Positions 1-64,000 of a DNA stretch of 64,000 nt are shown one piece after another; the first letter of the stretch is position 1, and every line of letters starts with the position of its first letter. This stretch comes from Candidatus Saccharimonadales bacterium (GTDB lineage: Bacteria; Patescibacteriota; Saccharimonadia; Saccharimonadales; EFPC-124). The notes below the pieces were generated by a model, which saw only the letters and a list, made by a program, of their open reading frames with translations, was not told where the DNA came from and did no database searches. Where the stretch lies: positions 13,827 to 77,826 of the forward strand of contig JBOHNX010000001.1 in the NCBI GenBank assembly GCA_050730875.1. The letters are read 5' to 3'. The position numbers were made by a program, and so were the translations under genes.

Positions 1-26
1 GGGAAGCACATTTATTAGTCAAGAAG

Positions 27-1076
27 ATGATACGTAAACTTATGAAACGAGACAGTACCAAACGTCCGGAAACGGGCGGGCGGATTACCAACGAAACAGT
101 GGCGGAACATCGCGAACGTATTCTTGCGGGCGGACGTAAATTTAAATACCCTATGCAGTATACGAAGCGAAGAATCGTCATTATAAGTATTCTTATTGTG
201 CTTTTGTCTACAGCAGGTTTCTTTTTGTTTAGTGGTTGGCAGCTTTACAGCGTTCAAAACACAAGTAAATTCATGTTCGGGCTCACACAGATTCTCCCAG
301 CTCCCGTAGCAAAGGTAGAGGGTCAGTGGGTACGCTATAGCGATTACTTATTAGAGCTTCGAAGTTCGTTACACTATCTTGTGACAAAAGAGGCTATTAA
401 CTTTAATTCCGACGACGGCAAGCGCCAGCTTGAATACCAGAAGCGACTGGCTCTTAATAAGGCCATCGAGAATGCATATTTGACTAAAATTGCCCGTGAT
501 CAAAAGATTCGCGTAGACACTAAAGAAGTTGACGATTTTGTCCGCATTCAGATTAATTCCAATCGTCTGGGCGTGAATGAAGACCTATATAAGCAGGTCA
601 TCCGTGATTACTACGACTGGTCATTCGAGGAGTATAAGACGTCAATTAAAAAGCAGTTGCTGCGTAAAAAAGTCCAAGCCAAATTAGATACGGATGCACG
701 CCAAAAGATCACGGCTATTCGCGACCAATTACGTCAGGGGGCAGATTTTGCGGAAGTTGCCAAAACCCAATCTGAAGACGAAGCAACCAAGCAACAAGGG
801 GGTGACATCGGAATCGTGACAAAGGATGCCGATGATCCGCACGGTCTTATTGCCGCTGCCAATAACCTACAGCCAAGCCAGGTTTCAGATGCAATTGAAG
901 GCGTCGATGGCTTCTACATAGTGAAGCTTATTGAACGCCAGGGCGAGAACGAACTACGCCTTGCAAAGATATTTATCGCCTACAAATATCTCGATAAAAA
1001 GATATCCGAGCTTAAGCAAGCCGGGCAAATCCAAGAGTTTATTAAAGTCGATGACGCGGTTCGGCCCGCGACTTAA
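27..1076 (+). CDS. Membrane-anchored PpiC/parvulin-type peptidyl-prolyl isomerase (PrsA/SurA-like)
   Basis: 349-aa ORF. Has an N-terminal TM helix (IVIISILIVLLSTAGFFLF) and a C-terminal parvulin-like segment (GGDIGIVTKD...GFYIVKLIERQ). Assigned by motif recognition only. Confidence 0.7.
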   Translation: MIRKLMKRDSTKRPETGGRITNETVAEHRERILAGGRKFKYPMQYTKRRIVIISILIVLLSTAGFFLFSGWQLYSVQNTSKFMFGLTQILPAPVAKVEGQWVRYSDYLLELRSSLHYLVTKEAINFNSDDGKRQLEYQKRLALNKAIENAYLTKIARDQKIRVDTKEVDDFVRIQINSNRLGVNEDLYKQVIRDYYDWSFEEYKTSIKKQLLRKKVQAKLDTDARQKITAIRDQLRQGADFAEVAKTQSEDEATKQQGGDIGIVTKDADDPHGLIAAANNLQPSQVSDAIEGVDGFYIVKLIERQGENELRLAKIFIAYKYLDKKISELKQAGQIQEFIKVDDAVRPAT

Positions 1077-1139
1077 GTAAAACAGTTGATTTAAGGGGTC
1101 AAAATTGGTAGTATAGGGCAGTCTAAGTCAACGCTTTAT

Positions 1140-1217
1140 GGGCTCGTAGTGAAGTTGGCCTATCACGCCTCCCTGTCACGGAGGAGATCGCCGGTTCGAA
1201 TCCGGTCGGGCCCGCCA
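1140..1217 (+). tRNA. tRNA-Asp (GTC)
   Basis: Cloverleaf with encoded CCA. Anticodon stem CCTCC/GGAGG with loop CTGTCAC. Acceptor GGGCTCG pairs with CGGGCCC. Confidence 0.9.
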
Positions 1218-1224
1218 TGAAAAC

Positions 1225-1250
1225 GCCTCACCCTTGTGGTGGGGCTTTTT
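1225..1250. terminator. Hairpin plus T-run after tRNA-Asp, shared with the convergent minus-strand gene
   Basis: GCCTCACCC-TTGT-GGTGGGGC stem followed by TTTTT. It sits between convergent transcription units. Confidence 0.55.
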
Positions 1251-1591
1251 CATTTTTCCAGTACATGAATCGTCCAGGCGGTCGCAAACAAAAGTTCTGG
1301 AACCACGTCCAGAAGATATATCCGCGAGATACGATTCTTTATAATGCTGTAGTAAATGTCAGCACCGGCAGTAATGACTGCCGTTCCGACTCCTAAGATT
1401 ATGACCTGAGTGAGATTGGCAGCGAACCAGAGTTGCAATCCTGCAATTACAAAGAACCAACCTGCAAACTTCACGAGCCAGCGATCATATTTTTGGCCAG
1501 TTACAGCTTCGAAGCTTCCCATGTGCAAAATGGGCCACAGACCCATCACGACGTAGTAAATTCCCTGGAGTTTGATAATAATTTCGGTCAC
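1250..1591 (-). CDS. Small integral membrane protein (about 4 TM), unknown function
   Basis: 113-aa ORF that is almost entirely hydrophobic helices. I recognise no motif. Confidence 0.5.
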   Translation of the reverse strand: MTEIIIKLQGIYYVVMGLWPILHMGSFEAVTGQKYDRWLVKFAGWFFVIAGLQLWFAANLTQVIILGVGTAVITAGADIYYSIIKNRISRIYLLDVVPELLFATAWTIHVLEK

Positions 1592-1705
1592 TCTTTAGCT
1601 TTATCACAGGTGCTTGAAGTGGACTGTTAGATATTGGGCAAACCCAGATCTATATATTTAAACTGTTAATTTGCTATAATGTGCCTTGCATAAAGAGTGA
1701 AATGT

Positions 1706-1782
1706 GCCACCTTAGCTCAGTTGGCTAGAGCACCGCTTTCGTAAAGCGGGGGTCCGGGGTTCGAATCCCCGAGGTGGCTCCA
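1706..1782 (+). tRNA. tRNA-Thr (CGT)
   Basis: Cloverleaf. Anticodon stem CCGCT/AGCGG with loop TTCGTAA. Discriminator is U73 and CCA is encoded. Confidence 0.9.
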
Positions 1783-1785
1783 TGC

Positions 1786-1860
1786 GCGGGTATCGTATAG
1801 TGGTTAATATGCAGCCTTCCCAAGGCTGAGCGGAGAGTTCGATTCTCTCTACCCGCACCA
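1786..1860 (+). tRNA. tRNA-Gly (CCC)
   Basis: Acceptor GCGGGTA/TACCCGC. Anticodon stem CAGCC/GGCTG with loop TTCCCAA. Lies 3 nt after tRNA-Thr, with CCA encoded. Confidence 0.9.
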
Positions 1861-1908
1861 AATTGCCGTTATGCTGTATACTAACTCGTAAAGCGATTTA
1901 AAGAATTT

Positions 1909-2277
1909 ATGTTTAAAAAAGCTGATTGGCTCGCCATTGCTAAAGACCGCACTGCTATCATACTGCTGATTGTGCTTGGTATTGGCACTATTGCTATTCT
2001 TATAACAACAGCTGCAAGGCTCCACATTAGCGATGTGCAAGTGCCCGTACGCTACACGGGGTATGGTGTGACCAATTTGTACCGTGACAAGTGGTATTCG
2101 CTCTTAACGTTTAGCGGGTTTGCAGTATTAATTGCAACACTAAACACCCTTATTGCGCTTAAGGTTTACCAATTGCGCCGATTTATGGGGTTAGGTCTAC
2201 TTGCGCTTAGCATTTTTCTTGTCATTGTTGGTTTTATAGTTACCAATGCAATCTTTAACTTAGCACCCTCAGTATGA
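1909..2277 (+). CDS. Small membrane protein, ATGA-coupled to the downstream GT2 synthase
   Basis: 122-aa ORF with 3 predicted TM helices. Its stop overlaps the next ATG at 2274-2277. Confidence 0.55.
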   Translation: MFKKADWLAIAKDRTAIILLIVLGIGTIAILITTAARLHISDVQVPVRYTGYGVTNLYRDKWYSLLTFSGFAVLIATLNTLIALKVYQLRRFMGLGLLALSIFLVIVGFIVTNAIFNLAPSV

Positions 2278-3896
2278 CCGATATAGAAATTCCATTAGGC
2301 AAACGCACCTTCAGATACCGCTTTTTTGAGATTTTACCGGCACTGCTTAGTTACACTGTAGTGTTGTTGCCGATAGTATTAAGCATTGTAAGCCCCATTC
2401 TGGCGGCTATTTTTATAATCGGCTACATTATTATGTTTTTCGTAAAAGCTATTGGTATGGCCTACAGAACGGTTCAGGGCTACAATTCGCTGGGTCAAGC
2501 GCAAAAAATAGATTGGCGTAAACGTTTGCAAGATCTAAACGATGTCGACGTCGCGCTAAAAGAGTACCGCGAAAACCCCCATAAGACAGAGTGGCGCTTA
2601 GAAGAACATTATCAGAACCTCTTGCGCTTTGCAGCGCATCGCGAGCAATACTTCACGCCGGATGAGACATATAATGCTGTAATTATTGCAATGTATAACG
2701 AAAGCCGCGACATAGTTGAGCCAACTATTAAAGCCGTTTTGGCGAGCCACTACGATATGAAACGACTGATTCTGGTCATTGCATATGAAGAGCGCGGTGG
2801 GGAAGATGCCAAGAAAATAGCCGACGATCTCGTCAAAGAATACGGCCACGCCTGCTTTAAGGCTGTCGCTATCATGCATCCAAAAGACATGAAAAACGAA
2901 GTAATAGGGAAGGGTGGCAACATTGCTTACGCAGGACGTCGCTTAAAGAAAATTATCGAAGAGGAAGCAATTGACCCCGAGAGGGTTATTGTAACCACAC
3001 TAGACGCAGACAACCGACCTCATCCTTCATACTTCTCGTATGTTACTTACGAATACATTCTCGATCCTGAACGCGATAAGCGCGCTTATCAACCAATCGC
3101 TCTCTTCTTGAATAATATTTGGGACGTACCGGCTCCGATGCGTGTTTTAGCAACCGGTAACTCGTTCTGGACTATCATCAACTCAATGCGTCCCCATATG
3201 CTGCGCAACTTCGCCTCGCATTCGCAAGGCATGGCGTCGCTTATTAAGACCGACTTTTGGAGTGTGCGTTCCATCGTAGAAGACGGTCACCAGTATTGGC
3301 GCAGTTATTTTGCTTTCGATGGAGACTACGAGGTTACGCCAATTTATGTCCCAATTTATCAGGACGCCGTATTGGCCGAAACCTACCGCAAGACTATAAA
3401 AGCGCAGTTTGTGCAGCTTAGGCGTTGGGCATACGGTGCGTCAGATGTAGCTTACGTAGCCGACAAAGGTCTTAGCAAAGAAAGTAAAATACCGTTTTTA
3501 AAATTCTTCCCACGCTTCTTCCGGCTTCTTGAAAGCCACGTAAGCTGGGCGACTGCTCCGATTATTATTGCATTTGGAGCCTGGGCACCGCTACTCATCA
3601 ATCCAGAGGCAAGTCGTAGTATTGTTGCCCACGAGCTACCCCAAATTGCCAGTCAGCTGCAGTTTGTAGCCATGTTTGGTCTATTCATTACCGTGTACCT
3701 AACATTTAAGATGCTACCGCCGCGTCCAGAGCGCTACAAGCGCCACCGCAACGTCTGGATGCTCCTGCAGTGGTTGCTTATGCCGATTGTGAGTATTGGG
3801 TATGGTTCTACAGCTGCTTTTAACTCGCAAACGCGACTTCTACTTGGTAAGTATCTCGACAAGTTTGATGTTACGGTCAAAGCTGTTAAGAAGTAG
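2274..3896 (+). CDS. Family-2 glycosyltransferase, processive synthase-like, multi-TM
   Basis: 540-aa ORF. Carries TLDADNRP (D,D,D-type) and the QxxRW motif (QLRRWAYG), with flanking N- and C-terminal TM helices. Confidence 0.8.
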   Translation: MTDIEIPLGKRTFRYRFFEILPALLSYTVVLLPIVLSIVSPILAAIFIIGYIIMFFVKAIGMAYRTVQGYNSLGQAQKIDWRKRLQDLNDVDVALKEYRENPHKTEWRLEEHYQNLLRFAAHREQYFTPDETYNAVIIAMYNESRDIVEPTIKAVLASHYDMKRLILVIAYEERGGEDAKKIADDLVKEYGHACFKAVAIMHPKDMKNEVIGKGGNIAYAGRRLKKIIEEEAIDPERVIVTTLDADNRPHPSYFSYVTYEYILDPERDKRAYQPIALFLNNIWDVPAPMRVLATGNSFWTIINSMRPHMLRNFASHSQGMASLIKTDFWSVRSIVEDGHQYWRSYFAFDGDYEVTPIYVPIYQDAVLAETYRKTIKAQFVQLRRWAYGASDVAYVADKGLSKESKIPFLKFFPRFFRLLESHVSWATAPIIIAFGAWAPLLINPEASRSIVAHELPQIASQLQFVAMFGLFITVYLTFKMLPPRPERYKRHRNVWMLLQWLLMPIVSIGYGSTAAFNSQTRLLLGKYLDKFDVTVKAVKK

Positions 3897-4349
3897 TTAA
3901 TCTCGTTTCAGGAATCTCTTTAAGCTGCGTACGTCGAGCTGAGGCGAGTGATAGCTTAAGTATTTTACGTAAGCGGCCGTATCGAAGCGCTTTAAGACGC
4001 GCAGAACGGTTTCTACGATGAGTTGAGTGGTTATCTTCTGGCCATTTGCAGCCGCGGCCTTGTAAAGCAGTTGTTCGATTGTAACTGCAAGGTAGAAGAT
4101 AGCCTCGCCATGATCCTTCCGGTGATCACTCACTTTTAGGAGGCTCAGCAAGAGCTTTGCTTTAGAGAAGGGCTCACGATGGTCTTTGCGCTCGACTACA
4201 AAAATATCCTTAGGGTCGGCTGCTTCGCGAGTCGTAAATTCTTTCTTACAAGCGAGGCAACGCCGTCTACGCCACGTCTCATTCGTCTTTTTGGTGCGGC
4301 GAGAGTTGTAGACTTCTGTTTTCTCGTGAAGGCAAAATGGACATACCAT
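3897..4349 (-). CDS. Divergent NrdR-family regulator (Zn-ribbon plus degenerate ATP-cone)
   Basis: The 150-aa ORF starts MVCPFCLHEKTEVYNSRRTKKTNETWRRRRCLACKKEFTTRE, which is the CxxC...RRRRxCxxC...FTT pattern. This is followed by an ATP-cone-like VVERKDHREPFSKAKLLLSL. A second, canonical nrdR lies at 54131. Confidence 0.7.
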   Translation of the reverse strand: MVCPFCLHEKTEVYNSRRTKKTNETWRRRRCLACKKEFTTREAADPKDIFVVERKDHREPFSKAKLLLSLLKVSDHRKDHGEAIFYLAVTIEQLLYKAAAANGQKITTQLIVETVLRVLKRFDTAAYVKYLSYHSPQLDVRSLKRFLKRD

Positions 4350-4364
4350 GACTACATATTGTCA
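4349..4364. promoter_or_regulatory. NrdR-box-like site overlapping the start of the NrdR paralog
   Basis: TGACTACATATTGTCA matches 11/16 positions of the NrdR-box consensus as I recall it (acaCwAtATaTwGtgt). It shares ACTACATAT with the box at 54038. On the minus strand a TATAGT -10 lies just upstream. Confidence 0.4.
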
Positions 4365-4411
4365 TTTAACTATAAAAAAATCTAGTGGAAAACCAACTTT
4401 TTTTGTGGGAA

Positions 4412-4444
4412 AAGAAAAATCCCGACACTGTGGTGAGTGTCGGG
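4412..4444 (-). terminator. Intrinsic terminator for the small minus-strand ORF
   Basis: On the minus strand the stem is CCCGACACT/AGTGTCGGG, followed by ATTTTTC. Confidence 0.6.
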
Positions 4445-4486
4445 ATCAGCAAGGTTGCAAGCTAACTGAGAGAGAACTCGCAGGTT

Positions 4487-4612
4487 TTAACCGCGTGGCC
4501 GTTTAATACGAGTATGGGTGGCCGTACGGTTATCCAGTACGTGTTCGTAAAACAGTTTGAACTTTTCGAGTTCAGACTTGTCTTGCTTATGAGTAACTGC
4601 GTTGTTGCTCAT
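4487..4612 (-). CDS. Candidate 41-aa protein (MSNNAVTHKQDKSELEKFKLFYEHVLDNRTATHTRIKRPRG)
   Basis: ATG at 4612 and TAA at 4487-4489, translated by hand. It falls below the ORF-track cutoff. A clean terminator follows. No homology evidence. Confidence 0.3.
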   Translation of the reverse strand: MSNNAVTHKQDKSELEKFKLFYEHVLDNRTATHTRIKRPRG

Positions 4613-4751
4613 AACGGTTTTATATTAGCATAAGAGTTTATTTGTGTCAAGGTTCGGTGAGTAGACCTGTGATATCTCATGTGATATTTTTTGATTTATT
4701 TTTTATTGTTATGGCGCGTGGAAAAGTTTTGGGGAGTGGGGAAAAGGTAAA

Positions 4752-4768
4752 GGCTCTAGAGGACTCGA
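4752..4768. repeat. Direct repeat of the tRNA-Val 3' end (17 nt)
   Basis: GGCTCTAGAGGACTCGA at 4752-4768 is identical to 4929-4945, which lies inside tRNA-Val. Confidence 0.85.
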
Positions 4769-4886
4769 TTTTTTCTTGCTCGCTCCTGATAAAATTGCAA
4801 GCAATTTTATGTCGCTCGGCCAAGCAAGGATTCCGCAAACTGCCAGTGGCAGTTTGCGCCTACCGGTTCGAGTCCGGGTGTCTATC

Positions 4887-4924
4887 AAGAAAATAAGACC
4901 ACACTTTGGTGGTCTTATTTTCTT
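4887..4924. terminator. Bidirectional hairpin abutting the tRNA-Val 3' end
   Basis: AAGAAAATAAGACCAC-ACTT-TGGTGGTCTTATTTTCTT is a long perfect stem flanked by A and T runs. Confidence 0.6.
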
Positions 4925-5000
4925 GGTGGGCTCTAGAGGACTCGAACCTCTGACCTCTTCCACGTCAAGGAAGCGCTCTAGCCAACTGAGCTAAGAGCCC
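4924..5000 (-). tRNA. tRNA-Val (GAC)
   Basis: Minus-strand cloverleaf. Acceptor GGGCTCT/AGAGCCC. Anticodon stem CTTCC/GGAAG with loop TTGACGT. CCA is encoded. Confidence 0.9.
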
Positions 5001-5060
5001 GCAGCACATTGTTTAACACAGATACTATAGCTTAACAGAGGTAGTTTTGCAAACCTGATA

Positions 5061-5090
5061 TTGCAATAATCTGTTTTGAGGTGTTATTAT
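5061..5090 (+). promoter_or_regulatory. Putative sigma-70-type promoter of the thrS leader
   Basis: TTGCAA, 18-nt spacer, TATTAT. Confidence 0.45.
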
Positions 5091-5094
5091 TGCT

Positions 5095-5261
5095 GCAGAG
5101 AGCGTTGAAGCGGCCTAACCACCCGCCGAGCTCCGCGAGCTACCGCGCTATTGTAGCAAAACGAGTGCTCTAGTTTACCTAGACTAGAGAAGTCCGGTGG
5201 AACCGCCCGAGATTACTTGGGTCCGAGACGCGCTGAATGATCCAGCGTGTTTTTATTTTTT
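5095..5261 (+). promoter_or_regulatory. T-box leader (Thr) with intrinsic terminator
   Basis: The T-box core AGAAGTCCGGTGGAACCGCC (5188-5207) has a UGGA bulge complementary to the U73-CCA end of tRNA-Thr. The candidate specifier ACC-A sits in the loop GCGG-CCTAACCAC-CCGC. The terminator ACGCGCTG/CAGCGTGT plus a T-run lies at 5228-5261. Confidence 0.7.
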
Positions 5262-5276
5262 AAAAGGAGATGCAGC

Positions 5277-7100
5277 ATGAGCGAGCAACACCTACATGCG
5301 ATGCGCCACAGTCTTGCGCACATCATGGCTAGCGCAGTTAAACGCCTTCACAAAGAGGCGAAGTTTGGTGTGGGACCAGTCGTAGAAAACGGTTTTTATT
5401 ACGATATCGACTTGCCTGCAACCTTAAGCGAAGATGACTTTTCGGCCATTGAAGCCGAAATGAAGAAGATCATTGCCGAGGACCAACCCTTTGAGCGATT
5501 TGAAATGTCGATTGAAGAGGCGATTGAGTGGGCAAAAAAAGAAAAGCAGCCTTACAAATTAGAGCTTCTTAACGATTTAAAACGCGCGGGCACTACCAGC
5601 GCAAAAGATCTCGATGCGGCCGAGTTAGGCTTGCCAAGCGATGCTAAAGCTGTAGAGAACGTCTCATTTTATAAGAATGGTGATTTTGTTGATCTATGTC
5701 GCGGGCCACACGTCGAATCAACTGGGAAAGTCGGCGCTTTTAAAGTAATGCGTGTGTCTGGTGCTTACTGGCGCGCCAAAGAGACTAATCCACAAATGCA
5801 GCGCGTGTATGGTGTCGCCTTTGCCGGCCAAGAGGCACTCGATGTCCACCTGAAGGCTCTGGAAGAGGCTAAGGCGCGCGACCACAGGATCCTTGGTAAG
5901 CAGCTAGATTTGTTTGCCTTTTCAGATCTAGTAGGACCTGGCTTACCTCTATTTACTCCACGCGGCACAACCATGCGTAAGCTTTTGAAGCAGGCGCTGC
6001 TACAAACAGGTGCTAAGTACGGTGGTCAAGAAGTTGAAATTCCACATATTGCAAAGCGTGAATTGTATGAAATTTCTGGTCATGCACAAAAATTCGCCGG
6101 CGAACTTTTTGGAGTAACAAGTCATTACGACGTCGACTTTGTTATGAAGCCAGTAAATTGCCCACATCATACGCAAATTTACGCTTCACAACCTCGAAGT
6201 TACAAAGATCTGCCAATCAACTACATGGAAACGACAATGCAGTATCGCGACGAAAAGCCTGGCCAGATTGGTGGCTTGGGTCGTGTTCGCGCCATTACCG
6301 TTGATGATGGTCATCTGTTTTGCACGGTCGATCAGATTAAGCAGGAAGTGGTTAAACTCTGCGATTTTATTAAGGAGTTCCATACTGCGCTTGGTATGTA
6401 TGGCGACCACTGGGTTTCGCTGTCGGTACGCGATTACAGCGCACCTGATCAATACATTGGCGACCCTGATGATTGGGATAAGGCCGAAGCTATGCTCGAG
6501 GAGCTAGCGACTGAACTAAAAATAGGCGCGCGAAAGATGGAAGGTGAGGCAGCGTTATATGGGCCAAAACTCGACTTTATGTACAAGGATATACTCGGCA
6601 ATGAGCGCCAGTTGTCGACTGTACAACTAGACTTTTCGACTCCTAAGCGTTTTAAACTGACGTATACAGACGCCGATGGCGGTGAAAAAGCGCCAGTTAT
6701 TATCCATCGGGCTATACTAGGTTCGTACGAACGCTTTATGGCTATCCTCCTAGAAAAGACTGCTGGCTGGCTGCCACTTTGGTTGGCGCCAGAGCAGGTC
6801 CGCATTTTGACTATTAACGACACTATCTTGGATTATGTTGAAGACATAAAAACAACGCTTAACAACACTGTACTCCATGCACCAGTAAAGTATAACGAAC
6901 TTCGTTTTAGCGTAGATGCGCGAAATGAATCGTTGGGCCGGAAAATACGCGACGCTGTTGAGATGAAAATTCCAGTTGTTGTAATTGTTGGTCCTAAGGA
7001 TGTTGAAGCAAAACAAGTAAGCATACGCCTGAAAGATAGAGAAGAAAAGGTTAAGCTCGAAGATCTGAGTGATTTTTTACAACAACTAGCAACTCATTAA
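5277..7100 (+). CDS. thrS: Threonyl-tRNA synthetase lacking the N-terminal TGS domain
   Basis: The ATG at 5277 follows AAGGAG. The protein starts directly at the editing-domain HxxxH motif (HAMRHSLAHIMA). Class II core and anticodon-binding regions are recognisable. Confidence 0.93.
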   Translation: MSEQHLHAMRHSLAHIMASAVKRLHKEAKFGVGPVVENGFYYDIDLPATLSEDDFSAIEAEMKKIIAEDQPFERFEMSIEEAIEWAKKEKQPYKLELLNDLKRAGTTSAKDLDAAELGLPSDAKAVENVSFYKNGDFVDLCRGPHVESTGKVGAFKVMRVSGAYWRAKETNPQMQRVYGVAFAGQEALDVHLKALEEAKARDHRILGKQLDLFAFSDLVGPGLPLFTPRGTTMRKLLKQALLQTGAKYGGQEVEIPHIAKRELYEISGHAQKFAGELFGVTSHYDVDFVMKPVNCPHHTQIYASQPRSYKDLPINYMETTMQYRDEKPGQIGGLGRVRAITVDDGHLFCTVDQIKQEVVKLCDFIKEFHTALGMYGDHWVSLSVRDYSAPDQYIGDPDDWDKAEAMLEELATELKIGARKMEGEAALYGPKLDFMYKDILGNERQLSTVQLDFSTPKRFKLTYTDADGGEKAPVIIHRAILGSYERFMAILLEKTAGWLPLWLAPEQVRILTINDTILDYVEDIKTTLNNTVLHAPVKYNELRFSVDARNESLGRKIRDAVEMKIPVVVIVGPKDVEAKQVSIRLKDREEKVKLEDLSDFLQQLATH

Positions 7101-7111
7101 AAGGGGCAAGT

Positions 7112-7429
7112 ATGCCAGGATTTAATAAAGAGTTTGCCGAACGTGTGTACGCCCTCGTAGCCCAGATTCCTGAGGGTAGGGTGATGAGTTATGGTCAAAT
7201 TGCGGCGCTGTGCGGTAAACCTCGCGGTGCTTGGGAGGTTGGGCAGATCGCACACTTTGGACCGACGGAACTTCCATGGCATAGGGTGGTGAACAAGCAG
7301 GGAGGTCTGGCTGCCGGCTGGCCAGGAGGTGGGCGCGATGCGCACAAGGCGCTTCTGGAGGCCGAGGGAGTAGAGGTGACCGAAGACTATCTTATTGATA
7401 TCAATAAACTCCAATGGTGGCCAGAATGA
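7112..7429 (+). CDS. Alkyltransferase-like (ATL) / MGMT-family DNA-binding protein without the active-site Cys
   Basis: 105-aa ORF. Carries PWHRVV where methyltransferases have PCHRV. An HTH-like YGQIAALCG lies upstream of it. Confidence 0.75.
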   Translation: MPGFNKEFAERVYALVAQIPEGRVMSYGQIAALCGKPRGAWEVGQIAHFGPTELPWHRVVNKQGGLAAGWPGGGRDAHKALLEAEGVEVTEDYLIDINKLQWWPE

Positions 7430-8286
7430 ATAAACCCCTCGTTGTTATTGTAGGTCCTACCGCCAGTGGTAAATCAGATTTAGCCATGCAGATGGCTCTG
7501 AAACACAATGGCGAGATTATTTGTGCAGACTCTCGTACTGTATATAAAGGTATGGACATTGGAACTGCGAAGCCGAGCGCCGAAGATCAAGCAAAAGTGC
7601 GTCACCATCTTGTTGATCTAGTAGAACCGAACCAACATTTCTCAGCTGCTGAGTTTAAAAAGCGAGCAGAAGAAGCTATTCGTGACATCCACCGGAGAGG
7701 CAAGCTGCCAATTATGGTGGGAGGTACGGGGCTGTACGTAGATGCTGTAATTTTTAACTATCAATTTGGCCCACCTACAGACCCTGAACTGCGCGCAAAG
7801 CTCCAGGCACTAAGTATAGAAAAGCTACAGGAATTGTGTAGAGAAAAAAACATCAAATTGCCAGAAAATATCTCAAACAAACGCCACCTAATCCGCGCAA
7901 TTGAGCTTGGCGGTCTCATCAAGGCTGCCAGAGAAGTAAAGTCGAACACGTTTGTTGTGGGAATGGCTATAGAAAAGAAGAAACTACGTGATCGTATTAT
8001 AGAGCGTACGGCTGCAATGGTTCGCGAGGGAATTCTTGAAGAGGTGGAAAAACTTGGCGCTAAATATGGCTGGGAGAGTGAAGCAATGACCGGTAATATT
8101 TACCGCATTTTTAAAGGTGTCGTGTTACATAAAAAACCATTGCAAACTGCGATTGAAGAATTCATCCGGGCTGATATGAAGTTAGCTAAACGACAAATGA
8201 CCTGGTTTAAGCGCAACCCCTTTATAGTCTGGGGATCGCCAAGTGAGTTGGCGCATAAAATTGATCAATTTGTCGGGGCGAATTAA
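7426..8286 (+). CDS. miaA: tRNA dimethylallyltransferase
   Basis: Contains the P-loop GPTASGKS and the motif ADSRTVYKGMDIGTAKPS. The ATG at 7426 follows GGTGG and overlaps the upstream TGA. An alternative ATG lies at 7414. Confidence 0.88.
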   Translation: MNKPLVVIVGPTASGKSDLAMQMALKHNGEIICADSRTVYKGMDIGTAKPSAEDQAKVRHHLVDLVEPNQHFSAAEFKKRAEEAIRDIHRRGKLPIMVGGTGLYVDAVIFNYQFGPPTDPELRAKLQALSIEKLQELCREKNIKLPENISNKRHLIRAIELGGLIKAAREVKSNTFVVGMAIEKKKLRDRIIERTAAMVREGILEEVEKLGAKYGWESEAMTGNIYRIFKGVVLHKKPLQTAIEEFIRADMKLAKRQMTWFKRNPFIVWGSPSELAHKIDQFVGAN

Positions 8287-8352
8287 CAGGTCGACTATCG
8301 CCCAAGAACTATCTTTTGTTACAATAGGCATGAAATCGGGTATAGTGAGAAT

Positions 8353-8943
8353 ATGATTGACGCCTTATTTGGTTCAAAAACACGAGTAAAACTTTTACAC
8401 CTGTTCCTTAACAATCCGAACAGAGCTTTTTATGTTCGTGAAATTACCCGTAAAATTGACGAACAAATTAACTCGGTTCGTCGCGAGCTTGCCAACATGA
8501 TGAGCGTGGGCATTATAAAAAGTGACAGTTCGAACAACCGGTTATACTACGAGGTCAATCAAGACTATCAACATTACGAATCCCTTCGAGCAATCTTTGC
8601 GGATGGTTCGGTGGACGCAGAAGGCGCAGAAGCGGTTTCTAGCGACTGGACCAAACGTCTTAAAGTGCTTGGCGATGTGCGAGTTGCCTTATTAAGCGGT
8701 GGTTTGGTCCGCGGTAGCCAAAGTGATGTAGATGTACTGCTAGCGGGGAATATCAACAAAACGCAGGCTAAGAAGTTTATAAAAGAACTAGAGGAAGAAG
8801 AAGGCCGACAGCTAAATTACACAATCATGCCGTATGAAGATTTTTATTATCGATTAAGTATTAAAGATCGTTTCATTACCAGCGTTATTAATGGTAAGTT
8901 CACATTGCTGCAAGATACAGAGCATATACTATCAGAGGCTTAA
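8353..8943 (+). CDS. Winged-helix regulator fused to a minimal nucleotidyltransferase-like domain
   Basis: The N-terminus resembles ArsR/MarR wHTH (FYVREITRKIDEQINSVRRELANM). The C-terminus has GSQSDVDVLL, a GS...DxD NTase signature. Confidence 0.5.
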   Translation: MIDALFGSKTRVKLLHLFLNNPNRAFYVREITRKIDEQINSVRRELANMMSVGIIKSDSSNNRLYYEVNQDYQHYESLRAIFADGSVDAEGAEAVSSDWTKRLKVLGDVRVALLSGGLVRGSQSDVDVLLAGNINKTQAKKFIKELEEEEGRQLNYTIMPYEDFYYRLSIKDRFITSVINGKFTLLQDTEHILSEA

Positions 8944-8958
8944 AGGAAGGAAACTCAA

Positions 8959-9594
8959 ATGGATTTCGAATTTAAAGGCGGTAACTGTGTTGTCATCTCA
9001 CATAAAAAGGACACATTTGTAATAGACCCTAAGCTGAGCGACATTGGCCTGAAAGACCAAGGGGGTCATGCATCAGCGCATTTGTTGACACAGCCCCGTT
9101 TTGCGGCTGCTCATGACGAGGAAACACTGATTATAGATGGACCAGGGGAGTACGAGATAAATAACTGTTCTATAAAGGGTATAGCAGCGCAGGCTCATCT
9201 TGATACAGCTGAGGCGCCTAAAGCGGCTACCATTTATACACTAGACACAGCCGATATTACCGTAGCAATCCTAGGGCACATTTACCCTACATTGAACGAG
9301 GAACAACTTGAAGCAATTGGTGTTGTCGACATATTGGTTGTACCTGTTGGTGGCAACGGATATACGGTAGATGCTAAAGGTGCTGTAGAACTGGTGCGGA
9401 ACATCAACCCCAAGGCAGTTATTCCTACGCATTACGCCGAAGAAGGAGTGAAGTACGAAGTGCCCCAAGCGCCTCTCGAAGAGTTTTTGAAGGAACTAGG
9501 TGGAACACATACAGAGCCTACTGCTAAGCTCAAACTCAAGAGTGGCCAATTGCCCGAGATTCTCACCGTATTCCAGCTGCAGCACACAAAATAG
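8959..9594 (+). CDS. MBL-fold metal-dependent hydrolase (UPF0173-like)
   Basis: 211-aa ORF. Contains ILVVPVGGNGYTVDAKGAVELVRNINPKAVIPTHY, typical of this family. Confidence 0.65.
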   Translation: MDFEFKGGNCVVISHKKDTFVIDPKLSDIGLKDQGGHASAHLLTQPRFAAAHDEETLIIDGPGEYEINNCSIKGIAAQAHLDTAEAPKAATIYTLDTADITVAILGHIYPTLNEEQLEAIGVVDILVVPVGGNGYTVDAKGAVELVRNINPKAVIPTHYAEEGVKYEVPQAPLEEFLKELGGTHTEPTAKLKLKSGQLPEILTVFQLQHTK

Positions 9595-9596
9595 AA

Positions 9597-9626
9597 GAAA
9601 AGCCCCTTATTACAAGGGGCTTTTCT
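9597..9626. terminator. Bidirectional terminator between convergent genes
   Basis: GAAAAGCCCCTT-ATTAC-AAGGGGCTTTTC. Confidence 0.7.
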
Positions 9627-9644
9627 TAAGAGGTAGAAAAAGTC

Positions 9645-9836
9645 TTAAAGGACACCCTTTTTCTTAAGGGTACGAATTGCTTGGGTGCTGAGGTTCATAG
9701 TTACCTTTTGCCCATCAATCGTGAAGGTCTTTTTCTGCAGGTTTGGCTTCCATACACGCTTAACGTGACGTTGCGAAAAGCTAACGTGGTTGCCAAACTG
9801 TTTGCCTTTACCGGTGAGTTCGCATTGTGCAGCCAT
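9645..9836 (-). CDS. rpmB: 50S ribosomal protein L28
   Basis: 63-aa ORF reading MAAQCELTGKGKQFGNHVSFSQRHVKRVWKPNLQKK. Confidence 0.92.
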   Translation of the reverse strand: MAAQCELTGKGKQFGNHVSFSQRHVKRVWKPNLQKKTFTIDGQKVTMNLSTQAIRTLKKKGVL

Positions 9837-9920
9837 TAATTTGTCTCTGATTACAATGGAACATTCTACTTTGTTTCATCTGTTACGTCAAGATTGGTTA
9901 AATATTGGTATACTATGTGA

Positions 9921-10562
9921 ATGATGAATATAGATCTGACGTACTTATTGATCGTTTTAGGGTCAATTTTAATCTCGATGACCCTGCACGAGGCCATGCA
10001 TGCTTTTGCGAGTTACTGGCTAGGGGATGACACTGCAAAGGCGCTTGGTAGGCTAACGATTAACCCGATTGCGCATATTGACCCCTTCACGACTGTATTG
10101 TTGCCTCTGATGCTTGCAGCAATTGGAGCACCGCCGTTTGGTGCCGCTAAGCCCGTGCCTTTTAATCCGTACCGTTTACGATACGGCGAATATGGGTCAG
10201 CGATCGTGGGTGCCGCTGGACCACTGACTAACCTGGCATTAGCAATCCTCGCCGGGCTGGTAATTCGTCTTTTTGGTGCCGAACTTGATGGCGGTCTCTT
10301 AGTGGCACTTGGAACGTTTACACTTGTTAACTTGGCGTTCTTCATATTTAATATGATTCCTTTCCCGCCGCTAGATGGTTCGCGGGTGCTTTACGCATTT
10401 GCGCCTGACGGTGTACGGCGTGTTATGGAGCGCATAGAGTCTATGGGTTTTGCGGCAATAATCTTCTTTATGTTAATCTTCTTCGCCGTTCTTAGCGAGC
10501 CATTTGTTCGTGTGTTACAAGGCGCTTTAGCTCTCATTACGGGTGGCTACGTTACATTTTAG
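9921..10562 (+). CDS. Site-2 protease family (peptidase M50) membrane metalloprotease
   Basis: HEAMHAF (HExxH) lies within the first TM region. The protein has multiple TM helices and a PPLDG motif. Confidence 0.8.
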   Translation: MMNIDLTYLLIVLGSILISMTLHEAMHAFASYWLGDDTAKALGRLTINPIAHIDPFTTVLLPLMLAAIGAPPFGAAKPVPFNPYRLRYGEYGSAIVGAAGPLTNLALAILAGLVIRLFGAELDGGLLVALGTFTLVNLAFFIFNMIPFPPLDGSRVLYAFAPDGVRRVMERIESMGFAAIIFFMLIFFAVLSEPFVRVLQGALALITGGYVTF

Positions 10563-10580
10563 AGGTGTTATAATGAGGGT

Positions 10581-10736
10581 GTCCTGCTTACTAAGCATGC
10601 AGGTGATATGATTTTTCCTGAACAATCGAACCGCGCATAGGGAGTCCTAGATCAAAATTTCCGTGGAAATTTTGTGCGGACACCCACTTGTCTATACAAG
10701 CGGGGAATATCTATCGCCTGTACACGTAAGCAGGAC
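10581..10736 (+). ncRNA. Candidate rod-like structured RNA immediately upstream of tRNA-Pro (6S-like? unassigned)
   Basis: TATAAT at 10569-10574. The ends pair over 11 bp (GTCCTGCTTAC at 10581-91 with GTAAGCAGGAC at 10726-36). The rod continues with CAGGTGATA (10600-08) paired to TATCGCCTG (10712-20), plus further helices and internal hairpins. Confidence 0.3.
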
Positions 10737-10750
10737 TGTTTATTGCCAAT

Positions 10751-10826
10751 CGGGATGTGGCGCAGTTGGTAGCGCGTACGGCTGGGGGCCGTGAGGTCGC
10801 AGGTTCAAGTCCTGTCATCCCGACCA
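10751..10826 (+). tRNA. tRNA-Pro (GGG)
   Basis: C1:G72 acceptor (CGGGATG/CATCCCG). Anticodon stem TACGG/CCGTG with loop CTGGGGG. CCA is encoded. Confidence 0.9.
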
Positions 10827-11120
10827 TTTTGTAAATCACTTGCTTCAAGGAGCGTTGCAAACGGCTCCGACCAGAGGTAGTTTGTTAGTTTTTTATGTCC
10901 AACATGTATGTTTAAAAACAAGTTCTGACCAGGCACTCGACAGCATACACAGGGTACGCACCCAAGAAGAAGCGAGCCATACACGCTTATAGGCTACCTT
11001 GATGTGCGCGTGGATATGGAGGCAGTAGATGTTGTCGCATGGGAGTCGCCACAGCAAAGCGAATAACTTTATATCACGTAACAGTTTACTTTATTGGTCG
11101 GTCTGCTACTCTGTTAACAA

Positions 11121-11978
11121 ATGTCAGGCCAATTTGAGCGTTATACTACCCCGCCACCGCTTTGTCGTGAACCCGGCTTTATTAGAGATACACGCGAGTT
11201 GGTAGAAGAAAATGGCGGTATAGCGCAGGCTGTAGCCGAAACTTTTGAGCAAGCCAATATTACCGTTGAAGTGGACGGGGACGTATCACAGTGGTCAAAC
11301 GCAGGCCAAGGAGCGATACTCGTAGGCGACCACCGTAACGGCGTTGAATATGCGCCGCTTTTGGCCGTATTTGGTAATATGGGGCGCGAGGACATGCGTT
11401 TTGTGGCCAAGCCGTTCTCTATGCAAGCTCGTGTTATGGGTTCACTCGGCTTGGAGGGCGCAGGCTTAACCCTGCTCGTAATACCTGGTACACTGGCCAG
11501 CAACCGCAAAGATAAAATCAACAGGGACTTATGTTGGCGCATTGCTAATAGGGGTAATTTGCCCACTAAGGATGAGATTAAGACCTTAAACGCTGATACT
11601 TTACAAGGCTGCGCTGACCTAGCCGAGAGTGGACACGCAGTTACGCTTTACCCGACGGGAGGGGTTATGGATGCCACCAAGAAGCCTTGGCAGCGTGGGC
11701 TCGGTAGGGTTATTAAGCAGCTCCCAGCGGAGTCCCGCGATAGTGTTGCTATTGTACCGTTCCGTTTTGATGACTTCTCGAAATTAAGGCTTATTCGCTC
11801 GCTGACTATGGCGAGCAGAGGTGTAATATCGCGCCCACAGACCATTACGCTTCGCACCGGCAAGCAAGGCACCGTTAACGAAGTTTTAGCTGGCGCTACT
11901 GATGAGCTGACCGCCGATGAGATTACGGCCGTACTCAGGAAACAGTTTATAACTGCCTTTGGTGAGCTCGAGCACTGA
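11121..11978 (+). CDS. PlsC/LPLAT-superfamily acyltransferase-like protein
   Basis: 285-aa ORF. Carries an HX4D/E-like motif (GDHRNGVE) and YPTGG in place of FPEGT. Confidence 0.5.
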   Translation: MSGQFERYTTPPPLCREPGFIRDTRELVEENGGIAQAVAETFEQANITVEVDGDVSQWSNAGQGAILVGDHRNGVEYAPLLAVFGNMGREDMRFVAKPFSMQARVMGSLGLEGAGLTLLVIPGTLASNRKDKINRDLCWRIANRGNLPTKDEIKTLNADTLQGCADLAESGHAVTLYPTGGVMDATKKPWQRGLGRVIKQLPAESRDSVAIVPFRFDDFSKLRLIRSLTMASRGVISRPQTITLRTGKQGTVNEVLAGATDELTADEITAVLRKQFITAFGELEH

Positions 11979-12532
11979 TGGCCGTCAGGAGGCAGCTTGT
12001 AATAATTCCTGGCCTTGGTGATAGGGGATGGCTATACTGTTTTATAAAGCCGATTTGGGCATTGTTTGGCTATAAGGTGCACATATTTGTATTTGGGTGG
12101 AATGATGAGCGTGCGGCTTTTAAGGAAGCGCAAAATCGCCTCAACACCTCTATTAAAGGTCTGGGTGATGAGGTATACCTTATCGGTGTAAGTGCGGGCG
12201 GTACGGCCGCTGTGAACGCCCTTGCAGCTCATCCTACGTCTATCACTAAACTCGCCACTGTTTGTACGCCATACCAACAGGTACCTGGCCTTAAAAACGA
12301 GCTACTGGCTCAATCTATAAACCGTACAGCTCGCAATCTCGCGCATATGGATAGCAAAACGAAGGCCAAGATTTTATCCGTGCACGGCCTATACGACCAG
12401 GCCGTGCCTGTAAAATACAGCGAGCCGGACGGTATCCAGCGCAAGTCATTGCTTGCCATTGGTCATGGGTTGGCTGTAGCCTTGGCTCTATCTGTTTATA
12501 GCCGAAGTATCCGTTTGTTTTTGAAAGATTAA
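11978..12532 (+). CDS. Alpha/beta-hydrolase (lipase/esterase-like)
   Basis: Nucleophile elbow GVSAGG. Candidate Asp (LYDQAVP) and His (AIGHG) complete the triad. The start overlaps the upstream stop by 1 nt. Confidence 0.6.
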   Translation: MAVRRQLVIIPGLGDRGWLYCFIKPIWALFGYKVHIFVFGWNDERAAFKEAQNRLNTSIKGLGDEVYLIGVSAGGTAAVNALAAHPTSITKLATVCTPYQQVPGLKNELLAQSINRTARNLAHMDSKTKAKILSVHGLYDQAVPVKYSEPDGIQRKSLLAIGHGLAVALALSVYSRSIRLFLKD

Positions 12533-12613
12533 GGGCAGCATTTACCTGCGACCGTAGACATAAACGTCCACTGGACGTTTATGTTTTCCTTGCTTGGCTG
12601 AGCAAAACACGAA

Positions 12614-12633
12614 GCAGGTTCAAGTCCTGTCAT
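12614..12633. repeat. Direct repeat of the tRNA-Pro 3' portion (20 nt)
   Basis: GCAGGTTCAAGTCCTGTCAT is identical to 10799-10818, which covers the T-arm and the start of the acceptor 3' strand. Confidence 0.85.
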
Positions 12634-12700
12634 AAATAGTAATGGTGAATGTACCTAAATCCTACCATCTAAAGATCATTTGTTTTAAAGTAGTAATACC

Positions 12701-13570
12701 ATGAAACAAACAATCACCGTCCGAGCCATTATAAAAGAGGACCAAAAGATTCTCTTGTTGCGGCGTGCGACCGGAAATCCACTTTACCAAAACCTGTATG
12801 AATTACCCGGTGGCAAAGTTGATTTTGGCGAGGATCCAAAAGCGACTATCCATAGAGAAACATTCGAGGAGACGGGGAGTGAGATAGAAACACTTCAACT
12901 CTTCGACGTATATTCCCAAATAGATCCGCATGATACCGACCACCAATACTTATACGTTATATTTCTTGCAACGTTAACTCCTCATAGCAAGATCGTTCTA
13001 AGTTCTGAACATAATAAGTATGCATGGAAAAGATTGTCAGAAATACAGCTTTCAGAAATAACTGAATGGACGCGTATTGCGCTACAACTAGAAGGCGAAT
13101 CGCCTGAAGAACAGATTGAAAAAACAGAGATTCAAAAAGATATTGATGTTCTTCCTACATCAAAACATGCGCGCGTTGTTATTTATGCGGACGGCGGATC
13201 ACGTGGTAACCCAGGTCCTTCAGCCTCAGGTTTTGTGATTCAGGACGAAAAAGAGCAACTTGTGTTTGAAGGTGGCAATTATCTAGGTATAACAACAAAT
13301 AATCAGGCAGAGTATCAAGCAGTAAAGCTGGCTCTCGAAAAAGCGCTTGAACTCGGTGCGCGCGAGGTGAGCTTCCGTATAGATAGCCAGTTGGTCGCCA
13401 ACCAGTTAAATGGAATCTACCAAATTAAAAACCGTGATTTATGGCCAATTTACACGCGTATCAAGGAATTGGTAACCAAATTCGACAACGTAACTTTCAC
13501 CCATGTGCGACGCGAGTTTAATAAAGAAGCCGACGCAATGGTCAACAAAATACTCGACGAGCATAAGTAG
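12701..13570 (+). CDS. NUDIX hydrolase - RNase HI fusion protein
   Basis: The N-terminus has a Nudix box (GGKVDFGEDPKATIHRETFEETG). The C-terminus is RNase H type 1 (YADGGSRGNPGPSASG...NNQAEYQAV...RIDSQLV...NKEADAMVN). Confidence 0.8.
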   Translation: MKQTITVRAIIKEDQKILLLRRATGNPLYQNLYELPGGKVDFGEDPKATIHRETFEETGSEIETLQLFDVYSQIDPHDTDHQYLYVIFLATLTPHSKIVLSSEHNKYAWKRLSEIQLSEITEWTRIALQLEGESPEEQIEKTEIQKDIDVLPTSKHARVVIYADGGSRGNPGPSASGFVIQDEKEQLVFEGGNYLGITTNNQAEYQAVKLALEKALELGAREVSFRIDSQLVANQLNGIYQIKNRDLWPIYTRIKELVTKFDNVTFTHVRREFNKEADAMVNKILDEHK

Positions 13571-13576
13571 TATATA

Positions 13577-13605
13577 TTGCTTATCTTATAAATAACTTGT
13601 ATAAT
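13577..13605 (+). promoter_or_regulatory. rnpB promoter
   Basis: TTGCTT, 17-nt spacer, TATAAT, ending 6 nt before the RNA 5' pairing region. Confidence 0.6.
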
Positions 13606-13610
13606 AGTGA

Positions 13611-14020
13611 GGTTGTCAGACTACTAGACGATCGCTTAGCCTTAGGGCTAAGAGGAAAGTCCGGGCAGCATAGGACAAGGCAGTTGTTAACCGCAACCGG
13701 GGGCGACCCTAGGGAAAGTGTCACAGAAACGAAACCGCCTTCACTAGTGAGGGTAAGGATGAAACGAGTGGGCCCAGCTCGTCTGGGATAGGTCTCTTTC
13801 TGCGAGAGCTTAAGAGACTGAAGGTAAGAGCCCACAGCGTGTCATGGTGACATGACACGGAGGTAAACCCTGCCTGCTGCAAGGAGGTCTGTTTTCCACC
13901 CTAAAGGTGGTAGTGGTTCCACTAAATAGACCGCATGAACCGCTTGACTACGACGGGCAACCGTCTAGCTAGATAGATGATCGTCCTGGACAGAACCCGG
14001 CTTACCGGTAGTCTGACATC
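13611..14020 (+). ncRNA. rnpB: RNase P RNA, bacterial type A
   Basis: Conserved GAGGAAAGTCCGGGC and ACAGAACCCGGCTTAC are present. The terminal P1 pairs GTTGTCAGACTAC with GTAGTCTGACATC. Confidence 0.9.
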
Positions 14021-14021
14021 T

Positions 14022-14052
14022 AAAAAACACCGCTATTTTTGCGGTGTTTTTT
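14022..14052. terminator. Bidirectional terminator (rnpB / rplT)
   Basis: AAAAAACACCGC-TATTTT-TGCGGTGTTTTTT. Confidence 0.75.
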
Positions 14053-14067
14053 AGTGCATTTTGGCTT

Positions 14068-14409
14068 TTATTTAGCGCTTTTAACTACTTCTGCGAAAAC
14101 CTTAGGCTCGTTTGCTGCTAGCTCTGCTAGAATTTTGCGATCGAGTTCAATGTTAGCCTTCTTGAGGCCAGCGATTAGCTTGGCGTATGTAGTGCCGTTT
14201 TCGCGGGCAGCAGCGTTGATGCGGGTGATCCAGGTCTCACGGAAATCACGTTTCTTGTTGCGACGGTCACGGTATGCGTACTGCAAAGCACGAATAACAG
14301 CTTGTTTAGCTAAGCGGTACGAACGGCGACGAGCCGCTTGCATGCCTTTGGCAAGCTGTAAAATCTTCTTGTGTTTGCGTCGGGCGGCGACGCCTCGTTT
14401 GATTCTCAT
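14068..14409 (-). CDS. rplT: 50S ribosomal protein L20
   Basis: 113-aa ORF reading [22 protein letters not shown]. Confidence 0.95.
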
Positions 14410-14413
14410 TCTT

Positions 14414-14608
14414 CTAAACTCCTAGTGCACGCTTTAGATTTCGCGCAACAGATCCTTTAATACTAGCTTCGGTGGAAATAACGCGCTTGCGACTTGCGCT
14501 TTTCTTCTCGAGCAAGTGCGTGCCGTTACTACGACGGCGGATGAGCTTGCCGCCAGCGCTGATTTTAATGCGCTTCGCGGTGCCCTGATGTGTTTTGAGC
14601 TTTGGCAT
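14414..14608 (-). CDS. rpmI: 50S ribosomal protein L35
   Basis: 64-aa ORF reading [26 protein letters not shown]. Confidence 0.95.
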
Positions 14609-15116
14609 TTGCAGTACTCCTTAAAACGATACCTAAATTCTTACCAGCCATAATTGGCTTTTGTTCGACTACAGCGACATCTTGTAGCTTTTCGACGATT
14701 CTATCGAGCAGTTTGTAGCCAAGTTCTTGGTGAGCCATCTCGCGTCCTCGGAAGAAAGCCATGACTTTAACTCGGTGGCCAGCTTCGAGGAACTCGCGGA
14801 TTTTGCGCAACTTTATGTCTAAGTCGTGCGCGCCTATCTTGAGTCCCATGCGCATTTGCTTTATTTCGACGGCCTTGGCTTGTCGTCGGCTTCGCTGTTG
14901 CTCCTTAGTCTTCTGGTAGAGGAATTTACCCCAGTCAACAATCCGCGCAACTGGTGGATTGGCTTGTGGCGAAATTTCTACCAGATCGAGACCAGCTCGC
15001 TCTGCTTCTAAAAGTGCCTGCGCCCGTGACAGGATACCGATCTGATTCCCATCAGGACCAATGACGCGCAGTTCTGAAGCGTGAATCGCTTCATTAATCC
15101 GCACTGCTTTACTAAT
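14565..15116 (-). CDS. infC: Translation initiation factor IF-3, predicted ATT start
   Basis: IF-3 sequence (RINEAIHASELRVIGPDG...). AAAGGAG followed by 8 nt then an in-frame ATT at 15116, the classic infC AUU start. The 3' end overlaps rpmI by 44 nt. Confidence 0.88.
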   Translation of the reverse strand: MSKAVRINEAIHASELRVIGPDGNQIGILSRAQALLEAERAGLDLVEISPQANPPVARIVDWGKFLYQKTKEQQRSRRQAKAVEIKQMRMGLKIGAHDLDIKLRKIREFLEAGHRVKVMAFFRGREMAHQELGYKLLDRIVEKLQDVAVVEQKPIMAGKNLGIVLRSTANAKAQNTSGHREAH

Positions 15117-15193
15117 AGAACTTGCTCCTTTGTCGTTGTCGCATTTTAGCCTATGTTTTCGAAGAGCAATTGTAGCAGAGGTGAGCTCTGATT

Positions 15194-16711
15194 TCAACTG
15201 GTAAGTTGTATTCTCGGTCGGTATTGCAGTGCTTCTGAAATATGTTGAGTCTCCGTGGTGGTGGAACCTTCGAGATCTGCAATAGTCCGCGCGACCTTGA
15301 TCACCTTAAAATAACCCCTTGCTGACAGCTGTAGATTTGTTGCGGCACGGTCGAGAAGTTGTTTCGCAGCCGGCTCTAAATTAACCACTGCTTGTATATC
15401 TCTGTTTGTAAGATGCGCATTGGTTTTTTCTGATTTTCCAAACCGCGCTCTTTGTGTGTCGCGCGCGGTTAAAATATTGCGTTGGACATCTTGTGCCTGT
15501 GATGGGCCTTTATGTGAGCGAAGGAGCCTGTCTGCATCGACTCGAGACACTTCAACTATCATATCGATACGGTCCAATAGCGGACCTGATACTTTCTTTT
15601 GGTACTGCATAATTTGGTGGGCGCTGCAGGTGCATTCGCGGCTGGGGTCAGTCGCATAACCGCAAGGACAGGGATTTTGAGTGGCTATAAGCATAAAGTC
15701 GGCAGGGTAGGAGACGCGATCATTAGCTCGAACAATATGAACTCGCTTATCTTCAAGCGGTTGGCGCAGCGCTTCAAGCGCCTGGCGAGAGTATTCAGGT
15801 AGCTCATCCAAAAACAGGACACCTCTGTGCGCTAAGCTAACTTCGCCAGGGCGAGGCACCCGGCCACCTCCAATAAGGGCAATGTGGCTTGCGCTATGGT
15901 GGGGTGAGCGGAATGGTCTGCTCGCAAGTACCTCCTCGTAGCATTCACCCGCAAGGCTGTGTAGCTTGGTTACTTCAATAATTTCTTCCCGAGACAATGG
16001 CGGCAGTATAGAGGTCAATGCTTTCGCGAGCATAGTCTTACCAGCGCCAGGCGGGCCATTGAATAGAATATTATGGTGACCCGCCGCGGCGATAACGAGC
16101 GCGCGTTTCGCTTGCTCTTGGCCTTGAACGTCGTCCAAATCGATGCTGGACGCACTTGCGCGTACTGTAATGGTCGGTGCATTTTGCGGTTGGATGGGAG
16201 CAGCATTGTTGAGGTGTAAATATATATCACGTAGTGTGTGGGCAGTAAGCACTGTTACGCCCTCTACCAATTGGGCCTGAGCGAGATTGGCCTCAGGTAC
16301 AATAATGGTTGCTATGTTGTGCTGCCGGGCTGTTTGTGCGTGATTGATGACACCTTTTATCGGCCGAAGCGTGCCATCTAACGCGAGTTCACCTACAACA
16401 AGAACATCATCAAGTGATTTTTGCGGCAGTTGTCCACTCGTGACCAGAAGTGCCAGTGCAATAGGGAGGTCAAAATGGGCTCCATCTTTGGGAAGATTGG
16501 CCGGAGCGAGATTGACAGTGAGGCGCTTTCTGGGAAATTCCAAACCGCTATTCTTTATGGCGCTGCGCACACGTTCTTTTGCTTCGTCGATTGCTTTATT
16601 GCCAAGCCCAACTATTAGGAGTCCGGGCAAACCATTGCTAGCATCGCATTCTACCTCGATGAGCTCACCCTCAAACCCGATACTAGTCGCAGAAAATACA
16701 CACGCCGTCAT
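15194..16711 (-). CDS. comM: YifB/ComM-family Mg-chelatase-like ATPase
   Basis: 505-aa ORF. N-terminal Lon-like domain, Walker A GPPGAGKT, and a C-terminal ChlI-like region. Confidence 0.88.
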   Translation of the reverse strand: MTACVFSATSIGFEGELIEVECDASNGLPGLLIVGLGNKAIDEAKERVRSAIKNSGLEFPRKRLTVNLAPANLPKDGAHFDLPIALALLVTSGQLPQKSLDDVLVVGELALDGTLRPIKGVINHAQTARQHNIATIIVPEANLAQAQLVEGVTVLTAHTLRDIYLHLNNAAPIQPQNAPTITVRASASSIDLDDVQGQEQAKRALVIAAAGHHNILFNGPPGAGKTMLAKALTSILPPLSREEIIEVTKLHSLAGECYEEVLASRPFRSPHHSASHIALIGGGRVPRPGEVSLAHRGVLFLDELPEYSRQALEALRQPLEDKRVHIVRANDRVSYPADFMLIATQNPCPCGYATDPSRECTCSAHQIMQYQKKVSGPLLDRIDMIVEVSRVDADRLLRSHKGPSQAQDVQRNILTARDTQRARFGKSEKTNAHLTNRDIQAVVNLEPAAKQLLDRAATNLQLSARGYFKVIKVARTIADLEGSTTTETQHISEALQYRPRIQLTS

Positions 16712-16772
16712 AAACCTTGACTATTATGGCACCCTTACCCTATAAGCTCAAGCATGGTATAATAATCTGGCT

Positions 16773-17149
16773 GGGGCTGAAATAGCTTCGACGATGGACC
16801 TTTACATGTTATCTGGCAAGCCGGTCGCGCATATCGTTACAGTGCGCACCATTTAAGTGTAAAAACTTTTGTACAGCGAGTAGCTGACGCATTCCGCGTT
16901 CCTACTTTCGCACCAGCTGTAGCTTAATTGCGACAGCCGTCATCCATTTAGTGTCAGTCTAAATGGCGTGATGTTATTTACTGACTTGGATTTGTGTGCC
17001 CAGGCGAGCATGCACTTCGACATTTATCGCCAACCTCCCGCAACCTTTTGTGCATTTCGAGTCACGGGAGTTCTACTAAATGTACTAAGCTTGTAGAAGG
17101 ATAGTGTGTAACCCACCGGACCGGGGTGCGATACCCCGCAGCTCCACCA
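16773..17149 (+). ncRNA. ssrA: tmRNA
   Basis: The 5' end GGGGCTG pairs with the 3' end CAGCTCC-ACCA, including G3:U70. T-arm is GGACCGGGGTGCGATACCCCGC. The in-frame tag ends ...ADAFRVPTFAPAVA-TAA; the resume codon is uncertain. Confidence 0.9.
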
Positions 17150-17154
17150 AATTA

Positions 17155-17187
17155 AATACCCCAACTTCACGGTTGGGGTATTTTTTT
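17155..17187 (+). terminator. tmRNA terminator
   Basis: AATACCCCAAC-TTCAC-GGTTGGGGTATT followed by T7. A second hairpin plus T-run follows at about 17213-17260. Confidence 0.8.
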
Positions 17188-18193
17188 GGCAGTATTTGTC
17201 TCAGCAATCAAAAACAACGGCCTGCGAGAAGCCGTTGTTCGTTTTTTTGCGTTTTTTGTTTTTGAGCACTTTTTTTATTCAAGTGCTACCCCTATAATAG
17301 TGTCCTGCTCAGGCAGTGTCAACAACTATTTTAGCTATGTGCAAAAAGTGTGGAAAACTTAAGCAGTATGTGTAAACGGCGCTTAGTCGTGTATCGTAAA
17401 TATTTTTTTTGCGGAATAACAAAACTACGCGGCGAAACATACGTACTGCTGCGCGTTAATGGCGACGTGCTTACTGGTTTAACATACCTGGATCGCTGGT
17501 AATTGCACTTGCATAGACGGCCTGCGCTTTCGTTCTGTGTACAATGCTATTTGCAATTACGCGGTGGTGCAATCGAAACAAAATAATTTATAAATCCGCG
17601 ATAATTTTCTGATTAGCCAAGCCGTGCCCTCGTGGACCATAAAAGAAAGACAATTTTGAATGCGGATGCACACGCTACGTTTACGTGCGCCAGTCGCACG
17701 TGTAATTTTAGAAATCTTGCAAATTTACACAAAGCTGGTTGTAGCGCGGTCGAAATGTCATGTCCGAAATGTGGATTCTAATGAAATTTCCAGCTGCTTT
17801 TTGTGTTCGAAAAATCACACCTGGAATGAGTGACTTGGCAAAAGAATGGTGGGTTGTTCCAGACGCCGGCAAATAAAACGGACTATTTTTATTGAGCATG
17901 TTGTTATCGCAATCGCAGCTTTTAGTTTGCCGCTATGTTCGAAATACGTAGTTACGGGGGATAGGACCAGGAAAAGGAGGCGAAGAGAAGACACTTTGTT
18001 GTTACTATAATAACGATAAATATGACATTTATCGCTGTATATATGACATCTTTACAGATCATAGTAGTGTTTATAACTACGAATAATCAACAAAATCTAT
18101 TGACCTACGCGCTTATGTTTGCTAAGGTGAGGGCAAGCTTTTGAAACAAATACCCAAAACAAAAATCGAAGGCTTGCACCTTTCTGGCGCCGG

Positions 18194-18278
18194 GATTTGG
18201 CGAACAACTTGGCAACTAAACCCATTAGTTGTCGTGACTTCGCCAAATCGACGTGCGCTACGTACGTTGTTTGGCGAA
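18194..18278 (+). promoter_or_regulatory. Leader with mutually exclusive helices upstream of the 18431 operon
   Basis: TTCGCCAAATC (18239-49) can pair with GATTTGGCGAA (18194-204, 11 bp). Alternatively it can pair with TTTGGCGAA (18270-78, 9 bp). A 10-bp hairpin follows, pairing 18319-28 with 18361-70. Confidence 0.35.
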
Positions 18279-18430
18279 TGCTAAACGACAATTCGTTCCC
18301 CCTTATGGGGTCGCCACGAGAGCGAGAAGCGCTACTTAAGTCTTACAAAGTTGAGCGGATTTCTCGCTCTGTGGCATATTTCTTTTTACGGCTATATTCT
18401 TTGCCTAAATCTTAGTACAGTAGGTGGTGT

Positions 18431-18832
18431 ATGGAAGAGTCTAAGCGTTTTGTACAGCGGTTAAGAGTGCCGGCACTCTATTTGTTACCGCTGTTTCTTT
18501 TTTTAATTATCATGCTTGTTTTAAACCTGACGAGCCCTCTTCAGGCAGGCCCAGCCGGCATATTGCTGGTGTTCGGGCTTTTTTATTTGTTTGCATGTAG
18601 CTTGTTTTATATAGCAACGCACATAGTCTTTAAAGTGTGGCGACTGGTTAAGGGCGTATCGCCCGCTCTGGAGCGCCGCACGTACTATCTGGTGAGTGTT
18701 ATTGCGCTGGGACCGATTTTTCTCATAGCGCTTAATACGCTTGGCGAGCTAAATATTCGAGAAGTTATACTCGTTAGCCTCTTAGTTGCCATTGGCTGCT
18801 TCTATGTACTGAAGCGAACTCGCATAGAATGA
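18431..18832 (+). CDS. Integral membrane protein (4 TM), unknown function
   Basis: 133-aa hydrophobic ORF. AGGTGG lies upstream of the ATG. Confidence 0.6.
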   Translation: MEESKRFVQRLRVPALYLLPLFLFLIIMLVLNLTSPLQAGPAGILLVFGLFYLFACSLFYIATHIVFKVWRLVKGVSPALERRTYYLVSVIALGPIFLIALNTLGELNIREVILVSLLVAIGCFYVLKRTRIE

Positions 18833-18881
18833 CGTATATCCGTTTTTTGGCATAAGCCTTGTGGTACAATTTAGCTTAGTT

Positions 18882-19295
18882 ATGGAGCCTAAATTGCCAA
18901 CACCAAACCCTTCTCCCGAGATGGGTCACTACCATCGGCCGGAATTGCCCGCAGCGCCCGAGAAGCCTGTAAGTAATACCCCCGAGCAACAACCTCACGC
19001 AGAGACGCATGAGGGGGGTACTCAGGCTGCGCAAAGCGGACCAGCGTTACCCGCACCGCAAGCGCCCAGCGCACCGCAAGCGGCAAGTCCGGTAACGCAG
19101 CAGTCGACTACCGATAACACTCCGTTGAGTGCTGCCGACGACGAAGTAATAGAAAAAGAATGGGTCGAAAAAGCTAAGGATATAGTTAATCAAACAAAGT
19201 CGGATCCATACGCTCAGGAAAAAGAGGTTAGCAAACTCCAAGCCGACTATATTAAGAAGCGATACGGGAAAGAAATTAAGCTAGTTAGCGACTGA
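18882..19295 (+). CDS. Pro/Gln/Ala-rich protein with a conserved-looking charged C-terminal domain
   Basis: The ORF track gives 18861-19295; ATG at 18882 is the preferred start. The N-terminal half is low-complexity. The C-terminus reads EKEWVEKAKDIVNQTKSDPYAQEKEVSKLQADYIKKRYG. Confidence 0.5.
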   Translation: MEPKLPTPNPSPEMGHYHRPELPAAPEKPVSNTPEQQPHAETHEGGTQAAQSGPALPAPQAPSAPQAASPVTQQSTTDNTPLSAADDEVIEKEWVEKAKDIVNQTKSDPYAQEKEVSKLQADYIKKRYGKEIKLVSD

Positions 19296-19299
19296 CGAC

Positions 19300-22200
19300 A
19301 TGACAAATTTGCTGATAGGTTTCATCATTGGTACAACCTTTCTGCTCCTCTTTCTGTATGTTGGCTATTGGCAGTATCGTAAGGTATTGCGCGAAGCAAA
19401 GAACTACGAGCGTGGACTTAAAATGGTCCCGCTGCTTATTCATCTGCCTCCCTCGAGCGACGACATTGAGGCAGGGGGTCGGGATGCGCGAGATATTGCC
19501 GAGGAAGCTATTTCTCAGGCGCAGACCATGTATAACATTATCTCGAGTACGGCCACCAAGGGCTTTAAGAGCAAACTGTACGGCCAGCGTCACCTCGCGT
19601 TCGAGATTGTCGCAAGCAGAGGGCTTATCCATTATTACGTCGTCGTGCCACTGGTTCTGCTCGATGTTATTAGGCAGGCGGTTATAGCCGCGTACCCCAC
19701 TGCCAGATTAGAAGAGTGTGAAGAGCACAACATTTTTAGTCCAGTTGGAAAAATTAGTGGGACAATTGGTGGTGAGCTTACGTTGAGGAAAGAATTTAGC
19801 TTCCCGATCGCAACCTACCAAGAGACGAAACGCGATGCAATGCAGGCAATATTGAATGCTCTTTCGACCCTAACAAAAGAAGACGGGGCTGCAGTCCAGA
19901 TTTTGCTAAGGCCGGCCCACGAAAAATGGACAAAAACTTCGCTGGCTAGAGCAGGCAAGATACGAAAGGATAAAGGTGTTAAGTCGGGGGTGGCGAGTGT
20001 GCTTTCCATGAAAGACCTAGCGGAGGCGCTTTGGAAGCCGCCGGAGACGAAAGATGTCAAACCTGAAGATAAACAACTAAGTTCACTAGAGCAAGCAATT
20101 GTTGATGCTGTCGAAGATAAAACCAGGTATCCTGGTTACGAGATACTTATACGCATTATAGCCTCATCGAATACTGCGGTGCGTTCACAGGCTATCCTAA
20201 AGAACATCGTTGCAGCTTTTTCTCTCTTTGATTCACCAAGCAAAAATGGTTTTAAATTCTCGCTCGCAAAAAATGTTGAGCAATTCGCTACTTCATTTAT
20301 ATTTCGTTTCTTTCCCCAGGAAATATCACAGAGCGTTTTGAACAGTGTAGAACTTGCAACAATATTCCATTTTCCAGACCAACGCAACACGCCTACCTCA
20401 CAGGTTCAGCGACAAGCGTCCAAGCAGGTTGATGGGCCGTCGCAAATGCTCGATCAGGGCGTGTTGTTTGGATACAACCTGTTCCGGGGTGTAAAGAAAG
20501 AGATACGTCTAGGTGATACCGACCGACGCAGACATGTCTACATAATTGGTCAGACAGGAACTGGTAAATCAGGTCTTTTGGAGAACCTCGCCTTGCAAGA
20601 CATGCTGGATGGCAAAGGCTTTGCCTTTGTTGATCCGCATGGTGATTCCGCCGAACGCCTGTTGGGCATGGTGCCAAAAGAGCGGGTAGAGGATGTCATT
20701 TACTTTTCTCCTGGTGATATGGATCACCCCATGGGGCTGAACCTATTTGAGTACAAGACACCTGACCAGCGCGACTTTTTGGTTCAGGAAGCTATTGCGA
20801 TGCTGTATCGGCTTTACGACCCTGGCCATACGGGCATCATAGGGCCACGCTATGAAAACTGGTTTCGTAATGCCGCATTAACAATCATGAGTGACCCGGC
20901 TGGAACAAGCTTTATTGATGTACCACAAGTATTCAATGACAATGACTTTGCGAAAGAAAAGCTCAAACACGTCACCAACCAGGTCGTGCTCGATTTTTGG
21001 AACAAAGAAATGGCACAGACTAGCGACTATCATAAGTCAGAGGTACTTGGCTGGTTTGTGAGCAAGTTCGGTGCATTTTTGTCCAATGACATGATGCGCA
21101 ACATTATTGGGCAAACAAAATCTTCATTTGACCTCCGAGAGATAATGGATAACAAGAAGATACTGCTAGTGAATCTGTCCAAGGGTAAGACAGGCGAATT
21201 AAATAGCCAGCTTTTGGGTATGATTTTTGTAATGAAATTCCAAGTTGCTGCTATGAGCCGCTCTGATATTCCCGAAGAGGAGCGAGTTGACTTCAGCTTA
21301 TACGTTGATGAGTTCCAGAACTTTGCGACCGAATCATTCGAAACGATTCTATCTGAGGCACGAAAGTATCGTCTGAGCTTGATCTTGGCTAACCAGTTCA
21401 TGACGCAGCTTAGTGACAAGATCCGGGAAGCAGTTATCGGTAACGTCGGTACAGTTATTTCTGGGCGAATAGGCACGACAGACGCAGAGCTGATGGCAAA
21501 ACGTTTTACGCCTACATTTGACGCAGAAGATCTCACGAAACTGCCAAACTTTGAGACGGTTGCTACGGTTATGATCAACAATGTGCCCTCTGCGCCGTTT
21601 AGCATGTCCCTAATACCACCTTTGGGTAAACCTAACCCACAGCTCGCAACTGCCCTTAAACGCTTGTCGTACGCGAAGTACGGGCGTCCACGCGCAAATG
21701 TTGAGCGGGATATATTTAAACGTCTTCGCGCAGGTGATGATGCACGTTCAGCACGCCAGGGTGCATTAAAGCGCCCATCGGACACTCAAACATCTACGGG
21801 GTCATCTTTCCTAGATGAATGGCTGGCAAAGCGCAAACAGCAGACGGCTACGGCCGCACCACCAAAACAGGCGCCAAAACCGCGGACTACCAGTCCTCAA
21901 ACTCCATCAACAGATGCGCAGAAGCCACTCGTTATGCAATCTGAGCCCACCAAAGCTGATGAGACTCCTCAACCAACACAACCGCAAACGCCACCACCAC
22001 ACAAACCTCTGTATGCAGATCTTCGATTAAAACGGCTCCAGGAACAGGGGATAGGAGGCAACGTTGCTTTTAACCAGCCATCGCAGCACAAAGCACCGAG
22101 CGTGCATGATTCGACAATGCTTGAAGAGGCGCTTGCAAGCACGGCCTCTAGTGACGTCATGAAGGATGAGCAAACGAAGCGTCAGGCAGAACCAGGCGAG

Positions 22201-22338
22201 CTGCAAGTGACGAAGGATAGTACGTCACAGAATGGTTCAACGAACGGCGTAGATGAGATTTATATTGATGTGCGGGGCAAACTACATCATAAGGACGAGG
22301 CGGATGATCAAAATAAACCGCAAACGCCGGTAAGCTAA
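19300..22338 (+). CDS. TraD/TraG/VirD4-like (type IV coupling protein-like) membrane ATPase with a long disordered tail
   Basis: 1012-aa ORF with these elements:
- N-terminal TM helix
- roughly 350-aa unknown domain ending ELATIFHFP
- Walker A GQTGTGKSG and Walker B-like LYVDEFQNF
- ARKYRLSLILANQ
- C-terminal P/Q/T-rich region of about 230 aa. Confidence 0.65.
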   Translation: MTNLLIGFIIGTTFLLLFLYVGYWQYRKVLREAKNYERGLKMVPLLIHLPPSSDDIEAGGRDARDIAEEAISQAQTMYNIISSTATKGFKSKLYGQRHLAFEIVASRGLIHYYVVVPLVLLDVIRQAVIAAYPTARLEECEEHNIFSPVGKISGTIGGELTLRKEFSFPIATYQETKRDAMQAILNALSTLTKEDGAAVQILLRPAHEKWTKTSLARAGKIRKDKGVKSGVASVLSMKDLAEALWKPPETKDVKPEDKQLSSLEQAIVDAVEDKTRYPGYEILIRIIASSNTAVRSQAILKNIVAAFSLFDSPSKNGFKFSLAKNVEQFATSFIFRFFPQEISQSVLNSVELATIFHFPDQRNTPTSQVQRQASKQVDGPSQMLDQGVLFGYNLFRGVKKEIRLGDTDRRRHVYIIGQTGTGKSGLLENLALQDMLDGKGFAFVDPHGDSAERLLGMVPKERVEDVIYFSPGDMDHPMGLNLFEYKTPDQRDFLVQEAIAMLYRLYDPGHTGIIGPRYENWFRNAALTIMSDPAGTSFIDVPQVFNDNDFAKEKLKHVTNQVVLDFWNKEMAQTSDYHKSEVLGWFVSKFGAFLSNDMMRNIIGQTKSSFDLREIMDNKKILLVNLSKGKTGELNSQLLGMIFVMKFQVAAMSRSDIPEEERVDFSLYVDEFQNFATESFETILSEARKYRLSLILANQFMTQLSDKIREAVIGNVGTVISGRIGTTDAELMAKRFTPTFDAEDLTKLPNFETVATVMINNVPSAPFSMSLIPPLGKPNPQLATALKRLSYAKYGRPRANVERDIFKRLRAGDDARSARQGALKRPSDTQTSTGSSFLDEWLAKRKQQTATAAPPKQAPKPRTTSPQTPSTDAQKPLVMQSEPTKADETPQPTQPQTPPPHKPLYADLRLKRLQEQGIGGNVAFNQPSQHKAPSVHDSTMLEEALASTASSDVMKDEQTKRQAEPGELQVTKDSTSQNGSTNGVDEIYIDVRGKLHHKDEADDQNKPQTPVS

Positions 22339-22340
22339 CG

Positions 22341-22907
22341 TTACCGTTTGCCTCTAACCATCACACGCAGGAGATCGATTGCCACGCCAAGCACCCAACC
22401 GGCGACAAAGGCCGCAATTGTTTCGAAACCCGATAGGGCAAACCCTAGATGACGTGCAAGCAAATAGAGTGCCGTAACTATAATAAATGCGGAAATGCTG
22501 CCGCTTAAAATCGCATTAGGGCGAGCCACTGTGCTGCCCGCTACGTCGCTAACACGTTCTACTAGGGGTGCGTGTATAAATTTACTGAACGTACGCGCAC
22601 TTGGTGATAGCTCTTCTTGTACCCGGCGCATGGTTTGCTTGTAGGCGGTCTTGCGCTGAGATTTTGAAGCGGTGGGGGGCGCAGATTCGACTGGTGTTTG
22701 TTCTTGTTCGCCAGCGCCGCGTTCTTTGCCCGATCTTGCTTCTTTTGCAGCTTCTACTCGTGCGCGCTGGGCGAGGTCTTCCAGCTTTTCTGGTTGGCCT
22801 TCCTGGGCTTCGAGCCGCTCTTTTAACTCAGCTGTACGTTCACCAGCTGCCCGCTCTAGGGCTTCAGTGCCTCTTTCTGAGCCTGTAATCCGTTCTGGAT
22901 GCGCCAT
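22341..22907 (-). CDS. Membrane protein with a charged coiled-coil-like N-terminus and 2 C-terminal TM helices
   Basis: 188-aa ORF downstream of, and on the same strand as, the LPXTG protein gene. Its stop lies 2 nt from the convergent stop at 22338. Confidence 0.55.
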   Translation of the reverse strand: MAHPERITGSERGTEALERAAGERTAELKERLEAQEGQPEKLEDLAQRARVEAAKEARSGKERGAGEQEQTPVESAPPTASKSQRKTAYKQTMRRVQEELSPSARTFSKFIHAPLVERVSDVAGSTVARPNAILSGSISAFIIVTALYLLARHLGFALSGFETIAAFVAGWVLGVAIDLLRVMVRGKR

Positions 22908-22919
22908 ATGTTACCTCTT

Positions 22920-24827
22920 CTAGATCGTACCAGTGTTAAATTCTTTGCGTATAATTCGGACCTCTTTATTCATTTGCTTACTACGAGCAAAGAAATAGGT
23001 GACGGTCATCAACAGCGAACCAGCAAAAATCATGTTTGCTCCAGGACCAGTTGAGGGGAGTTGTTTCACGGCAGATTCGACAGCTTTCTCGGGGGGACAC
23101 TGTACATTAATATCGATGGTGTTACCGTACGAGTTTGTCATAACGCAGTTGTACGATGCCGGATCGTTAGCGGCGCGTGGCGTTGCGGGAATTACTTCCT
23201 TCAGCTGAACTACGAAGCGCCGTGTGTCTGTACCCTGAGCGCCCAATTTTACATCACCCCAGCTAATTATTTTCTTTTGTTCATCGAATGTTCCGCCGCC
23301 ACTATCTATAAGGTTGGCATATTCAAGTACGTCGCTAAGGTTTTCTTCGACTTTCGTAGTAGTATCGGCGCCACTTAGATTCGTAGTATAAATAGTAAAC
23401 TCGATCCTATCGGAAGCTTGAGCAGTAGTACCGTTGGCGTTGGCTAGTTTTTGCGAGAGATTCTTTGCTTCTTTTGACTGGCTAATTTTCGACACACAAT
23501 CTTCATCCTTTAGCCATAGAGTAGGCTCATAAGGGCATGGCTGACAGTCTGGGTGGCCGACTGGCAATGTTGGATTGTACTTACATTTATCGACGGATGC
23601 AATGCGCACGGGTTTTGTACAATCAGCACTTTCGCGATCACCAAGCGATGTTTTTACTACAACCCTCGCTGTATAATCGCCTGAACTCCTGAGGTCGATT
23701 ATTTCCGATGTATTGCTTAGGGAAGAGGATGTGACAAACTTTTCGTAGATCTTTTTACCACTTTTGTCAGTTACGATGTATGTATATCCTGTTATGCTTG
23801 CGCCTTGTTCGGCTCTTGCCGAAGCTGAGAGACTAATTCGAGTTCGGTCCACGAGATTAACTTTCAGAGCGCTACATTGAGCAAGTGGTGTCTGCGTTGG
23901 TACGCAATTGCCGGGAATAGACACTGTATTGTCGAACTGCACAGTAGGCTGGTCCCAACCAGGGAGTGGTTGCATGACGCCCCACACAGTAACTGGGCGA
24001 TTTAACTTCTGATACTCAGCCGGTACCGAAAAGTTAAAGCCATAGCCCCCACCAAGAGGGGAGTTAGGTGTGGCTTGGTCGGCGACGATAGGGCCGTATT
24101 GCTTGCCTTTACCGGGAGGACCGTCAAAGAATAGGTATACTTTTACGCGCAGATCTTTTTGTCGTTCATCGTAGGCGTAACCTTGTATGGTTTTGCAACT
24201 AGCGGTAATAAAATGAGCCTTTGGTATAGGAGTTACATTGTGTTTGATTTGTAGGTTGCCGCATTTGCGCATAATCGAAAACCAGCCCATCTTCGCAGAA
24301 TGACCGATGTACGAGTCGTAACAATTGACTCTATTATTAACGTCATCGAAACGGTACAGAGGAACTGAATAGAATGTAGAAAAGCCACCGGTTTGTCGAG
24401 GTACTTTGTGCGCCAGCTCGCCTTCAGCAGTGGAATAACGGTGCTGCCTACCAAAGCTTATTATCGAGTGATCGCTCGAACACACGTACACTACTTTCGT
24501 ATCGAGTTTTGCAAGTTCCGACCTCGTGATGCCAACATAATCCATAAGGTCTTTAAAGTCGTTTTGACCTTTAGCACCAGCATCGTAAACGTTCATTATT
24601 TCCTGTACGGAAGAAACACCGCCCTTAATGATGTCTGAGCCACTGCTGGCCACTGCTTGTTCGGGTGGGCTAAAGACAGCAAAAGATTGCACTACAATAG
24701 CTAGCGCCGTAAAGATAAGTCCCAATCGGCGTGTAGCCTGCTCCTTACGCAACCGTCTTGCGTAGAAACCAAGTTGTCCAACCAGTGCCGGGCTAAAGGG
24801 CAGGCTGGAAACAAGTTTCCGAAACAT
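22920..24827 (-). CDS. Large surface protein with an N-terminal signal-anchor and a C-terminal LPXTG sortase signal
   Basis: 635-aa ORF. The C-terminus is LPSTG, then a hydrophobic stretch (ANMIFAGSLLMTVTYFF), then ARSKQ. There is a Cys-rich central segment (CKYNPTLPVGHPDCQPCPYEPTLWLKDEDC). Confidence 0.7.
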   Translation of the reverse strand: MFRKLVSSLPFSPALVGQLGFYARRLRKEQATRRLGLIFTALAIVVQSFAVFSPPEQAVASSGSDIIKGGVSSVQEIMNVYDAGAKGQNDFKDLMDYVGITRSELAKLDTKVVYVCSSDHSIISFGRQHRYSTAEGELAHKVPRQTGGFSTFYSVPLYRFDDVNNRVNCYDSYIGHSAKMGWFSIMRKCGNLQIKHNVTPIPKAHFITASCKTIQGYAYDERQKDLRVKVYLFFDGPPGKGKQYGPIVADQATPNSPLGGGYGFNFSVPAEYQKLNRPVTVWGVMQPLPGWDQPTVQFDNTVSIPGNCVPTQTPLAQCSALKVNLVDRTRISLSASARAEQGASITGYTYIVTDKSGKKIYEKFVTSSSLSNTSEIIDLRSSGDYTARVVVKTSLGDRESADCTKPVRIASVDKCKYNPTLPVGHPDCQPCPYEPTLWLKDEDCVSKISQSKEAKNLSQKLANANGTTAQASDRIEFTIYTTNLSGADTTTKVEENLSDVLEYANLIDSGGGTFDEQKKIISWGDVKLGAQGTDTRRFVVQLKEVIPATPRAANDPASYNCVMTNSYGNTIDINVQCPPEKAVESAVKQLPSTGPGANMIFAGSLLMTVTYFFARSKQMNKEVRIIRKEFNTGTI

Positions 24828-24947
24828 TTTTGTTTTAAACTCCTTATCTAAAATTTAGCATAAGAAATATGTTCAAACAATAGTTGCTTTGAACATAAAT
24901 TGCCCGTTATAATGGAATAGTTGTAAATACTGAATCTTCAGATGTGA

Positions 24948-26930
<1,983 letters not shown>

Positions 26931-26933
26931 GCT

Positions 26934-29456
26934 ATGAACGACGAGAACAAGAATCCAATCGAAGGCGAAATTGTGGAGCGACCACAACACTCAAGAACAC
27001 TTGAGCTCGATACTGTTGAAGATGTAATGGAACGCAGCTACTTGCGTTACTCGATGAGTGTTATCGTTGCGCGTGCGCTTCCTGATGTGCGCGACGGCCT
27101 GAAACCTGTCCATCGTCGAATTCTTTATTCGATGAACCAAAACGGTATTCGCTCGAACTCCAAGTTTGTTAAGAGCGCACGTATTATTGGTGATGTTATG
27201 GGTAAGTACCACCCACACGGTGATATGGCTATCTATGACGCCATGGTACGTCTAGCCCAAGACTTCTCAACAAGGTATTTATTAGTAACCGGTCAGGGTA
27301 ACTTCGGTTCGATGGACGGAGACCCGCCAGCTGCTCACCGTTATACAGAAGCAAAGCTCAATCGTCATGCAGAAGAGCTGCTAGCCGATATCGATAAAGA
27401 TACGGTCGAGTTCCGCGATAACTTTGACGGCTCCGAACAGGAACCAAGCGTGCTGCCGGCCCGTTTGCCGAACCTTCTTTTGAACGGTCAAATGGGTATT
27501 GCTGTAGGTATGGCTACAAACATCCCGCCGCACAACTTGGGTGAGCTTGTAGATGCAGTAGTGCATTTAATAGATAATGAAGAAAATACAACGCTAGACG
27601 ACCTTCTTAAATATGTAAAAGGCCCCGACTTTCCAACTGGTGGTATTGTCTACGGTGGCGATTCTCTCCGTCAGGCGTATGCCACGGGCAAGGGTGGTGT
27701 TGTAATTCGTGCTGTAGCTAACATCGAAGAAACGGCAAAAGGTAAACACCAGATCGTAGTCACCGAGATTCCATATGCTGTAAACAAGGCAACACTTATT
27801 GAAAAAATTGCCGACCTTGTTAAAGAAAAGAAGATTGTTGGTATCTCGGACTTACGTGACGAAAGTGCTCGCGGTGTTGTTCGTGTTGTTATTGAGCTGA
27901 AGAAAGACTCTTATCCTAAAAAAGTTCTTAACCAGCTGTTTAAGCTTACGCCTTTGCAAATTAGCTTCCACTACAACATGCTGGCGCTAATCGATGGTAT
28001 CCAGCCTCGCATTTTGGGCTTGGAGGAAATTCTACGCGAATATATTAAACACCGTCAGGTCGTGGTGCGTCGCCGTACAGAATTCGAACTTCGCAAAGCC
28101 AAGGATCGCGCACACGTTCTGGAAGGCTTGAGCATTGCACTCGACCACATTGATGAAGTAATCAAGACTATCCGTGCTAGCCAGACAACAGATGAAGCCC
28201 AAGTGAACTTAATGAAGCAGTTCAAGCTTACTGAGATCCAAGCAAAGGCGATTCTGGCGATGCAACTGCGAACTCTCGCAGGCTTGGAGCGCAAGAGAAT
28301 TGAAGATGAGTTGGCTGAGCTGAAGAAGCTTATCGGCGAGTTAGAGTCTATCTTGGCCGATGAAAAGCGCATCTTGGGGATCGTCAAGGAAGAACTCCTA
28401 CAGATAAAGAAGTCTTATGGTGACGAACGACGCTCCCAGGTAATCTCACATGAGCTCGGCAAATTCAGCGATGAAGAATTGATACCTGACGAACAAGTTG
28501 TAGTAACCATAACCACAGAGAACTACATTAAACGCACACTTGTCAGTGATTACCGACGTCAGCACCGTGGCGGCAAAGGAAAACGCGCAATGACTACGAA
28601 AGAAGAGGATGTCATTGACCAGCTGGTAACTGCAAGCACGCACGATTGGCTCCTACTCTTCACTAATAAGGGTCGCGTCTTCCGCCTAAAGGCTTACGAA
28701 GTACCTGCGGCTGGGCTAAACGCTAAGGGTATTGCAGTAGTCAACTTGGTGCAGCTGCAACCTGAAGAGGTTGTGACTTCCATGATTCGTCTCGACAAAA
28801 AACACGATGAAAAGGGCTATCTCTTCATGACAACAACGCAAGGTGTTGTAAAGAAGACTCCGGTAACCGATTATGTGAACATCCGAACGTCCGGTCTGAT
28901 CACCATCCGGCTAGATGAAGGCGATGAACTTCGTTGGATTCACCTGGCAAATGGTAATAACGAGATAATCATCTCGACAGCCTTCGGACAAGCTATACGC
29001 TTTAGTGAAAAAGATGTTCGCGCAATGGGCCGTACGGCTCGCGGTGTTCGCGGCATTCGTCTCCGTAAAGGCGACCGAGTTGTCGGTGCAGATATAGTAG
29101 ACGAGAATCAGCAGTTGCTCGTATTGAGTCGAAACGGCTACGGTAAGTTAACAAAGGTGCCAAACTTCCCAGCTCATAAGCGTGGTGGAGTTGGTATTAA
29201 GGCAGGCGTTGTAAACACAAAGACAGGTGACCTAGTAACGGTTCGTTCGTTGAGTGCGGATGGCAAAGAGATTTTGATTATTTCTGCCAGGGGTCAGTCT
29301 ATCCGTATAGACATTAAAGATATTCCACTGCTTGGACGCACTACGCAGGGTGTGAGGATTATGCGCCTGCGTGATGGTGATACCGTGGCTTCTGTAGGGC
29401 TTGTAACTGGCACAACCACTGAGGAAATCGAGGAGGCAATAGAAAGTGGAGAATAA
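26934..29456 (+). CDS. gyrA: DNA gyrase subunit A
   Basis: 840-aa ORF containing [12 protein letters not shown], the QRDR-like [17 protein letters not shown], and C-terminal beta-pinwheel repeats. Confidence 0.97.
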
Positions 29457-29877
29457 CCTGCTCTCCGTATACCTCGCAGCGCCTTTTGCGGCTTGGCTTG
29501 TTGCACAGCTGCTAAAGGTTGCCATTGCGGCGGCGAGCGGCAGCAGAAGAAGTGATCTCTCCCTCTTCTTCAAGTCGGGTAGTATGCCAAGTTCGCATAG
29601 TGCCATGATGATCGCCCTCCTGGTAGCTATAGGAGCACGAGATGGCATAGATACGGCGCTATTCGGTGTTGTGGCCGTACTAAGCGTAATTGTTATGTAC
29701 GACGCCGTTAATGTACGGCGTGCAGTGGGTGAACAGGGTATAGTACTGAGAAAACTTGTAGCTTCTGCTGCCCAGAAGCCTGCATTCTACATGGCAAAAG
29801 GGCATCTTATATCAGAAGTAGTGGCCGGAGCGCTCGTTGGTTCGGCCGTCTCTGTACTAATGTTGCAATTTTTGTAA
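29446..29877 (+). CDS. Divergent PAP2 / DUF212-family membrane protein
   Basis: 143-aa ORF containing [14 protein letters not shown] and [14 protein letters not shown]. It overlaps the gyrA end by 11 nt. Confidence 0.7.
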
Positions 29878-29898
29878 CAATAATTGCCGCGACTTCCC

Positions 29899-29927
29899 TT
29901 GACATCAAGGTGTAGACAGGGTAGGAT
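29899..29927 (+). promoter_or_regulatory. rRNA promoter
   Basis: TTGACA, 17-nt spacer, TAGGAT, about 120 nt upstream of the 16S gene. Confidence 0.6.
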
Positions 29928-29973
29928 AACAAACAGTCTGCCGAAACTCTGTTAGGAGTGGGAGAGATCAGCA

Positions 29974-29986
29974 GCACTTTAACAAT
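29974..29986 (+). promoter_or_regulatory. boxA-like antitermination element
   Basis: GCACTTTAACAAT resembles rrn boxA (TGCTCTTTAACAA). A second, weaker copy, TGTAATTTAACAAC, lies at 32236-32249 ahead of the 23S gene. Confidence 0.5.
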
Positions 29987-30045
29987 ATGGTAGTGCAAGT
30001 CAACGTCAGTTTTAACTGAATGTGTCAATTTAGATAACATTCTTT

Positions 30046-31519
<1,474 letters not shown>

Positions 31520-31684
31520 AGGGAGTTCACGCCTATGCATCGAGCAATCATGCATAGTAGCGAGGTCGGTCGTATTGTTGTGTCGAGATCTCTACAACAA
31601 TTTTAGGCCATTTATGGTCACGACGAGATCGTCTTGTAACGCACGACTGCACGTTGACTGCACTACCATGTTGTTAAGTAAAAG

Positions 31685-31712
31685 CGCTTCTCTTAAGAGA
31701 GAGGCGTTTTTT
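31685..31712 (+). terminator. Terminator-like hairpin plus T6 directly after the 16S processing stem
   Basis: CGCTTCTCT-TAAG-AGAGAGGCG (9 bp with one G.U pair) followed by TTTTTT. Confidence 0.55.
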
Positions 31713-31732
31713 ATAAGGCAACTTAAACCATC

Positions 31733-31761
31733 TTGCTGGTGGCGCACTTTTCAGATAGAAT
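31733..31761 (+). promoter_or_regulatory. Internal promoter-like element upstream of tRNA-Ala
   Basis: TTGCTG, 17-nt spacer, TAGAAT. This has the same architecture as the rpsU and rnpB promoters. Confidence 0.5.
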
Positions 31762-31794
31762 ACAGGTTGTCCTGTACCACAAGGTGAAAAACGT

Positions 31795-31871
31795 GGGGCA
31801 TTAGCTCAGTTGGCTAGAGCACCTGCTTTGCAAGCAGGGGGTCGTCGGTTCGAGTCCGACATGCTCCACCA
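31795..31871 (+). tRNA. tRNA-Ala (TGC)
   Basis: Acceptor GGGGCAT/ATGCTCC with G3:U70. Anticodon loop TTTGCAA. CCA is encoded. Confidence 0.93.
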
Positions 31872-31887
31872 CGAGGGGCAAACCGGG

Positions 31888-31910
31888 CTTCGGTCCGGAA
31901 TGCTCCACCA
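31888..31910 (+). repeat. Degenerate duplicate of the tRNA-Ala 3' end
   Basis: CTTCGGTCCGGAATGCTCCACCA compares with the tRNA 3' end GTTCGAGTCCGACATGCTCCACCA. The last 11 nt are identical. It ends 3 nt before tRNA-Ile. Confidence 0.7.
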
Positions 31911-31913
31911 CGT

Positions 31914-31990
31914 GGGCGATTAGCTCAGCTGGTTAGAGCGCGTCACTGATAATGACGAGGTCGGAGGTTCGAGTCCCTCATCGCCCACCA
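31914..31990 (+). tRNA. tRNA-Ile (GAT)
   Basis: Acceptor GGGCGAT/ATCGCCC with discriminator A73. Anticodon loop CTGATAA. CCA is encoded. There is one A.C mismatch in the T-stem. Confidence 0.9.
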
Positions 31991-31994
31991 TGCC

Positions 31995-32023
31995 TTGTAA
32001 AACAACCACTGATCTGTTATTAT
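31995..32023 (+). promoter_or_regulatory. Promoter-like element after tRNA-Ile
   Basis: TTGTAA, 17-nt spacer, TATTAT. It resembles the element at 32140 through shared ACT-ATCTGTTA. Confidence 0.35.
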
Positions 32024-32060
32024 GATCAATGGGTTTGATAGCCACAGTTTTCTTTCGGAG

Positions 32061-32112
32061 AAAACCTCTGGCAACTAGCTGAAAGATTTCAGCTAGTTAC
32101 CAGAGGTTTTTT
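32061..32112 (+). terminator. Strong terminator-like hairpin inside the tRNA-23S spacer
   Basis: A stem of about 21 bp (AACCTCTGGCAACTAGCTGAA with TTCAGCTAGTTACCAGAGGTT, one mismatch) followed by TTTTTT. Confidence 0.5.
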
Positions 32113-32139
32113 GGTGTAAATACCGCAACGAAATAGTCC

Positions 32140-32169
32140 TTTACAAGATGAAGACTCATCTGTTACGAT
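32140..32169 (+). promoter_or_regulatory. Promoter-like element upstream of 23S
   Basis: TTTACA, 18-nt spacer, TACGAT. Confidence 0.35.
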
Positions 32170-32319
32170 GAGAGCGCTTGAGAGCAGACAGGATTGCCTG
32201 GTGAAGGCCTTGCTGCCTGAACTCAAGAATGAGTTTGTAATTTAACAACTAGGTTTTTAATGATGTAAAAGGATGACGGCAAGTTGGTTATTACCAACTA
32301 CTAGTCAAACCAATGCATA

Positions 32320-35366
<3,047 letters not shown>

Positions 35367-35546
35367 TCCTTTTCAGCAAACGTTTATGCTTGCATAAGCT
35401 AAGCTGATAAGGTAGGTTTGACTAGTAGTTGGTGTTTATCAACACCAGCCATCCTTTTACATTTGAAACTATGCGGCCCGCATGGACATCGAAATTTGTA
35501 TATGCTACGTTTACCTTATGGATAACTAATAAATCGCATACAAATT

Positions 35547-35655
<109 letters not shown>

Positions 35656-35664
35656 TTTATATAG

Positions 35665-35695
35665 AGCCCTCGGTTAACGCCGAGGGTTTTATCTT
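35665..35695 (+). terminator. rRNA operon terminator
   Basis: CCCTCGG-TTAACG-CCGAGGG followed by TTTTATCTTTT. Confidence 0.7.
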
Positions 35696-35788
35696 TTGTG
35701 ACACACAGATCTTCTCACTGAAGGTCTTTTTTCTTATTTCTAAGGAGTAGTTTGTATAAAATTTAACATTAAAATGCTCATGTAAATA

Positions 35789-35817
35789 TTGACAAAAAGC
35801 ATAAACATTGCTATAGT
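35789..35817 (+). promoter_or_regulatory. Promoter of the KGG stress-protein gene
   Basis: TTGACA, 17-nt spacer, TATAGT. Confidence 0.6.
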
Positions 35818-35850
35818 AATATCATTCACATAATGTGAGAGGAGAATAAT

Positions 35851-36045
35851 ATGGCAGGAACTAAAGCAGGCGGCCAAAAGGCTGCTCTGACAAACAAGTC
35901 GCGTCATGGTAAAGACTTTTATGCACGCATTGGTGCAAATGGTGGCCGCAAAGGTACAACTGGTGGCTTTGCCGCAAACCGCGAGCTTGCTCGCGCTGCT
36001 GGCCGCAAAGGTGGTATGATTAGCCGCCGCACCAAAAAAGCTTAA
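35851..36045 (+). CDS. KGG-repeat general stress protein (YciG/GsiB-like)
   Basis: 64-aa ORF with repeated GG-K/R-KG segments (GANGGRKGTTGGFAANRELARAAGRKGG). Confidence 0.65.
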   Translation: MAGTKAGGQKAALTNKSRHGKDFYARIGANGGRKGTTGGFAANRELARAAGRKGGMISRRTKKA

Positions 36046-36518
36046 AGACGAGTCCGTTTTAAGCGACAAAACAAGGCATCGTTTACATGCCACAAACACC
36101 TACAGTTAATACACCTGTAGGTGTTTGTTTTTGTTTGGAGCCCGTTCTGCTTACATTTGGGGCAGGTGCTGCGTTCGTGAAGCCAGCCACGGTATGTGTC
36201 GAGCTGGTCCTGGATGTAATTATCATCCATCGCAAGGTCGTAGCGTTTTGCGAGCGTCTTGGCTGCGTAGTGCCAGGCTTCGGTTTCGCACCTTAGAAGC
36301 TGTATATCGTGTTCGTAACCTTGGTGGTCCAATTCACCGTGAGCAATTTCGTGTAGTAAGGTCCAGATCTGTTTTTCATCGGTTAGCGGCAAGTGGGTTA
36401 TTGTGCGGTTTTGGGGTGACCAACGGAAAAGCTCACCTTCCTCAAAGACATAGGCTTCAAAGTCATTCTTAATGCGTTCAACTAGTTTGCTGATGTGTAG
36501 CATAGTAGTAGCAGCCAT
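36042..36518 (-). CDS. Putative HExxH zinc metallopeptidase-like protein with a C-terminal Zn-ribbon
   Basis: Contains LLHEIAHGELDH and CPKC...CINCRC. It shows a 4-nt convergent overlap with the KGG gene and overlaps the ROK gene end. Confidence 0.45.
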   Translation of the reverse strand: MAATTMLHISKLVERIKNDFEAYVFEEGELFRWSPQNRTITHLPLTDEKQIWTLLHEIAHGELDHQGYEHDIQLLRCETEAWHYAAKTLAKRYDLAMDDNYIQDQLDTYRGWLHERSTCPKCKQNGLQTKTNTYRCINCRCLWHVNDALFCRLKRTRL

Positions 36519-37281
36519 AAAGCACAGCCTCCTCGGGGTGTTTTGCTTTGCGAAGTTCTGGTTGAGATATGTAATGGGGGATACGACGTTTTAGCTGTTC
36601 TTGCAGGAGGTGCTGGAATTGTTCGAACTGAGTACTTACACCGCCTCCAAAAACGATCACAGATGGTTGCAACATAGGGATAATGGCGCCCAAACCTATA
36701 GCGAGGTGTTCGGCAACCCACTGCCATTCTTGGGGCTCGTGAAGCTCCTTGGCCATCTTATTAAAATGCTGCTTAATGGCTTTGCCAGATGCGAAATCTT
36801 CCCATTCCTGCCATTTATCTTCGTGCCAAAAGATCATATGGCCAGCTTCGCTTGGTGAGAGTGCCGGAAGCAAACGACCCTGCACATATATCCCACTTCC
36901 AATGCCCGTGCCGAGCGTTATGTATACGCCTAGGGGTGGTGTTTTAGGCAGTGCATTGATTTCCGCAAGGCCCGCGAGATTTGCATCGTTTTCGATATAA
37001 ATTGGACAGTTGTAATGCTCGGTCAGAAGCCGCTTTAGCGGAAGGTTGTGCCAAGGCAAGTTGCCGCAACGTACGATGGTTCCTTTATCATCAACCACAC
37101 CAGGCACACCAATAGAAAGAGCCGAAATTGAATTAAACTGTTCGAGTTGACGGGTAAGTTCCTGTAAAAACTCAGCCGGATCGGCAGACGTAGCGAAACG
37201 GAGCTCATTGACGGGCTGCAAGGCTTTGTCAAACTGAGCAATAAGGGTTTTTGTACCTCCAACGTCAACCGCCGTAATCAT
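36478..37281 (-). CDS. ROK-family sugar kinase (glucokinase-like)
   Basis: Contains the N-terminal MITAVDVGGTKT and the ROK signature region IENDANLAGLAE...GTGIGSG. Confidence 0.82.
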   Translation of the reverse strand: MITAVDVGGTKTLIAQFDKALQPVNELRFATSADPAEFLQELTRQLEQFNSISALSIGVPGVVDDKGTIVRCGNLPWHNLPLKRLLTEHYNCPIYIENDANLAGLAEINALPKTPPLGVYITLGTGIGSGIYVQGRLLPALSPSEAGHMIFWHEDKWQEWEDFASGKAIKQHFNKMAKELHEPQEWQWVAEHLAIGLGAIIPMLQPSVIVFGGGVSTQFEQFQHLLQEQLKRRIPHYISQPELRKAKHPEEAVLYGCYYYATHQQTS

Positions 37282-37331
37282 GAGCCGTTGGCTCCTGGCA
37301 GCAAGTTATTGTTACACAAAGGAAAAATCAT
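37278..37331 (-). CDS. Mini-ORF 3 (MIFPLCNNNLLPGANGS), ATGA-coupled to the ROK start
   Basis: Translated by hand. The ATG at 37331 is preceded by GAGGA. Its TGA (37278-80) overlaps the ROK ATG (37279-81). Confidence 0.3.
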   Translation of the reverse strand: MIFPLCNNNLLPGANGS

Positions 37332-37381
37332 AGGACTACGTCCTCTGGCAGCATTAAAATATTACATGGTTGAAAAATCAT
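37328..37381 (-). CDS. Mini-ORF 2 (MIFQPCNILMLPEDVVL)
   Basis: The ATG at 37381 is preceded by AGGAG plus 8 nt. Its TGA overlaps the ATG of mini-ORF 3. Confidence 0.3.
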   Translation of the reverse strand: MIFQPCNILMLPEDVVL

Positions 37382-37428
37382 GAGCTTCGCTCCTGGCAGC
37401 AAATCATCTTTAATAGCGGAAAAATCAT
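37378..37428 (-). CDS. Mini-ORF 1 (MIFPLLKMICCQERSS)
   Basis: ATG at 37428, and its TGA overlaps the ATG of mini-ORF 2. It matches the rpsU leader ORF at 12 of 16 residues. Confidence 0.3.
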   Translation of the reverse strand: MIFPLLKMICCQERSS

Positions 37429-37512
37429 GGTCCTAGTGTAGCATGCGTGGCTTTAGTTTGCGCTTTTCGATAAATGGTTTTATTATTTAATAAAGAAGAG
37501 AAGTGAGGGGAT

Positions 37513-37917
37513 ATGGAAGCATCTAAAACAGGGAATGTACGGTCACTCCTTTTATACGGAGCTCTTTTAGTAGGTTTACTCGTTGTAGTGGTCCTAGGTG
37601 TATTGTGGGCGAAGAATCGAGCCGACTATTATTACGCGAGTCAGCAAGCGCCTGCCGCTGAACAGCAGCAAGATCAGCCAGAAGGCGGAACACCAGCTGC
37701 CCCAAGCGAAGACAAGAACAAGGGTCAGCAACCAGCGCAGCAGCCTAGTACTCCACCGGCTCCCGATACAGCTCGAGCACCCTCTACAGGGGCAGAAACA
37801 CCGCGCGTACCGGCTACTGGTCCAGAAGACTTTGTACTCATGACGTTCGCCTTAGCTATAACAGCATTTATGTTAATGCGCTACTTGCAGGCGCGCCGCC
37901 GGCTTACGACTCTTTAG
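37513..37917 (+). CDS. Small Pro/Gln-rich surface protein with a sortase-like C-terminal signal
   Basis: 134-aa ORF. N-terminal TM helix, low-complexity middle, and a C-terminal VPATG followed by a hydrophobic helix and RRR. Confidence 0.55.
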   Translation: MEASKTGNVRSLLLYGALLVGLLVVVVLGVLWAKNRADYYYASQQAPAAEQQQDQPEGGTPAAPSEDKNKGQQPAQQPSTPPAPDTARAPSTGAETPRVPATGPEDFVLMTFALAITAFMLMRYLQARRRLTTL

Positions 37918-38033
37918 CCACCCCTTTACTTTTTCGTCTCTGTAAGGTTAAATAATACTAATCTTTTGGCGTGCGATTATATTTGCCGCGCCCTGAAGAA
38001 AATACTTTTTGAAAGGAGTGTTTTAATACACTT

Positions 38034-39092
38034 ATGGCTAAAGCCACAATAACAATGGACGACCTCCTTAATGAGGAGCAAGTCACACAAGTCGCACAAG
38101 GCGAGGTAATAGAAGGGAAGGTTCTCACGGTTCGCAAACACGAGCTGTGGGTTGATCTTGGACCTTACGGTGTCGGGCTTGTACCGCGCCGTGAAATTGG
38201 CGCAATGCGCAACCTGAAAGAAGGAGATGCTGTTACAGCAAGCGTTGTAGACCCCGAGATTGAGGATGGATACGCGCTGCTTAGCCTACGTAAGGCCGCT
38301 AAAGATCGTGGTTGGGACGAGCTCAAGCGAGTGTTCGATGATGGCGAAGTAATTGAAGTAACTGCGTACGATGCCAACCGAGGTGGTCTTTTGATCGAAC
38401 TTGAAGGTATCCGCGGCTTCTTGCCAGTTAGTCAGTTGAGTGCCGAGCACTATCCACGCGTTGCTGGTGCCGACAAAGATGAGATTTTGCAACGCCTGAA
38501 TGCGCTTATTAACAAGCCAATTCGCGTCCGTATTCTCGATGCTGACCGCAAAGCAAACAAGCTGATTTTCTCTGAAAAAGAAGCAGTTAAGGAAGGTTTG
38601 CAAGAGCGCTTCCAGAAGCTGACTGTCGGCGATATCGTTAAAGGTGTCGTAACTGGGGTCGTAGACTTTGGTGCGTTTGTGAACGTAGACGGCATCGAAG
38701 GCCTCATTCACATTAGCGAAATCAGCTGGGAACGTGTTAACAACCCTGCCGATTACGTAAAAGTGGGCGACACTGTCGAAGCTAAAATTATTGCCATCGA
38801 CAAAGACCGCCTGAGCCTCAGCCTCAAGCAACTCCAGGAAGACCCATGGGCAAAAGAAGTTGAAAGCTTCAAAAAGGACGATGAAGTCGAGGGCACTGTA
38901 ACTCGAATTACGCCATTCGGCGCGTTCATCCAACTTAGCCCAGCTGTCGAAGCATTGGTACACGTTACTGAACTCGGCGAAGGCGAAGGTGTTGACCCTG
39001 AAAAGATCTTCAAGCTCAACGAAAAGAAAACTTTCAAAATCCTGGAAATCGACAAAGAGAATCGCAAGATTTCACTAAGCCTCAAAAAATAA
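38034..39092 (+). CDS. rpsA: 30S ribosomal protein S1 (short, four S1 domains)
   Basis: 352-aa ORF with four repeated S1/OB motifs (G.V.G.V...G.FV.L...G..H.S). Confidence 0.85.
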   Translation: MAKATITMDDLLNEEQVTQVAQGEVIEGKVLTVRKHELWVDLGPYGVGLVPRREIGAMRNLKEGDAVTASVVDPEIEDGYALLSLRKAAKDRGWDELKRVFDDGEVIEVTAYDANRGGLLIELEGIRGFLPVSQLSAEHYPRVAGADKDEILQRLNALINKPIRVRILDADRKANKLIFSEKEAVKEGLQERFQKLTVGDIVKGVVTGVVDFGAFVNVDGIEGLIHISEISWERVNNPADYVKVGDTVEAKIIAIDKDRLSLSLKQLQEDPWAKEVESFKKDDEVEGTVTRITPFGAFIQLSPAVEALVHVTELGEGEGVDPEKIFKLNEKKTFKILEIDKENRKISLSLKK

Positions 39093-39140
39093 GCTATAAG
39101 AGCGCTGCATTGAAGTAGCCGCCAGAAAGGAGTAGTGATC

Positions 39141-40913
39141 ATGGCCAAGAAGACGATTATGGTCGGAAACATGATTACCGTCGGGGAACTGGCGGCGCAG
39201 CTTGATATACCTGCGCCAAAATTGATTGGCGAGCTGTTTAAAAACGGCATTGCCGCAACAGTAAACCAGCGTATCGATATAGAAACCGCACAAATCATCG
39301 TAGATGAGCTTGGTTTAGATATCGAACTGCAGGTGAAAGAACAAGAAGAGATTGCTGCGCCAGCGCGTAGTAACGAACGATCCAAGAGCGAAAAAGCTCA
39401 GACACGTCCGCCAATTGTAGCGGTCATGGGGCATGTCGACCACGGTAAAACGAGCCTTCTCGACGCCATCTTAGCTATGAAAGTGGCGACCGGCGAAGCG
39501 GGCGGTATCACCCAACACATTTCAGCTTACCAAACCGAATATAATGGCCGTAAAATCACACTGCTCGACACGCCTGGCCACGAGGCCTTTAGTGCCTTGC
39601 GCCAGCACGGCGCAGCTTTAACAGACGTAGTAATCATCGTGGTTGCTGCCGACGATGGCGTGAAACCGCAAACCGTCGAAGCTATTAAATTCGCGCAGCA
39701 AGCAAATGCGCGCATTATCGTGGCTATAAACAAGATCGATAAGCCAGAAGCCGATGTGAACCGCGTCAAACAGCAGCTGGCGACCGACCACAACCTTATG
39801 CCAGAAGAGTGGGGCGGCGATACAGTAATGGTTGAGGTTTCCGCCAAAACCAAGCAGGGTATCGAGAAGCTGCTCGAGTTAGTGCTGCTAGTATCCGATA
39901 TTGAAGAGCTAAAAGCCGAAGTAGAAGGGCCGGTAGAGGGCCTGGTTATTGAGGCGCACATGGTCCAAGGACGCGGCGCGGTTGTAAGACTACTTGTCGA
40001 GCACGGTATAGTGCGCCCAGGCAGCTTTATTGTTGCCGGCGGCACCTATGCTAAAGTGCGTACTCTGGAAGATTTTACAGGTAAGACGCTCAAAGAAGCC
40101 GGCCCATCTACACCAGCTACGACCACAGGCTTTAAAGCACTTCCTGAATTTGGCGATAGGTTCGTAGCTGTCGCGAATGAAAAAGACGCACGCCGAGCAG
40201 CTGAAGCAAATAAAGCAGGCGAGCAGCAGGATGTTAAAACGGCGACCGTATCGAGCGCCGACTTGCTCAATTTGATGAAGCGCCGCAAAGAAAAACAGTT
40301 TGTTAACGTGATCGTAAAAGCTGATGTGCAAGGTTCACTCACCTCTGTTTCGGACAGTTTACGCTTGCTCGAAAACGATGAGCTCGCCCTCCGCGTTATA
40401 AGTTCTGGCGTCGGTAATATTTCGGAAAACGACGTGCGCATGGCGGCTGGCTCTGACGCAATTATTTATGGTTTTAGCGTAGAGCTTTCTCAAGCAGTTA
40501 AGAAGCTTGCGCAACGAGAGAAAGTGAATGTGCGCATCTTCCGCATTATTTACGAACTTATCGACGATGCGAAGGCTACACTTGAAGCTCTCTTAACCCC
40601 AGATGTAGTTGAAACGGAAATCGGCAAACTTGTAGTTAAGGGCGTATTTCGCGTTACGAAAGAAGAAGTTATCTGTGGTGGCGAGGTAACTAAAGGCAAG
40701 ATCGAAGCTGGCCTTCTGGCGCGTGTAAAACGTGGCGACGAGCAAATAGCCGAAGTAGAAGTAACTACCGTACAACGCCAACAGCAAGAGGCTAAAGAAG
40801 TGTTCGAAGGCGAAATGTGCGGCCTCCAGCTTAAAACAAAAGGCCGCGTCAATGTAGAAGAAGGCGACCGCTTAGAATTCTTCCGTCGCGAACTCGTGAA
40901 GCGGACGCTATAG
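39141..40913 (+). CDS. infB: Translation initiation factor IF-2
   Basis: The ATG at 39141 lies 9 nt after AAGGAG; the ORF track starts at the GTG at 39135. G-domain motifs are [14 protein letters not shown] and NKID. Confidence 0.95.
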
Positions 40914-40931
40914 GCGTTTTGATTTGAATCT

Positions 40932-40965
40932 AAATAGTCCCTGATCAAGCAGGGACTATTTTATT
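40932..40965 (+). terminator. infB terminator
   Basis: AAATAGTCCCTG-ATCAAG-CAGGGACTATTT followed by TATTT. Confidence 0.7.
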
Positions 40966-41076
40966 TACAACAAAGCAATTAACGTTTGTAGTAATTGACT
41001 TAATTCATAAAATATGCTATATTTACCGAAGATAAATCAAAACATAAACACCAATTTTTAACCAACCACGATATTT

Positions 41077-42597
41077 ATGGAAAAAGCATCCAGTCCAAAA
41101 GAAGCGAAAGCAGTAGATCTACAAGAACTCTCGCAAGAGCAGTTGTCTGTAATTGTAGAAAAAGCCGACCAAATTGATACTTCCGAGAGCAAAACTCCTA
41201 CACTAGATAAGCGAAGCATGTTGGGTGAAGAGCTAGGGTTTCCAGCTGCTCACAATCTTTCGAATCAAGAGGTGGACGCCTTTGTTGATAGCGCTCGAAC
41301 CCGTAGCGAAGAGCTTATTCACGAGGCTAAACGATCTGAATTCTCGCACATTGTAGAGGCTGCCGAGAAAGCAAACTCAATAGCCGATTTACGTACGGCA
41401 CTGAGCGAAAAATACGGTTTCCGCAAAATCTACGAGATGAACAATCTAGAGCTCAAGGCGTTCGTAGCAGATGCTCGAAAGAAGCTTAAGGAGCTAGACC
41501 AGCCGGATAAAGCCGGTACTGAACCAAGTGCTGAAGCCCCCGTTACCACTACTGAACCGCAGCCGGTCGACGTGCCACACGAATCCCAATCAGCTGAAGT
41601 CCCAGCTCCAGAGGCGACACCAGCAGGTGAGTCGCGTACTTCTGGCGTTCATATCGGCGAAGAGGTTGTGCAACCCAAAGAACCAGTTGCTACTGAAGCT
41701 CCTACACAAGAGATTCCTACACCTAAGCCCGAGGAAGAGGAAAGTAAAAAACCAGAGGCAGAAACCACCCTTCTTGGTGGACGCGAAGCGGCCACATTCA
41801 CTGTGGATGAGGTTGAGGACCTTCTTGATCTGCGAGAAACCGTTGAGGCTAGGGTAGCGGCGCAAAAGGAAAGGCTAGCTTCCCAGCTTAGGGAATCGGG
41901 CGAATCAGGTGTCGACGAAGAGTACTTACGAGAACGAGCTGTAAGCAAAATTATTCGGAAGAGCTCCGGTGATAAAAAGGTGCTGTTGGAAGCGCTCAAA
42001 TTGAGTACAGATGCCTTCAACAAGCTATTCGAGAGTCAGCTAAAGAAACTTGGCCGTTTGCCACTTACACCTGAAGAGGCTAAGAAGCGCGAGCCAGCCG
42101 ACTACAACATTGAAGAGGTGTGGGATATTGTCGATTTTCGCAAGGAAGTGGAAGCAGAGTTGCAAAAAAAGAAGACAAGGGAAGAGCTAGGACGTAGGAT
42201 TGAAGCTGAGCGCCGGCAAACGTTCGCAAGGAACGTTCCGGGTCTTGGCCTTGAAGAACAAATTCGTCATGCTGCGCAACAGAAATTGCGCGAAGAAATA
42301 GTGAAGCGCCTGAAGGATAGCCTCGATCCAGCTGACGCTACGAATCTGAATTTGGACCACTGGGCAATGGCGAGCGACGAAGAGTTTAGCAAAGCTTTCA
42401 CTGATCAGCTGAAGATGATCAAAGAAACACGCGAAGAAATCGAAAAAGAGGCTCAACAAGCAGAAAAAGAAAAAGCCGAACGAAAAGAAGAGCGTAAGAA
42501 GCGATGGGCACGTCGTTTTGGTCTCTTTGCACTCAGTAACCTCAAGTGGGATAAAAAGTCTGGCACCTACCTTATGCGCGATAACCTGCTAAAATAG
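41077..42597 (+). CDS. Glu/Lys-rich repeat protein, unknown function
   Basis: 506-aa ORF. It has two pairs of internal repeats, a central P/E/T-rich linker and a basic-hydrophobic C-terminus (RKKRWARRFGLFALSNLKW). Confidence 0.6.
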   Translation: MEKASSPKEAKAVDLQELSQEQLSVIVEKADQIDTSESKTPTLDKRSMLGEELGFPAAHNLSNQEVDAFVDSARTRSEELIHEAKRSEFSHIVEAAEKANSIADLRTALSEKYGFRKIYEMNNLELKAFVADARKKLKELDQPDKAGTEPSAEAPVTTTEPQPVDVPHESQSAEVPAPEATPAGESRTSGVHIGEEVVQPKEPVATEAPTQEIPTPKPEEEESKKPEAETTLLGGREAATFTVDEVEDLLDLRETVEARVAAQKERLASQLRESGESGVDEEYLRERAVSKIIRKSSGDKKVLLEALKLSTDAFNKLFESQLKKLGRLPLTPEEAKKREPADYNIEEVWDIVDFRKEVEAELQKKKTREELGRRIEAERRQTFARNVPGLGLEEQIRHAAQQKLREEIVKRLKDSLDPADATNLNLDHWAMASDEEFSKAFTDQLKMIKETREEIEKEAQQAEKEKAERKEERKKRWARRFGLFALSNLKWDKKSGTYLMRDNLLK

Positions 42598-42618
42598 AAG
42601 AGTTAAAAGCGAGGTTGT

Positions 42619-42930
42619 ATGTTTCAGCTGAATGACGATTTTTTGAAAGATATTGGTTTGGGCAATTTACCAGAGGAAGAGAAAAAGGCTTTTTTGCAAC
42701 ACTTTTATGAGGAGCTTGAGCTGCGCGTTGGTACGCAGCTTTCCGAAGGTATGAGTGACGACCAGCTCAAGGAATTTGAAAAGCTCATTGATGCAAACGA
42801 TGAAGCCGGTGCGCTCAAATGGTTAGAGACGAACAGGCCAAACTACAAAGAAGTTGTGGCCCAAGAACTCGAAAAATTGAAGCAAGAAGTAATCAGCGGT
42901 CGCGAGAAAATTCTCGGCGAAGCTGCCTAA
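42619..42930 (+). CDS. Small acidic helical protein, unknown function
   Basis: 103-aa ORF with AGGT upstream. I recognise no motif. Confidence 0.55.
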   Translation: MFQLNDDFLKDIGLGNLPEEEKKAFLQHFYEELELRVGTQLSEGMSDDQLKEFEKLIDANDEAGALKWLETNRPNYKEVVAQELEKLKQEVISGREKILGEAA

Positions 42931-42944
42931 ATGGGAAACGGCTC

Positions 42945-43850
42945 CTAGCGAGCCGTTTTTTGGTATCCGCGTACAAAATCTGCACCTGTCATGGTACGAC
43001 CGCTCGGTGCAACGAGCTCAAGTATTTCTAAATAGCCTGGGGTGCAAGGTTTAACTAGCGTACCATCTGCTTCGCTGCTTGCTATGCGCGCTTTAGTGAC
43101 GATAACGTCGTGGCCGAATAGTGTCGTTCGACTCTTGGGCCACCCGTAATAGGCACGTATCTCCCGTTCTAGTTGAACGGCTGGTTTCTGCCAATCGATA
43201 ATGCCGTCTGCTTTACTAATCTGCGATGTGTACGTGGCGTCAGCCTCATTCTGAGCAACTGATTTTGCGCTGCCGTCTAGAACGTTCGGCAAGCATTCAA
43301 GTAGAAGCTTGCCGCCCAGTGCAAGTAAGCGCTCGGTGAGTTCGTATTTGCTTTCGTCGTCGTGTAAGGCAAGTTTTTCTTGAGCGTAAATTGGTCCGGC
43401 GTCCATTGCCCTTACTATCTTCATTATTGAAACACCAGTCTTCTGGGCGCCATCTAAAATGGCTTGTTCTATGGGGGTAGAGCCGCGGTAGGCGGGGAGT
43501 AACGAGGGGTGAATGTTGAGGATACCGCGCGGGAATAAATCGATTATAGATTGCGGAATAATTTTGCCATAAGCAACCAATACGCCGACGGTTGGGTTAT
43601 AGTTTGCAAGCTCGTCGTGGATATCTGAGAGCTTGGCGGGAAGGAGGACAGGGATGTTATGCTTTTTTGCAACTGCTTCTATTTCGAGTGTGCGTGCTTT
43701 GCGCGATGTGCCGACCTCGTAGTTAGCGACTACAGCGATGACATTATAGCCCTCGGCAATGAGAGCTTGAAGCGTCGGCGCACCTTGAGGCGTAAACCCT
43801 GTGCTAAGACGCTCGTTGCCAAAGAAGATGATTCTTGAGGATTTTGTCAT
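42945..43850 (-). CDS. fmt: Methionyl-tRNA formyltransferase
   Basis: Contains IIFFGNERLS...GILNIHPSLLPAYRGSTPIEQAI. Confidence 0.9.
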   Translation of the reverse strand: MTKSSRIIFFGNERLSTGFTPQGAPTLQALIAEGYNVIAVVANYEVGTSRKARTLEIEAVAKKHNIPVLLPAKLSDIHDELANYNPTVGVLVAYGKIIPQSIIDLFPRGILNIHPSLLPAYRGSTPIEQAILDGAQKTGVSIMKIVRAMDAGPIYAQEKLALHDDESKYELTERLLALGGKLLLECLPNVLDGSAKSVAQNEADATYTSQISKADGIIDWQKPAVQLEREIRAYYGWPKSRTTLFGHDVIVTKARIASSEADGTLVKPCTPGYLEILELVAPSGRTMTGADFVRGYQKTAR

Positions 43851-44385
43851 GAGAAACCTTTACGAGTTTACCGTCGTCTGTGAGTGTAAAGAATGCGTCA
43901 CTATCTTTAATGTGATCGATGAACACGACGCCGTTGGTGTGATCGATTTCGTGCTGAAGCACACGCGCCAAAAAACCTTCGGCTTTCATGCGAAGTTCAT
44001 GCCCATTTTCGTCTAGGGCTTTAATGCGTACTTTGCTGTGGCGGGGAACAAGGCCGTAGACGTCGGGCACACTCAGGCAGCCTTCGTGATCGTAGATGAT
44101 TTCGCCCTCTTTTTTTACAATTTCTGGGTTTATGAGGGTGGTAAAGGTGCGGTCATCCTTATTTTCGAAGTCGTTACGAATAATAACCACCCGCTCTAGG
44201 CGGTCAACCTGTACGGCGGCCAGCGCGACACCGAGCTCGTGTGGCCGATTATCTTCCCAATCAAGCGTTGCTGTCTCCATGTCGTGGATAAGCTTCTTAA
44301 CGTTGTCGGTCATAACGTGGACGCGCTGTGATTTTTGCCGCAAATGCGGATTTGGTAATGTAATAATATTTTTTCGGGTCATCAT
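43804..44385 (-). CDS. def: Peptide deformylase
   Basis: Motifs GVALAAVQV, EGCLSVP and HEIDH are present. The 3' end overlaps fmt by 47 nt. Confidence 0.9.
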   Translation of the reverse strand: MMTRKNIITLPNPHLRQKSQRVHVMTDNVKKLIHDMETATLDWEDNRPHELGVALAAVQVDRLERVVIIRNDFENKDDRTFTTLINPEIVKKEGEIIYDHEGCLSVPDVYGLVPRHSKVRIKALDENGHELRMKAEGFLARVLQHEIDHTNGVVFIDHIKDSDAFFTLTDDGKLVKVSHDKILKNHLLWQRAS

Positions 44386-44438
44386 TGGTATAAACTATAC
44401 GCGAAATTTCGTATGTTTAACAGATCAAAAATACGGTT

Positions 44439-46376
44439 TTACAGAAGACTCATGGGATCCAGGTCGGCTTGCCAGCCTTGGGGTGCATCTTTAGCAATAG
44501 CTAGTAAGTCGCTTCGTTGCCTGGACTTAAGAATAAGTTGCCATCGATATGCACCGCCAAGCCGTTCGTGAAAGGCGGGGGTAGGACCAAGCACTTCGAT
44601 GTGAGGGTGGCCTTTGCGTAGTTGCGTGGCAAGTTTTCGGCTAGCCTGCACTGCACCTTTTTCGGTTTTGTAGCTGCAGGTTAACTTAAGCAGGTATCGG
44701 AAGGGCGGAAACCGTTGGGTCTGGCGCTTTTTAAGTTCGGCCTCGTAGAAACGTTGGTAGTCGCGCGCCAGGGCTGCTTGGACAATAGCGTGGTCGGGGT
44801 GATATGTCTGAATGACGACTTGCCCGGCGTGTAATCCACGGCCTGCGCGACCCATAACCTGGTAAAGCAGCTGGAATACGCGCTCCTCGGCGAGGTAGTC
44901 GGGCAGAATTAACCCGCTGTCTGCCTGAATGACTCCCACAGTACTTAGATGAGGCAGGTCGAGTCCTTTGGCAAGCATTTGGGTGCCAATAAGGATATCG
45001 ATGTGCCCGTCGTAAAGTTCTTGGTAACGCGAATGAACAGCTTCGCTGCTATGGGTGTCGGCGTCAAAACGGGCTACATGCGCTTTTGGAAAAAGTTTGA
45101 CTATTTCGCCTTCGATCAGCTTGGTTCCGATACCTTTAAACGTGATTGTTGGTTCGTGGCATTCTGGGCAACTGGGTGGTATGTTTTGCGTTTGGCCACA
45201 TAGGTGGCAGCGGAGTTCGTGCTTGTCTGCATGTAACGTCATAGGTAGATAGCAACTGGAACAGAGAGCCACCCAGCCGCAATGGTCGCACATGGTGGAG
45301 GGAGCAGTACCGCGACGGTTGTGGAATAATAGCACCTGCTCTTTGTTGGCAAGAGCTTGCTCTATCTTTTTAAGTAGTGTGTCGGATAAAAAGCGATGCT
45401 TCTTAAAGTGCTCGCGCTGCTTAAGGTCGACAACTTCAGCCAGGACTTCGTGCGTACGGACAACAGGCTGGGCAAGCCGTAAAATAGGATTTTTGGTGCT
45501 TTTTGCTAGGTAGTAGTCGGCAACGCTTGGTGTGGCGCTGCCAAGGATGACTTTTACTTTGTTGTGCAGCTTCGCTAAGACACTTGCAACGCGCAGGGCA
45601 GAGTAGCGTGGCGCCTGATCTTGTTTATAGCTAGGCTCGTGGCATTCGTCGACAACAATGAGGCCTAAGTTACTGAGCGGCATGAAGAGTGCTGAGCGGG
45701 GGCCAATAACAACAATCGGCTCATCCTTGCTTTGCAGTGCCTTAAGCCATAGAGTGTGACGCTCGGCTTCGGTGAGTCCGGAGTGGGTCACAATAAGGTT
45801 TTGAAAGTGGTGGGCGAATTCAGCCACTAGTTGTGGCGTTAACGCGATTTCTGGTACTAAAATGATGCTCGAACGTCCTTGCCGTGCTTCGTGTTTTGCC
45901 GCTTCAATGTAGACTTGAGTTTTACCTGATCCAGTCGCGCCATGCAGTAAAAACGTACCGGCAGATGACTTATGAGCTATCATTAACGCGCGGCGTTGGT
46001 CTGGACTGAGTACAATTTTTGTTCGTTTTCGAAAGGGGTAATTGCGCTCTTCGGAACGATTTCGGCGCTGTTTGTGGAGGCCGGCAGGCAAAATAGTCTG
46101 CAGAACGGTCGCAAAATGCGTGGCGTAATATTCTGACATCCACTCAGCAAGCTTAATAAGTGGAGGAGGTAAGGGCTGCGGCGTCAAAATATCTTCGACC
46201 GCTTTCGTGGCAAACGTAGGTTTTTTGGTTACAGCAAGCACCACACCGTTTACCTGCTTTTTGCCAATGCTAATTCGCACAAGTGTGCCAATCGCTAATG
46301 GTACCTCGCTATGGTAGGTAAACGCCTGCTCCTTTGCCCTCACTACTGTCGCTGGTGCGATCAGATAAAAATACAT
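44439..46376 (-). CDS. priA: Primosomal protein N' (replication restart helicase)
   Basis: Contains GATGSGKT, DECHE and a Cys-rich Zn-binding insert (CDHCGW...CSSC...CHLCG...CPEC). Confidence 0.9.
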   Translation of the reverse strand: MYFYLIAPATVVRAKEQAFTYHSEVPLAIGTLVRISIGKKQVNGVVLAVTKKPTFATKAVEDILTPQPLPPPLIKLAEWMSEYYATHFATVLQTILPAGLHKQRRNRSEERNYPFRKRTKIVLSPDQRRALMIAHKSSAGTFLLHGATGSGKTQVYIEAAKHEARQGRSSIILVPEIALTPQLVAEFAHHFQNLIVTHSGLTEAERHTLWLKALQSKDEPIVVIGPRSALFMPLSNLGLIVVDECHEPSYKQDQAPRYSALRVASVLAKLHNKVKVILGSATPSVADYYLAKSTKNPILRLAQPVVRTHEVLAEVVDLKQREHFKKHRFLSDTLLKKIEQALANKEQVLLFHNRRGTAPSTMCDHCGWVALCSSCYLPMTLHADKHELRCHLCGQTQNIPPSCPECHEPTITFKGIGTKLIEGEIVKLFPKAHVARFDADTHSSEAVHSRYQELYDGHIDILIGTQMLAKGLDLPHLSTVGVIQADSGLILPDYLAEERVFQLLYQVMGRAGRGLHAGQVVIQTYHPDHAIVQAALARDYQRFYEAELKKRQTQRFPPFRYLLKLTCSYKTEKGAVQASRKLATQLRKGHPHIEVLGPTPAFHERLGGAYRWQLILKSRQRSDLLAIAKDAPQGWQADLDPMSLL

Positions 46377-46456
46377 GGTACGTCCACTATACCTGCTTTA
46401 CTGCATCGTAGCTATTGCTTCTCGCATGGTGCGAAAGTCGTGTAAACTGGAGGTAT

Positions 46457-47110
46457 ATGTACTTCCACTCCCGGACAGAAGCGGGCGAAAAGCTTGCTGA
46501 TCAGCTTGTGCAATATCGGTACGAGAATAGTGTCGTCGTGGCACTTAACGAGGGCTCACTTGCAGTTGGCGAGCCGATTGCTACCCGTCTGCACTGTGCG
46601 TTGTCTTTGTTTTTGACAGAGGAAGTGCAAATTCCCGGCGAGCAAACTGCATTGGGCACGGTGAACCAGGGCGGTGGATTTATATACAACCGGAGTCTTT
46701 CGCCAGGCGAAATTGACGATTATTACAGCGAGTTTCATACGTATATCGAAGACCAAAAACGCGAGAAGTTCGAGAAAATTAATCGGTTGCTCGGTGATGG
46801 AGGAATACTCGACATCAGTCTGTTGCGAGAGCATGTTGTAATATTGGTTGCCGATGGGTTAAAAACAGGTGCTGTGCTTGATGCGACAGCCGAATTTTTA
46901 AAGCCAATCAAAATAAAACGGCTAGTTATTGCTACCCCTGTGGCATCGGTGCAGGCTGTGGACCGTATGCATATTTTGGCCGATGAACTTCATTGTTTAA
47001 GCGTGACTGAAAACTATCTAGCAACAGACCATTATTACGACGCCAACGATGTGCCTACAAGGGAAGAGGCGGTTCAAAAAATCAACAATATCGTCCTGAA
47101 TTGGCAGTAG
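46457..47110 (+). CDS. Phosphoribosyltransferase-family protein
   Basis: The ATG at 46457 follows GGAGG. It has a PRPP-binding-like motif, VVILVADGLKTGAV. Confidence 0.65.
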   Translation: MYFHSRTEAGEKLADQLVQYRYENSVVVALNEGSLAVGEPIATRLHCALSLFLTEEVQIPGEQTALGTVNQGGGFIYNRSLSPGEIDDYYSEFHTYIEDQKREKFEKINRLLGDGGILDISLLREHVVILVADGLKTGAVLDATAEFLKPIKIKRLVIATPVASVQAVDRMHILADELHCLSVTENYLATDHYYDANDVPTREEAVQKINNIVLNWQ

Positions 47111-47189
47111 GCTGGGTTGTTTTTTACCCATGTTTTAGTGTAGAATTATTAGCAACGACCGAATAACGTAAACGAGGTGAACGAGTAGC

Positions 47190-47477
47190 ATGTTGGACGT
47201 CTTCATCACATCGAGGGTGCGCCGAAAAATCATTGTTGTCTATGCTAAGTATCCAGATTTTCGTACGCACGTACGAGGACTTGCGAAGCTCATTAAGGAA
47301 GATCCAGGTAACATTCAGCGCGAACTGAAGCGTCTCGAAAAAGTAGGTTTCCTACATTCGGAAAAGCAGGGTAACACCAAAATCTACTCGACCAATAAGA
47401 ACTTTGCAATCTTTAAAGAACTGCAAGGCATTGTTTTGAAATCGCAAAATGCGAACAAAGCAAAACGCGAAGCTTAG
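47190..47477 (+). CDS. Small winged-helix transcriptional regulator
   Basis: The 95-aa ORF is paralogous to the N-terminus of the protein at 8353 (RVRRKIIVVYAKYPD...GNIQRELKRLEKVGFL). Confidence 0.55.
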   Translation: MLDVFITSRVRRKIIVVYAKYPDFRTHVRGLAKLIKEDPGNIQRELKRLEKVGFLHSEKQGNTKIYSTNKNFAIFKELQGIVLKSQNANKAKREA

Positions 47478-47527
47478 ATTTCCTAGAAGACTCTCAATTC
47501 TACGCTTTTTAAAGTAGAATTGAATGT

Positions 47528-49174
47528 ATGTCAGGGCCCTTGGAACAAATCTTACGTGCACGCGGCTTTAATGATAAGGTTTTGCGTGAGGCATTTTTGG
47601 CGCCATCGTATGAAGCGTTGAATCATGACCCTTTTCTGCTGCCGGATATGGCAAAAGCAGTAGAGCGTTTGCAAAAAGCCCGTGCAGCTAGTGAATTAGT
47701 CTATATTTATGGCGATTACGACATCGATGGTTTAACGGCAACAACCTTGCTACTCGAGGCATTTGCCAGCTTTGGCATAAAGCGCGAAGCATTTATCCCT
47801 AATCGCTTCAAAGATGGCTACGGTTTGAGCAAGGCTGCGATAAAACAGCTTGCTGAGCGCGGCGCTAAGCTAATCGTGACGGTCGACTGTGGCAGTCTTT
47901 CGCACGCGGAAATTACGCTGGCCAATGAATTGGGCATGGATGTTATTGTGACCGACCACCACAGTGTTGCCGAAACTATGCCGTCTGCCGTCGCAACGAT
48001 TAACCCAAAACGGACTGATCACAAATATCCGTTTATCGACCTTGCTGGTGTTGGCGTGGCATTTAAGCTTGTGCAGGCCATGCAACAAAAAATGGAGGGG
48101 CTGGCCAAGGGCCAAGAAAAATGGCTACTCGATCTGGTAGCGCTTGGGACGGTTTGTGACGTAGTACAGCTGATCGATGAAAACCGGGCAAATGTTTTTT
48201 GGGGCCTGAAGGTACTCGCCAAGACCCGTCGACTTGGTATTAAAGCCTTGGCGCAAGTTGTTGGACTATCGATGGACAGACTTACAGCAAGGAGCCTCGG
48301 GTTTGTAGTCGGCCCGCACCTAAACGCCGCCGGTCGGTTAGAAACGGCCGAATTGAGCCTTGAGCTACTGACAACCGAAGATCCATTGCGAGCGGTTGAG
48401 ATTGCATACAAATTACGCGAGATGAATATGGCGCGGCGTACCGAGCAAGATCGTATTTTTAAGGAAGCGCTGCAGCAAGCGGAGACTTTTGCAGATGACC
48501 CAGTATTAGTCCTTTCCGGTGCCGGCTGGTCGCACGGCATTATTGGTATTGTGGCGGCCAAAGTTTTGGAGTCGCTCAAAAAGCCCACGTTTGTATTGGA
48601 GGAAATGGGTGATGAGAGCAAGGGATCAGCGCGCAGCTATGGGGATTTCAGCGCAGTGGAGGCGATTCGGTTTGCTGAGCAGTGGCTTACGAAAGGTGGT
48701 GGCCATAAACTCGCGGCTGGTGTGACGCTCAAAACCGAGCACATCGCGCATTTTCGTGCGGCAGTGAATGAGTTCTACAAATCACAAAAATTTACTGACC
48801 AACTGCGGCATTTAGAACCAATCGCTGACGCGATATTGGAAGACGTAAGCGAACTCGATCACGAATTATTTGCCGCTTTAAGACAATTTGAACCATTCGG
48901 GCACGGAAATCCGGAGCCTGTATTTCATTTGTCTCGTGGCGTGGTAGCAAAACGACAGCAACTGGGTAAGGATGGGTCTCATCTAAAACTAGAAGTACAC
49001 GATGCTAGGGGAAACAAATGGCCGATGATTGGATTTGGAATGGCTACGACCTACACGCATGAAGTTGGTGAAGAAATAGCGGCTTGGTTCAAGCTCATTG
49101 AAAATGAATGGCGGGGCAACGTGTCGCTCGAGGGTCAGCTTATCAAAATCGCTTCATCCCCGGAAACCGAGTAA
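47528..49174 (+). CDS. recJ: Single-stranded-DNA-specific exonuclease RecJ
   Basis: DHH motifs (GDYDIDG, TVDCG, VTDHH) and a DHHA1 region (GGGHKLAAG). The last 4 codons and the stop lie inside the left arm of the palindrome at 49163. Confidence 0.9.
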   Translation: MSGPLEQILRARGFNDKVLREAFLAPSYEALNHDPFLLPDMAKAVERLQKARAASELVYIYGDYDIDGLTATTLLLEAFASFGIKREAFIPNRFKDGYGLSKAAIKQLAERGAKLIVTVDCGSLSHAEITLANELGMDVIVTDHHSVAETMPSAVATINPKRTDHKYPFIDLAGVGVAFKLVQAMQQKMEGLAKGQEKWLLDLVALGTVCDVVQLIDENRANVFWGLKVLAKTRRLGIKALAQVVGLSMDRLTARSLGFVVGPHLNAAGRLETAELSLELLTTEDPLRAVEIAYKLREMNMARRTEQDRIFKEALQQAETFADDPVLVLSGAGWSHGIIGIVAAKVLESLKKPTFVLEEMGDESKGSARSYGDFSAVEAIRFAEQWLTKGGGHKLAAGVTLKTEHIAHFRAAVNEFYKSQKFTDQLRHLEPIADAILEDVSELDHELFAALRQFEPFGHGNPEPVFHLSRGVVAKRQQLGKDGSHLKLEVHDARGNKWPMIGFGMATTYTHEVGEEIAAWFKLIENEWRGNVSLEGQLIKIASSPETE

Positions 49175-49288
49175 GGACGATCTCGAAACCTGTGCCCGCC
49201 ACTCCACATAATTGGCAAGCCCTGAGTGTCGGGGTTTCCAATTATGTTCCGTGGCTACGGGGTTTCGAGATCGTCCTTACTCGGTTTC
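49163..49288. repeat. 126-nt palindromic element with 28-bp perfect arms
   Basis: GAAACCGAGTAAGGACGATCTCGAAACC (49163-90) is the exact reverse complement of 49261-88. The inner stems are GCCAC/GTGGC and ACATAATTGG/CCAATTATGT. Confidence 0.85.
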
Positions 49289-49313
49289 AATCTCGCAGAA
49301 TGTTCAAAAAAAT

Positions 49314-49342
49314 TTGCTTCCTCTCCTCTGTTCTGATAGAAT
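49314..49342 (+). promoter_or_regulatory. rpsU-leader promoter
   Basis: TTGCTT, 17-nt spacer, TAGAAT. The -10 element ends 10 nt before the mini-ORF ATG, so the transcript is nearly leaderless. Confidence 0.55.
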
Positions 49343-49352
49343 AACAACCGAT

Positions 49353-49403
49353 ATGATTTTTCCGTCGTTAAATATTAAGTGCTGCCAGGAGCGAAGCTCA
49401 TGA
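49353..49403 (+). CDS. Mini-ORF (MIFPSLNIKCCQERSS), ATGA-coupled to rpsU
   Basis: Translated by hand. The 3' 26 nt, TGCTGCCAGGAGCGAAGCTCATGATT, are identical to the junction at 37376-37401 on the minus strand. The TGA overlaps the rpsU ATG. Confidence 0.35.
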   Translation: MIFPSLNIKCCQERSS

Positions 49404-49615
49404 TTCAAGTTACCCGTAAAGACGAGAAAGAAGCAGTCGAGAACCTGATTCGCCGCTTTAACCGCAAGGTGCAGCAATCTGGCGTTCTTTCGCGCGTAAA
49501 GAGCCTGCAATATTTCGAGAAGCCAATCAGCAAGCGCGAGCGTCGTGAACGTGCGATTGTTCGCCGTGCCCGCAAAGCAGATAAACTCAAGCGAATTCGT
49601 TTGGGTCAGCGCTAA
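49400..49615 (+). CDS. rpsU: 30S ribosomal protein S21
   Basis: Reads MIQVTRKDEKEAVENLIRRFNRKVQQSGVL...RRERAIVRRARK. AGGAG lies 8 nt upstream of the ATG at 49400. Confidence 0.9.
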   Translation: MIQVTRKDEKEAVENLIRRFNRKVQQSGVLSRVKSLQYFEKPISKRERRERAIVRRARKADKLKRIRLGQR

Positions 49616-50070
49616 TGCTGAAAGAAAAGCTCGACCAAGACATTAAAGCAGCACTTCTGGCTGGGAATAAACCCGAAGCCGAAGTGCTGCGTTCGCTTAA
49701 AAGCGCAATTTTATACGAAGAAGTTGCCCAAAAAGTCCGCGAGACCGGCTTAGATGATGCGGCTATCCAGAAGGTATTCGCACGCGAGGCAAAAAAGCGT
49801 ACCGAGAGCGCTGAAATGTATCAAAAAGCCAATGAAAATGAGCGCGCGCAAAAAGAGCTCGACGAAAAAGCAATTATCGAACGCTATTTGCCACAGCAAC
49901 TAAGCGACGAAGAACTCGGCAAAATTGTTGAAACTGCCATTGGTGCTGCCGGCCCAAATGCGCAACTTGGCCAGGTAATCGGCATGGTGAAAGCTCAAGT
50001 CGGCCAGAGCGCTGACGGTGCGCGTATTGCCGCTGTTGTTAAAGCCAAACTCGAGGGCAAGGAAGGGTAA
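49615..50070 (+). CDS. GatB/YqeY-domain protein
   Basis: 151-aa ORF containing LKEKLDQDIKAALLAGNK...LRSLKSAI. The start overlaps the rpsU stop by 1 nt. Confidence 0.8.
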   Translation: MLKEKLDQDIKAALLAGNKPEAEVLRSLKSAILYEEVAQKVRETGLDDAAIQKVFAREAKKRTESAEMYQKANENERAQKELDEKAIIERYLPQQLSDEELGKIVETAIGAAGPNAQLGQVIGMVKAQVGQSADGARIAAVVKAKLEGKEG

Positions 50071-50079
50071 GTCACTTCG

Positions 50080-50625
50080 GTGATTATCTTTTTTGGTCCA
50101 GCTGGCGCAGGTAAGAGTGTACAGGGGCAGATTTTAGCCGCGCGCCATGGTTGGCGATGGCTTTCGGCCGGTCAGCTGTTACGCGATACGCACGATCCCG
50201 AACTCCTCAAACGCATGTCGACTGGCGAATTAGTTAGCTCCGATGATGCCATTAAGGTGATGGCGGACGCAATCGAGCGATCGAAAGATATCACACATGT
50301 GATATTAGATGGCTTCCCGCGCGAGCTTGGCCAGGCGAAGTGGCTGGTTGAATCGAGCCAGGAGCATGGGCGATCAATCGAACTTGTTGTTGTGCTTGAA
50401 GTGCCAAAGAGTGAGTTACTTAAACGTTTACAGCTGCGTGGCCGCGTGGACGACACGCCAGAAGTTATCGAAGATCGCCTGCAAATTTATCGCAAAGAAA
50501 TTTACCCGATTCTTTCGTATCTTACCGAACAAAAAGTGCCGATTGTGCACATTGATGGTACTGGTAGTGTTGGTCAAGTACACGACCGTATTGCAACGGA
50601 GTTAGAAGCATGTTCACTCGCATAA
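50080..50625 (+). CDS. adk: Adenylate kinase (short, no LID insert)
   Basis: GTG start. Contains GPAGAGKSVQ, DGFPRELGQA and RGRVDDTPEVIEDRLQIY. Confidence 0.8.
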   Translation: MIIFFGPAGAGKSVQGQILAARHGWRWLSAGQLLRDTHDPELLKRMSTGELVSSDDAIKVMADAIERSKDITHVILDGFPRELGQAKWLVESSQEHGRSIELVVVLEVPKSELLKRLQLRGRVDDTPEVIEDRLQIYRKEIYPILSYLTEQKVPIVHIDGTGSVGQVHDRIATELEACSLA

Positions 50626-51359
50626 AAAAACCACAAGAAATCGAGGCCATGCGCGAAAGCGGGCAAATGCTCGCCAGTGTGCTTAAGAAAGTCGAACAAA
50701 CCGTTCAGCCAGGCATGAGCGGCAAAGAAATTGCGGCAATGGCTGCACAGGAGCTCAAGGCGCTTGGTGGCAAGGCTGCATTTCTTGGTTATCACGGCTA
50801 CCCTGACGTTATTTGCATTTCGGTCAATGACGAGATTGTGCATGGTATACCAAACGCGAATCCATTTGCTGAAGGTGATATTCTTAGCTTCGACTTCGGT
50901 GTCGTATATAAAGGTATGATTACTGATAGCGCGTTTAGTATGTGCTTGGGCGAGCCAAGTACTGAGCAAAAACGCTTGCTAAGTGCGACCGAACGTTCGC
51001 TGTATGCTGGTATCAACCAGCTAAAAGATGGCGTGCGCATTGGCGATATCGCAAACGCAATCCAGCGCGTGCTTGATCAAGAAAAACTCGGCATCATCCG
51101 CGAACTAGTTGGTCATGGCGTGGGGCATCAGTTGCACGAAGACCCGAACATCCCAAATTATGGCACAGCCGGTACTGGTCCGATTTTGAAGGCCGGGATG
51201 ACTATCGCAATCGAACCAATGGCCTCGCTAAGCGGCTACCATGTCCGTATTGATGACGACGGTTGGACAGTGCGTACCTCTGACGGATCGCTGTCGGCGC
51301 ACTTCGAACACACGATCTTAGTCACCCAAGATGGCTATGAGATACTTACTGCTTGGTAG
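50610..51359 (+). CDS. map: Type I methionine aminopeptidase
   Basis: Metal-ligand context is recognisable: FDFGVVYKGMITDSAF, HGVGHQLHE, IEP and EHT. Confidence 0.92.
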   Translation: MFTRIKKPQEIEAMRESGQMLASVLKKVEQTVQPGMSGKEIAAMAAQELKALGGKAAFLGYHGYPDVICISVNDEIVHGIPNANPFAEGDILSFDFGVVYKGMITDSAFSMCLGEPSTEQKRLLSATERSLYAGINQLKDGVRIGDIANAIQRVLDQEKLGIIRELVGHGVGHQLHEDPNIPNYGTAGTGPILKAGMTIAIEPMASLSGYHVRIDDDGWTVRTSDGSLSAHFEHTILVTQDGYEILTAW

Positions 51360-51382
51360 TTTAGAACATAACCGCTATACTA

Positions 51383-52648
51383 ATGATCATGCAAGAACCT
51401 ATGCGAATCGCCGTGGGGCTTGATATCGGTACCACGACAGTTCGTTGCGTCGTCGGCCACTTAGACGGAACAAGCCCGAGCGCCACCATCGTTGGTGTGG
51501 GCAGTGCTCCTAATGGTGGTATGCGAAAAGGCATGGTGGTGAATATTGTTAACACCGCCCAAGCAATCGACCGCGCGTTAGACGAAGCCGAACGTATGTC
51601 GGGCCACCAAATCGAAGCAGCAACTGTTAATATTAACGGTGCTCATATTATGGCAATGAGCTCTAAAGGGGTCGTTGCCGTTAATTCGCCGAACCACGAA
51701 ATAGCTGAAGATGATTTAGCACGTGCCGAAGAAGCAGCAACTGTTGTGCAGCTGCCGGCAAACCGAGAAATTTTACAGGTAACACCGCGAAACTACAAGC
51801 TTGATGACCAAGACAATATTAAAGACCCACTTGGCATGAGCGGGATCCGCTTGGAGGTTGACGCACATGTTATTACCGCGCTTGGCCCACACGTAAAAAA
51901 TTTGCTCAAGAGTGTCGAAATGACGCACACTGTCGTAAAAAAGTTGCTTGTTTCCGGACTAGCCGCAGCTAAGGCAGTACTCACGCCACAGCAGATGGAA
52001 AATGGTGTCGCACTTGTCGATATTGGTGGTACAACAACTAGCGTCGTTGTATTTGAAGAAGGCGATTTGCAGCATGTCGCGGTGCTTCCAATGGGTAGTG
52101 TGAACATAACGAATGATTTAGCAATTGGCCTGCGTACTGATTTGGATGTTGCCGAGGCGATTAAGCTCAAGCACGCCAGTGCAGTAAGTGGTGGTAAGGA
52201 CGCGCCAAAGACTATTGAATACACGCACGCCAAAGAAAAGTTAGAGTTCAACACAAAAGATATCGAAATGGTGGTAAGCGCCCGACTCGATGAGATATTT
52301 GAACTTGTAGACAAAGAGCTGCACAGCATCGATAAGTCTGGGCGCCTGCCAGGCGGTGTTGTATTAACGGGCGGCGGCGCAAACCTGCAAGGCCTTAGTG
52401 AGTATGCAAAAGAGAAGTTGCGCCTGCCGGTGCGGCTTGCACAATTTGGCGGTTTCAGCGGCATGAGCGATAAAGCCGCGAAGCCGGAATTTGCGACAGC
52501 ACTTGGTTTGATGCTAGCCGACTTTGAAAATCCGGTTGCAAACCTGCAAGGCCACAAGCAAAAAGGCAAAACACTCCAAGCGGGTAGCGAGCAGGTAAAT
52601 AAATGGTTCAAGTCGGCTACCGATCTGTTTAGGAAGTTTAAGCCGTAG
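51383..52648 (+). CDS. ftsA: Cell division protein FtsA
   Basis: Actin-fold motifs are present: GLDIGTTTVRCVVG, VDIGGTTT and LTGGGANLQGL. Confidence 0.9.
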   Translation: MIMQEPMRIAVGLDIGTTTVRCVVGHLDGTSPSATIVGVGSAPNGGMRKGMVVNIVNTAQAIDRALDEAERMSGHQIEAATVNINGAHIMAMSSKGVVAVNSPNHEIAEDDLARAEEAATVVQLPANREILQVTPRNYKLDDQDNIKDPLGMSGIRLEVDAHVITALGPHVKNLLKSVEMTHTVVKKLLVSGLAAAKAVLTPQQMENGVALVDIGGTTTSVVVFEEGDLQHVAVLPMGSVNITNDLAIGLRTDLDVAEAIKLKHASAVSGGKDAPKTIEYTHAKEKLEFNTKDIEMVVSARLDEIFELVDKELHSIDKSGRLPGGVVLTGGGANLQGLSEYAKEKLRLPVRLAQFGGFSGMSDKAAKPEFATALGLMLADFENPVANLQGHKQKGKTLQAGSEQVNKWFKSATDLFRKFKP

Positions 52649-52738
52649 ATAAAAATTGTGTTCAGTGTAAAATACACGGCAGAACTGCGAACAAGCATTT
52701 GGTGCAGGGCCGTGGCCAGTGTATACTAAATGTGAACA

Positions 52739-53971
52739 ATGGGGGACAGGGACATGCCTGAAGTTAAACCAGCTGATATTCAAACATTCGCAACTATAAA
52801 GGTAGTTGGCGTTGGTGGTGCCGGTGGCGCTGCAGTAAACCGCATGGAAGAAGCGGGACTGCGCGGTGTCGAATTTATTGCCATTAATACAGACGCGCAG
52901 GCATTGCACAACTCGAAAGCTGACGTAAAAATCCACATTGGCCGCGAGACGACTCGTGGGCTTGGCGCTGGCGCCGACCCTGAGGTCGGAGAAAAAGCCG
53001 CACAAGAATCGCGCGAAGAAATTAAAAAGGCTATGCAAGGTGCCGATTTGGTCTTTATCACCATTGGTGCAGGTGGTGGTACTGGTAGCGGTGCCGGCCA
53101 TGTTGTAGCTGAAGTCGCTCGCGAGTTAGACGTTCTTACGGTTGGTGTTGCCACCAAACCATTTAGCTTCGAAGGCGAAAAGCGCCGCCAAAATGCCGAC
53201 TGGGCAATTACAAAGCTTGGCCGCCAGGTAGACACACTTATTACTATCCCTAACGATCGTCTGCTACAGACAATTGACCGCCGCACCCCTCTGCTTGAAA
53301 CTTTCAAGATTGCTGACGATGTACTGCGCCAGGGTGTACAAGGCATTTCAGAGCTAATTACCGAGCACGGCCTTATTAACCTCGACTTTGCAGACGTTAA
53401 AACAGTCATGCAGAATGCCGGCTCTGCCTTAATGGGTATTGGCCGCGCCAGTGGCGAGAACCGTGCCGTGCTTGCCGCACAACAAGCTATCGAATCACCA
53501 CTGCTTGAGGTATCGATCGACGGCGCTAAAGGTGTGCTGTTTAACATCACCGGTGGCTACGACATGTCGATGCACGAAATTAACGAAGCGGCTGAGGTTA
53601 TTACTAATGCGGTGGCCCCTGACGCCAACATTATCTTTGGTGCAACGCTCAAACCCGATCTTGAAGACGAACTGATTATTACGGTTATCGCAACCGGCTT
53701 TGATTCTGCCTACTTCCACGAACGTGCAGGTGAACTCGAGAGCTCTGCAGTAGGCGTACCTGCGCAAGCTGAGGTTGTTGGTTCGGCTGCCGTTAGCTCC
53801 GCGGCTGTCAAAGATGAAGACATGAACAAGATCGACATGGATCTTGATAAAAAACAAGAAGAATCGGACTTTGCCAAAGACGAAGAGCCAAAAAATATTT
53901 GGCATTACGATGACGAAGCTGACACTCCTGCATTCCTCCGCCGACGCAAAAAGAGCGAAGACGAAGCATAA
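52739..53971 (+). CDS. ftsZ: Cell division protein FtsZ
   Basis: Contains [13 protein letters not shown] and the tubulin signature GGGTGSGAG. The C-terminal tail ends [11 protein letters not shown]. An alternative ATG lies at 52754. Confidence 0.95.
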
Positions 53972-54004
53972 ACAGATTAGTTAGGTAATAAACGAAAGTT
54001 TACT

Positions 54005-54053
54005 ACGCTACATGTTGTATCAATTACGCTTTTCAAACAACTACATATAGCGT
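54005..54053. promoter_or_regulatory. Tandem NrdR-box-like sites upstream of nrdR-nrdJ
   Basis: ACGCTACATGTTGTAT (54005-20) and CAACTACATATAGCGT (54038-53) each match 12/16 positions of the recalled consensus. Their starts are 33 bp apart. Confidence 0.5.
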
Positions 54054-54130
54054 TATGCTTATAGCTAGCTACACTGCATCCAGGCAGTCGTAGAGCTCTA
54101 AACTTAAGAGAGTTTCAGGTAAAAATATCG

Positions 54131-54595
54131 ATGAAGTGCCCAAACTGCCAGCACTGTGAAAGTAAGGTTATCGAATCGCGAGATGTAGCGAGCGGCGAAA
54201 GTATTCGGCGTCGACGTGAATGCTTAAACTGCCACCATCGCTACACCACCTACGAACGCCTCGAACGTCCTGCAATCACAGTAGTCAAAAAAGACGGTTC
54301 ACGTCAGCTTTATGACCGAGACAAGCTAGTCGACGGTTTACAAAAGGCCTGCGAAAAAACCAGTGTTACTAGCGAGCAGTTTGACGAATTGGTTAGCCGA
54401 GTCGAAAAAGCCATCTATAACCAAGCCGACAGCGAGATTTCTTCTCGCAACATTGGAAACATCGTTATGGATGCACTGGCCGATACAAACCAGGTTGCCT
54501 ACGTACGCTTTGCTAGTGTCTATCGCAACTTCACGGACATCGAAAGCTTCGAACGAGAGCTCGAACGCATTAAAAGCCGTCTGAAACGTTCTTAA
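54131..54595 (+). CDS. nrdR: Transcriptional repressor NrdR
   Basis: Reads MKCPNCQHCESKVIESRDVASGESIRRRRECLNCHHRYTTYE, followed by an ATP-cone (VVKKDGSRQLYDRDKLVDGL). Confidence 0.9.
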   Translation: MKCPNCQHCESKVIESRDVASGESIRRRRECLNCHHRYTTYERLERPAITVVKKDGSRQLYDRDKLVDGLQKACEKTSVTSEQFDELVSRVEKAIYNQADSEISSRNIGNIVMDALADTNQVAYVRFASVYRNFTDIESFERELERIKSRLKRS

Positions 54596-54772
54596 TACCT
54601 AAATAAACATAAGCCGCTTGCAAGCATCAGAACTTGGTGGTACAACAGAGGGTAGCAAGTGCTGGTGAGGCAGAGGTGACTCACACAGGCGGCAAACAAA
54701 AAATCAAAACAACTTTATAAGGGGATCTCTAGCGAAAACTACTTTCTGCTAGAGCAAGGAGGGGATAAGGTC

Positions 54773-57535
54773 ATGGCGGATAGAACTGCCACATTGGCGC
54801 TCGGGCGTCATTTTACTGAAGAGGGGGTGCATCCCTACGAGATGCTCAAATGGGTCGAGCGCGACTCGAGCATTGTTAACCCGGGGACGGGCAAAACAGT
54901 TTTCGAACAAAAACAAGTTGAGTTTCCAGACACGTGGTCGCTCAACGCAATCAACATCGTCGCCCAGAAATACTTTTATGGTACGCCTGGCACAAAAGAG
55001 CGCGAACGTTCACTCCGCCAATTGATCGACCGCGTTGCCGACACGGTTACAAAATATGGCTACGAACAAGGCTACTTTGTTGACGAAGCCGAGGCAGATG
55101 TATTTAATGAAGAGCTCAAATACATCCTGGTCACCCAACGCGCGAGTTTTAACTCGCCGGTATGGTTTAACATTGGTGCGCCTGACCGCGCGCAGCAGGC
55201 AAGTGCGTGTTTCATCCTGAAGGTTGAAGACACCATGCCATCAATCCTTAACTGGTACCGCGAAGAAGGACTCATCTTTAAGGGCGGTTCTGGTGCTGGC
55301 CTTAACCTCAGCGCTATTCGTTCATCGTACGAACCGTTGAGTAGCAGTGGTGGCGTTGCTTCTGGCCCCGTTAGCTTCATGCGCGGCGCCGACTCGGTTG
55401 CTGGTGCAATTAAGAGTGGCGGTAAGACGCGCCGTGCTGCCAAGATGGTCATTTTGAACGTTGACCACCCAGATGTTGAAGAATTTATTTGGTGTAAGGC
55501 TAACGAAGAAAAGAAGGCTCACGCCCTGCAAGACCTCGGTTTCGATATGGGCTTGAATGGCAAAGACTCTATTAGTATTCAGTACCAAAACGCTAACAAC
55601 TCGGTCCGTGTGAACGATGACTTCATGCGTGCTGTAGAAAACGACGAAGACTGGGATCTGGTTGGTGTTAAGACCAAAAAAGTCTACAAAACGGTAAAAG
55701 CTCGCGAACTTTGGCGCCAAGTTGCCCAAGCCGCATGGGAGTGTGCTGACCCAGGTATTCAGTACGACACCACCATTAACGACTGGCACACCACGCCAAA
55801 AGCTGGCCGCATTAACGGTAGTAACCCATGTTCGGAATACATGCACCTTGATGACTCGGCATGTAACCTTGCCAGCCTCAACCTCCTGAAATTCCTCAAC
55901 GATGACGGTACCTTCGACATTCCTTCGTACAAACACACGGTAGAAGTTGTGTTCTTGGCACAAGAAATCTTAGTTGGTTACAGCGAATACCCAACCGAAA
56001 AGATCGACAAAAATGCCCGCGCTTACCGCGAACTTGGTATGGGTTACGCTAACCTCGGCGCACTGTTGATGGCAGAAGGTTTGCCATACGACAGCGACGA
56101 AGGTCGTGCTATGGCCGCTGCGGTAACCGCCTTGATGACTGGTCACGCATACGCTACCAGCGCCAAAATTGCCAAGCGAGTCGGTCCATTTGCTGGCTAC
56201 ACCAAGGACAAAGAGGGCATGAACCGCGTGCTGCGCAAACACCGCGATGCTGTACGCGACATCGACGCAAGCCTAGTGAGCGAAGAACTTCTCAGCGCTG
56301 CTGCCAGTGCTTGGGACGAAGCTGTCGAGCTTGGCGAACGCTACGGCGTACGTAATTCGCAAGCGTCAGTGCTTGCCCCAACTGGAACCATTGGCTTCAT
56401 GATGGATTGTGACACCACTGGTATCGAGCCCGACTTCAGCCTTACTAAATTCAAGAATTTGGTGGGCGGCGGCTCAATGGTTATTGTCAACCAAACCGTG
56501 CCGCGTGCACTTAAAAACCTAGGCTACAGCAAGCGGCAAGCTGAAGACATTGTTGACTACATTCACGAAAACAGTTCGGTTGTTGGTGCACCACACCTCA
56601 AGCCTGAACACCTCGATGTGTTTGCCTGTGCGGTAGGTGAGAATTCTATTCACTACCTTGGCCATGTTAAGATGATGGGCGCTGTGCAGCCATTCATTTC
56701 TGGCGCAATTAGCAAAACTGTAAACATGCCAGAAGAAGCTACGGTTGAAGAAGTCGAGCAACTCCACATGGATGCTTGGAAGCTTGACATCAAAGCCATC
56801 GCAATTTACCGCGACAACTGTAAAGCATGGCAGCCACTTAGCAACAAGAAGGATAAGAAAAAGGGAGAAGAAGCGCCTGCGGCTGCACCACAGGTTGTGG
56901 TTAAAGCCGGCGCCGTGCGACGCGAATTGCCACGTACTCGCAATGGCAAGACATTCGAATTCCACATTGCCGACCTAAAAGGCTTTGTAACCGTTGGCGA
57001 GTACGAAGATGGCACGCCAGGTGAATTGTTTGTACGCGTTGCCAAGCAGGGTTCAACCCTTGGTGGTTTGATGGACGCATTTGCTATTAGCGTTAGCCAT
57101 GGCTTGCAATACGGCGTGCCGCTTAAGAGCTACGTCAAGACGCTCAGTAACATGAGCTTTGCGCCTCACGGTATGACCGACGATCCAGAAATCAAAACAG
57201 CAAGTAGTGTGATTGATTACATCTCACGTCGCTTGGCTCGTGATTACCTGAGCATCGACGATCGACTCGAACTGGGTCTCGTTACTTTCGAGGAATTTGA
57301 GGCAGAAACTGCCGAGAACCAAGCTAGCCTATTGCCGGAGATCAAAGAAGAACCAGTGCAAGAAAGCCCAAAAGTTGAGGCAAAAACAGAAAGCGTCGAA
57401 CAACCAAAGCCAGTTGCTAAAAAAGATCTAAGCGACAGCAGCGCACCGCTCTGTACGGTCTGTGGCGGCCAAACAGTCCGCTCTGGCAGCTGTTACGCCT
57501 GCCGCGCTTGCGGCGCAACCACTGGTTGTAGTTAA
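54773..57535 (+). CDS. nrdJ: Class II (adenosylcobalamin-dependent) ribonucleotide reductase
   Basis: 920-aa single-chain RNR. Contains NPCSEY with the active-site Cys and the C-terminal Cys cluster CTVCGG...CYACRACG. Confidence 0.85.
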   Translation: MADRTATLALGRHFTEEGVHPYEMLKWVERDSSIVNPGTGKTVFEQKQVEFPDTWSLNAINIVAQKYFYGTPGTKERERSLRQLIDRVADTVTKYGYEQGYFVDEAEADVFNEELKYILVTQRASFNSPVWFNIGAPDRAQQASACFILKVEDTMPSILNWYREEGLIFKGGSGAGLNLSAIRSSYEPLSSSGGVASGPVSFMRGADSVAGAIKSGGKTRRAAKMVILNVDHPDVEEFIWCKANEEKKAHALQDLGFDMGLNGKDSISIQYQNANNSVRVNDDFMRAVENDEDWDLVGVKTKKVYKTVKARELWRQVAQAAWECADPGIQYDTTINDWHTTPKAGRINGSNPCSEYMHLDDSACNLASLNLLKFLNDDGTFDIPSYKHTVEVVFLAQEILVGYSEYPTEKIDKNARAYRELGMGYANLGALLMAEGLPYDSDEGRAMAAAVTALMTGHAYATSAKIAKRVGPFAGYTKDKEGMNRVLRKHRDAVRDIDASLVSEELLSAAASAWDEAVELGERYGVRNSQASVLAPTGTIGFMMDCDTTGIEPDFSLTKFKNLVGGGSMVIVNQTVPRALKNLGYSKRQAEDIVDYIHENSSVVGAPHLKPEHLDVFACAVGENSIHYLGHVKMMGAVQPFISGAISKTVNMPEEATVEEVEQLHMDAWKLDIKAIAIYRDNCKAWQPLSNKKDKKKGEEAPAAAPQVVVKAGAVRRELPRTRNGKTFEFHIADLKGFVTVGEYEDGTPGELFVRVAKQGSTLGGLMDAFAISVSHGLQYGVPLKSYVKTLSNMSFAPHGMTDDPEIKTASSVIDYISRRLARDYLSIDDRLELGLVTFEEFEAETAENQASLLPEIKEEPVQESPKVEAKTESVEQPKPVAKKDLSDSSAPLCTVCGGQTVRSGSCYACRACGATTGCS

Positions 57536-57540
57536 AGACA

Positions 57541-57570
57541 AAGAGAGGGGCCAAAGTGCCTCTCTCTTTC
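57541..57570 (+). terminator. nrdJ terminator-like hairpin
   Basis: AAGAGAGGGG-CCAAAGTG-CCTCTCTCTT, 10 bp with one G.U pair. The T-run is weak. Confidence 0.45.
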
Positions 57571-57710
57571 TATATAGACTAGTTGGCTATGGCACTGGTT
57601 CGGGTGTGATCGATTCTGTTTTCTGGCACGCTACGAAAAACATTGAGTTCCACCGGTGACATTAGTCAGAATATCGCTTAGTTGCTTTTGCGATATGCTA
57701 TGCTGAAACT

Positions 57711-57983
57711 ATGAAAACGGTTTTGCTTTACCGGCCCAATTCCGAACACGAGCGAGTAGTGCTAGATTATTTGCGCGATTTCGAGCGCGTAACTGGTAAA
57801 CAATTACCGACTATGGATGTGGATTCGCGCGAGGGGATAGAAAAAGTCCAGCTGTACGACATTATGCAATACCCGGCAATTTTGGCCACCGACAATGAAG
57901 GCCACGTGCAGCAATTATGGCAGGGCGAGCCGCTCCCACGCATTGGCGAGGTCAGTTACTACGTTGAAGACAAGCGCACTTGA
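57711..57983 (+). CDS. Small thioredoxin/glutaredoxin-fold-like protein lacking CxxC
   Basis: 90-aa ORF. It begins with a beta-alpha-beta-like MKTVLLYRPNSEHERVVLDYL, with PNSE where redoxins carry CxxC. Fold assignment is tentative. Confidence 0.4.
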   Translation: MKTVLLYRPNSEHERVVLDYLRDFERVTGKQLPTMDVDSREGIEKVQLYDIMQYPAILATDNEGHVQQLWQGEPLPRIGEVSYYVEDKRT

Positions 57984-57995
57984 GCCAAGCTAGGC

Positions 57996-58024
57996 TTGCA
58001 TTTTAAGGGGTAAATCGCTACACT
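57996..58024 (+). promoter_or_regulatory. ileS-leader promoter
   Basis: TTGCAT, 17-nt spacer, TACACT. Confidence 0.5.
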
Positions 58025-58030
58025 CTAAGT

Positions 58031-58252
58031 ACTGCGTTTTGGTGTAAATTACATCAAATGAGTGGCTATCACCCACGAAGGCAGCGGGAAGAAAGTGGTT
58101 TAACGAGTAGAACCCGCCGGTCCACGACCCGTTATCGATCGTAAAGAAGTGCTTTTGAGATCACTCAAAAGAAGTTGGATGGTACCGCCTTTCAGGGTTC
58201 CAACACCATCTCTTCTAGAGTGATTTTTCTATATAAATAATTGAGGTGGAGT
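58031..58252 (+). promoter_or_regulatory. T-box leader (Ile)
   Basis: The T-box core AGAAGTTGGATGGTACCGCC (58170-89) has a UGGU bulge complementary to the A73-CCA end of tRNA-Ile. The candidate specifier ATC-A sits in the loop GTGG-CTATCAC-CCAC. Stem III is CTTTTGAG/CTCAAAAG. Confidence 0.7.
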
Positions 58253-61117
58253 ATGAGCAAAGAGAGCAAAGAGACCACAAAGACCACAAAGACTACCCTT
58301 GCCCAAGCTGAAGAAGCAATGCTTGAACTCTGGGATAAAGAGCAGACTTTTGAATTGAGTGTAAAGCAGCGCAAAGGCCGACCGCTATTTAGCTTTTACG
58401 ATGGTCCGCCATTTGCCAACGGCAAGCCGCACTGGGGCGGCATGATGACATCGGTACTAAAGGATGCAGTAGCTCGCTACAAAACAATGCGCGGTTATTA
58501 TGTGCCGAGGCGATTTGGTTGGGACTGTCATGGCTTGCCGCCAGAAATGCTGGCTGAAAAAGAGCTTAACGTATCAGGCAAAAAAGCTATCCAGCAATAT
58601 GGCGTTGAGAAGTTTAATAATTATTGCCGAACTTCTGTCCTGCGATTTACAGGTATGTGGCATGAATACGTGCGCCGCATTGGGCGATGGGTTGATTTTG
58701 AAAACGACTACCGCACCATGGACCCCGAGTACATGGAAAGTGTCATTTGGGCGTTTAAGCAGCTATACAAAAAAGGTCTCGTTTATGAAGGCGAGCGAGT
58801 CGTGCCCTACAGCTACGGTGCGCAAACGTCGCTTTCCAACTTCGAAACGCGTCTGGACGATAGCTACCGTGATCGAGAAGATATTACTGCAACGATTAAA
58901 TTCAGTCTTTCAGATGGCCGCTATATCTTAGGTTGGACCACCACCCCATGGACGTTACCCGCAAATATGTTGCTAGCCATTGGCAGTGATATTGATTACG
59001 TACAGGTTGATAATGACGGCGAGCAACTGATTTTGGCAGAAGCAGCTCTAGAGCGCTACGACGAGCTCGACGACGCCGAAGTCGTACGCCGCATGAAAGG
59101 TCATCAGTTGGTTGGCCTGAGTTACGAACCGCCGTTCGATTACTTTAAGGACGTCAAAGGCGCCTTTCGCGTCGTTGCGGCAGAATTTGTTAACACCGAG
59201 GATGGTGTTGGTATTGTGCATGTTGCTCCAGGGCATGGTGAAGATGACTTTTGGCTTGGCAAGCGCGAAGGAGTGCCGATTATTAGTCCAGTAGACGACG
59301 ATGGCCGCTTTACTAACGATGTCAGTGATTACGCCGGCCGTTTGGTCTTTGATGCGAATAACGAAATTATCGCTGACCTTGAAAAAAGCAAAAAACTCTT
59401 CAAGTCGGAACTCTACACGCATAAATATCCGCATTGCTGGCGCACCGATGTGCCAATTATTTACCGTGCCATGAGCGCATGGTATGTTGATGTACCAAAA
59501 ATCAAGGACCAGCTGCTTAAGACCAACCAAGAGGTCAACTGGATCCCGGCTAACGTAAAGAATGGTGCGGTTGGCAAGTGGCTAGAAGGCGCTCGCGAGT
59601 GGAACATGAGCCGCAAACGTTTTTGGGGTGCACCGATCCCTGTTTGGAAAACCGACGATGGTGAAGTGATTGTCGTCGGCAGTATTAAAGAATTGAAAGA
59701 GCTGGCGGTTGATCCCAGCAGTGTAACTGATTTGCACCGGCCATATATTGACAAGGTGGTACTAAAAACCAAAGACGGCAAGTTGGCACACCGTGTCGAA
59801 GATGTCTTTGACTGTTGGTTCGAAAGCGGTTCAATGCCGTTTGCTCAAATGCACTATCCTTTTAAGAATAAAAAGCTATTTGAAGAGGGATTTCCTGCTG
59901 ACTTCATTACTGAATATATTGGTCAGACGCGCGGCTGGTTTTACACACTGCATGTGCTGGCGGTGGCTTTATTTGGCAAGCCTGCGTTCAAAAACGGTGT
60001 CGCTCATGGGATTATTCTGGGCGAAGATGGTCGCAAAATGAGTAAGCGGTTTGGCAACTATCCGGAGCTGAACGCAGTCTTTGCCGTGAATGGCGCTGAC
60101 GCTGTCCGCTTTTACCTTTTGTCGAGCTCGCTCTTTAGCGGTGACACCGCGGCGTTTGATACAAAGGCACTTGTCGAGGCTCAGCGTAATGTCATTCAGC
60201 GCCTTAAGAATGTGCATAGCTTCTTTACTATGTATGCGACAGTCGACAAGTGGCAACCGGCCAAGGAGCTCAAAGAGCCAAAGTCGGACAATGTTCTTGA
60301 TAAATGGATGCTCTCACGCCTCAACGAAACAATCGTGGCAGTGACAAAACATGCAGATGCCTACGATACGCCGCGACTTGGCAAGCTACTTGCTGAGCTA
60401 CTTGATGACACAAGTAACTGGTATGTGCGTCGCAGTCGCCGCCGTTTTTGGAAGAGCGAAGACGATGGCGATAAGCAGCAGGCCTACGAAACACTCCATT
60501 ACACATTGGTGCGACTCACACAGTTGCTTGCACCGTGGACGCCGTTTGTTAGTGACGAACTTTGGCGCGACCTCACCAAAGACATGAATTTGCCGCAATC
60601 GGTGCACTTAAGTGACTGGCCAGAGGCGGGCAGGGTAGTTAAGAAATCACTCGACGAAATGCAGAAGGCACGAGATGTCATTACCGAAGGCCTCAGCCAG
60701 CGCGCTGCTGCCAAAATTAAGGTGCGCCAGCCGCTTGCGAAGGTGACTGTGCCGAAGCTACCAGAAGTGTACCGGGATATCTTGGCTGAAGAGCTCAATG
60801 TAAAGGTTGTGAAGCTAGATGGCAAGAAGGTAGAACTTGATACGGAGCTGACGGATGAGCTGAAAGCCGAAGGCGTCATGCGCGACCTTGTGCGCCACGT
60901 GCAAAATTTGCGTAAGAACGCTGGTTTGAACGTCGACGACCGGATCGTGCTGCATATCGAGAGCAGCGATGCGCTTGTACAGCGAGCATTAAAGGATTTT
61001 GCTCATGTCATTAAACAAGAAACGCTCGCAAAAGAACTGACGGATGAGCCACAAGCTCACACTGCGGATGCAAAAATCGAGGGCGTAGAAGTGAAGCTCT
61101 CGCTCGACAAAGCGTAA
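58253..61117 (+). CDS. ileS: Isoleucyl-tRNA synthetase
   Basis: The ATG at 58253 follows GAGGTGGAG. Contains a HIGH-like PFANGKPHWGG, KMSKRFGN and a CP1 editing domain. The N-terminus has a KETTKTTKTT repeat. Confidence 0.95.
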   Translation: MSKESKETTKTTKTTLAQAEEAMLELWDKEQTFELSVKQRKGRPLFSFYDGPPFANGKPHWGGMMTSVLKDAVARYKTMRGYYVPRRFGWDCHGLPPEMLAEKELNVSGKKAIQQYGVEKFNNYCRTSVLRFTGMWHEYVRRIGRWVDFENDYRTMDPEYMESVIWAFKQLYKKGLVYEGERVVPYSYGAQTSLSNFETRLDDSYRDREDITATIKFSLSDGRYILGWTTTPWTLPANMLLAIGSDIDYVQVDNDGEQLILAEAALERYDELDDAEVVRRMKGHQLVGLSYEPPFDYFKDVKGAFRVVAAEFVNTEDGVGIVHVAPGHGEDDFWLGKREGVPIISPVDDDGRFTNDVSDYAGRLVFDANNEIIADLEKSKKLFKSELYTHKYPHCWRTDVPIIYRAMSAWYVDVPKIKDQLLKTNQEVNWIPANVKNGAVGKWLEGAREWNMSRKRFWGAPIPVWKTDDGEVIVVGSIKELKELAVDPSSVTDLHRPYIDKVVLKTKDGKLAHRVEDVFDCWFESGSMPFAQMHYPFKNKKLFEEGFPADFITEYIGQTRGWFYTLHVLAVALFGKPAFKNGVAHGIILGEDGRKMSKRFGNYPELNAVFAVNGADAVRFYLLSSSLFSGDTAAFDTKALVEAQRNVIQRLKNVHSFFTMYATVDKWQPAKELKEPKSDNVLDKWMLSRLNETIVAVTKHADAYDTPRLGKLLAELLDDTSNWYVRRSRRRFWKSEDDGDKQQAYETLHYTLVRLTQLLAPWTPFVSDELWRDLTKDMNLPQSVHLSDWPEAGRVVKKSLDEMQKARDVITEGLSQRAAAKIKVRQPLAKVTVPKLPEVYRDILAEELNVKVVKLDGKKVELDTELTDELKAEGVMRDLVRHVQNLRKNAGLNVDDRIVLHIESSDALVQRALKDFAHVIKQETLAKELTDEPQAHTADAKIEGVEVKLSLDKA

Positions 61118-61123
61118 GTACAA

Positions 61124-61152
61124 TTGACACAAAGCACTAAATATGCTAATGT
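61124..61152 (+). promoter_or_regulatory. Promoter giving a (near-)leaderless mRNA for the 61165 ORF
   Basis: TTGACA, 17-nt spacer, TAATGT. The -10 element ends 12 nt before the ATG and there is no SD. Confidence 0.45.
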
Positions 61153-61164
61153 TTATCTTAGCGT

Positions 61165-61452
61165 ATGTTAAAAATAAAAAAATCATTACTAGAGTTTGAT
61201 ACTGATAAGCTGAAAGACCTGTTGCCGCATCAACATATGCAGCTGTCGCCAGTTACCAACGATGATGTGGACGAGCTGGTTCAGGCGATTGCCAACGAAG
61301 CAGCGGTCCAGGATGACAAATGGGACCTAGCAGAAGTGCCAGATGCCCAGAAGATCGCCAATTTTTGGGACCAGGCTGTGCAAGATCTAAAAAATGACCC
61401 AGAGTGGGTTGATTTGAATGAGCAGAGCTATCCCTTTACAGACGGAATCTAA
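61165..61452 (+). CDS. Small acidic protein, unknown function
   Basis: 95-aa ORF. I recognise no motif. Confidence 0.45.
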   Translation: MLKIKKSLLEFDTDKLKDLLPHQHMQLSPVTNDDVDELVQAIANEAAVQDDKWDLAEVPDAQKIANFWDQAVQDLKNDPEWVDLNEQSYPFTDGI

Positions 61453-61492
61453 TCTGTTAGTATTGGTGAGATATTCAAAAAATAGGTAAGGC

Positions 61493-61804
61493 ATGATGAA
61501 AGCAGTTATTAAAGTTGGCGGCAAACAATATATTGTAGCCGAAAAGCAGACGCTTCTTGTTGATAAGCTTGCTAGCGATGCCAAAGAGCTGAGCTTTGAG
61601 CCTTTGATGGTTTTTGATGACAAGACCGCAAAGGTTGGTACTCCTGTTGTGAAGGGTGCGGCTGTTAAGGCTAAGGTTGCTGAGGCTGAGGTTAAGGGCG
61701 ACAAGATACGCGTTATGAAGTTTAAGGCTAAAAAGCGCGTGAAAAAAATGACTGGCCATCGCCAGAAGTACACGAAGATCGAAGTTACGAAGATCACCGC
61801 CTAA
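61493..61804 (+). CDS. rplU: 50S ribosomal protein L21
   Basis: Reads MKAVIKVGGKQYIVAEKQTLLVDKL...HRQKYTKIEVTKI. Confidence 0.9.
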   Translation: MMKAVIKVGGKQYIVAEKQTLLVDKLASDAKELSFEPLMVFDDKTAKVGTPVVKGAAVKAKVAEAEVKGDKIRVMKFKAKKRVKKMTGHRQKYTKIEVTKITA

Positions 61805-61805
61805 C

Positions 61806-61834
61806 AAAAAATCCGCCATGAGCGGATTTTTTTG
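61806..61834 (+). terminator. rplU terminator
   Basis: AAAAAATCCGC-CATGA-GCGGATTTTTTT. Confidence 0.8.
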
Positions 61835-61857
61835 ATTATCTCTTACAGCCCGCTTTT

Positions 61858-61973
61858 CGCCATGTTGGTTTGAATAAACCGTTCACGCGCGAGAAGACGA
61901 CTTTTGAGCCTCGGTCTCAAAAGATCGCCTTTTCGGCTCCACTTCGGTTGAGTTTATTCAAACCAACATGGCG
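61858..61973. repeat. 116-nt palindromic element with 22-bp perfect arms
   Basis: CGCCATGTTGGTTTGAATAAAC (61858-79) is the exact reverse complement of 61952-73. An inner hairpin is CTTTTGAG-CCTCGGT-CTCAAAAG. Confidence 0.85.
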
Positions 61974-62062
61974 AGCGCTACCTCCTTCTATTCCTGAAAG
62001 CATAAAACTGTTACAATGGGCATAGTTTTCATAGATTAGCGAGGGTAGTTTAAGACGCAAAA

Positions 62063-62824
62063 ATGACAGGCAAAATTATTGCAGTCACAAACCAAAAGGG
62101 TGGTGTTGGCAAGACGACGACGGCGATAAACTTGGCTTATAACTTGGCTAAGAGCGGTCAGACTGTTTTGCTGGTTGACTTTGACCCGCAGGGTAATGCT
62201 ACTAGCGGGCTTGGCATCGATAAGCGCGAGCTAAAGTGTACGGTTATCGATGCGCTTGAAGGACGCAAGAAGCTCGTTGAATGCATTCAACAGACGCGGC
62301 ACAAAAATTTGCACGTACTCCCTTCAACCCCGCAGCTAGCGAATGCCGAAGTTGAGCTTGCTAAGGCGCAGCATCGTTTTACGAGACTCAAAAATGCTCT
62401 AACCGACCACTCGTACGATGTGGTGATAATTGACTGCCCGCCGAGTTTGAGTTTGCTAACTGTGAATGGCTTGATTGCCGCTAATTACACGCTTTTGCCG
62501 GTGCAGGCGGAGTTCTATGCGCTGGAGGGGTTAGGCCAGCTACTCGAGACTATGCAGCTTGTTCGCAAGGGCCTTAATCCTAAACTGGAGTTACTTGGCG
62601 TGGTGCTGACGATGGTAGATAGCCGCACAACGTTGTCGGCGCAGGTGCACGAGGAAGTAAAAAAACACTTCCCAGGTAAAGTTTTTGAAACAATTATTCC
62701 GCGCAATGTTCGCCTTGCTGAAGCGCCAAGCCATGGTTTGCCGGTGGGGGCATACGACCGATGGAGCAAGGGTGCACGTGCTTATAAAATGCTTACAAAA
62801 GAAGTATTAAGCCGGGTAGTATAG
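62063..62824 (+). CDS. parA: Chromosome partitioning ATPase ParA/Soj
   Basis: Contains the deviant Walker A NQKGGVGKTTT and DCPPSL. Confidence 0.93.
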   Translation: MTGKIIAVTNQKGGVGKTTTAINLAYNLAKSGQTVLLVDFDPQGNATSGLGIDKRELKCTVIDALEGRKKLVECIQQTRHKNLHVLPSTPQLANAEVELAKAQHRFTRLKNALTDHSYDVVIIDCPPSLSLLTVNGLIAANYTLLPVQAEFYALEGLGQLLETMQLVRKGLNPKLELLGVVLTMVDSRTTLSAQVHEEVKKHFPGKVFETIIPRNVRLAEAPSHGLPVGAYDRWSKGARAYKMLTKEVLSRVV

Positions 62825-62839
62825 AATGGAGGTGAAAGT

Positions 62840-63724
62840 ATGAGTGCTGCGAAAAAACGCGGGCTTGGACGGGGTTTTGACTCACTTATTCCAACCCAGC
62901 TACTAGAGGAAGAATTCGACCCAACGCTTGAGCAAGACGAGCGTTTAAGTGAACTACGCACTATTAAGATCGACGTCATTGTGCCGAATCCACACCAGCC
63001 ACGTCATAATTTTGACGAGGTTGCTTTAAAGGAGCTGGCGGATTCGATTAAAGAGCACGGTATATTGCAACCAATTGTCGTCACGCCGCGCGATAAGGGG
63101 TTTGAATTGGTTGCTGGCGAGCGTCGTTGGCGAGCGTCGCAGATTGTGGGGCTTAAGGAGATTCCAGCGCTCGTACGAACGTACACCGACCAACACAAAT
63201 TAGAATTAGCGTTAATAGAGAACTTGCAGCGCGAAGATCTCAACCCGCTCGAAACCGCGACGGCATATTTAAAATTGCACCAACAATTTAACCTGACATA
63301 TGAAGAAATCGGCAAACGAGTGGGCGGTAAGGCGGTCAGTACTATTAGCAACGCCTTGCGTTTGCTCGGCTTACCAAAAGAGGCGAAAGAAGCGTTAATT
63401 AACGGCAAAATTAGCGAAGGTCACGCCAGGCAGATTTTGGCAATTCACGAACCAGATGTGCAAAAAGAACTGTTAGATCTTATCATCACCCATGGTTGGT
63501 CGGTGCGTAAAGCCGAGCAGTTTGTTATTGGCTATAAAGAAGGTTCTAAAAACAAGAAAACCGCCGTTGCCAAAGTGCGCACCGAGACACCGCAGACCAA
63601 AGCGCTTTCCAAGCGGCTAAAAACAGACGTTTCGGTGAAGCATATGGCAAAAGGTGGTCGCTTGATTATTCAATTTAAAGACGATCAGGATCTTGAAAGA
63701 ATTACGTCACAGCTAGTTGATTAG
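62840..63724 (+). CDS. parB: Chromosome partitioning protein ParB/Spo0J
   Basis: Contains KRGLGRGFDSLI, GERRWRAS and an HTH segment, TYEEIGKRVGGKAVSTISNALRLL. Confidence 0.93.
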   Translation: MSAAKKRGLGRGFDSLIPTQLLEEEFDPTLEQDERLSELRTIKIDVIVPNPHQPRHNFDEVALKELADSIKEHGILQPIVVTPRDKGFELVAGERRWRASQIVGLKEIPALVRTYTDQHKLELALIENLQREDLNPLETATAYLKLHQQFNLTYEEIGKRVGGKAVSTISNALRLLGLPKEAKEALINGKISEGHARQILAIHEPDVQKELLDLIITHGWSVRKAEQFVIGYKEGSKNKKTAVAKVRTETPQTKALSKRLKTDVSVKHMAKGGRLIIQFKDDQDLERITSQLVD

Positions 63725-63727
63725 TCG

Positions 63728-64000
63728 TTAATCGAAGAGCCGAGCTTTGTTAAGCGGTAAAATACGCGCCCAAAGCCGGCCTTCAATTTTGCTAGTATCG
63801 ACTGGGCCAAAAGCGCGGGAATCGTACGAGCCGTTTTCGGCACGGTTATCGCCCATGACAAACAATTGGTTGTCGCCCACGGTTACTTCGAGCGGCTCGC
63901 TAACGTAGGTGGGATCAACGTCTAAGCCAAGTAGCTTGTCTACATCGAATCCATCTGGATTTTCTTGGTTTCGGATAGTTACTGTGCCTTCGCTAATAGC
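63728..64000 (-). CDS. lepB: Signal peptidase I (C-terminal part; the gene continues beyond the window)
   Basis: Hand translation of the minus strand gives ...GDNQLFVMGDNRAENGSYDSRAFGPVDTSKIEGRLWARILPLNKARLFD, with the stop at 63728-63730. This ORF is not in the supplied track. Confidence 0.75.
   Translation of the reverse strand, partial: AISEGTVTIRNQENPDGFDVDKLLGLDVDPTYVSEPLEVTVGDNQLFVMGDNRAENGSYDSRAFGPVDTSKIEGRLWARILPLNKARLFD

Follow-up and report, generated by a model that had tools for sequence, protein, structure and literature searches.

An unusually reduced T-box-type leader with an intrinsic terminator upstream of thrS in Saccharibacteria

Introduction

T-boxes are a model for the recognition of one structured RNA by another. 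In the canonical architecture represented by the Rfam family RF00230, for example upstream of Bacillus subtilis tyrS or thrS, a K-turn, a distal Stem I, a specifier codon with a following purine in an internal loop with an S-turn, Stem II and the IIA/B pseudoknot are combined with Stem III and a 7-nt UGGN-ACC bulge, the N of which matches the tRNA discriminator base, and are coupled to a terminator/antiterminator logic. In the published view, which derives from structural work, transcription-level T-boxes depend on a long Stem I for gripping the tRNA elbow, and a truncated Stem I hardly binds tRNA without Stem II (PMC7583486, PMC11297988). All T-boxes with an ultrashort Stem I characterised so far are translational (PMC7583486). 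Such are the actinobacterial ileS T-boxes of Mycobacterium tuberculosis and Nocardia farcinica, which, in the accounts that PMC7583486 and PMC11297988 give of Sherwood et al. (2015), possess a K-turn, a very short stem with an apical specifier plus purine, the IIA/B pseudoknot and a canonical discriminator (purine string, Stem III, UGGN bulge), and lack the elbow-binding distal Stem I; the S-turn of their Stem II clamps the codon-anticodon helix and is reportedly essential, and the Shine-Dalgarno (SD) sequence is sequestered. On the other hand, glyQS and some alaS T-boxes are transcriptional and dispense with Stem II as well as IIA/B, while retaining the long elbow-binding Stem I (PMC4695836, PMC7583486). 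Their specifier is G+C-rich (GGC or GCU), in line with the published proposal that Stem II is required only for A+U-rich codons (PMC4695836, PMC7583486).

The leader upstream of thrS in the Candidatus Saccharimonadales genome analysed here, within a contiguous stretch of 64,000 nucleotides (the window), shares features with each of these systems and coincides with none. The K-turn, the very short stem with apical specifier and purine, the absence of a distal Stem I, the pseudoknot and the canonical discriminator are common to the actinobacterial ileS T-boxes, whereas Stem II is missing, an intrinsic terminator precedes a free SD, the specifier loop comprises 9 nt instead of 6-7 nt and the amino acid is threonine instead of isoleucine. 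In terms of TBDB class II, the actinobacterial-type translational T-boxes, the apical specifier loop is found, but Stem II S-turn docking and SD sequestration are not. With the glyQS and alaS T-boxes the leader has in common the (here probable) transcriptional mode, the absence of Stem II and a G+C-rich specifier (ACC), which fits the proposal on A+U-rich codons; in contrast to them, it retains the pseudoknot but not a long Stem I. Compared with canonical RF00230 members, it agrees in the K-turn, the specifier plus purine, IIA/B, Stem III, the 7-nt UGGN-ACC bulge, with an N that fits U73 of the tRNA-Thr(CGU) of the window, and the terminator/antiterminator logic, but the specifier lies in a terminal loop, and both distal Stem I and Stem II are absent. 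Under the published rules for Stem I and Stem II such a leader should bind tRNA poorly unless something compensates. Among the papers searched, none dealt with T-boxes in Saccharibacteria, Patescibacteria or the CPR.

Results

Comparative sequence analysis confirmed the thrS leader (window positions 5100-5261, forward strand, as for all features below) as a genuine, though unusually reduced, T-box-type leader in a Saccharibacteria genome. The original prediction of a thrS T-box in a CPR-type genome is thereby borne out, and the T-box core, the specifier hairpin, the terminator and the SD were all found where it had placed them. The downstream gene, with SD AAGGAG at 5264-69, ATG at 5277 and stop at 7100 (5264-7100 in total), is thrS (TIGR00418, 586 bits against a cut-off of 384). 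In local searches with RF00230, proposed at the outset as a check, the thrS leader obtained 32.2 bits (E = 1e-5) and a second leader in the window, upstream of ileS, 35.8 bits (E = 1.4e-6); these matches are significant locally, and both scores lie far below the curated gathering threshold of 93 bits. The thrS leader aligns with the model from end to end (positions 1-219), including the K-turn, IIA, Stem III, the T-box bulge and A1/A2, and the deletions concern the whole distal Stem I, in which 74 model positions are reduced to 7 nt, and Stem II. The low score is thus due to these two deletions, as the other parts match well, and it is the reason why the leader is missed by standard annotation. 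Correspondingly, no T-box at gathering score was detected across the window, and none of 20 homologous thrS leader loci reached the gathering threshold; in the whole-window Rfam scan by E-value the ileS leader was the sole T-box listed, the thrS match having been lost to filters. The core GGTGGAACCGCC is located at 5196-5207, with the bulge bases UGGA at 5198-5201. When searched as the 12-mer GGTGGNACCRCG with up to two mismatches, it yielded 30 matches against 21.7 expected in shuffled sequence, a count so near expectation that the motif alone is no evidence.

A promoter is predicted at 5061-5090, with the -35 hexamer TTGCAA (5061-5066), an 18-nt spacer and a TG-extended -10 hexamer TATTAT (5085-5090), which would place the transcript start at about 5096-5099, directly at the K-turn. 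Among 54 homologous leaders found with nhmmer at the equivalent position upstream of thrS, 53 have a TANNNT hexamer at most 18 nt upstream of the C-stem, in 31 of these 53 ending 6-7 nt before it. The -10 element is therefore so near the K-turn that little or no room is left for a longer Stem I, and the elbow-binding platform of a long Stem I, with its AG bulge and distal loop, is indeed absent from the thrS leader. Instead, an ultrashort Stem I (5100-5133) shows a fixed geometry in all 54 leaders. Its K-turn is built from the C-stem GAGC/GCUC (5100-03 with 5130-33), the bulge GUU and tandem G.A pairs (5107-08 with 5128-29); both GA dinucleotides are invariant, and pairing in the C-stem is complete (100% of cells of the alignment), with compensatory changes in all four pairs. 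The upper stem GCGG/CCGC (5110-13 with 5123-26), part of the hairpin GCGG-CCTAACCAC-CCGC at 5110-5126, has 4 bp in each of the 54 leaders and is closed by a terminal loop of 9 nt (5114-5122), a length likewise common to all 54. Compensatory changes occur in each of the eight pairs of Stem I, with pairing in 97-100% of cells.

Within this loop lie the specifier ACC (5118-5120) and the purine A5121 (specifier and purine 5118-5121), identified from the alignment of the 54 leaders. The codon is ACC in 45, ACU in five and ACG in four leaders, with A and C invariant, and it is followed by A in 51 and G in three. Because any third base gives a threonine codon in the four-fold box ACN, the changes seen there cannot on their own prove the codon identity. 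The suggestion that the specifier is presented in an apical hairpin loop, reminiscent of the reduced Stem I of actinobacterial T-boxes, holds for 54 of 54 leaders, all with ACN, and the position of ACC in a specifier context is reproduced by the alignment-based fold, with which RNAalifold agrees. A loop ending in 'codon-AC', proposed as a rule, did not withstand the comparison, since beyond the codon conservation is confined to the following purine, and the last loop base varies.

Directly adjoining the K-turn, with nothing in between, follows the Stem IIA/B H-type pseudoknot (5134-5157), of which Rfam aligns IIA and of which the pairing in the window was read from the sequence, with IIA formed by CGCG 5134-37 and CGCG 5144-47 and IIB by GCUAC 5139-43 and GUAGC 5153-57. 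Among homologues, 96% of the cells of IIA are paired, with changes from UA to CG; for IIB (alignment columns 45-51 with 61-67) the figure is 85%, and six of its seven pairs have compensatory changes; compact variants of the pseudoknot covary as well (L031, GAGG/CCUC; L041, UAGCUU/AAGCUA). An alternative register of IIB, columns 40-47 with 62-69, was dropped, since a scan along the diagonals for every pair of columns favoured the former with more pairing and more pair types. Stem II with its S-turn is absent, the 34 nt between Stem I and Stem III being accounted for by the 24-nt pseudoknot and a 10-nt linker. The first part of the discriminator (5163-5191) conforms to the motif RRRxG-Stem III-AA as defined in PMC7583486, with the purine string GAGUG (5163-67), Stem III (5168-76 with 5181-89) and AA (5190-91). 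Stem III is a hairpin in the minimum free energy (MFE) fold and comprises five pairs in the alignment, all with compensatory changes; it is absent in about 40% of the members of this leader class. The antiterminator (5192-5229), delineated by the Rfam alignment, covariation and RNAalifold, consists of helix A1 with the 5' strand GUCCGG (5192-97) and the 3' strand CCG-A-GAC (5223-29), the 7-nt T-box bulge UGGAACC (5198-5204), invariant in all leaders, and the A2 hairpin (5205-5222) with the closing pair G5205.U5222. All four pairs of A2 covary, and outer A1 covaries across classes as GUC/GAC, GCC/GGC and GUU/AAC.

The intrinsic terminator with its U-tract (5225-5261) has the stem GAGACGCGCUG / CAGCGUGUUUU at 5225-5253, a hairpin of 11 pairs, and continues with TATTTTTTAA up to 5261; its energy in the window is -15.1 kcal/mol. 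Terminator and antiterminator overlap only in GAGAC (5225-29, about 5 nt), with which the 3' strand of A1 ends. The final three nucleotides of A1 are also paired in the lowest part of the terminator hairpin in 51 of 54 leaders, and a U-rich tail follows. The middle base of this triplet shows a three-way covariation, GUC/GAC being accompanied by a terminator 3' strand with GUU or GUC and GCC/GGC by GCU. Such covariation of the terminator base with A1 would not be expected unless the two structures were in competition, and competition is what we conclude for this leader. The difference between the ON and OFF energies amounts to +1.8 kcal/mol in the window and to a median of +2.9 kcal/mol in 39 homologues, a gap so small that four base pairs with the tRNA plus stacking could tip the switch. 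In the ON state a hairpin of 6 bp, much longer in homologues, is left in the window, followed by G and then U5. SD and ATG of thrS lie downstream of the terminator in no alternative helix, the SD is unpaired in the MFE fold, and no complement to it was found within the leader. The expectation of a clean terminator ahead of the SD, and hence of a transcriptional platform, agrees with the retention of hairpin and U-tract in homologues and with the overlap with A1 in 51 of 54. Three features overlooked by the original prediction are the lack of Stem II, the position of IIA/B directly after the K-turn and the overlap of terminator and antiterminator by only about 5 nt.

At 59 of 80 Saccharibacteria thrS loci a match was obtained with a covariance model derived from the homologous leaders; in some sister lineages the leader has been lost or replaced. 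An alignment of 30 sequences has 95.1% of its cells paired and compensatory changes in 25 of its 34 pairs, a level reached by none of 500 shuffles, and slid controls pair at 25-44%. RNAalifold independently recovered the same consensus fold. Across at least 54 genomes, the ThrRS proteins of which share 51-69% identity with that of the window, the codon's AC, the class of the following purine, the G.A pairs of the K-turn, UGGAACC and the purine string are invariant. Single sequences are less informative. The full-length MFE fold of the thrS leader is devoid of Stem I, which is seen only in a truncated fold, and neither of the two single-sequence MFE folds forms A1; when the discriminator alone was folded under constraint, A1 formed in the window sequence and not in most homologues. 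With incomplete MFE folds and modest MFE z-scores (-2.5 and -1.6), the structure of the leader therefore rests on the comparative data.

Concerning the tRNA partners, UGGA of the thrS leader is complementary to U73 of tRNA-Thr(CGU), the only tRNA-Thr of the window, encoded together with its CCA end at 1706-1782, and UGGU of the ileS leader to A73 of tRNA-Ile(GAU) at 31914. The match of bulges and discriminator bases in these two tRNAs, put forward in support of genuine T-boxes, is real. However, the anticodon CGU reads ACG and cannot pair with ACC, so that the tRNA-Thr at 1706 supports the discriminator match only and is not the partner of the codon. The sensed isoacceptor is most likely tRNA-Thr(GGU). 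A gene for this cognate tRNA is not present in the window, nor was one found in 60 thrS loci, where the only tRNA was a divergent tRNA-Val(GAC).

Discussion

Taken together, the thrS leader is most probably a functional T-box of minimal plan that controls thrS by transcription attenuation upon sensing uncharged tRNA-Thr. The transcript would begin at the K-turn, on top of which the 4-bp stem would display ACC and the purine in the 9-nt apical loop, while the pseudoknot IIA/B, via the short purine linker, would position the discriminator composed of Stem III, A1, the UGGAACC bulge and A2. With uncharged tRNA, U73-C-C-A would pair with UGGA and stack on helix A1, which would then retain GAC of CCGAGAC, so that the terminator would lose its bottom three to five pairs beside the U-tract and RNA polymerase would continue into thrS. 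With the tRNA charged or absent, A1 would not be stabilised, GAGAC would pair with GUUUU and the full terminator would stop transcription before the SD. From the conserved architecture we infer that the leader binds tRNA and allows tRNA-dependent read-through, that loss of the bottom pairs would suffice to prevent termination, and that the pseudoknot, or something else, would offset the missing Stem II and elbow contact. The hairpin left in the ON state might on its own still terminate transcription.

The translational mode of every characterised ultrashort Stem I T-box (PMC7583486) and the overlap of terminator and antiterminator by only about 5 nt would suit a T-box-derived leader that binds tRNA-Thr and acts post-transcriptionally, on translation initiation or mRNA stability, with a constitutive or leaky terminator. 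We consider this improbable, since the SD at 5264-69 follows the U-tract and is complementary to no part of the leader, hairpin and U-tract are kept in homologues, and the terminator base covaries with A1 as expected only under competition; translational control in particular was rejected, because the SD lies outside every alternative helix. Slightly less probable still is a decaying relic that no longer senses tRNA and survives as a 5' untranslated region with a partial terminator. Two canonical modules are missing and some sister lineages have lost or replaced the leader, as decay would have it, but the functional residues are invariant across at least 54 genomes despite ThrRS proteins only 51-69% identical to the window's, and the helices change in sequence yet keep their pairing, compensatory substitutions that are not expected of a relic.

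Autoregulation of thrS by its own product is known from E. coli. An operator for ThrRS working by tRNA mimicry in the same way, to which the hairpin with its 9-nt loop bears a superficial likeness in the form of an anticodon arm, is nevertheless very unlikely here: a complete T-box discriminator with UGGA would be useless in a protein operator, the ileS leader obeys the same logic with AUC and UGGU, and the loop carries the codon ACC and not a threonine anticodon (GGU, CGU or UGU), on which ground this reading was rejected. That an intergenic region resembles the T-box consensus by chance has a negligible probability. Although the 12-nt core with up to two mismatches is no commoner than in shuffled sequence and no Rfam match reaches the gathering score, chance is refuted by the local Rfam match (E = 1e-5), the 59 homologous loci and the covariation in 25 of 34 pairs.

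Saccharibacteria may possess a hitherto unnoticed class of minimal T-boxes acting on transcription, a generalisation for and against which we see the chances evenly balanced. Its members would make two base-paired tRNA contacts, through the codon in the apical loop and the UGGN bulge, without an elbow-binding Stem I or a Stem II S-turn and, in about 40% of cases, also without Stem III, the K-turn-borne pseudoknot and a terminator overlap of 3-5 nt doing the work of the missing parts. Neither the rule that a transcriptional T-box depends on a long Stem I nor the rule that Stem II is indispensable to a truncated Stem I would then be general. Conserved in about 60 Saccharibacteria genomes with its terminator but without a long Stem I or Stem II, the leader lacks both required parts and therefore offers a natural minimal design for testing both requirements. 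As the leader family scores about 60 bits under the Rfam threshold, T-box regulation in the CPR is invisible to standard annotation. Saccharibacteria are episymbionts that obtain amino acids from their hosts. A sensor of tRNA-Thr charging, as predicted from the leader, would be one of the few regulatory devices identified so far in these bacteria and might become a tool for the control of gene expression.

The second leader of the window (58030-58252), an Rfam match upstream of a gene confirmed as ileS, provides an internal comparison. Its specifier hairpin GTGG-CTATCAC-CCAC (58062-76) exposes AUC (58068-70) in the 7-nt apical loop CUAUCAC, UGGU is found at 58181-84, and IIA/B and Stem III are present. 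Like the thrS leader, it has, together with its relatives (L081-L089), an ultrashort Stem I with apical specifier loop, IIA/B, Stem III and a terminator with U-tract. Unlike the thrS leader, it retains a Stem II containing S-turn motifs (GAAGAA / AGUAGAA), and its K-turn carries an additional inserted hairpin; the pairing partner of its terminator 3' strand lies far upstream, in the 3' half of Stem III. Within one genome, the leader with the A+U-rich codon AUC has thus kept Stem II and the one with the G+C-rich ACC has lost it, a natural test of the weak-codon idea. A horizontal-transfer link to Actinobacteria, to which the known hosts of Saccharibacteria belong, is purely speculative. T-boxes upstream of thrS are, to our knowledge, not characteristic of Actinobacteria. 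The actinobacterial-type leaders in the ileS scan share the Stem I plan GA-U-CCGG-CCAUCA-CCGG-G-GA, and the window's IleRS is 47-51% identical to the proteins of most loci with such T-boxes against 42-51% for other non-Saccharibacteria loci, overlapping ranges from loci that carry no taxonomy.

Results

Judged from its sequence and those of its relatives, the leader upstream of the threonyl-tRNA synthetase gene thrS (5100-5261) is most likely a tRNA-Thr-sensing transcription attenuator. Every feature listed in the original prediction is present on direct reading of 5095-5280 of the forward strand, namely the specifier hairpin GCGG-CCTAACCAC-CCGC (5110-5126), the T-box core GGTGGAACCGCC (5196-5207), a hairpin followed by TTTTTATTTTTT (5225-5261), the SD sequence AAGGAG (5264-5269) and the ATG start codon (5277) of an ORF that encodes threonyl-tRNA synthetase (TIGR00418, 586 bits versus a cut-off of 384). 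On the same strand just upstream of the leader lies a sigma-70-type promoter (TTGCAA, 18 nt, TG-extended TATTAT; 5061-5090), from which a tRNA-Val(GAC) gene diverges.

At the Rfam gathering score, no T-box was matched in the window, and the 12-nt core motif by itself shows no excess over chance. A permissive scan of 5000-5300 aligned the T-box model RF00230 over its full length with 32.2 bits (E = 1e-5) and with high posterior probability at the Stem I basal K-turn, Stem IIA, Stem III, the T-box bulge and the antiterminator helices A1 and A2. The score is low because distal Stem I has shrunk from 74 model positions to 7 nt and Stem II is wholly deleted; the covariance-model check proposed with the original prediction gave a significant local match, but one below the membership threshold. 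The thrS match did not survive the filters when the whole window was scanned permissively. The leader of ileS (58030-58252; originally noticed at 58062-58076) reached 35.8 bits (E = 1.4e-6 in the local search, 2.6e-4 across the window). As 0 of 20 homologous thrS leaders reached the Rfam threshold, routine annotation does not detect the family.

The 80 Saccharibacteria thrS loci fetched by a search with the window's ThrRS, the closest in the genome collection, all derive from MAGs, the majority labelled Saccharibacteria (Saccharimonadales), to which the window's own genome also belongs. With the window leader as query, nhmmer found homologous leaders immediately 5' of thrS in 54 of these loci; the covariance model R1, built from 30 of the 54, matches 59 of the 80, and two further leaders are cut by contig ends. 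Within the window R1 matches the thrS and ileS leaders only, and thrS and ileS are the only aminoacyl-tRNA synthetase genes among 27 ORFs compared with NCBIfam, including all 17 of at least 330 aa.

One fixed Stem I geometry fits 54/54 leaders. Its 5' side runs from a 4-bp C-stem through a 3-nt bulge, GA and a single base into a 4-bp stem topped by a 9-nt loop; on its 3' side the 4-bp stem returns, and then come a single base, GA and the second strand of the C-stem. So read, Stem I is a standard K-turn capped by a very short hairpin. A -10-like hexamer is found at most 18 nt before the K-turn in 53/54 leaders, most commonly ending 6-7 nt before it (31/53), so that the transcript should start with Stem I or very close to it, leaving little or no room upstream to lengthen it. 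Counted over seven helices of the 30-sequence alignment, pseudoknot included, pairing occurs in 95.1% of cells and compensatory changes in 25 of 34 pairs; 0/500 shuffles reached these values, sliding the partner columns by 1-3 lowered pairing to 25-44%, and an independent RNAalifold run returned identical nested helices. Covariation, family match and the distribution among 59/80 loci thus support a genuine thrS T-box, and the alignment-based fold places ACC in a hairpin loop, as originally proposed.

The register of IIB (columns 45-51 with 61-67), picked by a scan of all diagonals, places the IIA/B pseudoknot CGCG-A-GCUAC-CGCG-CUAUU-GUAGC at 5134-5157 of the forward strand; in two compact variants (L031, L041) the IIB sequences differ yet remain complementary. 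Stem III, which has been called indispensable for the T-box discriminator (PMC7583486), is present in the window's leader and missing in 23/54 homologues (e.g. L019:2314-2425, L028:2327-2445), where helix A1 directly follows the purine string, as in ...AUAAGUAAAAGUCCGG.

The specifier, at loop positions 5-7, is ACC in 45, ACU in 5 and ACG in 4 of the 54 leaders, with A and C invariant and the base 3' of it A in 51 and G in 3. As ACN is a four-fold codon box, it is the AC invariance, the purine rule and the match with the downstream gene that are informative; no other reading frame of the loop encodes one single amino acid throughout the 54 leaders. The flanking loop positions vary, so the 'codon-AC' loop ending of the original prediction does not hold as a conserved rule. 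The UGGAACC bulge is invariant. The tRNA-Thr gene at 1706-1782, presented earlier as the cognate partner, ends in U73-CCA complementary to UGGA, but its anticodon CGU cannot read ACC, and a GGU isoacceptor would therefore have to be encoded outside the window; a search of the retrieved loci found no such gene. The four leaders with ACG would use the CGU isoacceptor. As an internal control, AUC and UGGU of the ileS leader are matched by tRNA-Ile(GAU) with A73 at 31914; the UGGU/A73 match is as first noted. The specifier with its purine (5118-5121) spells ACCA, like a tRNA 3' end, and CCACC (5119-5123) is complementary to GGUGG of the T-box (region 5196-5200). In single-sequence folds the T-box strand was paired with Stem I in this region, which could represent a self-inhibited state or mere coincidence.

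In the expression platform, helix A1 (GUCCGG, 5192-97, with CCG-A-GAC, 5223-29) and the terminator stem (GAGACGCGCUG/CAGCGUGUUUU, 5225-5253, before the rest of the U-tract), both on the forward strand, overlap by GAGAC only. In 51/54 leaders the U-tailed terminator hairpin is predicted to include the final three bases of A1 in its basal pairs, and the middle base of this triplet covaries with both its partners: leaders with GUC/GAC have GU(U/C) in the 3' strand of the terminator, those with GCC/GGC have GCU in 4/6 and G.U in the other two, and GUU is accompanied by AAC. Such three-way covariation is what mutually exclusive pairing of A1 and terminator predicts. The SD lies past the U-tract and in no alternative helix, so that control is most likely transcriptional, in agreement with the mechanism originally suggested. 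The A1-enforced state is less stable than the terminator state by 1.8 kcal/mol in the window (median 2.9 in 39 homologues), a difference that the energy gained from four base pairs with the tRNA, together with stacking, could plausibly overturn. The ON state is the weak point of the attenuation model: in it a 6-bp hairpin persists in the window, much longer in homologues, and ends one base before U5. That selection keeps the bottom three to five terminator pairs suggests that their loss would stop termination.

In one subgroup (L007, L017, L065, L066, L072-L075, L079), the terminator hairpins share an apical motif UGCGAGAG/UGCGAGAA (e.g. UUAAAUGCAGUGCGAGAGCAUUUAA), which is also found upstream of T-box-less thrS in L064, L067, L069 and L080.

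Discussion

Anatomically, the thrS leader truly belongs to the T-box functional class; the two structural features of that class which it lacks are a long Stem I and Stem II. T-boxes with an ultrashort Stem I are mostly translational and actinobacterial (PMC7583486), and in the M. tuberculosis ileS T-box, which unlike the thrS leader has Stem II, its shortening abolishes tRNA binding (PMC11297988). T-boxes without Stem II are confined to glycyl and some alaS leaders, which also lack IIA/B and retain a long Stem I (PMC4695836, PMC11297988), whereas the thrS leader retains IIA/B on an ultrashort Stem I. The combination of ultrashort Stem I, absent Stem II, IIA/B directly on the K-turn and an intrinsic terminator was not found in the literature, nor was any mention of T-boxes in Saccharibacteria or Patescibacteria; coverage of this search was incomplete, so that novelty here means 'not found', short of 'proven absent'. 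TBDB searched its translational model in Actinobacteria only and was otherwise seeded from Rfam hits (PMC7778990).

When the N-terminal half of IleRS served as query, the scan yielded nine related loci whose leaders could be aligned (L081-L089, those of L081 and L082 identical). Where their 5' part was recovered, these leaders keep Stem II, marked by an S-turn signature in which GAAGAA faces AGUAGAA, in contrast to the thrS leader. Stem II has been explained as important for A+U-rich codon-anticodon helices (PMC7583486), an idea that retention with AUC and loss with ACC in the window's genome would fit. The scan also gave G+C-rich loci whose ileS T-boxes are of the typical translational actinobacterial kind, and three further leaders (L126, L141, L154) that combine an ultrashort Stem I with Stem II and U-tract hairpins, so that ultrashort Stem I with a terminator is not unique to thrS. 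One of them, the ileS leader L126:917-1110 (metagenome contig SDBT01001159.1; loop UUAUCAG, no Stem III), shares its platform with one thrS class (GCCUAGG-UGGUACC...CCGAGGC and a terminator), and the minimal-overlap platform is hence not restricted to thrS.

The window's ileS leader carries an extra 9-bp hairpin (58039-58059) at the expected K-turn bulge. The 3' strand of this leader's terminator, GAGUGAU (58219-58226), before the U-tract, pairs with the Stem III 3' half and linker, not with the antiterminator 3' side, and six leaders show covariation of this pairing (AUCACUC/GAGUGAU, AUCACCU/AGGUGAU, CACCUCAAUU/AAUUGAGGUG and others). The IleRS itself (58253-61117) scores strongly with the models of the mupirocin-resistant, type 2 MupA/MupB, at 700-720 bits, under their cut-offs. 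In the metagenome scan, the majority of its best relatives outside Saccharibacteria (47-51% identity) stand behind actinobacterial-type T-boxes, a lead towards the horizontal transfer speculated on originally rather than evidence for it.

A T-box is absent from the six closest thrS relatives (L001-L006; ThrRS 70-81% identical). In its place, some 70-130 nt before thrS (e.g. L001:480-560), lies an upstream ORF of 14-15 codons that ends in two to four threonine codons, proline and stop (e.g. MPRKVVTVVRTTTP*, MSQLWKTTGTTTTP*, MCRLVTAVTLITTP*). Its UAG stop falls inside the loop of a conserved hairpin or at the loop's edge (CCCCUUAGGGGG in 4/6). This looks like a threonine leader-peptide attenuator that replaces the T-box in these sister lineages.

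Among other RNAs of the window, the 23S rRNA (32318-35366) measures 3049 nt against a model of 2925 positions, with several insertions of 40-70 nt in its 5' region (e.g. ~32604-32641, 32673-32745); rRNA insertions are known for the Saccharibacteria group (PMC11665869). The RNase P RNA (13616-14020) carries a 58-nt insertion.

Follow-up and report, generated by a model that had tools for sequence, protein, structure and literature searches.

Does the duplicated 3' region of a tRNA-Pro gene in a Candidatus Saccharimonadales metagenome-assembled genome (MAG) mark the integration of a mobile element, and did the same event bring in the two genes that lie between the copies? The window analyzed here is the whole 64,000-nt stretch of DNA around this locus. 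Within it the 20-mer GCAGGTTCAAGTCCTGTCAT was found exactly twice, at 10799-10818 and 12614-12633 (plus strand), the second copy 1,815 nt downstream of the first, and no third copy was present in the window even at three mismatches. By chance 0.02 matches would be expected, and none of 100 shuffles held two or more. The left copy is part of an intact tRNA-Pro(GGG) gene with encoded CCA (10751-10826, plus strand; ARAGORN, and 63.8 bits with the Rfam tRNA model), the attL-like end, which is almost identical to the tRNA-Pro of the related locus L008. It corresponds to tRNA positions 49-68, i.e., the whole T-arm (49-65) and three bases (66-68, CAT) at the start of the 3' acceptor strand, and the right, attR-like copy is without the last 8 nt of the tRNA. 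Both edges of the repeat are sharp: upstream, the tRNA reads GAGGTC vs. CACGAA at the second copy, and downstream CCCGACCA vs. AAATAG. Local alignment around the second copy returned the 20-mer alone, with no longer degenerate tRNA homology, and the 20-mer was the sole significant tRNA-derived match in the gap between tRNA-Pro and the NUDIX-RNase H gene (NudRNH).

Because a 20-nt overlap equals k-1 at k=21, the possibility of a mis-join was checked against a second assembly. A 28.9-kb contig from the Logan assembly of run SRR27067773 matched window positions 7121-15978 at 100% over 8,858 bp; this independent contig is identical through both junctions, which rules out mis-assembly at the repeat. 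Thus the direct repeat claimed by the first-pass annotation is exact, lies where it was placed and is reproduced in an independent assembly.

To place the locus among relatives, the best 80 of at least 600 stretches from a scan of genome contigs were compared; the nearest relatives among the matches listed shared 58% (contig scan) to 69% (protein search) identity in NudRNH. The order tRNA-Val/ThrRS/.../M50/tRNA-Pro/NudRNH/RNase P RNA/L20 was conserved in 82 Saccharimonadales loci, and the acyltransferase (ACT) or hydrolase (ABH) gene of the window was found at the syntenic site in none of the 82 loci listed. The distance from tRNA-Pro to NudRNH is usually 9-130 nt (not above 130 nt in 17 of 23 loci), as against 1,874 nt in the window, and the closest relatives among the matches listed were empty, with NudRNH starting 23 nt (L091) or 63 nt (L008) after tRNA-Pro. 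A gene order common to all relatives, which would argue against acquisition, was therefore absent, tRNA-Pro standing directly before NudRNH in relatives. As judged from synteny, the bracketed segment is an insertion specific to one lineage of the Saccharibacteria, which are tiny parasites. Moreover, the same junction holds unrelated inserts in other lineages and is a hot spot: the occupied tRNA-Pro sites elsewhere (L015, L030, L036, L075, L078-L081 and L092) carried GNAT-like, EEP-like, transporter and unknown genes (translations inspected by eye), no integrases and no significant tRNA-derived repeats. Insertions of this sort are ordinary; what draws attention here is the cargo, possible lipid-salvage enzymes, together with comparable small scars found beside further tRNA genes.

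The contents of the islet had been described correctly on the whole: a 294-nt stretch without an intact gene (10827-11120), an acyltransferase-like open reading frame, a GxSxG hydrolase open reading frame and no integrase. The first 100 nt directly 3' of the tRNA (10827-10926, plus strand) had no homologue in any of the fetched loci, no stable fold (z = 0.03) and no Pfam match, and their similarity to the hairpin module described below was not significant (36-55 of 500 shuffles equaled the score). Nucleotide homology to locus L088 begins at 10927 (76% over 1,495 columns), and tblastn with orf188, which precedes the acyltransferase gene in L088, returned two segments in different frames, 10927-10968 and 10974-11054. 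The interval 10927-11054 (plus strand) is a frameshifted C-terminal remnant of orf188 (approximately residues 142-184), a gene that itself matched no Pfam family. Hence the ~290 bp formerly called non-coding do lack an intact gene but harbor the remnant of a third cassette gene. Neither an integrase or recombinase nor a fragment of one was found in the islet, where ACT, ABH and the orf188 remnant were the only genes detected; the small open reading frames in 10805-11205 gave no Pfam match at E <= 10 and so no integrase fragment, in agreement with the open reading frame list. At the right end, the spacer before the NUDIX-RNase H start (12634-12700, plus strand) contains AGTAATGGTGAA and ATCTAAAG, which resemble the empty-site spacers of L008, L063 and L091; from this weak similarity it is probably the native tRNA-Pro-to-NUDIX spacer, about 16 nt short at its left end. 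In composition, the islet differed from its flanks only marginally (GC 49.5% vs. 47.9 +/- 1.8%, 76th percentile; tetranucleotide distance at the 94th percentile), so that the compositional comparison proposed in the first-pass annotation yielded little contrast.

ACT (11121-11978, plus strand) is a 285-aa acyltransferase of the GPAT/PlsC fold, as assigned from Pfam, a family alignment, AlphaFold and Foldseek. At the sequence level the match to PF01553 (19.2 bits) was under the cut-off of 23, although two members of the ACT family (P0009 and P0011) carry a precomputed PF01553 match, and a sequence search against solved structures gave no match. At the structural level, the AlphaFold model (pLDDT 91.6) was matched by Foldseek to GPAT1, two plant/algal GPATs and T. 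maritima PlsC as the top four PDB entries (8e4y, 1k30, 8ia1 and 5kym, each with probability 1.00). ACT thus shares with GPAT/PlsC enzymes (LPLAT, PF01553) the fold of GPAT1, plant GPAT and PlsC, together with a His-x4-acidic motif (D70-H71-R72...E76, HX4E) and a 'PxGG' block ('YPxGG' near residues 177-181) at equivalent positions, and its two N-terminal helices are a PlsC-like trait. Throughout the family alignment H71 is nearly invariant and E76 invariant, the acidic residue being kept with Glu for Asp, a putative counterpart of the catalytic HX4D motif. ACT differs from these enzymes in its sub-threshold Pfam score, in HX4E for HX4D and in a TM-score of only 0.38-0.50.

ABH (11978-12532, plus strand) encodes a 184-aa lid-less alpha/beta-hydrolase with the triad Ser72-Asp140-His163, as seen in the alignment, profile, model and Foldseek matches. 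Its ATG overlaps the ACT stop codon by one base (TGATG), and ACT-ABH is a translationally coupled pair. The nucleophile elbow reads GVSAGG, and S72, D140 and H163 are invariant among 39 sequences. While the score with PF00561 (22.5 bits) was under the threshold of 25.8, profile searches gave full-length matches to B. subtilis lipase A/EstA, and the structural model (pLDDT 95.5) returned 835 PDB matches at E <= 0.001, with lipases and esterases on top and LipA, YdeN and Lip_vut1 included. ABH is therefore like the minimal lid-less lipases/esterases (B. subtilis LipA/EstA and YdeN) in having ~180 residues and no lid, and it has in common with them the GxSxG elbow, the Ser-Asp-His triad and full-length profile and fold matches. 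On the other hand, identity to these enzymes was 13-19% only, the elbow is GVSAG and not AHSMG, and the gene always lies beside that of the acyltransferase.

The PlsC-like and alpha/beta-hydrolase calls of the first-pass annotation therefore hold at the fold level, for ACT through the GPAT/PlsC matches and for ABH through the lipase/esterase matches and the intact triad; the label of "lipid-remodelling genes" stands for the folds, while remodelling itself is predicted from them. Given this, the pair most likely would de-acylate and re-acylate host-derived glycerolipids. A passage of PMC7242380 describes Saccharibacteria and other CPR bacteria as regarded as unable to make membrane lipids, with the source of the lipids unresolved, and a related paper concerns host lipid droplets (PMC10939385).

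ACT and ABH were neighbors in ~35 unrelated contexts, high-GC actinobacterial ones among them, and the genomic context of the pair was different in every lineage. Its distribution was patchy: the ACT family comprised 29 clusters among 5.8 billion, vs. more than 6,500 NudRNH homologues, and a homologue was present in Candidatus Saccharibacteria bacterium oral taxon 488. Of the ~35 other contexts of ACT-ABH, only those of the L089/L093 lineage had direct repeats on either side of the pair. There a second ACT-ABH insertion is flanked by a 56-nt repeat of the 5' end of a protein-coding gene (ABC-F), with three mismatches clustered at one end; its cassette boundaries differ from those in the window and it has no module, an observation that runs counter to a module-borne cassette. 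The idea of horizontal gain is supported by both genes being patchy, in unrelated contexts and missing from the 82 syntenic loci. Since the ACT-ABH pair is gained or lost as a unit, occupies different loci in different Saccharibacteria and also occurs on high-GC actinobacterial DNA, it becomes a testable candidate for lipid salvage or remodelling.

The right copy of the repeat is preceded by a conserved module (12549-12605, plus strand) that was examined with nhmmer, shuffles and the covariance model R1. It consists of a hairpin, H1 (~12557-12585, centered on CCACTGG and followed by TTTT), which is probably the terminator of ABH, and the motif CCTTGCTTGGCTGAGCAA (12588-12605). The window tRNA-Pro module matched those at tRNA-Val and tmRNA genes with an nhmmer E-value of 1.9e-6, the scores of the local alignments were reached by none of 500 shuffles, the islet module scored 71 bits with R1, and five of the 11 pairs of H1 showed compensatory changes. 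Homology to the module was also seen in the sequence that follows tRNA-Pro in L030. In L092 the arrangement is the reverse of that in the islet, with the cargo gene on the right-hand side of the module, and this counts against the explanation favored below. Searching 1.29 Mb, R1 gave four full-length hits (window tRNA-Pro, window tRNA-Val and the tmRNA genes of L079 and L040), each at most 60 nt upstream of a t(m)RNA 3'-end copy. Thus the reading of the repeat as an att scar is supported by the recurrence of the right-repeat module before 3'-end copies of tRNA-Val and, in two relatives, of tmRNA. Rfam contained no family for the module or the right-copy region except for a sub-threshold tRNA hit, and an IMG/VR scan with the module motif returned one chance match on a 63% GC contig.

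The tRNA-Val(GAC) site of the window is a sister scar without cargo (4752-5000, minus strand), in which the tRNA gene (5000-4924) is followed by a terminator, the module (4868-4811) and a 17-nt copy of tRNA-Val positions 56-72 (4768-4752). Its distal copy is shortened as at tRNA-Pro, the host motif resumes straight after the copy, and the site is empty in relatives; in L079, L058, L040 (tRNA-Val) and L088, the distal copy reaches the CCA end, as the classical model demands. Altogether 11 of the 90 t(m)RNA genes scanned had end duplications, which were 15-29 nt long and always of t(m)RNA ends. The ten scars other than the tRNA-Pro islet were all cargo-less and spanned 64-198 nt (155 nt for the tRNA-Val scar of the window), with no integrase or fragment beside any of them; this tight size range is better fitted by discrete mini-insertions than by random decay of large elements. 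A transposon or MITE was also considered and rejected: in place of terminal inverted repeats the module has only an inverted T-arm-like stretch in its left part, the duplications are not of fixed length, they are always of t(m)RNA ends, and no transposase was found.

The explanation that we favor, and to which we give an even chance, is that 10819-12613 is what decay has left of a small element which, in this Saccharimonadales lineage, had entered the T-arm/3' region of tRNA-Pro(GGG) by recombination. Incoming DNA would have brought a replacement tRNA 3' end, leaving the tRNA intact as attL, and the original T-arm copy would have been pushed to its present place 1.8 kb downstream as attR. The right arm of the element would be the hairpin module that also stands at the cargo-less tRNA-Val and tmRNA scars, and its cargo the cassette orf188-ACT-ABH recognized by homology to L088. 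Later deletions may have taken away any recombinase and three quarters of the orf188 gene, as well as ~16 nt at attR, the native CCCGACCA among them, so that the functional remainder would be the coupled acyltransferase/esterase pair ending at H1, with a function predicted from fold. For a foreign origin, the truncated and frameshifted orf188 is, on its alignment, the marker of the left edge of the cargo. The cargo is enclosed by the tRNA end on one side and by the module's left edge on the other, a place where L030 has only a terminator and where cargo would sit in a full element. AAATAG follows the distal copy in place of the native tRNA 3' end, a point against the scheme; with that end missing, a secondary deletion must be assumed. 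Therefore, of the attL/attR footprint that had been proposed, the insertion and the module beside other t(m)RNA end copies stand, but the distal copy is without the displaced CCCGACCA; likewise, the integrative-element remnant survives as a decayed tRNA-linked islet but with no trace of an integrase here or at the other occupied tRNA-Pro sites.

Somewhat unlikely, though the strongest of the alternatives, is a history in two steps, in which a cargo-less mini-insertion (module and T-arm copy) came first and orf188'-ACT-ABH followed later, through illegitimate or homology-facilitated recombination in the stretch that separates the module from the tRNA, e.g., after natural transformation. The cargo may thus have entered a pre-existing small scar, and the repeat would then be a real scar but no record of the arrival of the cargo. 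Such an order of events is consistent with ten of the 11 t(m)RNA end duplications being without cargo (64-198 nt), with the module standing directly after the tRNA-Pro terminator and without ACT/ABH in L030, with the module remnant of L092 having different cargo on its other side, with cassette boundaries unlike those in L089/L093 and with a left cargo edge that cuts orf188 as an illegitimate junction would. However, the cargo fits precisely into the gap that separates the tRNA-proximal part from the seemingly complete left edge of the module, whereas a secondary hit at random would in many cases have interrupted the module; the T-run of H1 is found only in the islet copy, where H1 probably serves as the ABH terminator, suggesting a shared history of the two; and no relative among the loci listed has a scar-only tRNA-Pro with the 20-mer.

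Less probable still is an origin without any dedicated element, in which an ACT-ABH fragment, circular or linear, was joined through host recombination at short identity (Campbell-type) or through a staggered break, with 20 nt duplicated, the same process having duplicated 56 nt at the start of an ABC-F gene in L089/L093. Such an origin would fit two independent insertions of ACT-ABH that differ in their cassette ends and in the length of the target duplication (20 and 56 nt), as well as the failure to find a recombinase in the islet or at the other occupied tRNA-Pro sites, and the clustering of the mismatches at one end of the 56-nt repeat looks as if one copy came from a related donor. Left unexplained, on the other hand, are the module before the right repeat, which recurs at scars of tRNA-Val and tmRNA genes here and in further genomes, and the perfect tRNA 3' end restored at the left junction; moreover, 20 nt is under the usual minimum for RecA-dependent exchange. 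Finally, the second 20-mer might belong to a functional tRNA-like RNA, a mimic of T-arm plus acceptor that signals processing or punctuation where the ABH transcript gives way to that of NUDIX-RNase H, and be no scar, as the end-to-end match of the Rfam tRNA model to 12577-12638 (19.4 bits, E = 0.09 in 221 nt), a 7-bp acceptor-like pairing (GUUUAUG/CAUAAAU) and a small module hairpin that keeps G-U pairs only on the tRNA-sense strand in three of four copies might suggest, but this is very improbable, for 19.4 bits is under the gathering threshold of 29, the isolated 65-mer folds otherwise (z = -0.76), GUUUAUG forms the 3' arm of H1, a far stronger hairpin, the D-arm and a proper anticodon arm are missing, and the tRNA-Val, L079 and L040 copies are without the 5' half of the T-stem, so that no T-arm is possible.

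With the islet read as the remnant of a small tRNA-targeting element, it and the cargo-less scars indicate that uptake of DNA at t(m)RNA genes continues in these reduced genomes of extreme synteny, via a recurrent, unclassified module without a visible recombinase. A literature search on Saccharibacteria islands, integrases or acyltransferases found nothing specific. We propose, as a speculation well short of probable, that Saccharimonadales harbor undescribed integrase-less miniature insertion modules of ~60-200 nt that are mobilised in trans or via natural transformation and can bear cargo, that the tRNA-Pro islet is the first cargo-bearing one, and that its cargo, the acyltransferase/esterase pair, is exchanged between Saccharibacteria and their actinobacterial hosts and serves to rebuild scavenged host lipids. 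The proposed traits of this module family are a covarying CCASTGG-centered hairpin, an inverted T-arm-like stretch and the duplication of a tRNA or tmRNA 3' or 5' end.

Among known systems, the islet resembles tRNA-targeting islands (of the tyrosine-integrase type, with T-loop/3'-end sublocation) in several respects: an intact tRNA marks one boundary, and its 3' portion is repeated directly at the opposite one; the islet is absent from the orthologous site of relatives and holds accessory cargo; and tmRNA and several tRNAs are also targets of the scars related to it. Unlike such islands, it has no integrase or excisionase and measures only 1.8 kb, its distal copy is 8 nt short, the native 3' end is absent and the composition is almost native. 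CIMEs (cis-mobilisable elements) and decayed islets are att-flanked segments that lack recombination genes of their own. No cognate autonomous element was found for the islet, which would be a candidate for mobilisation at most, and at 64-198 nt the mini versions fall far below the size of described CIMEs. Yet the islet is like them in combining att-like repeats and cargo with no mobility genes, and the cargo-less versions in the same genome, which hold little beyond the att-adjacent arms, are likewise CIME-like.

The 20-mer GCAGGTTCAAGTCCTGTCAT occurs twice in the window, at 10799-10818 within the tRNA-Pro(GGG) gene (10751-10826) and at 12614-12633, as the first-pass annotation had observed; no further copy was found in the window even at three mismatches, and shuffled sequence gave a mean of 0.02 matches. 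As read from the sequence, the repeat extends over tRNA positions 49-68 (the whole T-arm and CAT of the 3' acceptor strand), with a sharp loss of identity at either edge: AAATAG follows the second copy, where the tRNA itself has CCCGACCA. Because a mis-join in a k=21 graph would give an overlap of 20 nt, the window was compared with Logan, an independent assembly of the same run (SRR27067773). Identity was 100% over 8,858 bp, both junctions included, which rules out such a mis-join as the source of the repeat.

Via alignment of homologues of NudRNH, the NUDIX-RNase H protein encoded downstream of the islet, 80 Saccharimonadales loci (the best 80 of at least 600 stretches) were fetched from genomes, and two closer relatives were added via exact protein look-ups. 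Gene order was strikingly conserved: tRNA-Val, ThrRS, MGMT, MiaA, orf196, MBL, L28, M50 (a peptidase), (tRNA-Pro), NudRNH, RNase P RNA, L20, L35, IF3 and ComM. ACT (acyltransferase-like, 285 aa) and ABH (GxSxG alpha/beta-hydrolase, 184 aa), the two proteins encoded in the islet, were absent from all 82 syntenic loci (those best 80 plus two), so that the order and repeat of the window are clearly not common to all relatives. Where NudRNH matched over its full length (68 loci), tRNA-Pro(GGG) lay upstream of it in 23, and in 17 of these it directly preceded NudRNH, at 9-124 nt as against 1,874 nt in the window. Among the nearest relatives in the matches listed, L091 (69% NudRNH identity) and L008 have empty sites, with the start codon 23 and 63 nt from the tRNA respectively. 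The tRNA was not called between M50 and NudRNH in 40 of the 68 loci (L009-L011, L017, L021, L023-L029 and others); thus this isoacceptor gene is patchy at that position.

Six loci whose NudRNH match is full-length (L015, L030, L035, L036, L047 and L092) have larger tRNA-Pro-NudRNH gaps, of 176-1,736 nt, and larger gaps were also found in several loci where the RNase H part alone matched (L075, L078-L081). Unrelated genes fill most of these gaps, so insertions have occurred repeatedly at this junction; in L047 the gap reflects a local rearrangement with the M50 gene inverted, not a simple insertion. Neither recombinase genes nor tRNA-derived repeats were found in the larger gaps of these loci. 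In one clade (L075 7878-8561, L078 7677-8441, L080 7746-8438 and L081 7827-8549), the NUDIX part is replaced by a different domain fused to the N-terminus of RNase H, which by eye resembles a pterin-4a-carbinolamine dehydratase-like domain.

Two further RNA features were noted in the window. Between the M50 gene and tRNA-Pro (10575-10742) lies a structured non-coding element that is conserved and can be aligned with L008 and L092; it has a closing stem GTCCTGCTTAC/GTAAGCAGGAC and TATAAT just upstream. Its equivalent in L052 (660-813) gave a sub-threshold 6S RNA match (29.8 bits, E = 0.009), and the element is probably a 6S RNA gene. Upstream of the threonyl-tRNA synthetase gene, 5096-5229 gave a T-box-leader-like match that, at 32.2 bits, falls well short of the gathering score (93), with E = 3.4e-5 when 1 kb was searched.

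Within the islet, the ACT (11121-11978) and ABH (11978-12532) genes share a single base (TGATG). Among ACT homologues, P0002 is the closest (80% identity); it is encoded on contig L088, which is homologous to window 10927-12408 at 76% nucleotide identity. The homology thus begins 194 nt ahead of the start codon of ACT, and on L088 this leading stretch is the end of a 188-aa gene, orf188, without a Pfam family; tblastn recovered its residues 142-155 and 158-184 from the window in two different frames. Therefore the 290-bp stretch described in the first-pass annotation as non-coding does lack an intact gene, but holds what is left of a third cassette gene, truncated and frameshifted. The first 100 nt past the tRNA (10827-10926) had no matches. 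In composition the islet is barely distinctive from its flanks (compared with windows of equal size, its GC ranks at the 76th percentile and its tetranucleotide distance at the 94th).

ACT belongs to a tiny family (29 clusters) and scored 19.2 bits on PF01553, under the cut-off. It conserves D70-H71-R72 and E76, which form a variant (HX4E) of the HX4D motif of acyltransferases, and a P178-x-G180 block. In the PDB, the four structures that best matched its confident AlphaFold model (pLDDT 91.6, pTM 0.89) were all glycerolipid acyltransferases (human GPAT1, squash GPAT, algal GPAT and T. maritima PlsC), at modest TM-scores of 0.38-0.50. ABH carries GVSAGG and an invariant Ser72-Asp140-His163 triad, resembles Bacillus subtilis lipase A (181 residues) by profile over its full length, and its confident model (pLDDT 95.5) matched foremost lipases, monoglyceride lipases and esterases. 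Thus the initial assignment, a PlsC-like acyltransferase plus a GxSxG hydrolase, holds at the fold level, and we infer a role in lipid de-acylation and re-acylation.

ACT adjoins ABH, co-directionally or divergently, in all but one (L109) of ~35 contexts retrieved, while the surrounding genes vary from clade to clade. ACT itself is on record from a Candidatus Saccharimonadales MAG (556-kb contig) and a homologue from Flindersiella endophytica; some contexts are high-GC (58-62%). One such pair (L003, 10643-10981), whose ACT is 58% identical to that of the window, is carried by a contig of 61% GC that also encodes Lsr2, an actinobacterial marker. In a simple neighbor-joining tree without support values, the sister group of the window clade includes L120 (47% GC) and the Lsr2 contig, and the window clade is nearer to that group than to the oral Saccharibacteria clade, which suggests possible exchange with Actinomycetota, the host phylum. 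The L003 pair nests beside low-GC Saccharibacteria-type sequences in a simple tree, a placement that is a hint of transfer from epibiont to host phylum or the reverse. Close to the pair, a NUDIX gene of its own is found repeatedly, ~0.7 kb past ABH in L105, L107, L110, L111, L114, L117 and L118 and also in L001, L003 and L006, paralleling NUDIX-RNase H in the window, and a DUF1697 gene likewise recurs nearby in L004-L007 and L120; these neighbors may reflect a functional link or coincidence. A second insertion of the pair, in L089 and L093, lies between 56-nt direct repeats, 95% identical (L089 760-815/2446-2501; L093 about 806-861/2513-2568), comprising the first part of an ABC-F-type ATPase gene that lies downstream, and the 10 nt ahead of it. 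On its other side is a BrnT/CopG toxin-antitoxin pair.

The right 20-mer is preceded at 12557-12605, ending just 8 nt ahead of it, by a module made up of hairpin H1 (CATAAACGTCC-ACT-GGACGTTTATG) plus a motif, TCCTTGCTTGGCTGAGCAA. A second copy of it (GCAAACTGCC-ACT-GGCAGTTTGC and TCCTTGCTTGGCCGAGCGA) occurs in a cargo-less scar at the window's tRNA-Val(GAC) (minus strand, 5000-4924; scar 4752-5000), where a terminator, a structured segment of 155 nt and a 17-nt repeat of tRNA positions 56-72 come in turn behind the tRNA; in relatives (L008, L063 and others) the site is empty. Homology of the modules was significant (nhmmer E = 1.9e-6; 0 of 500 shuffles aligned locally as well). Two more copies were found, one behind the tmRNA gene of L079 and one behind that of L040; both end at a repeat (21 or 17 nt) of the 3' end of the tmRNA. 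A covariance model found exactly these four full-length matches in 1.29 Mb, with compensatory changes in 5 of 11 hairpin pairs. Moreover, module homologues lie directly behind the tRNA-Pro terminator in L030 and L092, and the L092 tmRNA has a 66-nt version.

A nearby copy (at least 12 nt) of the gene's own 3' or 5' end was found for 11 of 90 t(m)RNA genes scanned, ten at 64-198 nt; the window's tRNA-Pro alone has coding cargo. The cargo-less scars fall within a tight size range, which argues for discrete mini-insertions rather than random remnants; neither an Rfam family nor a recombinase was found for these Saccharimonadales insertions. End copies of 15-29 nt were seen in L015, L030, L040, L050, L052, L058, L079, L088 and L092, often with a hairpin of the CTGCCAGTGGCAG type and an inverted stretch resembling a T-arm next to them. 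Complete copies extend to the CCA end (L079, L058, L040 tRNA-Val and L088), as expected of attR. The window's tRNA-Val copy is truncated, and a conserved host motif (…CCCCA..ACTTTTCCACG) restarts right behind it; the flank downstream of the truncated tRNA-Pro copy weakly resembles empty-site spacers. By this parallel, the missing CCCGACCA is best read as a probable small secondary deletion.

The feature is a decayed tRNA-linked islet, and the evidence supports an att-type recombination scar with horizontally acquired, partly decayed cargo. No recombinase was found at any scar or insertion site examined. In our preferred reading, to which we give about even chances, the islet is a cargo-bearing member, or a decay intermediate, of the module's element family, because the cargo fits exactly between the tRNA-proximal part and the module, whose left edge is intact, and because H1 probably also terminates ABH. 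Entry of the cargo into a pre-existing scar is possible at perhaps half that weight. A recombinase-free, short-homology mechanism gains some support from the duplicated ABC-F start in L089/L093, where the cassette ends differ from those in the window, but would leave the shared module unexplained, and we consider it improbable. A functional tRNA mimic is very unlikely: the Rfam tRNA model can be aligned over its full length with 12577-12638 (19.4 bits, sub-threshold), pairing GUUUAUG, the 3' arm of H1, with CAUAAAU past the 20-mer as acceptor stem, but free-energy folding gave this structure no support.

Relative to known systems the novelty is modest and twofold: i) a conserved, unclassified hairpin module common to several Saccharimonadales t(m)RNA scars; and ii) a mobile acyltransferase/esterase pair as a testable candidate for lipid salvage, organisms such as Saccharibacteria being described in PMC7242380 as thought unable to make lipids.

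Follow-up and report, generated by a model that had tools for sequence, protein, structure and literature searches.

A gene-free tract between the tmRNA gene and a membrane-protein gene

The tract described here is bordered on its left by a tmRNA gene and on its right by the gene for a conserved 133-aa membrane protein, which is followed by genes for a 144-aa protein and for a VirD4/TraG-like coupling protein (Table 1). In a greedy map of the open reading frames and RNAs of the window, i.e. the whole 64,000-nt stretch of DNA that was analysed, the feature-free gap at 17150-18430 measures 1281 nt and is the largest, ahead of one of 440 nt; half of the gaps do not exceed 50 nt. Thus, the 1.25-kb gene-free tract that the first-pass annotation had reported downstream of tmRNA is real. 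The tmRNA gene itself was missed by ARAGORN and was found with the Rfam model. From its end to the ATG at 18431 there is no ORF of more than 72 codons, and none of the 10 tract ORFs tested has a Pfam match. In the public annotation of an assembly that encodes an identical 133-aa protein, no gene is called in the corresponding gap.

The tract was compared with 80 Saccharibacteria loci. About 60 species-level genomes share the gene order ComM, tmRNA, element A (see below), gap, membrane protein, 144-aa protein, coupling protein, and in most of them the ORF-poor gap is 850-1340 nt long. When ORFs of relatives are compared with the window, all matches lie downstream of 18431. At both ends of the tract, nucleotide conservation exceeds the amino-acid conservation of the adjoining proteins, contrary to what would be expected of a poorly conserved scar. 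The comparison divides the tract into three parts, namely: element A, a non-conserved spacer and element B. Both A and B are present at the same place in every related genome examined that has this stretch on a contig.

Table 1. Features of the tract and its borders, in window coordinates.
Feature	Position	Strand	Basis or remarks
tmRNA gene	16773-17149	+	Rfam RF00023, 93.7 bits, full length; left border
Intrinsic terminator of tmRNA gene	17154-17189	+	AAATACCCCAAC / GTTGGGGTATTT arms, then T-run
Element A, predicted small RNA of ~83 nt	17205-17287	-	Covariance model, promoter; 5′ end placed from the promoter
Element A U-tail	17205-17211	-	
Element A terminator hairpin	17212-17240	-	Loop CUCGCAG
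Element A A-rich linker	17241-17264	-	Contains CAAAAACAAAAA
Element A 5′ hairpin	17265-17287	-	
Element A promoter	17288-17322	-	-35 TTGACA 17317-17322; -10 TATTAT 17294-17299; 17-nt spacer
AGGGGT, between -10 box and predicted start of element A	17288-17293	-	Conserved
Variable spacer, AT-rich	17323-17992	.	Not conserved, no sign of function
Moderately conserved region 5′ of element B promoter	17993-18099	+	nhmmer match from 17993
Palindrome CGATAAAT/ATTTATCG	18014-18021/18027-18034	+	Read directly from the sequence
Element B promoter	18100-18128	+	-35 TTGACC 18100-18105; 17-nt spacer; extended -10 TG-C-TAAGGT 18120-18128
Element B, predicted structured RNA of ~250 nt	18135-18387	+	Profile search, covariation; ends inferred
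Element B P1, A-rich loop	18136-18144/18166-18174	+	
Element B conserved unpaired GCACCUUU	about 18176-18183	+	
Element B long helix P2, inner hairpin	18194-18204/18239-18249	+	
Element B hairpin CCCC/GGGG	18299-18310	+	
Element B terminal long hairpin	18313-18328/18361-18375	+	GCCAC-G-AGAGCGAGAA / TTCTCGCTCT-GTGGC, encloses CGCT...AGCG-GAT
Element B U-rich tail	18377-18387	+	
Element B/membrane-protein junction	18388-18430	+	Shine-Dalgarno AGGTGG 18422-18427; weak promoter-like GTGGCA-16-TATATT 18371-18398
133-aa conserved membrane protein, four helices	18431-18832	+	Synteny in ~60 loci; right border
144-aa protein	18861-19295	+	No Pfam match
VirD4/TraG-like coupling protein	19300-22338	+	T4SS-DNA_transf + TraG-D_C

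Element A, a predicted small RNA convergent with the tmRNA gene

Two consecutive terminators had been noted after the tmRNA gene, and there are indeed two perfect hairpins, of 12 bp at 17154-17183 and of 9 bp at 17213-17239, with a T-run after each. The first, with perfectly complementary 12-nt arms and a 6-nt loop, ends the tmRNA gene. The second is equally real as a terminator, but it is part of a predicted small RNA on the opposite strand, element A. This RNA would open with a 5′ hairpin, followed by an A-rich linker that is unpaired and lastly by an intrinsic terminator, a layout typical of trans-acting regulatory RNAs, and it may act by base-pairing or protein binding through the linker and the terminator loop. 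We infer that A, like B below, is transcribed, and its predicted ends, like those of B, rest on promoter and terminator consensus.

The promoter of element A matches the consensus at 11 of 12 positions. Both hexamers and the AGGGGT that follows them are conserved in about 55 aligned loci, and the 17 nt between the hexamers are variable. A covariance model of the element, R1, scores 79.2 bits at 17208-17293 on the minus strand and finds a single copy per locus in 75 sources; the predicted RNA has ~80-105 nt. In the alignment 98.7% of the cells are paired and compensatory changes occur in 13 of 20 pairs, including 5 of the 8 pairs of the first hairpin. Slid controls reach 41-55% paired, and none of 500 shuffles is as good, although shuffle controls overstate significance here because the relatives share descent. 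The predicted fold has an MFE of -23.4 kcal/mol (z -4.4). The G-U pairs fix the strand, since UG is found at two of the pairs in 72/72 and 31/72 sequences. The 7-nt terminator loop, CUCGCAG, is invariant across the family. The window copy is the most diverged and lacks the ACUCCAC motif found in most relatives.

Three side observations concern this element. The covariation in its second hairpin could stem from mere terminator function. The linker motif CAAAAACAAAAA recurs in the window at 36122, 46604 and 57381, and the match at 36122 is a terminator tail. Finally, A and B have the motif CAAAAACAAA in common near their 5′ ends.

Two other identities for element A were tried and rejected. A tiny peptide gene (UUG/CUG-AAU-AAA...) would have inconsistent frames over the invariant loop, varying stops and non-standard start codons; the linker indels are not multiples of three and the frame over the loop shifts among relatives, so element A is no peptide gene. 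A mimic of the tRNA-Ala/tmRNA acceptor stem (5′ GGGGU with ACUCC-AC and a G3-U70-like wobble) was rejected because GGGGT, located after the -10 box but before the expected start, is probably promoter DNA rather than RNA, and because ACUCCAC is missing from the window and from two other loci (L001 and L003).

Element A might also be a leftover: either a former leader of ComM, or a promoter combined with a terminator that works in both directions and shields the convergent tmRNA gene. Its hairpin and T-runs could terminate both ways, it lies 20 nt from the tmRNA terminator, and in seven loci (L002, L004, L013, L020, L029, L034 and L039) it is directly upstream of ComM with no tmRNA gene in between. 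A terminator alone, however, requires neither the invariant loop nor a covarying first hairpin. In addition, the promoter, AGGGGT and linker parts of A are conserved even though the ComM proteins are only 55-67% identical, and the element is kept with or without a tmRNA gene between it and ComM. We consider such a leftover improbable and favour a small regulatory RNA.

Element B, a predicted structured RNA upstream of the membrane-protein gene

A TTGACC-17-TAAGGT promoter had been proposed at about 18100. It is present with a TG extension, is conserved in relatives, and is the promoter of element B, which starts from this TTGACC-17-TGCTAAGGT sequence; in an upstream alignment of about 60 loci, TTGAC and TGnTA are the best-conserved columns. 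The moderately conserved region on its 5′ side possibly holds operator sites. It contains a palindrome (Table 1) and the previously noted ATATGACAT repeat, both copies of which were located (18017-18028 and 18038-18049).

An nhmmer profile of the element B region matches 17993-18269 with an E-value of 2e-23 and was found in about 60 loci, the window included. With the covariance model R2, whose training set included the window, the interval 18283-18383 reaches 37.4 bits (E 4.6e-8); R2 matches once in each locus of 66 sources, and the position does not change. In the 3′ domain 93.2% of the cells are paired and 17 of 22 pairs show compensatory changes; in P2 the values are 88.8% and 17 of 18, from a plain MAFFT alignment that was not fitted to the structure. 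In neither case was any of 500 shuffles as good, with the same overstatement through shared descent as for A. Over all tests of A and B, slid controls gave 28-55% paired vs. 89-99% observed. The fold of element B has an MFE of -99.4 kcal/mol (z -7.2).

In relatives the element is 250-420 nt long. GCACCUU, GGUCAGU and GCGGAU are invariant unpaired motifs of the family, and the loops and inner helices of the terminal hairpin are conserved as well. The window copy is again the most diverged: it lacks the full GGUCAGU and reaches only 37 bits with R2. Clusters of ORFs inside B lie on both strands and in several frames, which fits conserved DNA rather than coding sequence. After the terminal hairpin, at least 6 T occur within 10 nt in 40 of the 66 loci; the largest clade has a weak U-tract (UUGUUUCAAU), which may make for inefficient termination. 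A metagenome scan with the pattern GAGCGGTCAGT-N(0-9)-GCC gave R2 matches in only 2 of 80 fetched loci, the pattern being too unspecific for so large a collection.

Both elements were compared with Rfam 15, whose 4227 models include OLE, ROOL, GOLLD, raiA, 6S, SRP RNA, T-box and riboswitches. At the gathering threshold, the tmRNA beside the tract is the sole match in the whole window, and the gaps of six relatives give nothing. With E up to 10, the interval 17100-18500 yields only terminator-like chance matches, the best at 21.9 bits vs. cut-offs of 39-100. With E up to 1, elements A and B of a relative (L046) yield one chance match, 20.8 bits vs. a cut-off of 100. An SRP RNA or 6S RNA missed by Rfam was also considered for B and rejected, as inspection revealed neither a GNRA-capped helix-8-like motif nor a rod-with-bubble shape and there is no Rfam signal. 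The first-pass annotation had named OLE, GOLLD, ROOL and raiA among the families to check, and none of them matches. Our search of the literature on non-coding RNAs of Saccharibacteria and Patescibacteria returned nothing relevant and no paper describing A or B. From sequence comparison, A and B appear to be two undescribed structured RNA elements.

Element B as a stand-alone RNA or as a leader

Element B lies just upstream of the co-oriented membrane-protein gene in 66 of 66 loci, with a median of only 38 nt from its hairpin to the start codon. As the whole neighbourhood is syntenic, this adjacency is weak evidence of a functional link. It does invite the reading that B is a long structured 5′ leader of the three-gene operon that begins with the membrane-protein gene and ends with that of the coupling protein. 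The terminal hairpin and U-tract of B would then form an attenuator, and, as in riboswitches or T-boxes, a ligand, protein or RNA bound to the upstream domain would set read-through. A hairpin with a U-tract suits an expression platform, and the membrane-protein gene of the window lineage has a Shine-Dalgarno sequence and only weak promoter-like matches. In at least 30 relatives, however, a clear extended -10 promoter (TGGTATAGT and variants; TG-N-TATAGT) lies between the B hairpin and the ATG, 6-12 nt before the latter, where it would serve a leaderless or near-leaderless mRNA. Conserved loops and inner helices, as in the B "terminator", are seldom seen in a simple expression platform; B matches none of the known riboswitch or leader families; and by eye we found no conserved antiterminator pairing: an alternative GAGCGG/UCGCUC pairing, also seen by eye only, occurs in some clades, not in the window or in L009. 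We regard a leader as unlikely, though as the main alternative. Since many relatives have a separate membrane-protein promoter after B, a stand-alone RNA is the most likely reading. The membrane-protein gene of the window lineage may nevertheless need transcription that starts at the B promoter and runs through the hairpin.

Several helices of B covary. As a stand-alone RNA, B would be highly structured and would probably work with a protein partner; its function may be linked to that of the neighbouring genes, which encode the membrane protein, the 144-aa protein and the VirD4-like coupling protein. Neither of the first two proteins belongs to a Pfam family. The AlphaFold model of the membrane protein (pLDDT 80) has four helices, and a fold search against the PDB gave no match and hence no functional hint.

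The variable spacer and the question of a mobile element

The spacer has 670 nt here and 500-1060 nt among relatives. blastn against about 60 homologous gaps detects no similarity to it, even where element B aligns well; its fold z-score is -0.24, and its ORFs have no Pfam match. Several features noted earlier lie in this part. The ACGTGCG/CGCACGT hairpin (near 17682-17702) and the AT-rich patch (17577-17620) are there as described; the CGAAATGT repeat is also visible in the sequence, but two copies of an 8-mer are at chance level. In some lineages, the same slot holds unrelated accessory genes, which by eye are DUF218-like, HIT-like and peptidase-like genes, a gene for a ~250-aa protein and a 337-aa transposase-like ORF. 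The collections searched hold no closer relatives for judging selection on the spacer, the best membrane-protein homologue being 50% identical. The spacer probably evolves neutrally.

tmRNA genes are known integration hot spots, and a decayed mobile-element remnant had been one of the options named for the tract. An unconserved 670-nt spacer without a structure signal, in a slot that carries unrelated genes in other lineages, is what a decayed element or a lost gene beside the tmRNA gene could leave behind. However, a search of the window for the final 20 nt of the tmRNA gene, with up to 3 mismatches, finds a single copy, so there is no repeat of its 3′ end, and Pfam searches of the tract ORFs and tblastn against the slot genes of relatives revealed no integrase or other mobile-gene remnant. 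Nor does blastn of the tract against 50,697 phage and 72,556 plasmid records give a match, and tblastn finds no similarity between the spacer and the slot genes. The slot is moreover parted from the tmRNA gene by element A and is therefore not an insertion at that gene. Such a remnant would explain the spacer at most, leaving A and B unaccounted for. For the tract as a whole we regard this origin as very unlikely; for the 670-nt spacer alone, a variable gene slot elsewhere, it is possible.

The question of a replication origin

A regulatory or replication-related region had been another option, and several DnaA-box-like 9-mers had been found by eye. With at most 1 mismatch, only one match is found in the tract (TTTTCCACA at 17349-17357), and the whole window has 8 vs. 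12 expected by chance, i.e. no enrichment. This single near-consensus box and the AT-rich patch are all that would speak for a chromosomal origin or another DnaA-controlled region, and the box falls within the variable spacer. To the left and to the right of the tract GC skew is positive, and its cumulative value climbs steadily over all 64 kb with no change of sign, and neither dnaA nor dnaN was seen among the translated ORFs of at least 100 aa at 10-26 kb of the window. We thus give an origin at this place almost no credence.

Discussion

Among the explanations first offered for the tract, that of large or multiple non-coding RNAs is the one that agrees with the data: there are two conserved structured elements with covariation and promoters of their own. 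On this comparative evidence, the tract is probably a conserved non-coding RNA locus of Saccharibacteria, composed of two separate RNA genes that diverge from sigma-70-type promoters on either side of a spacer.

The genomes of Saccharibacteria, like those of other candidate-phyla-radiation bacteria, are very small and densely packed. That a 1-kb non-coding interval with two RNA elements, better conserved than the proteins beside it, is kept in about 60 species-level genomes suggests important RNA functions in this lineage that have gone unannotated; the few papers returned by our full-text search on the biology of these bacteria concern proteins. Structured RNAs of a few hundred nucleotides and unknown function are rare in bacteria, and those solved so far are ribozymes, ribonucleoprotein scaffolds or regulators. 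Both families are ready for annotation pipelines, and they are testable, as a few Saccharibacteria are culturable and genetically tractable. There is also a practical lesson, namely that the largest gap of a compact genome is a good hunting ground for RNA genes.

More speculatively, B could represent a new Saccharibacteria-specific class of large structured RNA, retained in genomes of ~1 Mb because it acts in a ribonucleoprotein together with the neighbouring membrane protein and the orphan VirD4-like coupling protein, with A as its partner or regulator. We consider this a long shot. If true, B would form an OLE-like RNA particle at the membrane, or else serve a secretion ATPase as its RNA substrate or cofactor, and would in this way bear on the epibiotic lifestyle.

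Comparison with known systems

Genomic islands integrated at tmRNA genes resemble the tract in that it lies directly downstream of tmRNA and that relatives carry varying genes in one part of it. It differs from them in that the tmRNA 3′ end is not duplicated, integrase and mobile-element similarity are lacking, and the slot lies beyond element A. With riboswitch and T-box leaders, B shares the build of a structured RNA that ends in a hairpin and U-tract just 5′ of a co-oriented gene; unlike them, it matches no aptamer or T-box family, its long terminal hairpin has a conserved interior, and the gene downstream has its own promoter in many relatives.

OLE RNA of Firmicutes is a large, structured, lineage-wide non-coding RNA, with unknown chemistry, whose gene lies beside that of a small multi-pass membrane protein. 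The parallel with OLE and OapA is that B is immediately upstream of a conserved four-helix membrane protein at every locus. However, B does not match the Rfam model of OLE in sequence or structure, is 250-420 nt long vs. about 600 nt for OLE, and occurs in a different phylum. The protein beside B has no Pfam family or fold match, and a partnership of RNA and protein is pure conjecture here. Like the raiA-motif, ROOL and GOLLD RNAs, which are large orphan RNAs of bacteria, the elements are conserved multi-helix RNAs with invariant unpaired nucleotides and promoters of their own, found via intergenic comparison; in contrast to those RNAs, B has no Rfam match, occurs in other taxa, and occupies a strictly fixed, single-copy chromosomal site with no phage association.

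Element A has the 5′ stem-loop, unpaired region, intrinsic terminator and strong promoter of classic trans-acting sRNAs. Its A-rich linker, with (A-A-N)-like character, is similar to sequences to which Hfq and other RNA chaperones bind. Element A departs from these sRNAs in that conservation is highest in the terminator loop and not in the linker, and in that it is conserved over a class-level lineage, much wider than is usual for them.

A conserved, gene-free interval beside the tmRNA gene

Between the tmRNA gene and the next credible gene, the longest ORF has at most 72 codons, and none of ten tract ORFs matched Pfam. The public gene call of the assembly carrying the identical 133-aa protein likewise leaves the interval empty. 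In a greedy map that combines long ORFs with RNA genes, this gap of 1281 nt is the largest in the window (runner-up 440 nt, median 50 nt), in agreement with the first-pass annotation, which had called the tract gene-free. The retention of a gene-less kilobase in such compact genomes needs explaining.

A query with the ComM-like protein (minus strand, 15194-16711) fetched 80 loci; these and the flanking genes all belong to Candidatus Saccharibacteria/Saccharimonadales metagenome-assembled genomes (MAGs). ComM identity to the window is 67% at best. On the right side of the tract, the 133-aa protein has an identical counterpart, ACREGJ_00225, in a Candidatus Saccharimonadales MAG, and its next-best homologue shows 50% identity. 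Thus, the window lineage has no close sequenced relative, and every comparison spans a long distance. Most of the loci share the arrangement of ComM, tmRNA (on the opposite strand), the interval, and homologues of the 133-aa membrane protein, a 144-aa protein and a large ATPase. Most genomes have 850-1340 nt between the conserved element beside the tmRNA gene and the membrane-protein gene, and in many relatives the interval lacks any ORF of at least 60 codons.

When the syntenic regions are aligned, the two ends of the tract emerge as conserved elements, A and B (see table). Based on this comparison, we read the tract as a pair of conserved, structured RNA elements, each with a predicted promoter of its own, separated by an apparently neutral, gene-swappable spacer; transcription of A and B and their transcript ends are predictions. 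Of the explanations offered in the first-pass annotation, non-coding RNA is the one supported, by two conserved structured elements with own promoters and covarying helices. The observation holds up, and the tract is of greater interest than a scar would be.

Several observations concern the surrounding RNA genes. A 3.5-kb stretch of the plus strand (window 13616-17149) contains both the RNase P RNA and tmRNA genes, which together with A and B make four RNA loci in about 5 kb; in each of the six relatives scanned, RNase P RNA sits at the equivalent position. ARAGORN misses the window tmRNA gene and calls tmRNA in only 15 of the 80 loci, and the Rfam tmRNA model matches the window and five of six loci scanned. 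A strong promoter-like TTGACA...TATAGT lies just past the 5S rRNA gene (window 35790-36050), together with a small ORF (about 64 codons) rich in KGG-like repeats (MAGTKAGGQKAA...), whose product may resemble small general-stress proteins.

Features of the tract and its conserved elements (window coordinates; "family" denotes the alignment of relatives)
Feature	Position	Strand	Description
tmRNA gene	16773-17149	+	Rfam
tmRNA terminator	17154-17183		
A terminator	17213-17239	-	
A second hairpin stem		-	covaries: CGGC/GCCG, CCGC/GCGG, CCAC/GTGG, GCAC/GTGC
A second hairpin loop		-	CUCGCAG, invariant; U-run after hairpin
A linker		-	A-rich, length varies
A first hairpin		-	sides co-vary: GCACTT/AAGTGC, GCTTCTG/CAGAAGC, GTCCTTG/CAAGGGC
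AGGGGT		-	after -10 box; conserved in alignment
A -10	17294-17299	-	TATTAT, invariant in alignment
A promoter spacer		-	17 nt, sequence free to vary
A -35	17317-17322	-	TTGACA, invariant in alignment
B promoter	18100-18128	+	TTGACC-17-TAAGGT; TG extension 18120-18121
B hairpin 1 (family)			AAGCUUUU...AAAAGC, A-rich loop
Window P1 helix	18136-18144 / 18166-18174	+	
B unpaired (GC)ACCUU (family)			after hairpin 1
Window GCACCUUU	near 18176	+	
B long two-part helix (family)			UUUGACGG...CGGUAACG / CGUUACCG...CCGCCAAA
Window GAUUUGGCGAA / UUCGCCAAAUC	18194-18204 / 18239-18249	+	
B variable hairpins (family)			between long helix and GCUCC/GGAGC
B hairpin GCUCC/GGAGC (family)			followed by near-invariant GGUCAGU
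Window CCCC / GGGG	18299-18310	+	
B long irregular hairpin (family)			GCCUG-C-AGCGGCAGG ... CUGUCGCU-CGGGC, encloses CGCY...RGCG-GAU
Window GCCAC-G-AGAGCGAGAA / UUCUCGCUCU-GUGGC	18313-18328 / 18361-18375	+	
U-rich stretch (family)			after long irregular hairpin
Window U-rich tail	18377-18387	+	
Next credible gene	start 18431		ORF map

Element A

Blastn of the tract against the loci revealed an island (17206-17362) present in nearly all of them at 68-86% nucleotide identity, and RNAalifold recovered both of its hairpins. A covariance model of A (R1), built from 34 sequences, gives a single match in the window (17208-17293, minus strand, 79.2 bits) and, among 81 sources, one match per locus in 75. 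In the alignment of these matches, 98.7% of cells are paired and 13 of 20 pairs show compensatory changes; none of 500 shuffles equalled the observed values, and sliding the partners gave pairing of 41-55%. G-U pairs are frequent, which fixes the strand. A coding sequence was rejected, given that indels in the linker do not come in multiples of three and that the frame through the invariant loop varies among relatives.

The position of the -10 box puts the expected transcript start at about A17287, and AGGGGT is thus probably a promoter discriminator rather than part of the RNA. This ruled out a mimic of the tRNA-Ala acceptor stem formed through GGGGU:ACUCCAC pairing. From this start, the window RNA is predicted to span about 83 nt (17287 to 17205), with an MFE of -23.4 kcal/mol (z -4.4). 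Its terminator faces that of the tmRNA gene, tail to tail. Both terminators reported by the first-pass annotation are real; the second, described there as consecutive with the first, belongs to the minus-strand element A.

In one clade of seven loci (L002, L004, L013, L020, L029, L034 and L039), A is found at about 9860-9970 (locus coordinates) directly upstream of ComM, some 30-50 nt from its start and with no tmRNA gene in between, and has GATAGTGG instead of AGGGGTAG downstream of the -10 box. Rfam found no tmRNA gene on L029; in these seven genomes the gene must be sited elsewhere.

Element B

An all-vs-all comparison of the gaps restricted the conserved part to the 450-520 nt closest to the membrane-protein gene. 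Two nhmmer rounds detected this block in about 60 loci (window 17993-18269, E 2e-23), with the promoter consensus TTGAC(C/A/T), about 17 nt, TG-N-TA-NNN-T; the plus-strand promoter noted in the first pass is this conserved B promoter. The window copy is the most diverged, with counterparts of all the family blocks present and the GGUCAGU motif incomplete. A covariance model of the B 3′ domain (R2) yields one match per locus at a constant position in 66 sources, about 25 of them loci outside the model-building set, and scores 37.4 bits in the window. Pairing in its alignment reaches 93.2% of cells, with compensatory changes at 17 of 22 pairs; none of 500 shuffles was as good, and slid partners gave 34-52%. 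The long 5′ helix, scored on an ordinary MAFFT alignment unfitted to structure, shows 88.8% pairing and compensatory changes at 17 of 18 pairs. The 257-nt RNA predicted for the window folds at -99.4 kcal/mol (z -7.2). ORF fragments in B form between-genome clusters on both strands and in several frames, which indicates conserved DNA, not a gene.

Among 80 metagenome loci fetched, only one clear new copy of the 3′ domain was identified (206-327, minus strand, 37.2 bits, in locus L116 from the 110-kb contig Ga0207702_10000079). In addition, A and B both carry CAAAAACAAAAA near their predicted 5′ ends (17253-17264, minus strand; 18154-18165, plus strand). This motif is conserved in relatives too and has five matches with at most one mismatch in the window, vs. 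1.3 expected; speculatively, it may point to a common protein partner of A and B.

B is always upstream of the membrane-protein gene and in the same orientation, with a median of 38 nt separating its terminal helix and the start codon. In the window, a Shine-Dalgarno sequence (AGGTGG, 18422-18427) precedes this gene, along with only weak promoter matches. These features would suit a leader or attenuator of the membrane-protein gene, a role that we consider unlikely. At least 30 relatives carry, after the B helix, an extended -10 (TGGTATAGT, TGATATAGT, TGATATAAT and similar) that lies 15-26 nt past the helix and 6-12 nt before the ATG, without a Shine-Dalgarno sequence; moreover, 40 of 66 loci have at least six T in the 10 nt past the helix. 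Such downstream promoters and T-rich stretches favour B as a stand-alone RNA, which we regard as the probable reading. The placement of the extended -10 also implies that many Saccharibacteria would produce leaderless or near-leaderless mRNAs for the membrane-protein gene. Read-through from B may be relevant in the window lineage, because of its Shine-Dalgarno sequence and only weak promoter matches. The form TG-N-TATAGT is seen 15-45 nt after B in L046, L063, L060, L050, L023 and about 25 other loci.

The spacer and alternative explanations

The first 670 nt of the inter-promoter stretch (17323-18099) are not conserved, even between loci with B alignments above 200 bits. The spacer is AT-rich compared to B, shows no excess folding energy (z -0.24) and ranges from 500 to 1060 nt in relatives. 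Both short repeats and the 7-bp hairpin listed in the first pass were located at or close to the positions given there; the CGAAATGT repeat, the ACGTGCG hairpin, the AT-rich patch and a single DnaA-like box all fall within the spacer, with support no better than chance. The last 107 nt ahead of the B promoter (17993-18099) are moderately conserved and include an 8-bp perfect palindrome along with the ATATGACAT repeat, which may be operator sites.

In several lineages, the A-B slot holds real, intact and mutually unrelated genes, namely: a DUF218-like gene of about 220 aa (L008, L031, L040), a HIT-like gene (L025, L026, L041), a peptidase-like gene (L070) and a transposase-like ORF of 337 aa (L004), all by-eye readings of sequence; and a gene for a protein of about 250 aa (L047, L073, L079). 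The window spacer does not resemble any of these slot genes. The A-B interval behaves as a recurrent site of insertion or gene turnover. A second variable slot consists of 1-1.8 kb of extra DNA between the tmRNA gene and A in some genomes (L003 7800-9540; L022 8500-9550; also L008, L031, L040 and L044), and this could represent true insertions beside the tmRNA gene.

The other explanations raised for the tract fared less well. Of the several DnaA boxes proposed, one tract site stands with at most one mismatch and the others do not; the window as a whole has 8 vs. 12 expected by chance, and GC skew is unchanged at the site, which argues against a replication origin. A mobile-element island at the tmRNA gene is not supported for the tract as a whole: there is no att-like repeat and no similarity to mobile elements among phage and plasmid records, and the slot is parted from the tmRNA gene by A. 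Small proteins in the tract found no support from ORF comparison, ORF clustering or Pfam.

Comparison with known RNAs

Rfam 15 matched neither A nor B in the window or in seven relatives, at gathering or permissive thresholds, and full-text literature searches returned nothing on non-coding RNAs of Saccharibacteria other than the standard ones. Judged by these sources, both elements are undescribed. The ATPase downstream of B is a coupling protein of the VirD4/TraG type; Patescibacteria usually encode such proteins apart from virB4. In S. epibionticum, epibiotic growth does not require the coupling protein (PMC12102498).

The layout of A is the same as that of a classic trans-acting small RNA, and B can be grouped with orphan structured RNAs of medium to large size, for example OLE, raiA, ROOL and GOLLD. 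Through adjacency only, the constant place of B beside a small membrane protein is reminiscent of OLE and OapA.

Follow-up and report, generated by a model that had tools for sequence, protein, structure and literature searches.

A DUF8128-containing T4CP-family ATPase with an essential syntenic counterpart lies beside a separate LPXTG surface module in Saccharimonadia

A convergent five-gene cluster in a Saccharimonadales genome is best read as two independent modules, one comprising a T4CP-family ATPase, a Pro-rich protein (ProR) and possibly a small 4-TM protein, and the other an LPXTG/DUF11 surface protein and a 2-TM protein. For the ATPase, the data establish the family, the architecture, intact Walker motifs, extreme conservation, a fixed upstream partner, and an essential syntenic counterpart. 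On balance, we lean toward reading the ATPase as an essential T4CP that was exapted and that plausibly supplies the coupling ATPase "missing" from the essential T4SS of Saccharibacteria, with the LPXTG/2-TM module independent of it.

All five ORFs were present in the ORF list of the window (the whole 64,000-nt stretch of DNA that was analyzed), with the coordinates and features given by an earlier, sequence-only reading, apart from the start of ProR, discussed below.

18431..18832, plus strand: 4-TM small membrane protein, 133 aa, four hydrophobic segments by hydropathy
18862..18870, plus strand: candidate extended -10 promoter TGgTACAAT for the ProR + ATPase unit, from sequence only
18882..19295, plus strand: Pro-rich protein ProR, 137 aa counted from ATG 18882
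19300..22338, plus strand: T4CP-family ATPase, 1012 aa
22341..22907, minus strand: 2-TM protein (p188), 188 aa
22920..24827, minus strand: LPSTG surface protein, 635 aa

The ORFs are kept in 72-80 of 80 related species and are therefore not chance. The cluster sits in a housekeeping region, between IF-3, YifB, and tmRNA on one side and gyrBA and rRNA on the other, and its GC content is that of its flanks.

Several lines of evidence place the 1012-aa protein in the TraD/VirD4-type coupling-protein (T4CP) family, DUF8128 subtype, as judged from its sequence. T4SS-DNA_transf scored 35 bits against a Pfam gathering cut-off of 20.1 and TraG-D_C 26.4 bits against 22; the best NCBIfam matches were VirD4-like and TraD models; the only PDB sequences at E<0.01 were DotL/IcmO and TrwB; and PF26449, PF02534, and PF12696 are precomputed for homologues. 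The earlier claim of a TraD/VirD4-like P-loop ATPase is thus borne out. Foldseek also returned Cagbeta and TrwB as best matches, from a model of low confidence. As this AF2 model is poor (pLDDT 47), the DUF8128 fold, the all-alpha domain, and the hexamer remain predictions. The features of the protein are as follows.

19309..19371, plus strand: single N-terminal TM helix, aa ~4-24, by hydropathy
19387..20484, plus strand: DUF8128 domain (PF26449), aa 30-395, from precomputed Pfam
20485..21669, plus strand: T4CP motor domain, aa 396-790, from motifs read in the sequence and Pfam
20548-20571, plus strand: Walker A GQTGTGKS, read from the sequence
aa ~488-603, plus strand: helical insertion in the motor, candidate all-alpha domain, from helices in the low-confidence model
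21298-21318, plus strand: Walker B LYVDEFQ, read from the sequence
21385-21411, plus strand: LANQFMTQL motif, read from the sequence
21670..22335, plus strand: disordered P/Q/T/S/A-rich C-terminal tail, aa 791-1012, by composition
21802-21837, plus strand: conserved tail motif SSFLDEWLAKRK, from conserved alignment columns
22252-22290, plus strand: conserved tail motif DEIYIDVRGKLHH, from conserved alignment columns

The model has a helix at residues 2-39 (pLDDT 70-88), and the sequence after the TM helix is K/R-rich, so that by the positive-inside rule most of the protein is expected in the cytoplasm. The domain of ~350 aa that had been described as unknown is present and can now be named DUF8128. 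It is an alpha/beta cytoplasmic domain, consistently N-terminal to a T4CP motor; it occurs at positions ~30-400 in 1315 cluster representatives, and T4CP/DUF87-type ATPase domains follow it in 9/9 distant ones. A profile search gave no PDB relative for it, and it shows no similarity to the N-terminal half of VirB4. Over 80 species, median identity is 68% for DUF8128, 81% for the motor (vs 76.5% for gyrB), and 34% for the tail. The tails of more distant relatives in the same clade (DUF8128 identity 46-57%) run to ~620-1200 aa, and all close with a GE(V/I)(Y/F)(V/I)D..GNV-type motif.

The closest solved structures are those of T4CPs (VirD4, TrwB of R388, TraD of F, DotL/IcmO, and Cagbeta). Like them, the ATPase has a P-loop motor of the FtsK-HerA-TraG superfamily, T4SS-DNA_transf and TraG-D_C matches above cut-off, a membrane anchor at the N terminus, and a C-terminal extension that probably binds partners, as with TraD-TraM and the DotL adaptors. 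Unlike them, it has one TM helix rather than two, carries ~365 aa of DUF8128 between anchor and motor, belongs to the chromosomal core genes, distant from any relaxase or MPF gene, is essential for growth of the organism, and has a motor conserved more than gyrB across species. A 913-aa "DUF87 domain-containing protein" of B. subtilis plasmid NZ_OX419581 is colinear with it (BLASTP, E=6e-38, 23% identity, aa 99-774). On that plasmid, the next gene downstream encodes a replication-relaxation family protein, and TcpD, TcpE, and an AAA_10 VirB4 are encoded nearby; the plasmid copy lacks the upstream ProR-like and 4-TM genes and the long P/Q-rich tail. On a haloarchaeal plasmid the protein is split, DUF8128 being an ORF of its own next to the ATPase. 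DUF8128 plus motor is an architecture of a T4CP subtype used in conjugation. FtsK/SpoIIIE and HerA belong to the same superfamily, and the DPAM domain match of the Southlakia epibionticum counterpart, SEML1_0142, is an FtsK P-loop domain. However, the ATPase has a weak DUF87 match (17.4 vs cut-off 23.2), no FtsK_SpoIIIE, alpha, or gamma domain match, and no 4-TM N terminus, and it is separate from the canonical FtsK (SEML1_0096), which is essential. It therefore groups with T4CPs, its closest relatives, and not with FtsK/HerA.

The Pro-rich ORF is real, but its start, formerly placed at GTG 18861, is most likely ATG 18882 (MEPKLP..., 137 aa), to judge from the sequence. The candidate promoter ends 11 nt upstream of this ATG, implying a near-leaderless mRNA, and most of the 45 species listed have a TGnTAyAAT box ~6-12 nt 5' of the MEP... 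start codon. Because ProR has its own conserved predicted promoter, the transcription unit is probably ProR plus ATPase, with the 4-TM gene possibly apart; of the three-gene plus-strand operon proposed earlier, it is the last two genes that probably stay together. The 4-TM gene has its own Shine-Dalgarno sequence (AGGTGG) and may form a separate transcript. Its product has no match in Pfam or NCBIfam, and a homologue (median identity 34%) lies upstream of the ATPase in 74-76/80 species.

The N-terminal part of ProR is P-rich and disordered, and its C terminus forms a conserved helical domain (aa ~81-130, counted from the ATG; IEKEWVxKAK...DPY...LQxDYxKRYG). Hydropathy gave no TM segment, and neither Pfam, NCBIfam, nor the precomputed annotation of homologues gave a family match. 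The ATPase gene is directly downstream in 79/80 species. Of 19 metagenome loci positive for ProR, 17 have the same arrangement, and in the other two no ATPase ORF was identified. We propose that ProR is a partner or adaptor of the ATPase.

A syntenic locus with Tn-seq data exists in S. epibionticum ML1, SEML1_0140-0144 (Wang et al. 2023, Cell; PMC10633639 Tables S1/S2). It reads YifB, then genes of 354, 420, and 3060 nt (plus strand) and of 582 and 1608 nt (minus strand), then gyrB, gyrA, a divergent PAP2 gene, and 16S (PMC10633639). Gene order and strands are identical to those of our cluster and lengths near-identical, with the LPXTG protein of this other species shorter (535 vs 635 aa). The text of that paper does not discuss these genes; their annotations include "TraM recognition domain-containing protein" for SEML1_0142 and DUF11 protein for SEML1_0144 (PMC10633639). 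SEML1_0142, matched to our ATPase by exact synteny and gene lengths rather than by sequence alignment, was called ES/ES/ES, with input insertions going from 114 to 11. A 2025 survey calls the ML1 t4cp non-essential, which fits the paralogue SEML1_0293 (NE) and not SEML1_0142 (ES). The ProR counterpart, SEML1_0141, was called GD/ES/ES (9 to 0 insertions); ProR would thus be essential on the basis of 9 input insertions, and a polar effect on the ATPase could explain the result. The calls for the 4-TM counterpart, SEML1_0140, were NE/GD/GD, a growth defect on disruption, and SEML1_0143 (2-TM) and SEML1_0144 (LPXTG) were both non-essential.

Since conjugative plasmids and ICEs typically carry members of the T4CP family, the cluster could be imagined as a decaying ICE or mobile-element fragment that left a T4CP and a surface adhesin, a reading to which we give almost no credence. 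Its chromosomal position is constant in 80 GTDB species and ~20 further metagenome loci, its GC content does not depart from the flanks, no relaxase or other mobile-element family was found by Pfam in 35 window ORFs, and intact catalytic motifs, a motor at 81% identity, and essentiality are the opposite of decay. We rejected it on conservation and essentiality. The same scan, which included every ORF of at least 290 aa, detected no VirB4, VirB6, relaxase, or pilin family, in agreement with the sequence-only reading. The statement that this is not a standard T4SS holds for the locus but not genome-wide, as Saccharibacteria have an essential T4SS elsewhere (SEML1_0006-0019).

This T4SS has been described as essential and "lacking recognizable coupling and relaxase proteins" (Wang et al., PMC10633639), and the portion of Table S2 of that paper covering T4SS-cluster rows SEML1_0007-0015 contains no second P-loop ATPase. 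In the explanation we favor, the ATPase would be anchored by its one N-terminal TM helix and work as a cytoplasmic hexameric motor, as in other T4CPs. DUF8128 and the disordered tail, with its two short motifs, could recruit partners or substrates, co-transcribed ProR may be an adaptor or chaperone, and the motor would feed substrates to the distant, MPF-FATA-like T4SS. Given the general absence of relaxases, a protein or other macromolecule is a likelier substrate than relaxase-bound DNA. The link between ATPase and T4SS is one that we infer.

It is also possible, though we are doubtful, that DUF8128-T4CP and ProR form an exapted stand-alone membrane motor that does not act via a VirB4 channel and pumps DNA or protein in some essential process of its own, for example chromosome or envelope handling in budding division or host-macromolecule uptake. 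No virB4 adjoins the ATPase gene, or lies within 10 kb of it, in any of 160 loci searched by phmmer, where one Bacillus VirB4 served as the query and sensitivity was limited. Patescibacterial T4CP homologues encoded at a distance from virB4 had been catalogued in the 2025 survey, in which 148/5,713 were near virB4 and which itself raised t4cp exaptation. T4CP homologues are reported in 2,918/3,035 genomes vs VirB4 in 2,417/3,035. The excess of T4CP over VirB4 genomes fits a T4SS-independent role, although it could equally stem from each genome having about two paralogues. It is unusual for a secretion accessory to have a motor conserved beyond gyrase, and the essentiality of SEML1_0142 is in keeping with a housekeeping function, as are the neighbors (gyrBA, comM, and IF-3 in Saccharimonadia; XerD-like, FtsB-like, RNR/NrdR, and DnaX in other CPR loci), except that such neighbors are uninformative in ~1-Mb genomes made up mostly of housekeeping genes. 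On the other hand, we know of no characterized T4CP-family protein that works without a T4SS channel, and a single TM helix alone cannot make a membrane conduit. Septal DNA pumping is already covered by the canonical essential FtsK, and deletion of comEC is tolerated, so that the essential function is not DNA uptake.

The minus-strand module has the following features.

22353-22517, minus strand: two C-terminal TM segments of p188, by hydropathy
22923-23045, minus strand: TM segment and conserved cytoplasmic tail of the LPXTG protein
23046-23060, minus strand: LPSTG motif, aa 590-594
23103-23486, minus strand: DUF11-like beta-sandwich
23496-23621, minus strand: Cys-rich linker (Cys cluster aa 403-444)
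24642-24827, minus strand: leader of the LPXTG protein, 62 aa, TM at aa 34-55, AVA|SS

Between leader and linker lie a variable N-terminal module and Ig/FnIII-like domains. DUF11, DUF7927, and Gram_pos_anchor matches are weak and under the Pfam cut-off; homologues carry PF01345 or PF25549. The AF2 model (pLDDT 78) consists of all-beta tandem sandwiches, with generic Foldseek matches to FnIII tandems, complement MG domains, and PrgB Ig-like domains. The LPXTG surface-protein features attributed to this gene are supported by its sequence, and the protein is built of Ig-like domains. The partner p188 has a charged, probably disordered N-terminal stretch of ~100 aa and no family match in Pfam, NCBIfam, or the precomputed annotation of homologues.

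With Gram-positive LPXTG Ig-like/DUF11 proteins (PrgB stalk, DUF11 repeat proteins), the 635-aa protein has in common a signal-anchor with an AXA site, tandem beta-sandwich domains, and LPSTG followed by a hydrophobic segment and basic tail. It differs in that its 62-aa leader is conserved as gyrB is (median identity 76%, with a variable middle region), its post-TM tail of ~20 aa is conserved, it is always paired with the 2-TM protein, and an LPx[TSA]G motif was not found in 9/67 orthologues. Orthologues range from 260 to 767 aa. Together, the two genes appear to form a variable, dispensable cell-surface module with an Ig-like stalk and sortase-substrate features.

The sequence-only reading had paired the two operons as one host-contact apparatus, a translocation ATPase with a sortase-anchored adhesin. 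The five genes do adjoin one another in 72-80/80 Saccharimonadia species, and plasmid pCF10 offers a precedent in which LPXTG adhesins PrgA/B/C are encoded together with a T4SS, though the Ig-like matches, PrgB included, are generic. The unusual conservation of the LPXTG leader and cytoplasmic tail could also be explained by a dedicated cytoplasmic partner. Nevertheless, this model is largely refuted, and we consider it very improbable. The whole block, including gyrBA, comM, and IF-3, is common to 80/80 species, which makes the ATPase-LPXTG adjacency functionally uninformative, and the co-conservation breaks down among more distant relatives. The LPXTG and 2-TM genes move as a pair, inverted together in locus L091 and absent together from L088, L092, L110, and L144, where gyrB follows the ATPase; ProR-ATPase is retained in all five. 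The phenotypes are opposite, ES for the ATPase vs NE for the pair, and the convergent orientation makes co-transcription impossible. The two modules are best read as neighbors simply because Saccharimonadia genomes are highly syntenic.

At the junction, both stop codons (22336-22338 and 22341-22343) lie within the palindrome TAACGTTA, and no terminator-like site was found there, as first described. The palindrome is trivial, given that 4/16 possible spacers between stops 2 nt apart produce one, and it is not conserved: in relatives, the units overlap by 11 nt in L082 and are elsewhere separated by gaps of 0-550 nt.

The locus consists of two convergent sets of genes, and the five open reading frames proposed in the sequence-only reading were recovered in full:

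18431-18832, plus strand: 4-TM protein, 133 aa
18882-19295, plus strand: Pro-rich protein (ProR), most probably starting at ATG 18882 (MEPKLP...)
19300-22338, plus strand: ATPase, 1012 aa
22341-22907, minus strand: 2-TM protein, 188 aa
22920-24827, minus strand: LPXTG protein, 635 aa

The 4-TM protein has four hydrophobic segments, and the 188-aa protein has a charged N terminus and two C-terminal TM segments, as had been described. The stop codons of the convergent genes do lie 2 nt apart within TAACGTTA, and no terminator-like site was found there. As a functional element, the palindrome TAACGTTA was rejected because it is not conserved in relatives, where the junction is an 11-nt overlap or a spacing of 0 to 550 nt. 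The other genes of the window are housekeeping genes (ThrRS, MiaA, RNase P RNA, L20/L35/IF-3, YifB/ComM, tmRNA, gyrBA, an rRNA operon, S1, IF-2, PriA, RecJ, FtsA/FtsZ, RNR, IleRS, and ParA). A Pfam scan of 35 window ORFs returned no T4SS family, relaxase, or mating-pair-formation gene, which bears out the earlier statement that such genes are missing.

The ATPase is a member of the DUF8128 subtype of type IV coupling proteins (T4CPs) and is not FtsK, HerA, or VirB4. We base this assignment on its family matches together with the colinear architecture of a plasmid homolog. An identical protein (P0001) from a Candidatus Saccharimonadales MAG is named [quoted passage not shown] by NCBI. Pfam families PF02534 (T4SS-DNA_transf, 35 bits versus a cut-off of 20.1) and PF12696 (TraG-D_C, 26.4 versus 22) match the ATPase, and in NCBIfam it comes closest to VirD4-like and TraD models. 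A search of PDB sequences with a profile of 55 homologs gave DotL/IcmO (3.5e-6) and TrwB (2e-4) and no other match below 0.01. Also, Foldseek ranked Cagbeta and TrwB first, followed by VirB4 and HerA, when queried with a low-confidence AF2 model (aa 1-800, 55 close homologs, pLDDT 47). The Walker A (GQTGTGKS, aa 417-424), Walker B (LYVDEFQ, aa 667-673), and T4CP-like (LANQFMTQL) motifs are all intact. TrwB_AAD_bind reached 16 bits versus a cut-off of 20.5 in the ATPase and exceeded the cut-off in distant DUF8128 relatives. T4CPs usually have two N-terminal TM helices; this ATPase has a single hydrophobic helix (aa 1-24) as its predicted anchor. Helices at aa 488-603, modeled between core strands with pLDDT 55-72, form a candidate all-alpha domain.

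Other identities fared poorly. For FtsK/SpoIIIE, there was no family match at E<0.1 in Pfam, and only one TM segment is present; VirB4 had no Pfam match and only E=0.013 for TIGR00929; and DUF87, relevant to HerA, scored 17.4 bits versus a cut-off of 23.2. A role as a replacement for FtsK is ruled out by the canonical, essential FtsK of Southlakia epibionticum ML1 (SEML1_0096, Tn-seq GD/ES/ES) (PMC10633639). The TraD/VirD4-like character first suggested for the protein thus stands, and the FtsK/HerA identity raised against it does not.

The domain of about 350 aa that had been described as unknown is indeed present, and we can now identify it as Pfam DUF8128 (PF26449), which is precomputed for P0001 and for all 120 homologs listed. 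Of the 1.84 billion cluster representatives in a library, 1315 carry DUF8128; in the best 150 of these 1315, it occupies positions ~30-400 of full-length proteins, and T4CP/DUF87-type ATPase domains follow it in 9/9 distant members checked. A profile search of PDB sequences gave no solved relative, only spurious matches to designed repeat proteins, and a literature search on PF26449/DUF8128 found no papers. We rejected the possibility that DUF8128 corresponds to the N-terminal domain of VirB4 or to a fusion resembling VirB3/4 (probability of 0.09 in hhalign versus the VirB4 N-terminal half).

A homolog on a 64-kb Bacillus subtilis plasmid is colinear with the ATPase (E=6e-38 over aa 99-774). 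Its gene lies directly upstream of a replication-relaxation protein, with TcpD, TcpE, and AAA_10 VirB4 close by, and therefore occupies the position of that plasmid's coupling protein. A neighborhood with a relaxase and/or mating-pair-formation genes, one mark of T4CPs, was found only for this Bacillus homolog. On the Haladaptatus halobius megaplasmid NZ_CP085339 (L083, 8860-12809), a separate 355-aa DUF8128 ORF directly precedes a 932-aa T4CP-like ATPase; what is fused in the Saccharibacterial and Bacillus proteins is split here, as in a "Rosetta stone" pair.

Across 80 GTDB Saccharimonadia species, the order L20-L35-IF3-ComM, then 4-TM, Pro-rich, and ATPase, then 2-TM and LPXTG, then gyrB-gyrA-PAP2 is syntenic, with absences chiefly at contig ends. 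Gyrase is equally co-conserved, so the co-occurrence of the five genes says nothing about function. The ATPase motor is the most conserved part of the neighborhood and is under extreme purifying selection. That the ATPase belongs to a decaying mobile element strikes us as hardly credible.

Median identities over the 80 Saccharimonadia species
ATPase motor: 81%
L20: 76.6%
gyrB: 76.5%
LPXTG leader (aa 1-62): 76%
gyrA: 72%
DUF8128: 68%
IF-3: 66%
LPXTG C terminus: 46%
2-TM protein: 43%
Pro-rich protein: 41%
4-TM protein: 34%
ATPase tail: 34%

As a side observation, two contigs of one MAG (ELA402; L049 and L075) each carry the comM...ATPase block with ~69% identity to the window, and this bin probably mixes two strains or species.

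Scanning metagenomes with a profile of distant DUF8128-T4CPs, chosen as the distance at which synteny begins to break, gave 80 further loci, about 20 of them of the window type. The Pro-rich gene lies directly upstream of the ATPase in 17/17 metagenome loci in which both were identified and is a fixed upstream partner. In four relatives' loci (L088, L092, L110, and L144), the 2-TM/LPXTG pair is absent and gyrB comes next after the ATPase, at a gap of ~800 nt in L144 and ~100-220 nt in the other three; in another (L091), the pair is inverted as a unit. About 55 loci come from other CPR lineages, with XerD-like, FtsB-like, RNR/NrdR, and DnaX genes as housekeeping neighbors, and no homologs of the four companion genes were detectable in these. 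A small (≤220 aa) same-strand gene lies just upstream of the ATPase in 51 of the 67 loci with an upstream gene, although only 17 of those 51 are detectable Pro-rich homologs. No VirB4 was found within 10 kb of a DUF8128 ATPase in 160 loci by single-sequence phmmer, a search of limited sensitivity. Among the non-Saccharimonadia loci (L084-L163), the DUF8128 ATPase lies near a XerD-like recombinase in 14 and near an FtsB/DivIC-like gene in 10, which could simply reflect synteny within lineages or could hint at a connection with division or segregation.

Transposon sequencing (Tn-seq) of S. epibionticum ML1 (Wang et al. 2023, PMC10633639, Tables S1/S2) covers a locus identical to this one in gene order and strands and near-identical in lengths: SEML1_0138 YifB, 0140-0142 (plus), 0143-0144 (minus), gyrB, gyrA, PAP2, and 16S. 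SEML1_0140-0144 are undiscussed in the text of that paper.

Tn-seq calls and insertion counts at the syntenic ML1 locus (PMC10633639)
SEML1_0140 (4-TM): NE/GD/GD; insertions, input 8 to 8/7/5
SEML1_0141 (Pro-rich): GD/ES/ES; insertions, input 9 to 0
[quoted passage not shown]
SEML1_0143 (2-TM): NE; insertions, input 14 to 14/14/14
SEML1_0144 (LPXTG/DUF11): NE; insertions, input 58 to 33/48/48

The syntenic counterpart of the ATPase is thus essential, as is the small gene upstream of it. These data also bear on the proposal that the ATPase operon and the LPXTG adhesin operon form one machine. The five genes do stay together in the 80 species, but further out the surface pair is absent in four loci and inverted in one; synteny is just as strong for gyrase, and the Tn-seq phenotypes of the two sides are opposite. 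The surface module (2-TM plus LPXTG) is independent of the ATPase module, a joint ATPase-adhesin machine is very improbable, and the tempting link to the neighboring adhesin-like protein is removed.

A 2025 survey counted 5,713 VirD4-like T4CPs, just 148 of which lie near virB4, in 2,918 of 3,035 Patescibacterial genomes; it regarded "the" ML1 t4cp as non-essential and as a possible case of exaptation (PMC12102498). That description fits SEML1_0293, a second T4CP-like gene that is non-essential (PMC10633639 Table S1), and not SEML1_0142, the essential T4CP-like gene, which the survey appears to have overlooked. The essential T4SS of ML1 (SEML1_0006-0019, with SEML1_0008 as virB4) is without recognizable coupling and relaxase proteins (PMC10633639).

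Taken together, we propose that the ATPase acts as a membrane-anchored hexameric T4CP motor, that DUF8128, the tail motifs, and the Pro-rich protein would serve in partner or substrate recruitment, and that the motor would most likely serve as coupling ATPase to the essential Saccharibacterial T4SS, which lacks a relaxase and is encoded elsewhere. We consider this statement as a whole moderately probable. Alternatively, the ATPase might be an essential translocase that works independently of any T4SS. The complete lack of virB4 linkage, the wider reported occurrence of T4CP homologs than of VirB4, and the housekeeping-level conservation of the ATPase all speak for this main rival, which we regard as possible but rather unlikely.

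Returning to the coupling motor, the ATPase tail is ~220 aa long in the window and ~620 to ~1,200 aa in more distant same-clade relatives (P0244-P0257, 46-57% DUF8128 identity), where it is P/A/S/Q-rich, with low-complexity P/A-rich sequence in the longest, and whole proteins reach 2006 aa. The motif SSFLDEWLAKRK directly after the motor is kept. A near-terminal motif, DEIYIDVRGKLHH in the window and GE(V/I)(Y/F)(V/I)D..GNV elsewhere, ends every P0244-P0257 tail. By analogy with TraD-TraM, the tail looks like a tethered recruitment peptide.

In the Pro-rich protein, the conserved part is a C-terminal helical segment of ~50 aa. jackhmmer found no homology to the small genes that precede the ATPase in other CPR lineages, and the best hhalign comparison gave E=0.011 at a probability of 3.8%. 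In most of the 45 species listed, an extended -10 box (TGnTAyAAT) lies ~6-12 nt 5' of the Pro-rich ATG, and its conservation points to a candidate promoter of the gene's own and a near-leaderless mRNA. A separate promoter agrees with the tolerance of insertions in the 4-TM gene and not downstream.

Speculatively, the DUF8128 coupling ATPase and its near-constant small upstream gene could constitute a near-universal essential Patescibacterial machine that is no longer conjugative, being either the coupling or energizing part of a T4SS or a T4SS-independent translocase, with the 200-1200-aa tail and its end motif as a tethered recruitment signal. In the first case, if true, it would be what makes the Saccharibacterial T4SS essential, for example through the transport of host-derived or effector macromolecules. 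For Saccharibacteria, which are obligate epibionts, it becomes testable why their T4SS is essential and what energizes it, as SEML1_0142 and its small upstream gene are a concrete candidate for the motor or substrate receptor that is missing, with the Walker motifs, DUF8128, the two tail motifs, and the partner protein as experimental handles. That T4CP homologs lie far from virB4 in Patescibacteria was already known, as were the Tn-seq calls; new here is that the essential paralog is recognized as a DUF8128-T4CP that has a partner gene dedicated to it, that the locus divides into two independent modules, and that the tail motifs and the candidate promoter are conserved.

The LPXTG protein carries a TM segment (aa 34-55) followed by AVA|SS, and LPSTG (aa 590-594) ahead of a hydrophobic stretch and basic RSKQMNKEVR.... 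From these signals, it is predicted to be a sortase-anchored surface protein. Gram_pos_anchor scored 14.1 versus a cut-off of 20, no LPx[TSA]G motif was found in 9 of 67 orthologs, and none of the scanned window ORFs is a sortase; two sortases are encoded by S. epibionticum (PMC10633639). DUF11 (PF01345) reached 17.7 bits versus a cut-off of 24.6, PF01345 or PF25549 is on record for many homologs, and a beta-sandwich is predicted at aa 448-575. The model (pLDDT 78) contains tandem Ig/FnIII-like sandwiches with generic structural neighbors only, and ortholog lengths of 260 to 767 aa reflect middle domains that were gained or lost. The leader (24642-24827, minus strand; aa 1-62), a 33-aa cytoplasmic n-region plus TM, is conserved like gyrB, and the mature middle is variable. 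The ~20 aa that follow the C-terminal TM segment (within aa 595-635, 22923-23045) are conserved as well. This conservation suggests more than a generic Sec or sortase retention signal, and the leader is perhaps analogous to YSIRK-type leaders. Only one match to the leader per locus was found in the loci searched, which therefore do not point to a sorting signal of general use.

Between tmRNA (16773-17149) and the 4-TM gene lies a ~150-nt non-coding element (17205-17360), kept in ~45 of the 80 species, inverted in one relative's locus (L019), and without an Rfam match. It gives tblastx matches in all frames. Of its two hairpins, one is a bidirectional terminator that shows compensatory changes and probably serves ssrA, and the other is small. 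At a spacing of 17 nt, invariant CCTATAATA and TGTCAAC boxes form a candidate minus-strand TTGACA-17-TATTAT promoter; judged from the sequence, the element would yield a ~75-90-nt minus-strand transcript, a candidate sRNA. The ~1 kb that follows, up to the 4-TM gene (17400-18430), has no credible ORF and no conservation, and similar ORF-free gaps occur in the relative's locus L082 (7557-9139) and in S. epibionticum (133060-135914, 150-nt ORF only); such a gap is unusual in a reduced genome of ~1 Mb. Elsewhere in the window, a 506-aa ORF (41077-42597, plus strand) between the IF-2 and formyltransferase/deformylase genes matches no Pfam family at E<0.001, and in a single 289-aa ORF (12701-13570, plus strand) NUDIX hydrolase and RNase H/RVT_3 domains are joined, a fusion also present in L082.
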